Part shown: positions 1-35,624 of the stretch, in pieces | Numbering within the stretch: position 1 is the stretch's first letter | Layout of the letters: each line of letters starts with the position of its first letter | Assembly: GCA_031406795.1 (NCBI GenBank) | Contig: JANOHV010000265.1 | Coordinates: 1-35,624, forward strand | Source: Candidatus Rokuibacteriota bacterium | GTDB taxonomy: Bacteria > JAUVQV01 > DATDCY01 | Direction: 5' to 3' | DNA: 35,624 bases | Notes under the pieces: model-generated | What the model was told of the DNA's origin: nothing | Seen by the model: the letters and a program-made list of their open reading frames with translations, nothing else | The model's database searches: none | Program-made: the position numbers and the translations under genes

Positions 1-235
1 GCCGGGCCTCGTTCACGACCATCTTGCGGCCGTCGAGTTCAAAATCGTTGAAGCGCTGGATCGCCTGCGAACCCTCGGAGGAGGATTCCATTTCGACGAA
101 GGCGAACCCCCGCGACTGCCCGGTGAACTTGTCCGACACCAGCTCGCAACTGCCGACTGCGCCCGCCTGCTCGAAAATCGTGCGGACATCCGCCTCCGAA
201 GTCGAGAAAGCAAGGTTTCCCACATACAATTTCAT
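1..235 (-). CDS. RNA-binding protein, RRM (RNP-1) domain; runs off the window edge
   Basis: Manual translation from ATG at 235: MKLYVGNLAFSTSEADVRTIFEQAG...DKFTGQSRGFAFVEM...DGRKMVVNEAR, with RNP2 (LYVGNL) and RNP1 (RGFAFVEM) motifs; AAAGGA RBS upstream. Not in the ORF track because it is truncated. Confidence 0.93.
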   Translation of the reverse strand, partial: MKLYVGNLAFSTSEADVRTIFEQAGAVGSCELVSDKFTGQSRGFAFVEMESSSEGSQAIQRFNDFELDGRKMVVNEAR

Positions 236-280
236 GCTTGTGCCTGTCCTTTCTATCGCCGTTTGCCGGCCCGTTGCGCG

Positions 281-289
281 ATCATACCA
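281..289 (-). promoter_or_regulatory. Candidate extended -10 promoter of the RRM gene
   Basis: Minus strand reads TGGTATGAT (TGn-TATGAT) about 45 nt upstream of the ATG. Confidence 0.45.
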
Positions 290-314
290 CGCCCGCGCCC
301 GTGCCGCCGCGCTG

Positions 315-352
315 AAAATACGAAAGGGACGCGGCGTCGCACGCCGCGCCCC
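315..352 (-). terminator. Rho-independent terminator after the ACT-domain gene
   Basis: Minus strand GGGGCGCGGCGT-GCG-ACGCCGCGTCCC followed by TTTCGTATTTT. Confidence 0.75.
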
Positions 353-372
353 CCGATACCGGATTGAGCACC

Positions 373-795
373 CTAGAGACCGGCAATGATCTTCATCGCC
401 CTGGCAGCGGCCGCAGTCGTATCGACGGCCACGTGAGCGACGAACTTCTTGCCGATCGCCGCCGCGGAGAAGCCGCGGAGGTTGACGCCCGCCTCGGCCA
501 GCGCGGCCGCGATCTTCGCGCCCTGCCCGGGCTTGTCCGGCCCCTCAACCCGCACGGTGTGCAGGCTCGGGGTCTTCTTGAAGCCGGCCCGCTTGGCAGC
601 CGCCAGACCAGCCGCGCCGGAGATCGGCGTGACGAAAACGACACCCGTGCCCGGCTTGTCGGGCGACCGGCGCGCGATGACGAACTCCAGATTGACCTTG
701 GCGGCGGCCAGCGTTTCGAGCTTTGCCGAAAGCCCGCCCGGCTGATCCTTGATGGTTGCTGCCCAGGTATCGACCCGTTCCACCTTCAGTGCCAT
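373..795 (-). CDS. ACT domain-containing (amino-acid-binding) protein
   Basis: MALKVERVDTWAATIKDQPGGL...NLEFVIARR...DKPGQGAKIAAALAEAGVNL: two ACT-like D-x-PG...A-x-x-N-L repeats; GGAGG RBS before ATG 795. Confidence 0.85.
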   Translation of the reverse strand: MALKVERVDTWAATIKDQPGGLSAKLETLAAAKVNLEFVIARRSPDKPGTGVVFVTPISGAAGLAAAKRAGFKKTPSLHTVRVEGPDKPGQGAKIAAALAEAGVNLRGFSAAAIGKKFVAHVAVDTTAAAARAMKIIAGL

Positions 796-842
796 GCCAC
801 CCTCCCGGTTTCGCGATTGATACAGTACCGCACCCCGCTGGG

Positions 843-871
843 AGCATACCGTGAGGAGCAAACCGGGTCAA
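843..871 (-). promoter_or_regulatory. Sigma-70-type promoter of the ACT gene
   Basis: Minus strand TTGACC-N17-TATGCT. Confidence 0.55.
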
Positions 872-881
872 GCCTGAGTCC

Positions 882-915
882 AGACCTTTTCGGGGACCAC
901 CGGTCCCCGGAGTCT
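882..915 (-). other. Candidate bacterial SECIS hairpin
   Basis: After the UGA at 925-923: AGAC-U-C-CGGGGACC-GGU-GGUCCCCG-AAAAG-GUCU; apical loop starts with G 21 nt after the UGA; no U-tract follows, so it is not a typical terminator. Confidence 0.45.
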
Positions 916-922
916 ACTGCTT

Positions 923-1096
923 TCAGCTGGTCACACAGCGGGGACGGGTGCGGGCCCTGAGCCGGGCCTGATCCGGCGCCATATGGCAGCGTTTGTATTT
1001 CACGCCGCTTCCGCACCAGCACGCATCGTTGCGCCCGGGCGTCTTCTCAACAGCCGGGACTGCCCTCTCGCCGAACAATCTCTTCAACCACTGCAT
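923..1096 (-). CDS. Small SEC-C (zinc-binding) motif protein; may extend to 914 if the UGA is read as Sec
   Basis: MQWLKRLFG...PGRNDACWCGSGVKYKRCH has the SEC-C consensus; GAGGAGG RBS before ATG 1096. Confidence 0.85.
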   Translation of the reverse strand: MQWLKRLFGERAVPAVEKTPGRNDACWCGSGVKYKRCHMAPDQARLRARTRPRCVTS

Positions 1097-1179
1097 GCCG
1101 CCTCCTCGATTCCACCAGACTGCCAAACAAAATTGCAACTGATCCCTATGATGCCGTTAAGAAGAATTAGACTCTGCCA

Positions 1180-1338
1180 GTAATCGTTCAGTGAAGTACG
1201 GCAACTTTTCCCGTTCGTGGTGAGCCGTGAGCTTGACGAACGGTCGAACCACGAACGGGAAAGAGTCCACATACAAGCGCCCTTCGACGGGCTCAGGGCG
1301 AACGGTGCTGATCGGGCCACCATTCATTCACTGGTTAC
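1180..1338. repeat. MITE/REPIN-like palindromic element, copy 1
   Basis: Near-identical to 8245-8399; internal hairpin TCCCGTTCGTGGT...ACCACGAACGGGA, motif CCCTTCGACGGGCTCAGGGCGAACGG, imperfect termini GTAATC.../...GGTTAC. Confidence 0.85.
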
Positions 1339-1777
1339 CTCTGTCAACAGATGCAATTCGCGCGGACTCTAAGTCGCCGCCGATTTTATCAACAGCAGCA
1401 TCTTAAGTCCGTGGAAATCGTGCAATCGTGGGTCTTTGCGATACCGGACGCCTGTGGATATCATGGTGCGCTTGTCGCTCATGGCTGCTGATAGCCGCCG
1501 AACGGAAATGGTTATGTTTATAACTATTTATTGATTAACATTACCAATGTCTTATATGGAATATGATCATTGCCTTTCAAGGGAAATATTTGCGGTATCG
1601 TGCAAGAAATTTCTGATGGACTATGATCAACTTCTCACAGCATGATATTTCAAAGAACTTCAGGCAGTTACCAAGTCAGCGCGCGAGGTGATTGGACTTT
1701 TCAACAGTCTATAGCAACACTATTCTTCAGCCGACGGGCACTCCCCTTGCAGACAGCACTCCCCCCTGCCGGATGCT

Positions 1778-2464
1778 TCAGCGCGTGCGCTGTGAGCGCA
1801 CGCGGGCGATTGCATCGAGCACGCGGGGATAGACGAGATCGTTGATGACCCGATACCCCTCGGCCGTCGGATGCAGGCCATCGTCCTGATTGAGTTCCGG
1901 GTTGGCCGCGACTCCTTCGAGGAAGAACGGGATCAGCACGGCCTTGTGCCGCTGTGCCAGCTCCGGGTAGACGCGGGCGAAGGCCGTGGTGTACGTCGGG
2001 CCGAGATTGCGCAGCGCCTGCATCCCCGCCAGGACCACCGTCACGCGCTTTTCGGCAAGGGTGGTCAGGATCGCCTCGAGATTCGCGCGCAGGACCTGCG
2101 GGGGGATGCCGCGCAGTCCGTCGTTCGCGCCGGTCTCGAGTATCATGATGTCGGGTTTGAGGCTCAGCACCCACTCCAGGCGGGCACGCGCGCCGCTCGA
2201 GGTCTCGCCGCTGATCCCCGCGTTGACCACCTGCCAGCGAAAGCCCGCGGCACGCAACCGGCGCTCCAGTTGTGCCGGCCAGGCGTCGCGTTCCGCGACC
2301 CCCAGCCCCGCGGTCAGGCTGTCGCCGAGCGCGACGATCACGCCTTCGTCGGGGGCGGCCGCCTGCGCGAGGCAAGTGCCGGGCGCCAGCGCGATGACCA
2401 GAGCCGCGCCGAGTGCGGCGCCGCCAAACACGAACGGGATCCTGAATGCCGCCATGTCGATCAT
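1778..2464 (-). CDS. tesA: Arylesterase / acyl-CoA thioesterase I (SGNH/GDSL hydrolase), exported
   Basis: GDSLTAG, VNAGISGETS, GANDGLRG and DGLHP blocks; N-terminal signal peptide. Start could be 2455. Confidence 0.92.
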   Translation of the reverse strand: MIDMAAFRIPFVFGGAALGAALVIALAPGTCLAQAAAPDEGVIVALGDSLTAGLGVAERDAWPAQLERRLRAAGFRWQVVNAGISGETSSGARARLEWVLSLKPDIMILETGANDGLRGIPPQVLRANLEAILTTLAEKRVTVVLAGMQALRNLGPTYTTAFARVYPELAQRHKAVLIPFFLEGVAANPELNQDDGLHPTAEGYRVINDLVYPRVLDAIARVRSQRTR

Positions 2465-2548
2465 TCTAGCGAACTTCTCGAGGATTCGGAAATCAGCTCA
2501 CACCGTCTGCATGCAGGCTACGGGGTCCAGACGCTGCGATCCGATGCC

Positions 2549-2573
2549 GGGCGGGGATCAACCCCGCCCCTAC
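2549..2573 (-). repeat. GTAG-family REP palindrome
   Basis: Minus strand GTAG-GGGCGGGG-TTGAT-CCCCGCCC; a degenerate oppositely oriented partner at 2598-2624; related to 8176-8203. Confidence 0.7.
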
Positions 2574-2642
2574 AATTCTGACGGATCGGGTTCTTTGGTT
2601 GGGGTGGGTTTCCCCCCCTCCCACGCCGCAAATGGGCCCTTT

Positions 2643-5144
2643 TCAGCTGCCGTCACTGGTGCGGAGGAAGTCCGCGGGGCGGCGGCGGAGTACCGGCAGC
2701 GACGCCGCAAGCCCGACCCCGATGGTGATCAGCGTGGTCAGCGCCACCACCGCGAGGCTCGATGACAAGAACGGGTGCCAGCGCAGATTCAGCCGCCAGG
2801 TCGCGATCCCCCAGGTGATCGCCTGCGCGAACACCAGCGCGAGCACTCCGCTCGCCAGGCCGACGAGCGCCCCCTCGAGTGCGAAGACCAGCAGCACGAA
2901 GCGCGAACTGGCGCCGAGGATCCGGTAGTGGACCGCTTCGAGGAGACGGGCGCGCCGCGTCGCGAGCACCGAACTGGCCGTGATCAGCAGTCCGGCCACG
3001 ATCCCGAGCAGCGTGAAGAAGCGGATGATGCCCGAGAGCCGCGCGACCAGCGTCGCGGCTTGCGCGGCCGCGGCGCCGACGTCGACGACGCTCACGTTCG
3101 GGAACGCCGCCGCCACGCGGTTCTGCGCCGGCAGGGTCTCCCCCTTCGGGACGCGCGCGGCCGCGAAGACCGTTTGCGGCGCCTTGCCGAGGACCGCGGT
3201 CGGGAAGACGAAGTAGAAGAACGGCCGCGGCGAGGCGTCGGTGCGCCGCCGGATGCTCGACACCACCGCGTCGACGGAGACGCCCTGGACCCGGAACGTC
3301 ATCCGGTCGCCGATCTTCAGCGGGGCCATCTCGAGAACCTCCTCGAGGATCGAGACCTGCGCCCCGGCGATCCCGGAATCGAAGAGCGCGGGACCACGCG
3401 TCAGCTCCTCGTCGGCCAGCAGCGCCTCGCGATAGGTCAGATAGAAGTCGCGCCCGAAGTTGTCGCGGGGTTTGCGGCGCTCCCGCTCGCGCTCGATGGC
3501 GGCACCGTTGATCGCGGCCACCTGTGCGACGACCACCGGGTAGAATTCCGCCGGCGTCCCGAGCGTCTTCGCGAATTCCCCGAGCTGCGCCGGCTGCAGG
3601 TCGAGGAAGAAGAGGTTGGGCGCGTCCGGGGGGTACGACTGCACGAATTGGGCGTCGAGCGTGCGCTCGAGCAGGCCGATGGCCAGGATCACCGTGAGCG
3701 CCGCGGTGAGCGTCACGATCACCGGCCGCGTGGCGTTGCCGGGCCGGAAGAGACCCCGCAGCGCCTGGCGCAGCGGCAGCGCGCGCACGGGGAGCCGGCG
3801 CGCCAGCCGCAGCAGCCCCTCGGCGCCGAGGGCGGCCAGCGCGATCAGCCCGACCAGCCCGCCGAGCAGCCACAGGCCGAGCTTGAGGTCGCGCACCTGC
3901 CAGAGCACGAGGGCGCCGATGAGCGCCGCGGCGAGGCCCCCGCCAAGCCAGAACGGGAGCTGACGGGGCAGGCGCGCCGGGTCGCGGCGAAAGATCGCAA
4001 CTGGCGAAATCTCGCGCAGCCGCCAGAGCGGCAGAAAGGCGAACAGCCCGGTCACGATCGCGCCGAGGGCGAACCCCTCGAAGACCGTCGCGGCGGCAAG
4101 TTGAGGGCGCAGGCCCCCGGGGATCAAGCCGGAAAAAAGCGGGAAGAACAGCACCTGCAGCAGGTAGCTGCCGGCGATCCCGAGCAGCGTGCCGAGCGCC
4201 CCGAGGATCGCAGCCACCGCCAGGTACTGCGCCATCACGAAGCCTCCCGGCGCACCGAGCGCCTTCATCACCGCCACGGTGTCGCGCTTCTCGCGCAGGA
4301 AGGCCGTCAGCGCGCTCTGGATGCCGATCCCGGAGAGCAGCAGCGTGAAGGTGCCGATCAGCGAGAGGAAGAAGAGGAAGTTGTCGAGGAACCGCTTGGG
4401 GCCGGAACTGGCGGTGAGGTAGGTCTGGACGCGCTCCGCATCGGGGAGGGCTGCTGCGCCGAGACCGGCGGCGACCCGGCCGATCGCCGCCGGGTCGCGG
4501 ACCTTGAGCAGCAGGCGGTAGTCGACACGGCTCCCCTGCCCGATCAGGTCGAGGCGCCCGAGCTCGGACGCGGCGATGAAGACCCGCGGCCCGAGCGAGA
4601 AGAACGTCACCGGACGGTCGGCCTCGCGCACCGCGACATCGGCGATCAGCAGCGGCCGGCCCCCGAGCAGCAGACGATCGCCCACGCGCAGCCCAAGGCG
4701 GCCGAGAACCGTCTCCTCGACGATCGCCGTCCCCGGCTGAAGTATCCTGCCGAAGGGGCGCCCCGACGCGAGCGCGACCTCCCCGTACCACGGGTAGCCG
4801 GGCTCGACGGCCTTCACGTTGGTCAGCAGCGAACCTTCGCGCCCCTCGGGCGTGACCATCGAGTAGAACTCCCAGGTGCGCGCGGCGGAGACTTCGCCCC
4901 GCCGTGACAGCGCGTCGACGGCGCCGGTGAGGCCGGGGGAGAAGTCGCGATGCGCGTGCAGGATGACGTCGGCGGCGTGCAGTCCGCGCGCGTCCTGCAG
5001 CAGCCTCGCGTTCACGCTGCGGCCGAAACCGCGCAGCGAGACCAGCGCGAGCATCGAGAGCGCGACGCAGAGCAGGAAGATGCCGGTCTGGCTCCCGGCG
5101 CCGGAGAACTGGCGGCGGATGAAGCCCGGGTGCAGCAGTCTCAC
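2643..5144 (-). CDS. ybbP: ABC transporter permease, YbbP-like (two FtsX domains)
   Basis: 833 aa with two MacB/FtsX repeats (VAVMKALGA, YRILGAS), APNLFFLDLQP motif, adjacent to ABC ATPase and tesA. Confidence 0.88.
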   Translation of the reverse strand: MRLLHPGFIRRQFSGAGSQTGIFLLCVALSMLALVSLRGFGRSVNARLLQDARGLHAADVILHAHRDFSPGLTGAVDALSRRGEVSAARTWEFYSMVTPEGREGSLLTNVKAVEPGYPWYGEVALASGRPFGRILQPGTAIVEETVLGRLGLRVGDRLLLGGRPLLIADVAVREADRPVTFFSLGPRVFIAASELGRLDLIGQGSRVDYRLLLKVRDPAAIGRVAAGLGAAALPDAERVQTYLTASSGPKRFLDNFLFFLSLIGTFTLLLSGIGIQSALTAFLREKRDTVAVMKALGAPGGFVMAQYLAVAAILGALGTLLGIAGSYLLQVLFFPLFSGLIPGGLRPQLAAATVFEGFALGAIVTGLFAFLPLWRLREISPVAIFRRDPARLPRQLPFWLGGGLAAALIGALVLWQVRDLKLGLWLLGGLVGLIALAALGAEGLLRLARRLPVRALPLRQALRGLFRPGNATRPVIVTLTAALTVILAIGLLERTLDAQFVQSYPPDAPNLFFLDLQPAQLGEFAKTLGTPAEFYPVVVAQVAAINGAAIERERERRKPRDNFGRDFYLTYREALLADEELTRGPALFDSGIAGAQVSILEEVLEMAPLKIGDRMTFRVQGVSVDAVVSSIRRRTDASPRPFFYFVFPTAVLGKAPQTVFAAARVPKGETLPAQNRVAAAFPNVSVVDVGAAAAQAATLVARLSGIIRFFTLLGIVAGLLITASSVLATRRARLLEAVHYRILGASSRFVLLVFALEGALVGLASGVLALVFAQAITWGIATWRLNLRWHPFLSSSLAVVALTTLITIGVGLAASLPVLRRRPADFLRTSDGS

Positions 5145-5818
5145 GGCGGGGCGCTGATGCGACCGTCCACCAGGGTGATCACCCGGTCGGCGCGCGCGGC
5201 GATTTCGGCGCTGTGGGTCACCATGACGAGCGCCGTCCCCCGCTCGCGCTGCAGATCGAGCATCAGGTTCAGCACCGAGTGTCCGCTCACCGTGTCGAGA
5301 TTGCCGGTGGGCTCGTCGGCGAAGACGACCGCCGGCTCGTTCACGAGAGCGCGACAGATCGCGACCCGCTGCTGCTCGCCGCCCGAGAGCTGGTGCGGGA
5401 AATTCGCCGCCCGCCCGTCGACGCCGGCTTTCGCCAGCAGAGCCTCGGCCTTCTCGCGCGCCCGCGCGTCCCCGCGCAGCTCGGCCGGGAACATCACGTT
5501 CTCGAGCGCCGAGAGCGAGGGAATCAGGTGATACGACTGGAAGACGAAGCCGATCGTGGTGTTGCGCAGCGGCGCCAGCTGCTCCTCCGAGAGGGTCGTC
5601 AGCTCGCGCCCCTCCAGACGCACCGTGCCCGCGTTCGGACGGTCCAGCCCGGAGAGCAGCGTAATCAGCGTAGTCTTGCCGCTGCCGGAAGGCCCGGCGA
5701 TCACGAGGAACTCGCCGCGGTCGACGTCGAGCGAGACGCCGTCGATGACGGTCAGCAGGCGCTCGCCGACGGGGTAGGTGCGGACCAGGCCGCGGGCTTC
5801 GAGGAGAGCCGGTGGCAC
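5141..5818 (-). CDS. ybbA: ABC transporter ATP-binding protein, YbbA/LolD-like
   Basis: Walker A GPSGSGKTT, LSGGEQQRV signature, VFADEPTGNLD; overlaps the permease start by 4 nt. Confidence 0.92.
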   Translation of the reverse strand: MPPALLEARGLVRTYPVGERLLTVIDGVSLDVDRGEFLVIAGPSGSGKTTLITLLSGLDRPNAGTVRLEGRELTTLSEEQLAPLRNTTIGFVFQSYHLIPSLSALENVMFPAELRGDARAREKAEALLAKAGVDGRAANFPHQLSGGEQQRVAICRALVNEPAVVFADEPTGNLDTVSGHSVLNLMLDLQRERGTALVMVTHSAEIAARADRVITLVDGRISAPP

Positions 5819-5825
5819 CGACCGC

Positions 5826-6539
5826 TCAGTAATAGCCGTACTTCTTCGGGGTGCTGATGCCGTTGAGGACGACGCCGAGCACCGGGCGGTCCTGCAATTG
5901 CTCCCGGGCGGTCTTGACCAGCTCGCGGGGGGAAACCCGGCCGTCGACCACCAGCAGGATGCCGTCCACGTAGCCGGAGAGCAGCAGTGTGTCGGTGATC
6001 GAGGTCAGCGGCGGCGAATCCACGACCAGATAGTCGTAGCGGGCCGCCAGCCGCCGCAGCAGGGCCGGGGCCTCGGCCGATTGCAGCAGTTCCGCCGCAC
6101 TCTGCGTGGGGGATCCGGCCGAGAGCAGGTCGAGGTGAGGGCTGTTCGAAGCCGCGATCGCGTCCTCCTCCGGGACGCGCCCCTGGAGCAAATCAGTCAG
6201 CCCCGGCGCGCGGTCAATGCCGAAGAGGGTGTGCACGCTCGGCTTGCGCAAGTCGGCATCGACCAGCAGCGTCCGCCACTCCATCTGGGCGAACGAGCGG
6301 GCCAGCGTCGCGGACACCGTCGTCTTCCCCTCCTGCGGCAGGGAACTCGTCACCAGCAGGACCTTGTGGCGTTCGTTCAGTGCGGCGGCCACCCGCGTGC
6401 GCAGGCTGCGGAATTCCTCCCCGTAGCCGTTCCACATCTCGACCGGCATCTTGCCCTTCTTCACCTTCCGGGCGCCCGAGAGGCTCGGGCCGGCGGGAGC
6501 ACTCGCGACGGGAACGGCGGGGGGGATCAACTCGGCCAT
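5826..6539 (-). CDS. CpsD/CapB-family tyrosine-protein kinase (stand-alone BY-kinase)
   Basis: EEFRSLRT, Walker A SSLPQEGKTT, A' LLVDADLRKP, B VVDSPP, C-terminal tyrosine cluster KKYGYY. Confidence 0.93.
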   Translation of the reverse strand: MAELIPPAVPVASAPAGPSLSGARKVKKGKMPVEMWNGYGEEFRSLRTRVAAALNERHKVLLVTSSLPQEGKTTVSATLARSFAQMEWRTLLVDADLRKPSVHTLFGIDRAPGLTDLLQGRVPEEDAIAASNSPHLDLLSAGSPTQSAAELLQSAEAPALLRRLAARYDYLVVDSPPLTSITDTLLLSGYVDGILLVVDGRVSPRELVKTAREQLQDRPVLGVVLNGISTPKKYGYY

Positions 6540-6541
6540 GG

Positions 6542-8101
6542 TCAGCGCCCTTTCGCCAGCACGTTGATCACCTGGTCCCAGAAGAGGAAGCCAGCGACAG
6601 CACCTGCGTAGAGAAGGCCGGCGACCGAGAGGGCGATCGACTTGAAGACCAGCTGCGAGTCCTGCTGCTTCGTGCGGTGCCGCGGAATCCCGGCGAGCAC
6701 CTTGAGGCCGAGGGACTTCTGCACCTCCTCGACGGTTTGGAACGAGGTGTCGAGCTGGGCCAGCAGAAACACGAGAAGCGCATTCAGACCCAACCCGGCA
6801 GCGACGCCCATCAGGACCGTCGGAATCCGCTTCGGCCGCGACGGGGTGAGCGGCAGCGCCGCCGCCTGCAGGATCCGGAAGACCTCCCCCTTCTTCGAAG
6901 CCTCGAGTTCCTTCGAGACCTTGGCCTCCTCGAGCCGGCGCAGGAAGTTGTTGTAGATGTCGTTGTTGACGTCGTAGTCCCGCTTCAGCCGCGTCTGCTC
7001 CTGCTCCACTTCGGGGATGCCCTGGACTTTCCTCTCGTACCGGGCGAGCTCCTGGCTCAGTTGCTGATCCCGCGCGCTCAGCGCGCTGACCTGGAGTTCG
7101 AGCTGCTGCAGCTGCCCCATGCTCAACGCATCCTGGACCGACGGCTGCCGCGAGGAGGCGGCCTGGCTGGCCGGAACCGTCGGGTGCAGCGCAAGCTCCT
7201 GCCGCAGACCGGCAATCTCCGCCTTCAATGCCGCGACGTCGGGATAGGTCTCGGAGTAGTCGACGAGCAGCCGTCGCAGCTGCGCCTCCTTGTCCAGCAG
7301 CTGCGCCTGCAGCGGATTGGCCACCATCGTCGTGCCGGCCGCCACGGTGCCCTCCGGCAGCGGGCTGCCCGCCGGCAGCGACTGCTGGCGGAGAAGATCC
7401 CGCTGGAGTTTCGCCTGGCGCAGGCTGTTCTGGACCTCCATCAGCGTCGCCCGCAGCTGGTCCACCCGGGAGAGTTGCGCCGCGCGGTTCGAAGGGAGCT
7501 GGTCGACGTTCCGCTCTTCGAATTGGCGCAACGCGGCCTCCGCCTCCTCGAGCTTCGTGCGATAGACCTCGAGCTGGCTCTGCAGAAACTCCACGGCCGA
7601 CCCCGCCTCGCCGGCCTTGTTCGAGAGGCTGTCCTCGATGAAGATCCCGGCCAGCAGGTTCGTGACGTCCCGGACCTCCTTGGGGTCCTTGCCGCGGTAG
7701 GTGACCTGGAACGTGTCCGTTTCACGCTGCTTCGTCGTGATCTCGGTCTGTTTCATCATCCGTTGCACGAGTTCCTCGTGCTTGAGCGGCGCGGCATTCT
7801 GCGGCTCCAGCGCCAGGCGCGAGATGATCTTGTCGAAGTAGTCCCGGCTCAGGATCTCCTCGCGGATGCCTCGGAGGCGATCGTCCATCTCCGTGCTCAC
7901 TGCCAGCCCGCGGGTCAGCGGGTTGATCAGCTGGCTCTTCTCCATCCGGATCGTCGTCGTCGACTCGTAGCGCTTCGGGATGACCTTCAGGGCCGCGATC
8001 CCCGCCGCCGTCACGACAATCTGGATGCCCGCCAACCACCACGCCCTGCTCCAGGCGTGACGTCCGATCTTCTTCACCAATTCCAGTTCAGCGCTTGCCA
8101 T
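6542..8101 (-). CDS. Polysaccharide chain-length determinant / co-polymerase (Wzz/GumC-like, XrtA-system type)
   Basis: N-terminal TM then PKRYES, long coiled coil, IPEVEQE..L.RDY.VN, Pro-rich PLTPSRP-TM, followed by the kinase gene. Confidence 0.9.
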   Translation of the reverse strand: MASAELELVKKIGRHAWSRAWWLAGIQIVVTAAGIAALKVIPKRYESTTTIRMEKSQLINPLTRGLAVSTEMDDRLRGIREEILSRDYFDKIISRLALEPQNAAPLKHEELVQRMMKQTEITTKQRETDTFQVTYRGKDPKEVRDVTNLLAGIFIEDSLSNKAGEAGSAVEFLQSQLEVYRTKLEEAEAALRQFEERNVDQLPSNRAAQLSRVDQLRATLMEVQNSLRQAKLQRDLLRQQSLPAGSPLPEGTVAAGTTMVANPLQAQLLDKEAQLRRLLVDYSETYPDVAALKAEIAGLRQELALHPTVPASQAASSRQPSVQDALSMGQLQQLELQVSALSARDQQLSQELARYERKVQGIPEVEQEQTRLKRDYDVNNDIYNNFLRRLEEAKVSKELEASKKGEVFRILQAAALPLTPSRPKRIPTVLMGVAAGLGLNALLVFLLAQLDTSFQTVEEVQKSLGLKVLAGIPRHRTKQQDSQLVFKSIALSVAGLLYAGAVAGFLFWDQVINVLAKGR

Positions 8102-8175
8102 GGTCCCTTTCGGTCCATTTCGTACTTCTCATACCTTCGATACTACAATGCATTCCACAAACTTTTTGTTCCGGC

Positions 8176-8203
8176 GTAGGGGAGCGGGTTTATCCCCTCC
8201 CGC
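8176..8203 (+). repeat. GTAG-family REP palindrome (degenerate)
   Basis: GTAGGGGAGCGGGTTTATCCCCTCCCGC, similar to 2549-2573. Confidence 0.6.
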
Positions 8204-8226
8204 ACGTTCAAGGCGAATCGCCTTTA

Positions 8227-8434
8227 TTGATTATACCCTGCAAAGTAACCCTCAGTGAAGTGCGGTAACTTTTCCCGTTCGTGGTGAGCCGTGAGCCTGA
8301 CGAACGGTCGAACCACGAACGGGAAGCCTTCATACAAGCGCCCTTCGACGGGCTCAGGGCGAACGGTACTGATCTGGCCACCGTTCAGTGAAGGGTTATC
8401 AATTGCCCCATACTAATTTGATTATACCCTGCAA
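8227..8434. repeat. 17-bp direct repeat TTGATTATACCCTGCAA (8227-8243 and 8418-8434)
   Basis: Exact duplication bracketing repeat copy 2; each copy contains TATAAT on the minus strand. Confidence 0.85.
8245..8399. repeat. MITE/REPIN-like palindromic element, copy 2
   Basis: Near-identical to 1180-1338; imperfect terminal inverted repeats GTAACCCTCAGTGAA ... TTCAGTGAAGGGTTAT. Confidence 0.85.
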
Positions 8435-8507
8435 TTGTTCCCGCTCCACCGACTCCGTTCGTTTTCCTCGCCAAGAATTCACACCTCGCCGCGAGCTCCG
8501 TTCGATT

Positions 8508-10055
8508 TCAGCGCGCGGGTTCCGCAGCGCCGCCGGCATCGCCGGCCTGGGCCGCCCCCCCCGATGGTACGCCGCCCACGACGAGCCGCGAGGCGTAGGA
8601 GGCAGGAATCCGGCCCGCTTCGACGGGCTTGAAGTGAAACGTCAGCTGCGCGAAGTAGAGGTTGTTCGCGTAAGCGCGCAGCGCGTCGGTGGAGTCGTTC
8701 TTCCGGTAGCCGTACCCCAGATCCAGCTGCACCCGTTTGACCAGCAGCAGAACGAGCCCGGCCGCGACCCGCGTCGTGCGGTCCTCGACCTCGGCAAGCG
8801 CCTCCTCCCGGATCGACGTGCTCGTCCAGCTCCCCGCCAGATCGAACGCCGACCAGGGGGTGAGCAGCCAGCGCGCGCCGACAGTTGGTCCCCAGGCCGT
8901 TTCCTCACGGCCGGATTCCCGGAAATCCCGCGTCTCGTGCCACCCCCCGAGATCGAGCGTACTCCCGAGACGGGCCCGGATCGAAACTGCCGCCGAGGCG
9001 CGCCCGGTTTCGAGCGTGTCTCCATCCGGCTGAACCTGTTGACCCAGTTGGTACCCGAGATTCCACGAACCGCCCCGCTCGAGAATCCCCCTGATCTCAG
9101 CGCCACCGAGAAGGTTGGAACGGATCCCAGCAACGGGAGGCACGGCTGCCGCGCCACCGGCCACCGTACCATCGGCCGCAGTTCCCTCGACCGCCGTCCC
9201 CGCCCCCGTCGCCGGTTCGCCGTCCTCCTCCCGGCGCCACTCGAGGCGGTACCGCAGCGAAAGGTGTTCGCTCCACCGCTGTTCCACCGCCAATGACGCG
9301 CGCAGCTCGGTGTAGTCCGGCGCCAGGTCCCGGCCGACCTTGCCGTACGCCGCGCGCAACTCGCTCCCCCAGAGCGGGCTCCAACGGTGGCGGAGAAGCG
9401 CTTCACCGTAGTGCCGCTCCAGCCGGTCGAGTTCCTCGATCACGTCAGCCGCAGAATCCGTCTCCTCTGCAACCGGTGCGGCAGCCCCGCTCGCCGAGTA
9501 AGACTCCAACTCGCCGCGGTAGGCCAGCTCGAAGGTGCTTCTCGCTCCCAATTCCGCTTCCAGCCCCGTCCGCACGGAGAGCAGATTCCTGTCGACCTGG
9601 TCCACCCAGGCCTCCCCCTCCCGCTCCTGAGATCGAGGGACCCGGGAGCGCTCCTCGCGCGCCTCCAGGAAGAACGGAGACCACCGCCGCCAGCTCAGGT
9701 CCGCCGTGACGGCGTGCGTCCAGAAGGAATCCCGCTCTTCGTCGCCCTGGAACATCGAATAGGCGCCGTTGTAGAGCAGTTGCAGCCGATCGCGCTCCCC
9801 GAGCCACATGGCCGTGAGGCCCGGGCTGACGATAAAGATCGTTTCCTTCACCGGTTGTCGCAGCGCGGCCTCACCCTCAGCGCGCTCTTCGACCGCTGTC
9901 CGCGGGTCGAGGTGGAAGTTGTCGTCGATCTGCGCGCCCGCGCCGAGAGAGATGTCGTAGATCAGCGCCGCACGCGCCTCGGAGGGCTGCCCCGCGATCA
10001 GCATGATGCCCGCCGCCAGAGCCCCGAACGCAATTCGGGACTGCCGGAGCCTCAC
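8508..10055 (-). CDS. Outer-membrane beta-barrel protein of the EPS/PEP-CTERM locus
   Basis: Signal peptide, DDN motif then IFIVSPGL, alternating amphipathic strands, LGYGYRKNDS...YANNLYFAQLTFHF near the C-terminus; lies between OPX and co-polymerase genes. Confidence 0.78.
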   Translation of the reverse strand: MRLRQSRIAFGALAAGIMLIAGQPSEARAALIYDISLGAGAQIDDNFHLDPRTAVEERAEGEAALRQPVKETIFIVSPGLTAMWLGERDRLQLLYNGAYSMFQGDEERDSFWTHAVTADLSWRRWSPFFLEAREERSRVPRSQEREGEAWVDQVDRNLLSVRTGLEAELGARSTFELAYRGELESYSASGAAAPVAEETDSAADVIEELDRLERHYGEALLRHRWSPLWGSELRAAYGKVGRDLAPDYTELRASLAVEQRWSEHLSLRYRLEWRREEDGEPATGAGTAVEGTAADGTVAGGAAAVPPVAGIRSNLLGGAEIRGILERGGSWNLGYQLGQQVQPDGDTLETGRASAAVSIRARLGSTLDLGGWHETRDFRESGREETAWGPTVGARWLLTPWSAFDLAGSWTSTSIREEALAEVEDRTTRVAAGLVLLLVKRVQLDLGYGYRKNDSTDALRAYANNLYFAQLTFHFKPVEAGRIPASYASRLVVGGVPSGGAAQAGDAGGAAEPAR

Positions 10056-11137
10056 CGCGGCACCATCACGATGTCGCCGGGGGAGAGCCGCAGGTTCCGC
10101 GACAGGTCGGCCCTTTTCAAAATCCGCGCGAGATCGACGGGCAGCTCCTGCTTCTTCCCGTCGGCCGCGGTGCGAACGACCCTGACGGCGTCCAGATCGG
10201 CGTACTCCGTGCCGCCGCCGGCTTCGACGAATGCATCGAGCAGCGTCAGGCCCTCCCGAAAGGCGATGGTCCGCGGCGTCCGGACCTCGCCGACGACCAG
10301 AACCCGCTCCGGAGGCAGTTGGGGCGGCTTGAACGGAACAATCACGATGTCCCCGGGCGCGATCACGACATTCTTCTCCAGCGCGCCGCTTTTCAGCAAT
10401 TCGTCGATGTCGACCGGGATTTCCACCGTCTGGCCGCTCCCCTGCCGGCGGGCGATCTTGGCGCTCTTCAAGTCGGCAGCCGGCGTGCCGCCGCCGGCGC
10501 CGAGGTAGGCGTCGAGCAGCGTCATCCCCTCCACGTACGGCAGCGCGTGCGGCTGGACGACCTCGCCCACGACGAGAATCCGCCCGAGCGTCACTTCGCG
10601 GGCCGGGATTGCCAGGATGTCCCCCGGCGACAGCAGCGGATTGATGCCGGGCGGCTTCTGTGTCCGCGCGGGGAGCGAGAGGTCGACCGGGATCCGCGCC
10701 TCACCCCGCAGGATGTACGCGCCCGCCAGGTCGGCATCGGCCGTTGCCCCCCCCGCCCGGGCCAGCAGCTGCCGGGCCGTAATCGGACCCGCGAGGGAGA
10801 ACACGCCGTTGGCGATCGCGCCCTGGGTGTAGACGCGGAAGCTGGTGGGGCCGGAGACCGTCACCGTCACGTTCGGCGCGTTCACGAACGACGAGAGCTT
10901 TTCAGCGAGGATCTGCCCCAGCTGCATCGCCGTGAGCCCCTCGGCCTTCACGTCGCGGATCAGCGGCAGCGTGATCTGCCCGTCGGGCCGCACGATGACG
11001 CTCTGGCTGAGTTCGGCGTTCTTCCAGACGTTGATCTGCAGGGTATCGCCGCCGCCGATCAGGTATTCCTGCTGAGTCCGGGCAGGCGCCGACACCAGCA
11101 GAAAGACCAGCGCACCCGACAAGAACCATCGCTTCAT
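10052..11137 (-). CDS. Polysaccharide export (OPX/Wza-like) protein, Poly_export + 3 SLBB
   Basis: PES motif YLIGGGDTLQINVWKNAELS..V.VRPDGQITLPLI; repeated VGEV..P...L..GD units. Confidence 0.9.
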   Translation of the reverse strand: MKRWFLSGALVFLLVSAPARTQQEYLIGGGDTLQINVWKNAELSQSVIVRPDGQITLPLIRDVKAEGLTAMQLGQILAEKLSSFVNAPNVTVTVSGPTSFRVYTQGAIANGVFSLAGPITARQLLARAGGATADADLAGAYILRGEARIPVDLSLPARTQKPPGINPLLSPGDILAIPAREVTLGRILVVGEVVQPHALPYVEGMTLLDAYLGAGGGTPAADLKSAKIARRQGSGQTVEIPVDIDELLKSGALEKNVVIAPGDIVIVPFKPPQLPPERVLVVGEVRTPRTIAFREGLTLLDAFVEAGGGTEYADLDAVRVVRTAADGKKQELPVDLARILKRADLSRNLRLSPGDIVMVPR

Positions 11138-11168
11138 CCGCGGACCTCCCTGATCGCCATTGCCGTCT

Positions 11169-11987
11169 TCATCGGGGCACCACGACGATGTCCCCCGGAA
11201 GCAGGTTGAGATTCTTCCCGAGTTCGCCCTTCTTGAGCATGCGTGCGAGATCGACCTCGATCTGCGCCTGCCGCCCGTTCGTCCCGAGGCGGAGCACCTT
11301 CGCCGAATCCAGATCGGCGTATTCCGTGCCGCCGCCCGCCGCCACGAACGCGTCGAGCACGGTCAGCCCTTCCTGAAACGGCAGGCTGCGGGGCGTCCGG
11401 ACCTCCCCCGCCACGAGCACCCGACGGGTGGCATTGCGGAAGGGCACGACGAGAACGTCCTCCGGCATCAGCGCCGGGTAGGACTCGGCGGCCGGCCCGG
11501 AACCGGCCCGCGGCTGCAGATCGACCGGAATACGCTCGCCGCCGCGCAGGATGAACGCCTCGGCGGGATCCCCCTCCGCCGTCGGCCCCCCGGCGCGCGC
11601 CAGCAGCTGCAGCACATTGATCGGCGCGGAGAGCGGGAACATGCCGTTCGCCACGGCCCCGTTCGTGTAGACCCGGAAGTTGGTCGCGGTGACGACGGTG
11701 ACCGTGACGTTCGGGGCGTTCACCAGCGCAGAGAGTTTGGCCTCGATCATCTTCCCGAGGTCCATCGCCGACTTGCCGCTCGCCGGCACGTCGCGGATCA
11801 GCGGCAGCGTGATCATCCCGTCGGGACGGACGGTCACGGTCTGGCTCAGCTCGGGGTTCTTCCAGACGTTCACCTGCAGGCTGTCGCCCCCGCCGATGAG
11901 GTAGGCCTGGTCCCCCGCGGCCGCGCCGCTGCACAGCGCCACCAGCCCGGCGAACATCACACCGGCAAACCTCGCGCCCCCGCTCAT
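11169..11987 (-). CDS. Second OPX/Wza-like protein, Poly_export + 2 SLBB
   Basis: Start MSGGARF at 11987 (ATGA overlap with kinase stop; GGAGGAG upstream); YLIGGGDSLQVNVWKNPELS..VRPDG motif. Confidence 0.9.
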   Translation of the reverse strand: MSGGARFAGVMFAGLVALCSGAAAGDQAYLIGGGDSLQVNVWKNPELSQTVTVRPDGMITLPLIRDVPASGKSAMDLGKMIEAKLSALVNAPNVTVTVVTATNFRVYTNGAVANGMFPLSAPINVLQLLARAGGPTAEGDPAEAFILRGGERIPVDLQPRAGSGPAAESYPALMPEDVLVVPFRNATRRVLVAGEVRTPRSLPFQEGLTVLDAFVAAGGGTEYADLDSAKVLRLGTNGRQAQIEVDLARMLKKGELGKNLNLLPGDIVVVPR

Positions 11988-14900
11988 GAGCTGCTCCTCC
12001 CGTAGCCGTTCTCCTGCCGCAGACGGACCGGGCTCCCCGGTCCCGCGGCCTGCGTCTGGGGAAACCTCATCGTGAATGTCGTGCCCTTGCCGGGGCTGCT
12101 GCTGACCCGCACTTTGGCGCCGTGGTTCTCGAGGATCTTGTGCACCACGGAGAGCCCGAGGCCCGTCCCCTTGGCCTCCTTGGTCGTGAAGAAGGGATCG
12201 AAAATGCGCGCGAGGATCTCCGCTGGGATGCCGACGCCGGTGTCGCTGAAGCGCACCAGGACCTCCGCGCGCCGCTGCCGCTGTTCCCGCAGACCGTCGA
12301 CGATCGCGCGCACCTGTTCGAGCACGTGAGCATTTTCGAGCGGCCGCGGCAGAACGCCGACGATCCCCGGGATGCGCGCCCAGCGCTGATCGCCCGCCCC
12401 GGCGTCCGCGATGACGAGAATCTTCGCGTCGGGGGCGTATTCCCTGGCCATCATCACGAAGAAGTCCACCCGGTTCGGGTCGGTGTCCGCGAAATCCAGC
12501 AGCAGCACCTCGGGGGGCGTCGCCGGGCTCTGGCGGAAGGAATCGATCGCCTCCCCGTCGCCGCGGAAGAAGCGCACTTCCCACCCGGGAACATCCATCA
12601 GCGCCCGCAGAAAGGCCAGGTCGCCGGCGTTGTCGTACACGACCGCGATGCTCGCGGGTTCCGACCCCGCGGAGGCGGACGCGTCCACCTCGGCGACGAT
12701 GTCGATCGCGCCGCCGGAGGGCATCGCGTCGACGGCGTTGGCGATGAGATTGACGAAGACCTGCTGCAGATCCTGCGCGTTGCCCCAGACGGCCGGGAGC
12801 CCCTCGCCGAAGGTGCGGCGGACCTCGATGCGACGGCGTCCGATCACGACCTGGAAAAGTTCGAGCGCGACATCGATCGCCTCGGGCAGGGCGATCCAGC
12901 CCGAAGAGGCCGCGCCGCTTCGCGAGAACGACAGCAGGTTGCCGACGATGCGATTAATCCGGAGCACGTCCTTGCGGATGCTCTCGAGCACTTCGCGGTA
13001 TTCCGCATCCTTCTCCCGCCGCTTGAGGATTTCCAGGTTGAAGCTGATCGCCCCGAGCGGGTTGTTCAGCTCGTGGGCCATGCCCGCCGAGAGGATCGAC
13101 AGGGAGTTGAGCTTCTCCGAGAGGACCATCTGCTGCTCGAGGCGCTTCTGACCCGAAATGTCCACGAGCAGACAGACGACCGCGGCCTGGTCTCCCTGCC
13201 CGACCCCCCAGGGCGAGAAGGTGATCTGATAGGAGCGGTCTTCGCCGGCCTCGCCCGCGAGGTGGGCGACGCGCCGCTCCACGCCGCCCGAGGCCACCGT
13301 CTCGTGCATGCAGCACCAGGAACAGGGCAGCCGCCGCCGAAAAAGTGCCTCGTAGCACTTGCGGTTGCGCACGTCGCCCTGAAGCTCCGACGCCACCGGA
13401 AACACCCCGCGGTGGAAGAACTGCAGATCGTATTTCGGGTTGACGATGTAGAGCGTCTCCCCCATGCCGCGAATGACGGCCTCCATCTTGCGCTGTTCGC
13501 TCTCGAGGGAGACTCGCAGATCCTTGAACGCCGTGACGTCCCGCATCACCTCGATGGCCGCCGTGACCTTGCCCTCCACGTCGCGCAGCGGGAACGTGTC
13601 GAGACGGTACCAGTGCGTCTTCCCCTCCTCGACACGGGTGATCTCCCGGTTGACCGGGGCGTCCTGCGCGATCGACTCCTCGCAGGCGCAGGTGCCGCAG
13701 ACTGCCGCGCCGTCGACCGACCAGGGGCAGACCTGTCCTTCCAGCGATGCGGGCGAGCCGGCCAGAAGCTGCCGATACGTGGCATTGCAGAACACGATGT
13801 GCCGCGAGGCGTCGACGACGGCGATCCCGTAGCCGATGTTGTCGAAGATTCGCTGGTGCAGATCCTTGAGCTGGACGACTTCCTTGAGCAGACGCTCGTT
13901 CTCCGCGGCCGCCACCGCGAAAGGGTCGAGTTCGCGCTCGAAGGAGAGCAGCAGGTGGCCGGCCTCCGCCCCCGTGTCCGCCGGCGTCAGAAGCGCCTTC
14001 AGCTCGCGGCCGCAGGGAATTTCCAGGGGGTGAATGGCATCCACTTCCCCGGTCAACCCCGGCAGGACCTCCGGGAGGTCGCGCAGTCCGGTGTCCCTGA
14101 GAAGGACAACGGAGGCCGGCTTGCGCCTGTCCGGGCGGGGATCGTCGAGACGCGCGGAGGCGCGCCAGAGGTCGGTGGCGGGAACGGCTTTCATCGGGTA
14201 GAGCACCCGGTCGGGCTCCACCGCCGCCGGGAAGCGCAGACTGCCGTCCGTGCCGATCTCCTCGGGCACCAGCAGGATGAAGCGTCCGTCGCGGCTGCGA
14301 TGCGCCAGCGGGAAGATCGAGAAGGGTCCCAGGCCATCCCCGTCGCGGTCCATCGCGCCCGGATCGAGACCGAGCGCCTCCCGGTAGGCCACGATTGCCG
14401 GCCGACCGTTGCATTCGAGGATCCGGTCGCCCTCGGCGCGGGTGACGAAAAGCTTCGCGCCGACCGGCTCGAAGGAGTGATACCGCTCGAGTGAGAACCG
14501 GAGATCGGTCTTGATCATGGTCAGGACGACCCCGCTCGTAACAACCCGCCCATCGGCCAGGATCGCGGCTCGTGCGCCGCCCGCGGGGAGCGAGAGCATC
14601 AGCAGGGGCACCCGCGAGTGGAGTTTCCGCCGCAGAAAAGTCGCGATCTTGAGCTCCCGCGAATGCCGCTGGCCGGAGGGCGAGATCACCGCCGCAAGCG
14701 CAAGGGAGGGACGGCGGTAGCGGTACCAGTGATAAAGATGCCGCTCGGCGGATGTGGCAGGCATGTCGCGTGCGGACGGGGAGATGAAGGAATCCCGACA
14801 AGCCTCCTGCGCTTCGTGTTCCCACCCCGCCTCGGCGCCATCGCCGACGCCGGTGCCAACCTTCGCCCGAAGATGCCGCGTGGCGAACAGCATCACCCGC

Positions 14901-15154
14901 ACTCCGGCGGGAGCAGGTGATTCACCATCGGCGGGCGTCGGGTCGGAGACCAGGCCCATCAGCGGGCAATCCCCGAGGGACTCGCGTGCGCCGCTCAGGA
15001 TCTCCCCGGCGTCCGGCGTCCCCCGGCCGACCAGCAGGGCCAGCGCGGGCGGCAGCCCCCCTGACTGTTCCAGCGCGGCACGCACGGCCGCACGCCCCTG
15101 CTCGAAGGGGTTCCCTGCCGCGGGCGCGCCGTAGCCGACGAGCAGCCTGATCAT
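11984..15154 (-). CDS. FIST-PAS-PAS sensor histidine kinase with receiver-like insertion in the HATPase domain
   Basis: N-terminal FIST-like region (F.PVG..LFVTRAEGDRILECNGRPA, FPLA, DGSLRF), two PAS/PAC units, H-box GMAHELNNPL, N-box QVFVNLIANA, DTGVGI, FDPFFTTK, GTGLGL. Confidence 0.85.
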   Translation of the reverse strand: MIRLLVGYGAPAAGNPFEQGRAAVRAALEQSGGLPPALALLVGRGTPDAGEILSGARESLGDCPLMGLVSDPTPADGESPAPAGVRVMLFATRHLRAKVGTGVGDGAEAGWEHEAQEACRDSFISPSARDMPATSAERHLYHWYRYRRPSLALAAVISPSGQRHSRELKIATFLRRKLHSRVPLLMLSLPAGGARAAILADGRVVTSGVVLTMIKTDLRFSLERYHSFEPVGAKLFVTRAEGDRILECNGRPAIVAYREALGLDPGAMDRDGDGLGPFSIFPLAHRSRDGRFILLVPEEIGTDGSLRFPAAVEPDRVLYPMKAVPATDLWRASARLDDPRPDRRKPASVVLLRDTGLRDLPEVLPGLTGEVDAIHPLEIPCGRELKALLTPADTGAEAGHLLLSFERELDPFAVAAAENERLLKEVVQLKDLHQRIFDNIGYGIAVVDASRHIVFCNATYRQLLAGSPASLEGQVCPWSVDGAAVCGTCACEESIAQDAPVNREITRVEEGKTHWYRLDTFPLRDVEGKVTAAIEVMRDVTAFKDLRVSLESEQRKMEAVIRGMGETLYIVNPKYDLQFFHRGVFPVASELQGDVRNRKCYEALFRRRLPCSWCCMHETVASGGVERRVAHLAGEAGEDRSYQITFSPWGVGQGDQAAVVCLLVDISGQKRLEQQMVLSEKLNSLSILSAGMAHELNNPLGAISFNLEILKRREKDAEYREVLESIRKDVLRINRIVGNLLSFSRSGAASSGWIALPEAIDVALELFQVVIGRRRIEVRRTFGEGLPAVWGNAQDLQQVFVNLIANAVDAMPSGGAIDIVAEVDASASAGSEPASIAVVYDNAGDLAFLRALMDVPGWEVRFFRGDGEAIDSFRQSPATPPEVLLLDFADTDPNRVDFFVMMAREYAPDAKILVIADAGAGDQRWARIPGIVGVLPRPLENAHVLEQVRAIVDGLREQRQRRAEVLVRFSDTGVGIPAEILARIFDPFFTTKEAKGTGLGLSVVHKILENHGAKVRVSSSPGKGTTFTMRFPQTQAAGPGSPVRLRQENGYGRSSS

Positions 15155-16530
15155 GTGCCCTGCGCGAAGAAGACGACTTTGAGCGTCTTGATCGCGATCC
15201 AGATGTCGAGCTTCCAGGACATGTTCTTGATGTAATAGAGGTCGAACTTGAGCTTCTCGATCGCGTCCTCGACCGAAGCGCCGTAGCGGTACTGGACTTG
15301 AGCCCAGCCGGTGAGTCCGGGCTTCACCGAGAAACGCAGCACGTAGTACGGAATCTCGCTCTTGAGCTTTTCGACGAAGAACGGCCGCTCGGGCCGCGGG
15401 CCGATGAAGCTCATCTCCCCTCTGAGCACGTTGATGAATTGCGGGATCTCGTCGAGGCGGGTCAGCCGCAGCCAGCGGCCGACCCGGGTGACCCGGTAGT
15501 CGCGAACGCTCGCCCAGACCGGACCGGTCCCGTCTGCGGCATCGCTGCGCATCGTCCGAAACTTGATCAGATTGAACGGCCGCTCGCCCTGGCCGGTGCG
15601 CTCCTGGCGGTAGAAGACCGGCCCCTTCGAGTCGAGCTTCAGCAGCAGCGCGATGATCCCCAGCAGCGGCAAGGAGAGCGCCAGCCCCACAAGCGAGGCG
15701 GCGATGTCGAACACCCGTTTGAAATGCCGCAGAACCGGCCGCCGGAGCAAGTCGAACCCGCCGCTGTAGAGGAACCAGGAGTCCTCGACGTTCTTGATGG
15801 GGATCTGGCCCATCGCGCGCTCGTAGAAATTCGGCATGTCGATCACTTCGACCCCGCTCATCTTGATCCTGAGCAGATTGCCGATCAGCTCCGCGTTCTG
15901 GATGGACGAAATGGCCATGATCACCAGATCGACCCCGTGCTGTGCCACGGATTGCTGTAGCTGCTGCGCGGTGCCGACCACGCGGACACCCTTGTATTCG
16001 ACGTTCCTCTTCGACATGTCGTCGTCGATCACGCCGGCGACCCTGATGCGCAGCCGCGGCTCACGCAGCGTGCAGTCGATTACCGTGCGGCCCGCCCAAC
16101 CCGCGCCGAGCACCAGCGCGGAGCGCACGACTCGCGCGCGACGCTCCTTCAGCGCGGAAACGAAGCGGACCACGAAGACCTCGGCCGCCATCGCCACCGC
16201 CAGCACCGCGAAGAGCTCCCCCGCGCCCGCGCGGTCGACGGTGAAATAATAGGCGAGTCCGAAGAGCAGGACTACGGCCAGGGTGGCGGCGGCGATCCGC
16301 AGCGAGACCATGGGGGAGCCCCAGGAGCAGCGCGGGTCGTAGAGCTGCGCCACGGCGAGCATCACCGGGAACGCCAGCGCCGAAAGGAGCAGCCAGGGGG
16401 CGCTCAGCAGCACGGCAATCGGGTCGCCGTGACGCGCCAGCCCGTACCCGGCGATCGCGATGACCGGGACGTTGGCGTCGAGCGCCATGTGGATCAGGGT
16501 CGTCCTTCCCGCCGCCGGTGCCTGGAACAT
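15151..16530 (-). CDS. Priming sugar transferase (polyprenyl glycosylphosphotransferase), XrtA/PEP-CTERM-type
   Basis: N-terminal TMs, Rossmann-like GAG segment, Bac_transf motifs KFRTM, RLDEIPQ, GEMSFIGPRPERP, KPGLTGWAQV, DLYYIKN. Confidence 0.95.
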   Translation of the reverse strand: MFQAPAAGRTTLIHMALDANVPVIAIAGYGLARHGDPIAVLLSAPWLLLSALAFPVMLAVAQLYDPRCSWGSPMVSLRIAAATLAVVLLFGLAYYFTVDRAGAGELFAVLAVAMAAEVFVVRFVSALKERRARVVRSALVLGAGWAGRTVIDCTLREPRLRIRVAGVIDDDMSKRNVEYKGVRVVGTAQQLQQSVAQHGVDLVIMAISSIQNAELIGNLLRIKMSGVEVIDMPNFYERAMGQIPIKNVEDSWFLYSGGFDLLRRPVLRHFKRVFDIAASLVGLALSLPLLGIIALLLKLDSKGPVFYRQERTGQGERPFNLIKFRTMRSDAADGTGPVWASVRDYRVTRVGRWLRLTRLDEIPQFINVLRGEMSFIGPRPERPFFVEKLKSEIPYYVLRFSVKPGLTGWAQVQYRYGASVEDAIEKLKFDLYYIKNMSWKLDIWIAIKTLKVVFFAQGT

Positions 16531-16545
16531 GCTTAAGGGGGGGAG

Positions 16546-17016
16546 TTATCGCTTCCAGAAATAAGACAGGATGATGCCGAGGATCATCCACAGGGGGATC
16601 GAGATGACAATCATCCAGATCATCCCCCGGGAAAAATTGAGCTGCGCGACCAATTGCCGCTTCTCGAGACCGCGCTCCAGCGCCGCGCTGAACTTCTCGA
16701 TCGACACCGGCTTCTCGATGTAGTCGTAGGCGCCCAGCGTCAGCGTCTCGACCGCGGAGGCGAGATCCGAATACCCGGTGATTACCATGACGACCACGTC
16801 CTTGTTGATCCTCTTGAGTTCGCGGATGAACTCCACGCCGCTCATGCGCGGCATCTTCAGATCCGCGATGACCATGTCGTAGTCGCCGTCCTGGAATTTC
16901 ATCAGGCCGTCCTGACCATCCACGGCCCAGGTCGACGTGTGCCCCAGCTCCTTGATGATCCGGCCGAGCGCGGTGGCGAAACTCTCGTCGTCGTCCACAA
17001 CCAGCACGGAAGCCAT
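16546..17016 (-). CDS. Response regulator receiver protein with C-terminal transmembrane tail (paralog 1)
   Basis: DDD, DLKMP, ITGY and EKP receiver motifs, then hydrophobic MIWMIVISIPLWMILGIILSYF and WKR; AAGGAG RBS. Confidence 0.9.
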   Translation of the reverse strand: MASVLVVDDDESFATALGRIIKELGHTSTWAVDGQDGLMKFQDGDYDMVIADLKMPRMSGVEFIRELKRINKDVVVMVITGYSDLASAVETLTLGAYDYIEKPVSIEKFSAALERGLEKRQLVAQLNFSRGMIWMIVISIPLWMILGIILSYFWKR

Positions 17017-17042
17017 CAGTCTCCTTCCCTGGCCGGTCGCCG

Positions 17043-17086
17043 AAAAGGGCCCATCTGGTGCGTGCGCCTTGCGCCTGGACCCTCTT
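17043..17086 (-). other. Leader stem-loop (possible attenuator or decayed repeat)
   Basis: Minus strand AAGAGGGTCCA...TGGGCCCTTTT can form 11 bp including G-U pairs. Confidence 0.4.
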
Positions 17087-17195
17087 GAGCGAACTGCCCG
17101 TTCTTAGAGCTTTCCAGAACCCCGCCAGAACCGACCTTCAGACAATAATCGCAATAATCTTCCGCAACCGGCTTGATTCACACGAAACTGCGGTA

Positions 17196-17224
17196 ATCAT
17201 CGGCAAGCGCACGAGCCCTGTCAA
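17196..17224 (-). promoter_or_regulatory. Sigma-70-type promoter for the receiver/EPS operon
   Basis: Minus strand TTGACA-N17-GATGAT. Confidence 0.55.
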
Positions 17225-17278
17225 GAGAAAAGCACCGAGCGAAATATTCAGGAAGAACGCGGCGGCCAGCGGCGCAAA

Positions 17279-19348
17279 CTATCTATTCTGCGTCGCCGGG
17301 AACTCCGGTGAGCGTCCATCGGAAACCCGATCGTTCTTCCACAGCAGCGCCGTGTTCTTCCCGGCCACTTTCGCCTGAAGAAGCGACTGGTCCGCCCTCC
17401 GGAGCAGTTCTTCCGCGACAGTCGACGTGTCGGGATAGATGGAAAGGCCGACGCTCACGGTGAACTTCCGCTGAGGGCCGGCGGCCGCGTCGGCCGGCAG
17501 CCCCGTGGACTCGATGAGGGTACGGATCTTTTCGATGGTGTTCATCGCGCCGTCGCCATCGGTTCCGGGGAGGACGAGCACGAACTCGTCGCCTCCGTAG
17601 CGGGCGAGGATATCGACCGATCGCAGCTGCTGCCGGACGGTGCCGGCGATCAGCTTCAGGACTCTGTCGCCGTACTCGTGGCCCATGCTGTCGTTCACGT
17701 TCTTGAAGGAATCGATGTCGAGCATCGCGACGGCCAGCCGCTGTCCGAACCGCTGTGCCCGCTGCAGTTCGATGGTGAGCTGCTCATCGAGGAAGCGCCG
17801 GTTGTGGACGCCGGTGAGGTGGTCGATGGAGGAGGAGACCCGCAGCGCCTGGACCTCCTCTTCAAGCCGGGCCTTGCAGATCGCAGCCGAGGCCTGCAGG
17901 CTCAGCCGTTCGAGCAGCGACAGATCGCGGGGGGTGAAGACCTCCTCGCCGTCGCGCTCCGTGAGATGCAGCACGCCAAGCGCGCTCCCATTGTCGCGCA
18001 GCGGCACCGACATGTAGGATCGCGAGGCATAGGGAAACTCCCGCGCCCCAGTCCGTCCGGGTTCCGGGCCGGTGTCCTGGACCAACAGTGAGCGCCGGTT
18101 GAAGAAGACCTTGTGAGAGACGGAATCGGGGACCAGCTCTGCGATGGTACCGGAGATCGGCGCGTGGTCGCCCCGCAAGGCGTGCGCGGTGATCCGCCCC
18201 TTCTCCTCGGCCAGCAGGATTGATCCCCGCCGCGCCCGCAAGCTGCACATGGCGGCCTCGAGAGCGAGCGGGAGCAGCTCATCGACGCTGTGGGCAGTGA
18301 GACACTTCTCGGCCATCTGGCCGAGCAGCTTCGCCTCCTCATCGCGCTGTTGGGCCCGTTCCCGACACTTCAGGTGCACCACCCGCGCCGCGACGAAGGC
18401 CGCGGCCGATTCCAGCAGCCTCAGATCCCCGACGCTCATCGCCGCAGTGGACACCGCAAGATAGCCTGCGACGCTCGTGCCATGGTCGAGTCGCTGGACA
18501 ACCAGCGGCACGTCGGCGCAATCGAGACCGGCCCTGAGCATCGCCTGGCGATCGGCGAGGACCAGGCGCGATCCCCGACCGTGCAGCTCGAAGATCCGCG
18601 GCCAGTCCTGGTTGGCCAGCACGTGCAGCGTCTCCTCCCCCAACCCGATCGAAGAATGCACTTCGAGCCGGTCGGCCGCATCCCCCGTGAGCAGTATCGC
18701 CGCTCCGGTCATCGCAAAGATCCGGCCGAGCGATTCGAGCACTTCCCTCGTCCCACCCGGACCGCTCTCGTGAAACGCAGTCGCCTGCCGCGCAAAATCG
18801 ATCAGCCCGCGCCTTTGATCGAGCTGGTTGCGGCGATGCGCCAACCGCGTGTCCCCGGCGGTGAACGAGGTCGCCAGGCGCCGCACGAAGGCGGCGATCC
18901 GGTCCAGCTCCGGGGTGCCGAGAGTCCGCACACCGGCCAGGCTCTCCAGGAACAACTCACGGGAAAGCTGATAGCGTTCGATGAACCCGAGGCACTGTTC
19001 CCCGCCGAACACCTCGGTGAGCACCCGCCCGACGAGGATGACCGAATGCAACCGATTGCGCCTGCGGATCGGTATGACACGGAAGTTCAGTCCGGCATAG
19101 CACCGGCCGGAGAGGATCTTCCGGGCATCCCGGCACCTCGCAACCTTGCTGAAACAGTCCTTCTGACAGGCCGCCTGCGTTTCGGGGTACCGCTTGAAGA
19201 AAGCGCACAGCGCCGGGAGCTTCGGGGGTGCGTGCACGACGATCCCCTTTGCATCGAAGACCTGGACGGAAAGGCCTGCGAACTCCGAAAAAATGTTCTG
19301 GAATTCGGACCAGAGACCGTCGCTGTTACCGATGCGCGTCGCCGACAA
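17279..19348 (-). CDS. Diguanylate cyclase with PocR-like sensor and GAF domains
   Basis: PocR-like C...C...CYAGL N-terminus, GAF (SYMSVPL..GVLHL..FTPRDL), DHLTGVHNRR, RYGGDEF active site, RSVD I-site; TTG start with AAGGAG RBS. Confidence 0.92.
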   Translation of the reverse strand: MSATRIGNSDGLWSEFQNIFSEFAGLSVQVFDAKGIVVHAPPKLPALCAFFKRYPETQAACQKDCFSKVARCRDARKILSGRCYAGLNFRVIPIRRRNRLHSVILVGRVLTEVFGGEQCLGFIERYQLSRELFLESLAGVRTLGTPELDRIAAFVRRLATSFTAGDTRLAHRRNQLDQRRGLIDFARQATAFHESGPGGTREVLESLGRIFAMTGAAILLTGDAADRLEVHSSIGLGEETLHVLANQDWPRIFELHGRGSRLVLADRQAMLRAGLDCADVPLVVQRLDHGTSVAGYLAVSTAAMSVGDLRLLESAAAFVAARVVHLKCRERAQQRDEEAKLLGQMAEKCLTAHSVDELLPLALEAAMCSLRARRGSILLAEEKGRITAHALRGDHAPISGTIAELVPDSVSHKVFFNRRSLLVQDTGPEPGRTGAREFPYASRSYMSVPLRDNGSALGVLHLTERDGEEVFTPRDLSLLERLSLQASAAICKARLEEEVQALRVSSSIDHLTGVHNRRFLDEQLTIELQRAQRFGQRLAVAMLDIDSFKNVNDSMGHEYGDRVLKLIAGTVRQQLRSVDILARYGGDEFVLVLPGTDGDGAMNTIEKIRTLIESTGLPADAAAGPQRKFTVSVGLSIYPDTSTVAEELLRRADQSLLQAKVAGKNTALLWKNDRVSDGRSPEFPATQNR

Positions 19349-19393
19349 GTTGCCTTCTCCTTCTATGAACAGTTCTCGTTACGGAGGTGGTTA

Positions 19394-19536
19394 TGCAATA
19401 AGCGTGCTCGAACAGCATCTCTCTGGCGCTTCCCTTCCCTCGTAACGATTTGTTTTTGTAGCTTTATTTCTTGGGGCATTCTTGTGCATGTTCACCCATT
19501 CACGTCTACACTGGTCAACTGTAAGTATTTCCGACA
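19394..19536 (-). promoter_or_regulatory. Sigma-54-like promoter layout (variant -24/-12, IHF-like site, enhancer-like site)
   Basis: GAGCACG-CTTA-TTGCA (19409-19394); AAACAA-N4-TTA IHF-like site (19455-19443); TGT-N11-ACA (19520-19536). The -24 GG is AG. Confidence 0.45.
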
Positions 19537-19656
19537 CTTCCCGTAGACTTGACGCCGAATCAAGCGTCCCGGGGATGCCGCGAAAATCAGTTTCCCGAGT
19601 GCTTCTGTTGCATCTGTTGCATCAATACCAATCGTCATCCTGAACAAGAGGAATTC

Positions 19657-19665
19657 TGCTAGAAT
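19657..19665 (+). promoter_or_regulatory. Candidate extended -10 of galE
   Basis: TGCTAGAAT about 60 nt upstream of the galE ATG. Confidence 0.4.
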
Positions 19666-19727
19666 AATGCGCGAACTCGGCTTTTCTGTATGCGTGACCC
19701 GCAGGCAAACGGGAGGAACTCGTCCCC

Positions 19728-20759
19728 ATGACCAAACGCATCCTCGTGACGGGCGGCACCGGCTACATCGGCTCCCACACGGTCGTCGAGTTGCAGAAGG
19801 CCGGCTACAATGCCCTCATCGTCGATGACCTTTCGAACTCCAACATTGGCGTGCTCGACGGCATCCAGGAGATCACCGGCATCCGGCCGGCCTTCGAGCG
19901 GTTCAACCTGCAGCACCGCGAGAAGGTCAACGGGCTGTTTTCATCCTACGGCCCCATCGACGCGGTCATTCATTTCGCCGCCTCGAAATCCGTCGGCGAA
20001 TCGGTGAGCAAGCCGCTCGACTACTATCGGAACAACCTGATTTCCCTGATCAACGTGCTCGACGCGATGCGCACCTACCGGACCGCCGGCATCGTCTTCT
20101 CATCGTCGTGCACCGTCTACGGCCAGCCCGGGACACTGCCCGTCACCGAGGAGGCGCCGTTCCAGAGGGCGGCATCGCCCTACGGCAACACCAAGCGCAT
20201 TTGCGAAGAGATACTCCAGGACGCCATCGCCGCCGAGGACTTCCTGCGCGGCATCGCGCTGCGCTATTTCAACCCCATCGGCGCCCACCCGAGCGCACTG
20301 ATCGGTGAGTTGCCTTCAGGGATCCCCGACAACCTCGTCCCGTACATCACGCAAACCGCGATCGGAGTCCGGAAGGAGCTGCGCGTCTTCGGCGACGACT
20401 ACAATACGCCGGACGGCAGCTGCATCCGCGATTACATCCACGTCGTCGATCTTGCGCAGGCTCACGTCGCCGCCGTAAGCCGGCTGCTGGAGAACCGGGC
20501 AAAGTCCGCATTCGAATACTTCAATATCGGCACCGGCACCGGCTATTCGGTACTCCAGGTCGTCCGCGCCTTCGAGAAGGTCTCGGGGGTCAATCTCAGC
20601 TACCGCATCGTCGATCGCCGCCCCGGCGACATCGAGCAGGTCTGGGCCGACACGAGCCTCGCCAATCGCGAGCTGGGCTGGAAAGCCGAACGCGGCCTCG
20701 AGGAGATGCTGGCGTCAGCGTGGAAGTGGGAGCAGCGCTACCGCAAGCGGTCGGTGTGA
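19728..20759 (+). CDS. galE: UDP-glucose 4-epimerase
   Basis: TGGTGYIGSH, HFAA.KSVGES, FSSSCTVYG, YGNTK, LRYFNPIGAH, DGSCIRDYIHVVDLA, RRPGD. Confidence 0.96.
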   Translation: MTKRILVTGGTGYIGSHTVVELQKAGYNALIVDDLSNSNIGVLDGIQEITGIRPAFERFNLQHREKVNGLFSSYGPIDAVIHFAASKSVGESVSKPLDYYRNNLISLINVLDAMRTYRTAGIVFSSSCTVYGQPGTLPVTEEAPFQRAASPYGNTKRICEEILQDAIAAEDFLRGIALRYFNPIGAHPSALIGELPSGIPDNLVPYITQTAIGVRKELRVFGDDYNTPDGSCIRDYIHVVDLAQAHVAAVSRLLENRAKSAFEYFNIGTGTGYSVLQVVRAFEKVSGVNLSYRIVDRRPGDIEQVWADTSLANRELGWKAERGLEEMLASAWKWEQRYRKRSV

Positions 20760-21059
20760 CGCCAGGATAATGCGGCGGAACGATTCACTCGTCGCCGCCC
20801 ATTCAACCAGATCAACACGGAAAGGAAGGTCGCTTTCTTCGAAGGCCTCCTCGAGACCGGTACGTACCCCTCGAGGGAGCGGATCGTCTCCGAGGACAAC
20901 CAGGTCGAGATCAGAATAACGTTTGACCGTTCCCACAGCCCGGGAACCAATCACCCACACCTCGCGTCCGGGGATGTGATCCCGGATAATCCGCCGCACC
21001 AACTCCGCGTGAACCGGTTCGAGATCGATCACCCCCGCCACTTCAGTATCATTCGCCAC
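20715..21059 (-). CDS. Minimal nucleotidyltransferase (MNT) antitoxin; native 3' end probably lost at a junction
   Basis: GS-x10-DLD (GSRAVGTVKRYSDLD), SDLPFRVDLV; GTG start inferred (21059 or 21032); last codons run antisense into galE. Confidence 0.85.
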   Translation of the reverse strand: MANDTEVAGVIDLEPVHAELVRRIIRDHIPGREVWVIGSRAVGTVKRYSDLDLVVLGDDPLPRGVRTGLEEAFEESDLPFRVDLVEWAATSESFRRIILASHRPLAVALLPLPR

Positions 21060-21468
21060 GGCGTGCCTGCAAACGTGCCAACAGATCGGTGACTTCGCGT
21101 TCGAAACCGGCGATGACGGCGTAGACCTCGGCCGCCTTTCTTGCATTGTAGGTGTGGGCCGTGAGATTCCGCTTTTCCCGAAACTCAAACCATGCCGGGA
21201 CATCGACTATGAGGCCCCTTTCCCCGGCAACCCGAAAAAGCTGCTTGAAAGAATAGCCGTCGATTTCCGCCGAACTCATAGCCTCGCGCTCCATCTGGCG
21301 CTTCAACATCTTCCAGGCAAGCTCGAAGGTGTACTCGAAACGCTGGATGCAGGCATCGCGCAATTCCTCATCCCCTGGTGTGCCGGCTGACCGCAAAAGT
21401 GCGCGGCGCAGGCTCGTCAGCGCCCCCTCCAGCGAGGTGAAATCAAGTGGGGCCGGAGAGTTGCTCAT
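21049..21468 (-). CDS. HEPN-fold nucleotidyltransferase substrate-binding protein (HI0074 family), putative toxin
   Basis: RDACIQRFEYTFELAWK and RNLTAHTY (R-x4-H-x-Y); overlaps the MNT gene. Confidence 0.9.
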   Translation of the reverse strand: MSNSPAPLDFTSLEGALTSLRRALLRSAGTPGDEELRDACIQRFEYTFELAWKMLKRQMEREAMSSAEIDGYSFKQLFRVAGERGLIVDVPAWFEFREKRNLTAHTYNARKAAEVYAVIAGFEREVTDLLARLQARRGE

Positions 21469-21541
21469 CGATCGCTCGATCCCTTCCATGCCTTGCATTC
21501 TAACTTATATCCCCCGTTGAATGCAGCCTCACGCCTTGAGT

Positions 21542-21830
21542 CGCGTACTCGTTCTCCCTGACCAGGTTCCCCGCTGCCTCGAGCACCTCCAGGGCCAGAT
21601 CGAACTCGAGCCGCCCGGCCCGCATGCCGGTCGCCAGGACATTCCGGAACTCACTGCGCCAGAGCAAGGGAACCGACCCAAAGGGTCCCTGTTCAACACT
21701 TGCTCCGCTATCCCGGTTCCAGTCGATGGCAGGTAGAGACCGACAATGAGGGTGGTGTCGGCAACGATCACGGACGACCCGTGTGCCGTGCTTCGGCGAT
21801 CTTTTCCAACGACAGGGGATGACCGCCCAC
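21542..21830 (-). pseudogene. vapC: vapBC fragment: antitoxin C-terminus plus frameshifted N-terminal part of a PIN toxin
   Basis: ...LSLEKIAEARHTGRP* overlapping GTG of VIVADTTLIVGLYLP...RDP, frameshift, then VPLLWRSEFRNVLA...LVRENEYA, truncated. Confidence 0.8.
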
Positions 21831-21902
21831 ACTGGTAGAGGCCGATCCCGAGGCGGGGCAACTTCAATTTTCTACCATGGTCGAAAATAGCCGTGAGTAT
21901 AT

Positions 21903-21931
21903 TTGACACCAGGTGAAAATCACTGTATCTT
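21903..21931 (+). promoter_or_regulatory. Sigma-70 promoter with internal inverted repeat; probably leaderless transcript
   Basis: TTGACA-N17-TATCTT, ATG 6 nt after the -10, no SD; GTGA-AAA-TCAC in the spacer. Confidence 0.6.
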
Positions 21932-21937
21932 CAACAC

Positions 21938-23056
21938 ATGGTCAATGTCCGCCGGTACCTCTTCGGCCAACTGCGACGCGACCTCGCGCGCAAGATGGTC
22001 TTCGTCGCCGGACCGAGACAGGTCGGTAAAACCACTCTCGCAAAAAGCCTGCCGGGCGCCGCAGCCGGTTACCTGAACTGGGACATCGCAGAGCATCGGG
22101 AACGAATCCTCAGGCGCGAGCTGCCGGTGGGTCCGCTCTGGATCTTCGATGAGATACATAAATATCGGCCCTGGCGGAATTACCTCAAGGGTCTTTTCGA
22201 TGCTCGACGCGCGGGGCAACACATTCTCGTGACAGGCAGCGCGCGGCTGGATCTCTACCGCCGCGGCGGCGACTCCCTCCAGGGACGTTACCATCTCCTG
22301 CGCATCCACCCCTTCTCGGCCAGGGAACTCGGAATCCGCTCCCCGTCGGAGTTGCGCGATCTGCTGGTCCTCGGTGGCTTCCCCGAGCCGTACTTCAGTG
22401 GGTCGGAAGCCGAGGCCCGGCGCTGGTCGCGGGAATACCGCACTCTGATTGTGAGAGAGGAAGTCGCGGATCTGGAGCGGGTCCAGGACCTCGGCACCCT
22501 CGAGTTGCTCGCCTTACGGCTGCCCGATCTCGTCGGGTCCCCCCTCTCCGTCAACGCCCTCCGGGAAGACCTCCAGATCAGCCACAAGACAGCCTCGCGC
22601 TGGATCGATATCCTGGAACGCCTCTATGCTGTGTTCCGAATACCTCCCTTCGGAGCGGCCCGCATCCGCGCCGTGAAGAAGGAACGGAAGCATTACCAGT
22701 GGGACTGGTCAACGGTACGCGAAGAACCAGCCCGCTTCGAGAATCTGGTCGCCGCTCACCTGCTCAAATGGGTGCATTACCGTCAGGACGTGGAAGGGCT
22801 TGATATCGAACTGCATTACTTCCGGGACACCGATGGACGGGAGGTGGACTTCGTGGTCGCCGAAAACCGCACCCCGACCCTGATGGTGGAGTGCAAATGG
22901 GGCGATCAACCCGTCGACAAGTCCCTGTTCTACCTCAAGGCCCGTTTCCCGGACTGTCCCGCCTGGCAGGTGAGCATGACCGGCATCAAGGACTACCGCA
23001 CTGTGGAGGGCATCCGGGTCGCGCCGGCACTCGCGCTTCTCGGGACATTGGTGTAA
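21938..23056 (+). CDS. AAA-family ATPase with DUF4143 / PD-(D/E)XK-like C-terminus
   Basis: GPRQVGKTT, IFDEIH, VTGSA, SLQGR, GGFPE, FENLV, YFRD..GREVDF...VECK. Confidence 0.9.
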   Translation: MVNVRRYLFGQLRRDLARKMVFVAGPRQVGKTTLAKSLPGAAAGYLNWDIAEHRERILRRELPVGPLWIFDEIHKYRPWRNYLKGLFDARRAGQHILVTGSARLDLYRRGGDSLQGRYHLLRIHPFSARELGIRSPSELRDLLVLGGFPEPYFSGSEAEARRWSREYRTLIVREEVADLERVQDLGTLELLALRLPDLVGSPLSVNALREDLQISHKTASRWIDILERLYAVFRIPPFGAARIRAVKKERKHYQWDWSTVREEPARFENLVAAHLLKWVHYRQDVEGLDIELHYFRDTDGREVDFVVAENRTPTLMVECKWGDQPVDKSLFYLKARFPDCPAWQVSMTGIKDYRTVEGIRVAPALALLGTLV

Positions 23057-23059
23057 TCC

Positions 23060-23340
23060 AAAACAACTCGCTCGGCCCCCGACAAAAACCTCAGGCGCCA
23101 CGGCCCTCTCGGGAAATGCCTTGAGCACCTGGCAATCCGACGTCACCTGCAAGGCGTTCAACCCTTCCTCCAGGGCGACAAACTCCCAGTCGTACGCGCT
23201 GCGGCCGCTCACGGCGGCCAACTCCAGGACCTTTTCGTCCGGAACCGCGTACTCGTTCTCCCTGACCAGGCCCCGGGGGACCGCCCACCCGAGCCCGCAG
23301 ACGACGTGCGTTGACGAGAGCATCCTCGACCCGGACCACC
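23060..23340 (-). pseudogene. vapC: Internally deleted vapBC: antitoxin middle joined to the PIN toxin C-terminal part
   Basis: VRVEDALVNARRLRARVGG followed by LVRENEYAVPDEKVLELAAVSGRSAYDWEFVAL...VTSD..VLKAFP; no start or native stop. Confidence 0.78.
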
Positions 23341-23420
23341 ACCGCGAACGGGATCCAAGTGGGAACAGCGCTACCGCAGCAATTGACCTCTACGTGCCTC
23401 CGTCATCTATTGCTTTCATG

Positions 23421-23484
23421 AAAAAGAGATTCCTTGCGTCTGTTCAGGGTGCTCTCAATTGAATCCAAGTCAATCCTCTTCTGT
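23421..23484 (-). terminator. Long imperfect stem-loop ending in a U-run (possible terminator or 3' domain of the ncRNA)
   Basis: Minus strand AAGAGGATT..CTTG..TTCA...TGAA...CAAG.AATCTCTTTTT. Confidence 0.4.
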
Positions 23485-23489
23485 ATAGT

Positions 23490-23675
23490 CCGGAGACGCG
23501 GAGCCATTCAGCTATCGTGCTCTTCGGCTAAGGTTGCTCCCATGCTCTTCGGATGGAGTCTGGCTCTAAGCCGGACACGTGGGGTGTCAACCCTCAATGT
23601 AAAGGCTCTCACAGAAGCCATGGTCTGGGCTATGACCTGTCACCAGATCATTCGCACCTGCTCCCCTGTCTCCGG
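23490..23675 (-). ncRNA. Candidate structured ncRNA downstream of the DIP1984-like gene
   Basis: Closing helices CCGGAGAC/GTCTCCGG and GGAGC/GCTCC enclose several hairpins including ATGATCTG-GTGA-CAGGTCAT; CCGAAGAGCA occurs twice; no credible ORF. Confidence 0.6.
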
Positions 23676-23682
23676 TTCCCTG

Positions 23683-24222
23683 TTACTCGTCCTGATAATC
23701 CACCACCGCCTCAAAAGACGCGCGCCGCAGCTTTCTGTTCAGCTCTCTGAAAGCCAACCTCGCCTCTTCCAGATTCTTGACGCATTCAACGTAGGGAACT
23801 TCACTTTCCTCGATAATGTCCCGGCCCTCCTTGTAAATCACCCGCTGGTAGGCTGAGCTCACAACCTGAGTGTGGAGCTCGCCGATCCTTTCGTTTATCG
23901 CCTTGCGAGCATCCAGGGCTTCGCTCAAATTCACGGCTTCACCGCCAAGGTCGATACGGCAATCGAAGTTGGCCTTCTGGATCGAGCTGTTGAGTTTGCG
24001 CCGCTTATATTCCAATTTCCTGAGCTGCTCGCGCGTCTCGGACACATCGAAGGTAGGGCTGGGACGCCGCATTCCCTCATCTTCTCTCGACAACATGAAT
24101 TTGTTCTTATTCTGTTTCGATTCAGGCAGGCAGTCTTTTAGAGTCTTGGTCCTGGCGTCGTACTCGGCCCGGAGTTCCAAGGCCTCGTACAAGTACAATC
24201 GTTTCTTGATAGCGTCGACCAT
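23683..24222 (-). CDS. Helical/coiled-coil protein resembling the DIP1984 family
   Basis: Twice-repeated L.EAL..R motif (LYEALELRAEY; LSEALDARKAI) and KLN..IQ.ANF / ELNRKLRRASF; family assignment from recall, not a search. Confidence 0.65.
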   Translation of the reverse strand: MVDAIKKRLYLYEALELRAEYDARTKTLKDCLPESKQNKNKFMLSREDEGMRRPSPTFDVSETREQLRKLEYKRRKLNSSIQKANFDCRIDLGGEAVNLSEALDARKAINERIGELHTQVVSSAYQRVIYKEGRDIIEESEVPYVECVKNLEEARLAFRELNRKLRRASFEAVVDYQDE

Positions 24223-24256
24223 GTCAAATCCCCCCCCTCGCCGTGGAATGTGGCAA

Positions 24257-24281
24257 AAGCGACGTCGCTTCGAGAATCATA
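24257..24281 (-). promoter_or_regulatory. -10 box and perfect 14-bp palindromic operator candidate
   Basis: TATGAT (24281-24276) followed by AAGCGACGTCGCTT (24257-24270). Confidence 0.5.
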
Positions 24282-24324
24282 ATGCCAGCAAAATCTCTTC
24301 GTGACCACGCTTTCATGCGATTCT

Positions 24325-24693
24325 TCAAACTGCCATCCCCGCCAGCGCGAAACGCTCCAGCATCCGGCGCGGCCACCACTTTTTCGTCCCCTCCAGAGTC
24401 AGGGCGGGCACGTCGTTGCGGACATAGGCGGTTGTGGTCACCACGTCGTACACGGGAGCCATGGTCACGGGCCCCTCGGGGGATGGGTACAGGACACCGA
24501 AATTTTTCAAGTGCGCATCGCCGTTCCTCACCATCACCGAAAGAACAAGCGAAGAAAAGAACTGCTCCCTGGCCGCCAGGAGATGCTCGCCGTGTATGAA
24601 GTCGCGAATGCTCTTCGCCACCCGCTCGTAGCTGCTGGTGTATTTTTGCGGCGTCCCCAAGGCCTGGAGGCTGCAAAAATCCTCAAAACCCAG
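24325..24693 (-). pseudogene. hipA: HipA kinase internal fragment
   Basis: LGFEDFCSL...KY..SYE...RNGDAHLKNFG...MAPVYD; lacks the N-terminal half, a credible start and hipB. Confidence 0.85.
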
Positions 24694-25053
24694 CTACAGT
24701 CCGAAAACGTCCCGCAGACCCAGCTTCACGCGCGCAAAATCCTCCGGATGGAGTGTCCCGAGAACGCGCTTGATCAGTGCCTTCTCGACGGCAAGAATAT
24801 TCGAGATCCGCGCCGTGCTGGGATGCTGCAGGCCGACAGCCTGCCAATGTTTCAGAGGATAGTCGCCGGCACCCGGACTGCGGTAGTAGCGCGGTTGGCT
24901 GCTGATAGGGACTACAATCACGTCCGCGATCTTGTCGTGGATCGCAACCACGCTCACCACGAGCGCCGGACGCGGCTTGGCTCCCCCCTGACCGGTAAAG
25001 GGGACGTTCACGACGACCACCTGACCGTGTCTACAGGTAGTCGTAGAGGGCAT
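24694..25053 (-). CDS. PemK/MazF-family toxin
   Basis: GQVVVVNVPFT....KPRPALVVS...VIVVPISS...GL..PS..R; ATG overlaps the antitoxin end. Confidence 0.9.
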   Translation of the reverse strand: MPSTTTCRHGQVVVVNVPFTGQGGAKPRPALVVSVVAIHDKIADVIVVPISSQPRYYRSPGAGDYPLKHWQAVGLQHPSTARISNILAVEKALIKRVLGTLHPEDFARVKLGLRDVFGL

Positions 25054-25258
25054 CTTCTTCGTTTTCCCATGCCCGAGCAAGCTTCCTCCCGGCAAGCTGC
25101 TTCCACTCCAACTCCTCAAGATCCTTCTCCGACAGTGGCTGAATGATGGCATAGGGCTTGCCGTGGTGAGTGACAACGATAGGCTCGCTGTTCTTCCGGG
25201 CTCGCGCAAGATATTCGGACAGCCCGTCCCTCACCTCCGCCACGCTCGCAAAACGCAT
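25031..25258 (-). CDS. Phd/YefM-family antitoxin
   Basis: SVAEVRDGLSEYL...EPIVVTHHGKPYAII; acidic tail WENEEDALYDYL; AAGGAG RBS. Confidence 0.9.
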   Translation of the reverse strand: MRFASVAEVRDGLSEYLARARKNSEPIVVTHHGKPYAIIQPLSEKDLEELEWKQLAGRKLARAWENEEDALYDYL

Positions 25259-25277
25259 CGGGATTCTCCTTGTTATT

Positions 25278-25317
25278 GTCTAGCCAGAAGTATAGCCATA
25301 TCTTCGAGAAGCATCAA
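25278..25317 (-). promoter_or_regulatory. TA operon promoter with tandem operator half-sites
   Basis: TTGATG-N17-TATACT; TGGCTATAC / TGGCTAGAC repeated with 12-nt period over the -10. Confidence 0.6.
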
Positions 25318-25340
25318 GAGCCTTCGCGGCCGGAAACCAC

Positions 25341-25811
25341 CTACCTCTTCCAGAAATACGCGAGCATAATCCCCAGAATCAGCCACAGCGGTATGGAAAC
25401 GGCGATGGTCCAGATAGCTCCCTTGGCGAAACGCAGCTTCGAGAGCAGGTGCTTCTTCTCGAGTCCCCGCTCCAGGGCGGCCCGGAACTTCTCCACCTCG
25501 ACCGGCTTCTCGACGTAGTCGTACGCCCCGAGGTTGATCGTCTCCACCGCGGTGGAGAGATCAGCATAACCCGTGATGACCATGACCACCGCATCGCGGT
25601 CGATCTTCTTCACCTCGCGGATGAACTCGATGCCACCCATGCGCGGCATCTTGAGGTCGGCGATCACGACGTCGAATTCCCCGTCGTGATACTTCGCGAG
25701 CCCATCCTGCCCGTCGACCGCCCGCTGTGAGGTGTGGCCGAGTTCCTTGACGATCCGACCCACCGCCGTCGCAAAACTGTCGTCATCGTCGATAATGAGT
25801 ACGGAACCCAT
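25341..25811 (-). CDS. Response regulator receiver protein with C-terminal transmembrane tail (paralog 2)
   Basis: Same 156-aa length as 16546-17016, about 70% identical by ungapped hand alignment; directly downstream of prsK. Confidence 0.9.
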   Translation of the reverse strand: MGSVLIIDDDDSFATAVGRIVKELGHTSQRAVDGQDGLAKYHDGEFDVVIADLKMPRMGGIEFIREVKKIDRDAVVMVITGYADLSTAVETINLGAYDYVEKPVEVEKFRAALERGLEKKHLLSKLRFAKGAIWTIAVSIPLWLILGIMLAYFWKR

Positions 25812-25844
25812 GCCGCGCCCCTCCCCCGTTGACTACCGCGCACA

Positions 25845-27917
25845 TTACGAGCAATCGACCGGAAAATAAACCGTAAAGATCGTGCCCTTCCCGACCTGGC
25901 TCTGTACGTCGATCCTGCCGCCGTGCGACTCCACGATCTGGCTGCACTGGTAGAGGCCGATGCCGAGACCGCCGTCCTTCGTCGTGCGAAACGGCCGGAA
26001 CAGGTGGTTCTTGAGAAAGTACTCGTTCATTCCGGAGCCGGTATCCGCCACGCTGACGAACGCCTTGCCGTCCTGCGTACCGGTCTTCACGCGAATCTCG
26101 CCCCTCTCGCCAACGGCGTCCGCCGCGTTGAGGATGAGGTTCAGCACGACCTTCCCGATCTCGGCGGCGTCACCGCATGCCCGGGCTTCCCGAACCTCGC
26201 AGGCCAGGTCGACCCCCGGCTTCAGGCCGTTGAACTTTCGGACCGTTTCCTGCGCGATGAGGCCGAGATCGACGACCTCCGCGTGCGACATCGCCAGCTT
26301 CGGCAGCGCTCGCAATTTCAGGATCAAGCCGTTCATCTTCGACACCGTGCTCTTGATCGATTTCAGCAGATCCCGCTGGAAATCCTCTTCGCCGATGTAC
26401 TTCTCGGCGTTTTCGAGCATCAGCGAGAAGGTGTAGGCGACGTTCTTCAGATCATGGACCACGAACGAGGAGACCTTCGCGATGGCGGCCATCTCCCCCG
26501 CTTCCGTGAGTTCGGCCGAGAGACGGTAGCTCATCAGCGAGAGGCCGGCCTGGCGGGCGAGCGTCTTCATCATGTCGAAATCCTCGAACGTCAGCTTCTC
26601 CCGCATCAGACGCTGGCGGAAGAGCACCACACCTTCGAGAAAGGCCGGGCTGACGATTGGTATCGCGAGCCAGGCGCCCGACTTCCGTAGGCACTCCAAC
26701 TCCTCAGGAGAAGGGCGGTACGCGGAGTCCTCGATGGTCAAGACCCGGTTGTTCTCGAGGAAATAGCGCCACAGCCCTTCGGACACCGGGAATACGGCGG
26801 GGAGATCGGCTTCCCGCTCGATGGTTGCGAGCGCGAGCGGAGCGCCTTTCCGGTTGTGAAGGTAGAGAGCCGTTCCCTCGATCCCGAACACGGCGCTGTA
26901 AGTCTGGACGATGACTTCGTTGACGTCCCGCGCGCTGCGGCAACGCGCGAGCCGCTCAGAAAACCGCAGCCATTCCTGGCGATAGTCGTACTTCTGCGCG
27001 TAGAAGTGCTTGTTGACGAAGACCTTGATCCGGCGCCGCACCTGTTCCGAGAAGAGCAGCAGCAGCAGCAGGATCGTCGAGACGATGAACACGAAGGTCC
27101 GCGCCTCGTCCGCGTACGGCAGTTCGAGATAGCGGATCCCGCTTCCCAGGGCGCCCAAGGCCACCAGATAGAGGCCGACGACCATCAGCGTCACGGAGCG
27201 ATAGGCGATGTAGCGCGAGACCACGATGCGGGCACCGCCCCCGCGGGCGAGCCGCGAGTAGCCGACAAGGACCGCGCCGAGGATGAACACCCCCGAGCGG
27301 ACGGGGATGAGGTTCATGTTGACGGACTTGTACAGCAACCCCTGGCTGAGATAGAAAACCAGCATCCCGAGAAGGGCGACGGCCCCGAAGAATTCATACT
27401 TGATCTTCCAGCGCCCGGCGCCCGAACTGCTCCCGAACGTGGCCTCGAGATTCACCAGCGCGGCGATGCAGTAGAGCATGATGCCCAGGTAGAACCAGTA
27501 GCCGGTCCGGCCGAGCATCAAGAGCCCGGTCTCGCGAAAGGAATCCCACTGGTAGAACTGCCCGATCGGGATGATGAGAATCGCGGCGGGGAACACCAGG
27601 CCGAGGGCCGAAATCACCGACCAGAAACGCGCCGACTTCCCGCTTGGCCGCTCCCTGGCGAACAAGAGACTGTAGGGCAGCGCGATGATCGGGATCAGCG
27701 ATTTCAAGAAGAGCACCACCGCCTTATGTCGGGTGGGGTCCGCCGCCGCAGCGATGGAGAACCGGTCGAAGATCTCCATGAGGGCGAGGACAAGGAATAA
27801 CGCCGCCAGCAGCAGATCGGATGACGAACGCCGCTTCAGGAGCAGCAGCGAACTCAGCCCGGCCAGGATAAGCGCGGATGCGAAGGAGAGGGTCATTCCC
27901 GCAAGCAGGTGCTCCAT
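25845..27917 (-). CDS. prsK: XrtA/PEP-CTERM system histidine kinase
   Basis: Multi-TM N-terminus, KHFY..KYDYRQEW, GAF, SFVVHDLKN H-box, LFRPFRTTK, GLGIGLYQC; follows exosortase. Confidence 0.92.
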   Translation of the reverse strand: MEHLLAGMTLSFASALILAGLSSLLLLKRRSSSDLLLAALFLVLALMEIFDRFSIAAAADPTRHKAVVLFLKSLIPIIALPYSLLFARERPSGKSARFWSVISALGLVFPAAILIIPIGQFYQWDSFRETGLLMLGRTGYWFYLGIMLYCIAALVNLEATFGSSSGAGRWKIKYEFFGAVALLGMLVFYLSQGLLYKSVNMNLIPVRSGVFILGAVLVGYSRLARGGGARIVVSRYIAYRSVTLMVVGLYLVALGALGSGIRYLELPYADEARTFVFIVSTILLLLLLFSEQVRRRIKVFVNKHFYAQKYDYRQEWLRFSERLARCRSARDVNEVIVQTYSAVFGIEGTALYLHNRKGAPLALATIEREADLPAVFPVSEGLWRYFLENNRVLTIEDSAYRPSPEELECLRKSGAWLAIPIVSPAFLEGVVLFRQRLMREKLTFEDFDMMKTLARQAGLSLMSYRLSAELTEAGEMAAIAKVSSFVVHDLKNVAYTFSLMLENAEKYIGEEDFQRDLLKSIKSTVSKMNGLILKLRALPKLAMSHAEVVDLGLIAQETVRKFNGLKPGVDLACEVREARACGDAAEIGKVVLNLILNAADAVGERGEIRVKTGTQDGKAFVSVADTGSGMNEYFLKNHLFRPFRTTKDGGLGIGLYQCSQIVESHGGRIDVQSQVGKGTIFTVYFPVDCS

Positions 27918-28849
27918 CAGCGTCCGTCAGGACTACCCGCGAGAGAGTCCGCCGGCCCCGAAACTGCCCCATCCCGTCGCGCCCGCGTTTCGGCTCGCCG
28001 GAGAAGCAGCAGGCTCCCCCCGAACAGCGCCAGCGTTATCAGGAAAAAGACAAACCCGCCGCTGCTGTGCAACCAGTGCCCGGTGAGAAAGCGCATGTCG
28101 ACATACTGAGCGAGGAGCGTCAGCGTCGCGATGCGGATCGCATTCTTCACCAGGGCGAGCGGGATGGTAATCAACACGAGCGTCGACCGGCTCCACCAGC
28201 GGTTGAGAAACAGCTTGGCCGCAACCGTCCCCGTGATCAGCAACGCCAGGCTGGAGCGGATGCTGCTGCACTCCGGCGCGATGTGCACGCTGACCCGCGC
28301 CAGGTGAAAGCTCAGCCCCTCCCGCAGATAGGATATCCCGAGAGACTTGAATATGAGGTCCGTCACTTCCGCCGACCCGTTCTGCAGGAACGGCACGATC
28401 TGATCGACAACCGCCTCCGGCAGCGGGATCATGAAAATCAGGAACGAGAGCGGAAAGAGTGCCTCCTTGAAGGCCCGGCTTCCGAAAAACAGGAGGAAGC
28501 CCCCGACGAACGTCACCCATGCCGAGAAGATGGAAAGAGTTAGTCCGCCCGGCTGGGCTAAAGCCGAACCTTGCAGCAATCCGAAACCGTACGCTACAAT
28601 CCCGACTGCGACTACCGCCACGCCAGCACCAAGAGCAGGTCTGATCGAGGAGAAAATGGTGCGCCGCTCTTGGAAAAGAAAATACGCGCTCACGAACGGG
28701 ATCAAAACCGTGTGGGAATACAGATCGCTGCGCCCAGACATCAGGACAAGCTCGCGCATGGCCGTGAAATAAACCGCCAGCCAGACCACCATGTACACAC
28801 CGAAGCCCCGCCACAGCTTGCTGGCGTTGATCATCTTGTCGTTATCCAT
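27917..28849 (-). CDS. xrt: Exosortase (EpsH family), without a fused EpsI domain
   Basis: YSH..LIP, FPL.FLIFMIPLP, catalytic Cys in ECSSIRS, Arg in NAIRI, His in WLHSSGG. Start uncertain (28849, 28834 or 28792). Confidence 0.92.
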   Translation of the reverse strand: MDNDKMINASKLWRGFGVYMVVWLAVYFTAMRELVLMSGRSDLYSHTVLIPFVSAYFLFQERRTIFSSIRPALGAGVAVVAVGIVAYGFGLLQGSALAQPGGLTLSIFSAWVTFVGGFLLFFGSRAFKEALFPLSFLIFMIPLPEAVVDQIVPFLQNGSAEVTDLIFKSLGISYLREGLSFHLARVSVHIAPECSSIRSSLALLITGTVAAKLFLNRWWSRSTLVLITIPLALVKNAIRIATLTLLAQYVDMRFLTGHWLHSSGGFVFFLITLALFGGSLLLLRRAETRARRDGAVSGPADSLAGSPDGR

Positions 28850-29939
28850 GATGGTTGCCTGCCTCTGGCCCTTCGAGTTTCATCCGCACAACGATGTCGT
28901 GTATGTACCGGGTGAACAAGCTCTGCGTTTTTATGGCCTTGGCACTGCCTACAGCCGGGAGCCCTTCCCTTCTCTCCCAAGCTTGTCTCAATGTAATGAA
29001 CTCACCATAGAAATGACCATTAGGCCCGCGCGCATCTTCAATTCGGGTGTGCCCTGCATACTCTCCTTTGTTCCCGAGCAGGGTCCGCCGGCGCTGGTCA
29101 TAGGGGCCTGGAAGAAATCGCTTGTCGTCCGTCTCGGACGGCCGAACAATGCTGGCTGGAAGAAATACCGTGAAATCGGGATCGACAACGTCTTCGTCGC
29201 CGGCCAGACCGTACATCTGGCAATCTCCTTTGGTCCTCATGGCACCACAATCTTCGTGGACGGACGTTTCGGGCGCTTCTTTCCCGACGCATCTCTCAGT
29301 CCGGTTAAAACACCACTCGGCCGTCTTCTTCTCGGCAACTCATCCAAGGGGGGCAGTTTGTGGAAAGGCGACATCCTTGCGCTTGCCTTGTCCGATCGGG
29401 GCCTGGTGCCTACAGAAACAGCCACGGGTGCGGCGACAGGGGCACACCCCGATTACATAGTGTCTAATGGTAACCTCATCGCACACTACCGTCTCGACAA
29501 CATGAAGGGCAATCTCATTCCGAACACTTCCAGCCCAGGATATAACATCGTCATACCGCCGTTCTTCTCCCCGCTGCGTCGAACCGTTCTCGAGCCTCCA
29601 CGGTGGGGCGTACGGCTGTCATTTTCTTCCCTCCATGACATTGTTCTCAACATCCTGGGATTCATGCCCTTCGGTTTTATCGCAATGCTGTATGTCAGTT
29701 CGGCGGGAGTCATCCCCCCCCGCCTGCAGTCCTCGCTGGTTGTACTCGCAGGATTCCTACTCAGCCTGTCTGTCGAATTAATCCAGGTCTTCATCCCGAC
29801 ACGGAGTTCGACATTGACGGATCTCTCTACCAATACCCTCGGTTCCGCCCTCGGCGTTATCTTGTATGCTTTTGTCATCGCAGTTACCGCCCGGAACTCT
29901 GGAAGTCGGAAATTGTTGTTGAGACAATCGTGGTATTGA
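28791..29939 (+). CDS. VanZ-family membrane protein with LamG/ConA-like domain
   Basis: TM then LWPFEF; LamG-like TIEMTI...HLAISF....IFVDG...LLLGN...WKGDI; C-terminal DIVLNILGFMPFGF...ELIQVFIPTRSSTLTDLSTNTLG. Confidence 0.82.
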   Translation: MYTPKPRHSLLALIILSLSMMVACLWPFEFHPHNDVVYVPGEQALRFYGLGTAYSREPFPSLPSLSQCNELTIEMTIRPARIFNSGVPCILSFVPEQGPPALVIGAWKKSLVVRLGRPNNAGWKKYREIGIDNVFVAGQTVHLAISFGPHGTTIFVDGRFGRFFPDASLSPVKTPLGRLLLGNSSKGGSLWKGDILALALSDRGLVPTETATGAATGAHPDYIVSNGNLIAHYRLDNMKGNLIPNTSSPGYNIVIPPFFSPLRRTVLEPPRWGVRLSFSSLHDIVLNILGFMPFGFIAMLYVSSAGVIPPRLQSSLVVLAGFLLSLSVELIQVFIPTRSSTLTDLSTNTLGSALGVILYAFVIAVTARNSGSRKLLLRQSWY

Positions 29940-29969
29940 AACCCGGATGCTCTCTCACTTCGAGGTGCA

Positions 29970-31259
29970 CTAGGGATGAGAGCGACCGCCATTGAGCGGC
30001 TTGCGGTAGCCTCGGGTCAGGATTCTCCTCGCAGTCCCCAGGAACGATCGCGCCTTTCCCCCGACGGGCAACTCCATCCAGTTGGAGAGCAGGGGGAAGC
30101 CCTCATAATCCGGGGTTGGCAGCCCGAATGCTTTCATGGCGGCAATACGTCCCCACACGGCTCTACGCTTGTTCAGGAGATTGATCTGCGATCCTTTGAT
30201 AATTTTTGGGTCAGCTTTCTCAAGATTTAGATATCCTGCTTTCAAGGCTGCCTGGAGAATCTCCCTACCTCGTTCGGTTCGCACCAACACCATCGATCTT
30301 CCAGGATCACCGCCTGACGGTTCACGGTACCAAGGATCACCGCAGGATATGTCAGCGAACTCGCTCGTGCCGTCAGGGCAAAGGGAGCAACGAAATGGCC
30401 TATATCTATTGAGAAAGCCCCATGACTCGGCATAGCTGAGGCTAGGAGAACGCCCATGTCCATTTCTGAGCCCAACCGAGAATAAACCAGGCCACCCCTT
30501 CCCGCGAAATCTGATATCCTGAACATCGTTTCTTGAGGTTTGCAACTTGTCCAGAAGATCCAACAAACCCTGCGTCGAAGGGGTACCCGCGCAGAAAATA
30601 CCAATCGCCAGCGTAATGGATTCTTTCAGACGCGTCCGCTGCATTTGAAGTTTTCGGAGTCCGTGCATGTCGCAGGGCTTTCCCACGAATGCGAAGGGTG
30701 AAGATGACTGCTCTGCCAACCCGAGCCCCTCACACGGAGATGCCGGGGAATACCGTGATCCGGTGTTTGACAAGAGTTCTGCGCGACTTCGGCTAACCAT
30801 AGTCCTGTTACGCCACGGCTCGCCCTGGTCTTTCCCGACGTGGAGGACTCCTTCGACAAGCCCCTGCTCGACACAGAACAAAGCTAGCGCGGTTGCAGCG
30901 CCTCCCGATGAACCCAAGAACCGTATCTCGGGGTCTGTAGCGTACCCTTCCCATATTTCCAGAAACGAGCCCCAAGATTTTCGAAAGCTTTGCGATGGAT
31001 CACCTTCATCGGATCCCTCATATGCTATACCCAACCCCGGACATGCACGAAGACACATTCCGCACCTGTTGCACCGCGAACCGTCGACAAGGGGTCGCAG
31101 GCCTTGATCGCAGATATCCTTCATCGTAATTGCCTTCTGATCGCACGACACAACGCACGCACCACAGCCAAGACAGAGCCGCCACTTCGCGACGTCGTCA
31201 ACTCTTGCTATCTTCTTGCAGCCCATTTGCAATGTCGACGAATCAACCTCGTTGGTCAT
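29970..31259 (-). CDS. FrhB/FdhB-like (F420 hydrogenase beta-subunit family) Fe-S protein with N-terminal 2x[4Fe-4S] ferredoxin
   Basis: [11 protein letters not shown] and [38 protein letters not shown]...ADISCGDPW. Confidence 0.9.
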
Positions 31260-32038
31260 AAACTACTCTCCTGCTCCGAGAACAACATCTTGATGCGTTC
31301 TTCGATTACAATGTCAGTAAAAAGGTGAAGATGCGGCAACAATTCAACGATATCGTAGTCCCACCACTTTGTCTTCTTAACCAAGGCTTGGAGTTCGACC
31401 GGGTAACGCCACCCTATAACTTTTGCCGGGTTGCCGACGACGATGGCAAACTCCGGCACGTCATGCGTCACGACAGCACCGGCACCAATAACAGCGCCGT
31501 CCGCAATCTTCCTGCAATTTGGAAGGAGAATCGCGTGCGCACCGACCCAGACATCGTTGCCAATTTCCAGTGGGTTGTCCTCGTCGCGGGCAATCGTGTC
31601 CGACGTCACTACACCACAATTGTAGTTGTAAAAGAAAGGATGGAGTGAAATCCGCGCCAGCGGATGATTGCGCCGAAATACGAGGAGTTGGGGCCCTAAC
31701 GATGTGTATCGGCCAATCCGTGTCCCCCGGGGGAGTCCTCCAGGCATAAGGCAAGGACCATAGGTGTATCGTCCAATATCGACACCGTGATGTTGCGAAA
31801 GAATGCGACGCAGGGTCCTCGAGTACATACCTCCCCCCTCCAACCAGAGGATCAATGGGGTGAGAAGACGCCGAATACTCTTGAGTGCATAGGGCAGCAA
31901 CAACAAGCGTGCGCTGTCAGAACGGCGTTCGACTGAGCGTAGCCTCTGCAGCGTGAACGACTCTCGTTCGACCCCCGATCCTACGCCACCATGTTCATTC
32001 ACAGCGCTACCGGGTCTTTCATACAGGCCGACTGCCAA
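31256..32038 (-). CDS. CatB/Vat-like hexapeptide O-acetyltransferase (start uncertain)
   Basis: IGRYTYG, NHP....[42 protein letters not shown]. Confidence 0.88.
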
Positions 32039-33488
32039 GGGTCCTACTGCGAAGTCGCTCTCGCAAGCCGGATTGAATTTGTTTGGTCATTCCCCACGCA
32101 TCCGCAAAACTATGCAACAGGAATAGACTGCACAGAGCGCCCATGACCAAACCAATCCCGATCGAGACCATGGGTGGCCAAAGGTGCGCCCCTGCCATCA
32201 CAAGCGAGCCGGCCATTGCCAAGCCCCCCCAACTGATCACTGCAGGGCGTAGTGTGTAACCGAGCGGGACGCTGTCGCGTCGATAGAGGCGGTAGAGTGT
32301 GCCGGCGAAGGCTAATCCTTCCCCCAGAAGGCCAACCGCTGCCACAACCCAGATTGGCTGCCGCGATACTGCCGCGATGACAGCAGGAACTAGAGCAACT
32401 GCCCTCAGGATATTGGAAAAGAGTTGATTTTTTGAGTCTGCTCTCGCCAAAGCCGCCAGCGCAGGTGCAACGCGCAATAAGCGAAAACTATTGGCAGCCG
32501 AAAGCCAAGCGAGAAGAACACCGCCGCCGGCATATTTAACGCCATAAACAAGGGTCATGAACGCCTCCGCGCCGACGACGAGCGTGAGAGCGTAGAGAAC
32601 CGCGAACGCGGCGACAAACTGCGCACTGAGCAGATATTTTCGGCGAAATGCGTCCGAATCGTCTTGAACCCTCGCTAGTACCGGCAGCATAATAGAACTT
32701 ATGACATTAATAAACATGCTTCCTGGTATAAGTGTCAGTGAAGCGGCGGCCGCATAGACTGCTAAGTCACCCATAGAGTAATTAACCCCAACCAGCACTT
32801 GGTCGCCTTGCAGCACCCCGAACATCAGCAAGCTGTTTAAGATGAGCGGCCACCCAAAAACAACAATCCGCTTTGCATACTTGCGGACCATACTCCAGCG
32901 GTAGGACCGCTCGGCGAAAAAATGTGATGCCATGAGGGAAAGAATCGCTTTGGCCACTAGGAGAACAAGAACAACCCGATAATCGCCAAGCCAGATACCC
33001 AACGGGAATACTGCAAGCGTAATAAGTACTTGGGGGATAACATCCGACATGACCCCGGGCAGAAATTTTAGCTCACGCGCCATTCGTCGCACGTCGAGAT
33101 TCTCAAATCCCTTGCACAAGGGCAAAATTGCTAACCACTGAAAGGCCCAGACACGATCCTCGACTTTGAGTACTGTGGCAATCGGTGCTGCCATAACTAG
33201 AATGACCAAAACACTTACCATACCTGCAAGAAATTGGATGAACTGTGCAGTAGCCAAGAACTGAGGTCGGTCGCCATCCCTATCTTGAACCACCAGTTGC
33301 CCGATGGCCATCTTGCCGGCCATTTCCAGCAGTGACACAAACAATGCGAAGCTCGCTGCAACGCCAAAGTCTACCTTCGTCAGAAGGCGCGCCAGAAGCA
33401 TGTTCCGCAGGAACGATGCACCGTAGCCCAAGGCTTCGCCAAAGGCGAGGACCACGGATGCACGCCATATTGTATTTTGAGATTTCAC
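32019..33488 (-). CDS. wzx: Oligosaccharide flippase (Wzx/WzxC-like)
   Basis: LARLL...DFG, many TM segments, FGWPL, DQVLVG, YAAA..L; GTG at 33488 chosen as start (ORF open to 33560). Confidence 0.88.
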
Positions 33489-33859
33489 TTTACACCATAT
33501 TCGGTTGTCAGAGTATTCCTTGCGTGGCACTACCCTGGAGCAAGTTACTCTGTTGGCCAAAAATCAGCTTACATCCGAGTTGAGGTTCCCGGCTGCATAG
33601 AGATAAGGTCGTCGCACGGAAGTTGTTTGACCAAGTGGGCCTCCCGGGACGACCGTCGTGGTAGTTTCGGACGGGCCTGCTGAAATTCCTGCACGGCGGT
33701 ACGATTATTCAACAGAACTAGCGATTTCTAACCGACAGTTGCATTGCTATATACAATAGGGACCGTAATTGAAACTTCCTACCACAAATATCGAGCAGAC
33801 ATTTTCCGGCGGAGATCGAGAATAGACCTCAAACACAAGTCTAGCGCGGGGAAGTCCGA

Positions 33860-35254
33860 CTATTGCGATCTAAGCCCCTTTGGCGGGTTAATAGACGAAG
33901 ATTTAGGAGGTGGTGCTATGATGACAAACTCATATGCACCAATGTCCCACGCGGCACCTTGAGGCCGGGACGTCCCGGCGATATCAACTGCATATGCCAA
34001 GTCTAATTCCATTCCTCGATCGATGGCTTCAACTGTCGGCAAAAGACTGAAATCTCTTGGGGCGTCCACAAATGGTGCCCTCGTGCCATTGATCTGTCCC
34101 TTCTCCGCCGCGGGAACATTACCACCAGTGTTACCAAAGTAGAAATTGTTGGTCGAATTCGCGTTACCGTTAGGGAACTGAAAATCGCAGTTCACGTAAA
34201 TGTTGTTCCTGTTTTCCGGATTCGTGATGACGTCTCCCATCATCCAGTAATTCGGGTTCTTGACATTGTAGAAGGTATTATTATAGCTTAAGACATTCGA
34301 TTGAGATGTACCCTCCCTCCCGAACACCGCGGCCGGCGAATAGCTGTACCTTATGTTGTCGGTAGACCACAACACATTCCCATAGAAGAAAATGTCCGAG
34401 TACATCCCGGAATTGGAGCCCAAAAGCGCCAAGGCCGCCGTGCCGGCGATGTCCACAAACTGGTTGTATCTGACCGTTATTCCACGCATGGGAGGCCCAC
34501 TGAGTTGAATAGCTTGGCCGTGAATGTTGGGATCCCCCGGATGGAGACGCTCGATCCTGTTGTGCTCGACGAGCGTGTCTCCGACATTCTGAGAGAGCGT
34601 AATTCCGTTACGACTCAGATCATGAATGTACAGATAGCGCACATGGATACCACTGGTCGGGGCGGTGTTGTTATTGTAGAAACCATCGTTGGCGTAAAGG
34701 ATATCCTCGCCGCAGTGCTGGACCTCGATGTGCGATACGTGGACGTTACCTGTGTTGGCGGCGACATAAATACCCACCGCGGGAAAAGTGTAACAGTCCT
34801 GGACGATCACCTTGAAGCCGTGCCCCGAATTTTCGCTCCCAGTGAGCCCGTCGACGACGATGTACGGACTATATATATTGATCCGCCCGTTGATGACACT
34901 CTGTGCCCCGTAGGCATCATTCCAGCCATCGTCCGTTCCGTGCGATGACACAGTGGCTTTTTTTACATGAATCCAAGTCGACCCCGACGCCGCCCGGTTA
35001 ATTGTCAAGTTGCCAATGTATGTGCCGCCGCCGACATAATAGGTATCCCCACGCGCCCACACTACAGAGGAAAAAGACGACCACGCATTACTCCAGTCAG
35101 TGCCGTCACCTCTCCCCAACGCCCCAACCGAAATGTAGTGATCTGCCGCGTGAGAAAGAGTAGTAGTAAAACATAACGCCCCGGCCAGCAAGAACAGAAG
35201 CACGCCGACACACCTTAAAGCACATGCCCGACCGTCAAACCCGACCTTGCTCAT
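33860..35254 (-). CDS. Secreted right-handed beta-helix (pectin-lyase-like) protein with choice-of-anchor-Q-like C-terminal region
   Basis: Signal peptide ..SHA-AD, GDGTDWSNA, RGDTYY..GTY, Asn-rich strand repeats (YNNTFY, RNNIY), DF.L....AID.G....D..G..RPQG..WDIGAYE. Confidence 0.8.
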   Translation of the reverse strand: MSKVGFDGRACALRCVGVLLFLLAGALCFTTTLSHAADHYISVGALGRGDGTDWSNAWSSFSSVVWARGDTYYVGGGTYIGNLTINRAASGSTWIHVKKATVSSHGTDDGWNDAYGAQSVINGRINIYSPYIVVDGLTGSENSGHGFKVIVQDCYTFPAVGIYVAANTGNVHVSHIEVQHCGEDILYANDGFYNNNTAPTSGIHVRYLYIHDLSRNGITLSQNVGDTLVEHNRIERLHPGDPNIHGQAIQLSGPPMRGITVRYNQFVDIAGTAALALLGSNSGMYSDIFFYGNVLWSTDNIRYSYSPAAVFGREGTSQSNVLSYNNTFYNVKNPNYWMMGDVITNPENRNNIYVNCDFQFPNGNANSTNNFYFGNTGGNVPAAEKGQINGTRAPFVDAPRDFSLLPTVEAIDRGMELDLAYAVDIAGTSRPQGAAWDIGAYEFVIIAPPPKSSSINPPKGLRSQ

Positions 35255-35365
35255 TTGTCGTCGCCCCGCTTTCCCCTACCTCTAATTTTACATCACGGCC
35301 TAACAATGCCGTGACGAATATCACACCAGACCCGACGAGCGTAAAGCCCCACGTCTATGTTGATC

Positions 35366-35624
35366 TCAACCTGCCTGATTCACGGAAAACTCCGCTGACA
35401 AGGTTGTCACCTCGTGCCTAATAGAATATTTGTACAAAGCGGCAAACATGGCAAGCAGCAGATACCAGGAGACGTTTATCTGGTCGAAGTAAGCAACCGA
35501 CATGAAAGTGACAACATGCCCGAACAAGGAGCAGCCTACCGCCCATACCAAGAACCGTTCAGAGAACGGCCAATCGACGCGATCCCTGACAATCCTCCCA
35601 ACAGCCTTGAAGCACCTGACTATG
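35366..35624 (-). CDS. 3' end of a Wzy/O-antigen-ligase-like membrane protein (partial)
   Basis: Frame open from the window edge: ..FLVWAVGCSLFGHVVTFMSVAYFDQINVSWYLLLAM..; hydrophobic and in a polysaccharide cluster. Confidence 0.6.
   Translation of the reverse strand, partial: IVRCFKAVGRIVRDRVDWPFSERFLVWAVGCSLFGHVVTFMSVAYFDQINVSWYLLLAMFAALYKYSIRHEVTTLSAEFSVNQAG

Follow-up and report, generated by a model that had tools for sequence, protein, structure and literature searches.

The window, the whole stretch of 35,624 nucleotides that was analysed, carries on its minus strand an open reading frame of 179 aa (23683 to 24222) and, 7 nt past its stop codon, a structured RNA of 186 nt (23490 to 23675). 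The frame, identified from the list of open reading frames and by its Pfam match, ends in a confirmed TAA stop codon (23685-23683) and is preceded, a few bases 5' of the ATG, by a G-rich stretch (24229 to 24240, minus strand) that reads as a putative Shine-Dalgarno sequence. The protein matches PF20935 (DUF6847) with 34 bits, above the curated cut-off of 27, and the match is partial, joining profile positions 63-139 of 141 to residues 7-88 of the protein. Because it scores only 35.8 bits with the NCBIfam model DIP1984_fam (NF038048), under the cut-off of 70, the window protein is, judged by its sequence, a member of a sister subfamily of DIP1984_fam and not a typical member.

The AF2 model of the protein has a pLDDT of 84.9 and finds 3kdq as its best fold match (Foldseek TM 0.69-0.81, E 1e-4). 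VIA-align superposes the two over 150 residues with a Z of 13.0 and an rmsd of 2.9 A, the runner-up reaching Z 9.2, while the sequence of the protein has no match in the PDB. The fold is common to the window protein and the DUF6847/DIP1984 family, whose members have about 150 aa whereas those of the RNA-linked subfamily have about 178. A symmetric homodimer was modelled with a score of 0.52 (best control 0.01), a mark attained by 20 of 30 proteins solved as homodimers and by 1 of 23 solved as single chains, and a pass that may be partly memory since the related crystal entry 3kdq exists. Contact agreement in the dimer model is at least 93 % and the partner pLDDT at least 81.

DUF6847 is the only Pfam domain of the protein. 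Neither Pfam, with no ToxN-type match, nor the fold searches, which give only 3kdq, point to a ToxN/AbiQ-type endoribonuclease, and both likewise found no nuclease, TROVE or membrane domain. Among the PADLOC-DB 2.0 defence models the protein matches only LeoBC, at chance level (E 0.008, 13.3 bits). A relation to HEPN, considered for an R-x4-H in helix 3, was rejected on the grounds that the R is unconserved in the alignment. Our literature searches found no reported function for the DUF6847/DIP1984 fold. Members on Acinetobacter plasmids carry the annotation 'septicolysin' according to a search listing.

The RNA matches the covariance model R1 over its full length with 162.5 bits (E 2e-49). 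It is closed by a helix, P1, that pairs CCGGAGAC (23668 to 23675) with GTCTCCGG (23490 to 23497), the last conserved bases of the unit. P2 pairs GGAGC (23660 to 23664) with GCTCC (23500 to 23504), and P3 is a hairpin (23632 to 23651) with the GNRA tetraloop GTGA. In pseudoknot 1 (23604 to 23627), CAG (23627-23625) pairs with CTG (23614-23612) and crosses the pairing of GGCT (23619-23616) with AGCC (23607-23604). In pseudoknot 2 (23574 to 23593), GGG (23593-23591) pairs with CCC (about 23584-23582) and crosses GACA (23588-23585) with TGTC (23577-23574). All these strands are read from the minus strand.

Covariation supports this core of two pseudoknots, closing helix, second helix and GNRA hairpin. 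Compensatory changes occur in five of the seven modelled pairs of P1 (97.1 % of cells paired), in four of the five of P2 (100 % paired) and in all seven of P3, whose result was replicated in an independent sample and whose loop is GNRA in nearly every alignment row. Within pseudoknot 1 they occur in two of three pairs of helix 6, a helix absent from the model that built the alignment, and in four of four of helix 7. For pseudoknot 2, helix 9 is compensatory in four of four pairs and helix 8 is weak (1/3, 84.5 % of cells paired). Across the alignment 94.1 % of cells are paired versus 79.7 % in shuffles, and compensatory changes are found in 27 of 35 pairs, a count matched by none of 500 shuffles; slid controls reached at most 46.5 %. 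The independent sample gave 95.4 % versus 83.5 % in shuffles, with 17 of 29 pairs compensatory. G-U pairs are consistent with the gene strand only, and a scan of all column pairs returned, beyond the helices already known, only G-U-dominated noise. A 190-nt stretch folds with a z of -2.94 (none of 200 shuffles as good), and a 291-nt stretch that includes the downstream flank, with a z of -0.96, does not fold better than all of its shuffles. The first 20 nt of the RNA are almost invariant even across protein clades that are about 36 % identical, a hint that they are recognised by a factor under stronger conservation than the protein, or that they belong to a tertiary or catalytic core with strict requirements.

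Much of this architecture had been read from the letters in an earlier note: the position and length of the RNA, the closing stem, the GGAGC/GCTCC stem and the GNRA hairpin stand, the conserved and covarying structure being found where that note had proposed to look, downstream of protein homologs. The GGCT/AGCC stem at 23619-23604 is confirmed by covariation and becomes one stem of a pseudoknot. A further hairpin proposed as GGGT-TGAC-ACCC corresponds to the weaker stem of the second pseudoknot. GGCT-TAG-AGCC fails to appear in the alignment of relatives, which has CCGGnAAAGC at that place.

The 3' third of the RNA is occupied by an A/C-rich region (A 0.35, C 0.30, G 0.20) that is predicted to be single-stranded. 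By spacing counts and autocorrelation, positions 23505 to 23571 of the minus strand form an array of about 8-9 tandem units of 8 nt ending in AGC (or A-R-C). The two copies of CCGAAGAGCA at 23552-23543 and 23527-23518, first taken for loop motifs, are present and are units of this array. Across RNAs the AGC-to-AGC spacing is 8 nt in 122 cases, 9 nt in 32 and 15-17 nt in 111, and the autocorrelation peaks at lags 8, 16 and 24-25.

The array comes in two types. AGC-type units are found in 132 of 139 complete RNAs, whose partner proteins are 50.8-100 % identical to the window protein. The remaining seven (eight with L215) carry UUAC units every 7 nt on the same RNA core; their partner proteins, where detected (L100 has none), are 35.8-38.5 % identical to the window protein, and that of L215 has 49 % identity to that of L005. 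That the array motif switches with the protein clade argues, indirectly and at the level of sequence, for coupling of protein and RNA, the switch being a single split between two clades and thus one event, not statistics.

Similarity between loci runs from the start codon to the last base of P1. The second long stem with a U-run that had been described further downstream lies beyond the usual end of this similarity, was not reported by the terminator scan and is unseen in relatives. The 9-mer GCTTTCATG does occur as a direct repeat at 23412-23420 and 24309-24317, and its proposed role as border of the unit is not upheld: it lies outside the conserved unit, and such repeats are within chance because 8.8 % of the 934 control flank pairs taken from the window share a word of at least 9 nt. 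Only diverged fragments of conserved genes (66-80 % identity) are shared with the three same-genus genomes, so insertion borders are unreadable. A promoter had also been counted as part of the unit; the scan for sigma-70-like promoters returned 0 sites.

To what extent gene and RNA occur together was estimated from both sides. Starting from the protein in species genomes and searching with the RNA model, we found the RNA behind the DUF6847-subfamily gene in 80 of 81 sources, and in the sole miss, L078, the gene is truncated. All 82 model matches lie on the gene strand just 3' of the stop, with a median gap of 11.5 nt to P1. For the RNA-first sample, 80 metagenome contigs were chosen by a 19-mer motif of the RNA alone; 66 of them contain the RNA, and where the contig leaves room a full gene lies upstream in 48 of 54 places and a truncated remnant in 4 of 54. 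Thirteen of the 80 loci have no model match at E <= 0.001, 12 of which look like a chance 19-mer in unrelated sequence, and L172 was left out of the real matches as weak (18.9 bits). The thirteenth, L127, looks like a truncated RNA of the second type. L006 (G035) was set aside as a chance DNA match.

Seven canonical full-length DUF6847 loci were examined and, unlike those of the window subfamily, have no RNA beside them (best 10 bits, filters off). The RNA is found without an intact gene at L168, L100, L098, L106, L117 and L150, and L083 has two extra copies, while no intact subfamily gene without RNA was found where the contig leaves room. Orphan RNAs together with the lack of RNA-less intact genes argue, indirectly, for coupling, as does the modelled homodimer. 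The proposal that gene and RNA travel together holds, as one inherited unit across phyla.

The distribution is patchy and covers, as the records label them, Desulfobacterota, Latescibacterota, Gemmatimonadota, Spirochaetia, the PVC group, Planctomycetota and others. Archaeal carriage may be a binning artefact, as the RNA stretch of L024, from a Thermoplasmata MAG, is the same as that of L018, from a Desulfatibia MAG. No phage origin was found: the RNA 19-mer has 0 matches in IMG/VR, and protein relatives were found neither in IMG/VR nor in INPHARED (tblastn). Some DUF6847-like clusters in the ESM Atlas do include Uroviricota members, a possible lead. Among neighbouring genes the DUF6847 cluster alone recurs (81 loci), every other cluster occurring in at most 10 loci, and the conserved neighbours include no recombinase or reverse transcriptase. 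The surroundings are often rich in toxin-antitoxin genes, with HipA_C, PemK and Phd in the window and HTH, PIN, TacA, Fic and MqsA among 140 neighbours.

The RNA appears to be new, as the first reading had supposed. Rfam 15 covariance models at gathering score give 0 matches in the whole window; on 23300-24400 they give only a chance snoRNA match (E 6.4), and on the RNA of 10 further loci no match. We found no prior publication of it in Rfam 15 or in full-text searches for DUF6847/DIP1984, the conserved strings, defence-island RNAs and Latescibacteria RNA motifs, supplements lying outside these searches.

Three groups of known systems offer comparison. In type III toxin-antitoxin systems (ToxIN, CptIN, TenpIN), RNA repeats of about 34-36 nt lie upstream of the toxin, with a terminator between, and the toxin cleaves them as an endoribonuclease. 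As in the window module, a protein gene is joined to a cis-encoded RNA built on short tandem repeats, RNAs may survive on their own but the protein is unseen without RNA, and the distribution is patchy, often amid other toxin-antitoxin genes. However, the RNA described here lies 3' of the frame in 82 of 82 matches, has units of 7-8 nt and folds into a core with pseudoknots that a long-range helix closes; its protein, a helical bundle of the DIP1984 fold, has no ToxN-type match in Pfam. TRAP (GAG/UAG repeats), HutP and CsrA with its CsrB/RsmZ sponges are oligomeric proteins that read evenly spaced short motifs. Their RNAs resemble the window array in having many regularly spaced motifs of 3-4 nt in unstructured RNA, and by analogy the array fits multivalent binding by a protein oligomer. 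These systems differ in proteins and motifs, and their RNA takes the form of a leader or comes from a sponge gene of its own, whereas the window RNA is an obligate 3' appendage of its protein's gene; we know of none with a structured core like this one. Gene-adjacent dedicated structured RNAs are also found with Rsr/Ro60 (Y RNA), TnpB/IscB (omega RNA/HEARO) and the Oap proteins (OLE RNA). There too one protein family is tightly coupled to one structured RNA; Y RNA is likewise closed by pairing of its 5' and 3' ends, and the omega RNA of TnpB likewise adjoins the end of the frame. Unlike these RNAs ours has no Rfam 15 match, its protein lacks nuclease, TROVE and membrane domains, and the unit has no transposon ends.

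The conserved RNA, its structure, its periodic array, the strict linkage to one protein subfamily and the limits of the unit are observations. The account that we favour, tentatively and short of calling it probable, is that the frame and its 3' RNA are a self-contained, co-inherited module whose products cooperate as a ribonucleoprotein. The gene would be transcribed together with the RNA, whose core of P1, P2, GNRA hairpin and two pseudoknots would close a single-stranded loop of about 70 nt displaying some nine short motifs at even intervals (AGC, 8 nt apart). Several dimers of the small basic helical protein may bind the comb of each RNA, and the resulting complex may be a defined one in which the RNA keeps the protein inactive or regulated. 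In its logic the pair would resemble type III toxin-antitoxin or abortive-infection systems, with a new architecture, and toxicity or a role in defence is conceivable; a toxin-antitoxin pair, a defence module and an RNA-scaffolded oligomer are all live hypotheses. Several points count against this account, among them the near-invariant 5' end of the RNA, the single split behind the array switch, the chance-level PADLOC match and the further protein of some lineages treated below. One RNA copy per mRNA, 3' of the frame, would be an unfavourable antitoxin dose if the RNA did not survive longer than its message. Within the phylum of L031, 26 of 151 genomes have the gene, mostly as a single copy and with conserved synteny, which is not typical of a selfish element.

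Alternatively, the RNA may be the main actor, an autonomous non-coding RNA (a ribozyme, or a decoy or sponge for a conserved host factor or sequence-specific endoribonuclease) with the frame as helper or co-traveller. We consider this unlikely, if worth keeping in mind. The 5' segment near-invariant over phyla and both protein clades would suit such a role, as would the orphan and extra copies without an intact frame and a complexity, in two pseudoknots and a GNRA loop, typical of ribozymes and riboswitches. In RNAs of the second type the UUAC units are also similar to UUACU, the site reported for Kid/PemK-type toxins. Yet the RNA is almost never found away from the gene subfamily (48 full plus 4 truncated genes in 54 places), is absent beside canonical DUF6847 genes, has no match to an Rfam ribozyme or riboswitch, and shifts its array motif with the protein clade.

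Rather improbable, in our estimate, is a purely cis-acting 3' UTR element, one that terminates transcription, protects the mRNA from 3' exonucleases or serves autoregulation, and that forms no separate particle. The RNA does begin 1-24 nt past the stop in most loci, and RNA-library contigs bridge the end of the frame and the RNA (X2, 23518-23779 with 5 differences; X3, 23604-24025), which would also suit the co-transcription of the favoured account. This support is weak, since a contig is no proof of transcription. Runs X1 and X3 leave some of the window stretch uncovered. A T-rich run follows P1 in 50 of 79 copies but is absent in the other 29, the window included. P1/P2 taken as a terminator 'hairpin' would enclose about 170 nt, and the terminator scan gave an internal stem only. 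An RNA of 186 nt with two pseudoknots and a periodic array of constant length far exceeds the needs of a terminator or stabiliser, and the tandem extra copies of L083 and RNAs that outlast their frame would be senseless for an element serving only its own frame.

The pair may also represent a larger system in reduced or incomplete form, one to which a further protein, here called X, belongs and, in some lineages, also a regulator of the XRE-type HTH kind; the function would then not be understandable from two parts alone. This we regard as doubtful. Protein X, of about 375 aa, lies about 20-60 nt 3' of the RNA in L062-L065, L076, L084, L160 and L100, and L052 keeps a remnant of it. The X of a second-type locus is homologous to that of the PVC clade (E 1e-9), where an HTH gene lies upstream. 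The X family comprises 607 proteins and equals the DUF6847 subfamily, with 510 proteins, in size and conservation. It has no Pfam, PADLOC or NCBIfam family, and its AF2 model (pLDDT 65) gives nothing above TM 0.12 in Foldseek. With X behind the RNA in some lineages, the two-part picture may be incomplete. However, X is missing at most collected loci and was not found in the window's genome or in any of 5 further genomes that carry the module, 4 of which are labelled as whole chromosomes.

A mobile-element or intron remnant, or a functionless chance fold, is largely refuted and highly improbable: a patchy distribution and a flanking 9-nt direct repeat would suit it, but the RNA is single-copy in its own genome, the conserved neighbours hold no recombinase or reverse transcriptase, the repeat is at chance level outside the conserved unit, and strong purifying and compensatory evolution is evident.

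Returning to the ribonucleoprotein module, we hypothesize, with somewhat more reserve than for cooperation as such, a new ribonucleoprotein class, widespread in Bacteria (also labelled in some archaeal MAGs), in which the RNA core and its length-constant comb of 7-8-nt units would seat a fixed number of DIP1984-fold dimers and the RNA would serve as ruler or scaffold, or as cis-encoded antidote. If true, this would be a fourth architecture for RNA-antitoxin systems and a first functional handle on the DUF6847 ('septicolysin') fold. If correct, the analysis adds a well-supported class of structured RNA, about 185 nt long, which combines two pseudoknots with an unusual type of periodic array, and ties it to a protein fold that was solved in 2009 (3kdq) and for which our searches returned no reported function. 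Nature already supplies both halves of a specificity swap, since the AGC array (8-nt spacing) and the UUAC array (7-nt spacing) each go with a separate protein clade. The finding would widen the known ways in which a gene-adjacent RNA controls or scaffolds the protein of that gene, and suggests that large RNAs can lie concealed 3' of small 'hypothetical' genes within toxin-antitoxin islands.

The window encodes, on the minus strand, a 179-aa ORF (24222-23683 in the ORF list) preceded by a G-rich stretch that reads as a candidate ribosome-binding site. Pfam places the protein in DUF6847 at 34 bits (cut-off 27), over profile positions 63-139 only, and the NCBIfam DIP1984 model scores it at 35.8 bits, under its cut-off of 70. 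The AlphaFold2 model (pLDDT 84.9) shows a bundle of four helices plus small beta-hairpins, and its sole clear structural relative is 3kdq, a C. diphtheriae protein of unknown function (TM 0.69-0.81; Z 13.0, next chain 9.2); a sequence search of the PDB with the window protein returned no match. Modelled in two copies, the protein is predicted to form a symmetric dimer with a score of 0.52 (best control 0.01), to which memory may contribute because the crystal structure of a relative exists. The dimer score mark is reached by 20 of 30 benchmark proteins solved as one-chain pairs and by 1 of 23 single-chain proteins; contact agreement is at least 93 % and partner pLDDT at least 81.

A structured RNA (23675-23490, minus strand) starts 7 nt past the stop codon, and the fold proposed for it in the earlier note, with a closing helix (P1), a second helix (P2), a GNRA hairpin (P3) and further stems, was reproduced. 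The 190-nt stretch folds better than 200 of 200 shuffled sequences (z -2.94), and extended into the flank it does not beat shuffles (z -0.96). The earlier note had recognised no known RNA family, and Rfam 15 agrees, with no match at gathering scores in the entire window and only a chance snoRNA match at E <= 10 around the RNA site. Both gene and RNA are present once in the genome. RNA-library contigs from two studies span the ORF end and the RNA at 98 % identity (runs X2, 23518-23779, and X3, 23604-24025), although such contigs cannot reveal ends, strand or level and may reflect DNA carry-over.

The window protein is a member of a tight subfamily whose proteins measure about 178 aa, with 510 matches at E <= 0.001 among 726 candidates, 66-97 % identity among the 120 matches listed and 192 matches in a 50 %-identity representative library. 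Among species genomes, scanning turned up 110 relatives; the best 80 (L007-L086) were kept. They are labelled Desulfobacterota, Latescibacterota, Gemmatimonadota, Spirochaetia, Verrucomicrobiota/Victivallales/Kiritimatiellia, Planctomycetota, Chloroflexota, Nitrospinota, SAR324 and others, including three archaeal-labelled MAGs. The same conserved, covarying RNA lies 3' of nearly every relative's gene. A covariance model trained on 77 copies gave 82 matches across 81 sources, every one on the gene strand and immediately 3' of the ORF; P1 follows the stop codon at a median distance of 11.5 nt (range 1-163). The only one of the 81 sources without a match is L078, with a truncated gene; L073 has a truncated gene and a partial RNA, and contig ends cut L009, L045 and L082. 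In the phylum of locus L031 the gene occurs in 26 of 151 sampled genomes (20 essentially full-length, the rest fragments), as one copy per carrier except for one genome with a single broken copy in two pieces. The unit is present in three of the 61 genomes surrounding the window's own (G000, G044, G012), and it was not found in the phage collections IMG/VR and INPHARED. The RNA stretch and flanks are identical between a Desulfatibia MAG (L018:3065-3270) and a Thermoplasmata-labelled MAG (L024:1709-1914), which points to a binning artefact or a very recent transfer; L004 and L023 (Lindowbacteria record), likewise identical, are probably the same genome.

The fold is supported by covariation. 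RNAalifold recovered P1, P2 and the hairpin with compensatory changes in 17 of 23 pairs. In a model-based alignment to which two pseudoknot stems were added manually, 94.1 % of 2789 cells are paired compared to 79.7 % after shuffling (0 of 500 shuffles that high), and both sides change in 27 of 35 pairs (400 such cells, 91.7 expected); this alignment is biased towards nested stems because these were in the model, from which pseudoknot stem a and the weak GGG/CCC stem were absent. Sliding the 3' partners as a control gave at most 46.5 % paired. Support is good for P1, P2, P3, the two stems of pseudoknot 1 and, in pseudoknot 2, the longer stem; for the GGG/CCC stem of pseudoknot 2 it is weak. 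The independent RNA-first set described below repeats the result (95.4 % vs 83.5 % paired, 17 of 29 pairs, 0 of 500 shuffles). Since G-U pairs are frequent, the RNA strand is the gene strand. No reading frame is consistently open, with 3, 19 and 9 of 141 copies stop-free in the respective frames.

Rich in A and C and poor in G, the 3' third of the RNA is built of about nine tandem 8-nt units ending in AGC or A-R-C. AGC-to-AGC spacings are 8 nt (122 times), 9 nt (32) and 15-17 nt (111), with autocorrelation maxima at lags 8, 16 and 24-25. The two copies of CCGAAGAGCA that had been read as loop motifs are present, as two units of this array. RNA length is near-constant in this AGC type, at 180-189 nt by anchors or 205-216 nt including flanks. 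A diverged clade of the subfamily (L005, L215, L101, L109, L122, L129, L146, and L100 as RNA only) shares the 5' end, 3' end and hairpin and has a different middle with UUAC units, spaced by 7 nt (13 times) or 8 nt (3 times) and with 0-2 AGC per array. The AGC type accounts for 132 of 139 complete RNAs, with partners 50.8-100 % identical to the window protein, and the UUAC type for 7, or eight counting L215; partners were detected for 6 of the 7 (35.8-38.5 % identity), L100 having none, and that of L215 is 49 % identical to that of L005. The partition of array type by protein clade is perfect, yet it is a single evolutionary split. Canonical full-length DUF6847 genes occur in 5 of 301 sampled genomes, and no such RNA was found beside them at 7 loci (best 10 bits, filters off).

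Sampling by RNA instead of protein, a 19-nt motif of the 5' end matched at least 119 stretches of metagenome contigs, and 80 were taken. Of the 80, 67 match the model, 66 of them strongly; among the remaining 13, without a match at E <= 0.001, 12 seem to carry the motif by chance in unrelated sequence, and L127 resembles a truncated RNA of the second type. Two of these contigs, L108 and L155, unrelated to each other, share a conserved leader-like sequence about 60-110 nt past the chance match, upstream of an ORF whose start resembles a signal peptide; this sequence is possibly a riboswitch or leader and is unrelated to the DUF6847 RNA. In 54 RNA places the contig has room for the gene and does not break off inside it; there the gene is full in 48, truncated in four (L098, L106, L117, L150) and absent in two (L100, L168). 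A Candidatus Uabimicrobium chromosome (L083) has one gene and three RNA copies (3502-3703, 4047-4253, 4263-4467), the second and third retaining only the last ORF codons and each terminating in a T-run. RNA without an intact gene thus occurs, while an intact gene without RNA was never found, an asymmetry that is only suggestive because the protein-first and RNA-first samples were drawn differently.

Between pairs of loci, DNA similarity sets in no more than about 40 nt from the start codon and most often stops no more than 10 nt from the last P1 base (226 alignments in the 0-10 nt bins). In all-against-all ORF clustering, two clusters alone recur, that of DUF6847 (81 loci) and its antisense shadow; all other clusters hold at most 10 loci each and reflect synteny of close kin. 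The unit is therefore the ORF and RNA alone. Other borders and signals suggested earlier did not hold: the 9-nt direct repeats lie outside the unit, and an equal-length shared word occurs in 8.8 % of 934 control flank pairs; a sigma-70-type scan found no promoter; and the second terminator stem was not upheld.

Some loci have a further conserved protein 3' of the RNA. This protein X (about 350-380 aa) starts about 20-60 nt past the RNA in six PVC-group loci (L062:1066-2202, L063:2285-3421, L064:3758-4897, L065:3734-4861, L076:3740-4879, L084:1931-3052), in L160 (343-2, minus strand) and in the second-type L100 (1092-2138). It has 42 invariant alignment columns, 607 relatives and no family in Pfam, PADLOC or NCBIfam, and was not found in the window's genome or five other carrier genomes. 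Its presence may point to a version of the system with three parts. In L052 (Victivallales) only a 45-aa remnant is left, followed by a 367-aa protein (3818-4918) with a weak NTP_transf_2 match (E 1.3e-4).

The families that occur most often in the 140 nearest neighbours are PhyH 14 (synteny within Latescibacterota), HTH_31 6, HTH_3 5, DUF4019 4, PIN 4, DUF402 3, and TacA, Fic and MqsA 2 each. In the window, an apparently truncated 111-aa HipA_C fragment (24325-24660, minus strand, profile positions 90-183 of 213) adjoins a PemK/MazF-like ORF, which overlaps a Phd/YefM antitoxin ORF (24694-25258, minus strand); the unit thus lies within an island of toxin-antitoxin genes, at least one of them decayed. 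Overlapping ORFs at 20715-21498 (minus strand), a minimal nucleotidyltransferase (NTP_transf_2, E 3e-11) and an NTase_sub_bind/HepT-like protein (E 4.8e-35), have the composition usual for HEPN-MNT toxin-antitoxin pairs. Two identical 25-nt direct repeats (21542-21566 and 23246-23270, 1704 nt apart) lie on either side of an AAA_14/DUF4143 ATPase gene (21938-23056; PADLOC PDC-S01); it looks as if the ATPase cassette inserted into an older gene, duplicating part of it, and the remnants of this gene lie just 3' of the RNA.

As the likeliest mechanism, we hypothesize that the RNA is made together with the mRNA, that its core holds in place a single-stranded comb for repeated binding by protein dimers, and that the dimer-bound RNA would sequester or organise the protein. 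A type III-like toxin-antitoxin logic would fit three observations: RNAs without an intact gene, additional RNA copies, and surroundings rich in toxin-antitoxin genes, in the window the HipA_C fragment and PemK/Phd. In type III systems, however, the RNA lies upstream of the gene, the protein is a ToxN-type nuclease and the units are about 35 nt, whereas here the RNA is downstream, the protein is not ToxN-type and the units are 7-8 nt, differences that argue against simple membership. Alternatively, though with lower probability, the RNA may target a conserved host component or be catalytic, a reading kept alive by the near-invariance of the RNA 5' segment across both protein clades, which the dimer-and-comb model does not explain.

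The core observation of the earlier note, a gene with a folded RNA downstream, stands, and its suggestion that the two act and move together is borne out as far as sequence comparison reaches, gene and RNA apparently being co-inherited as one unit. The structured RNA class is real and obligately linked to one DUF6847 subfamily, and it appears to be undescribed. Taken together, these results show a two-part module under strong joint selection.
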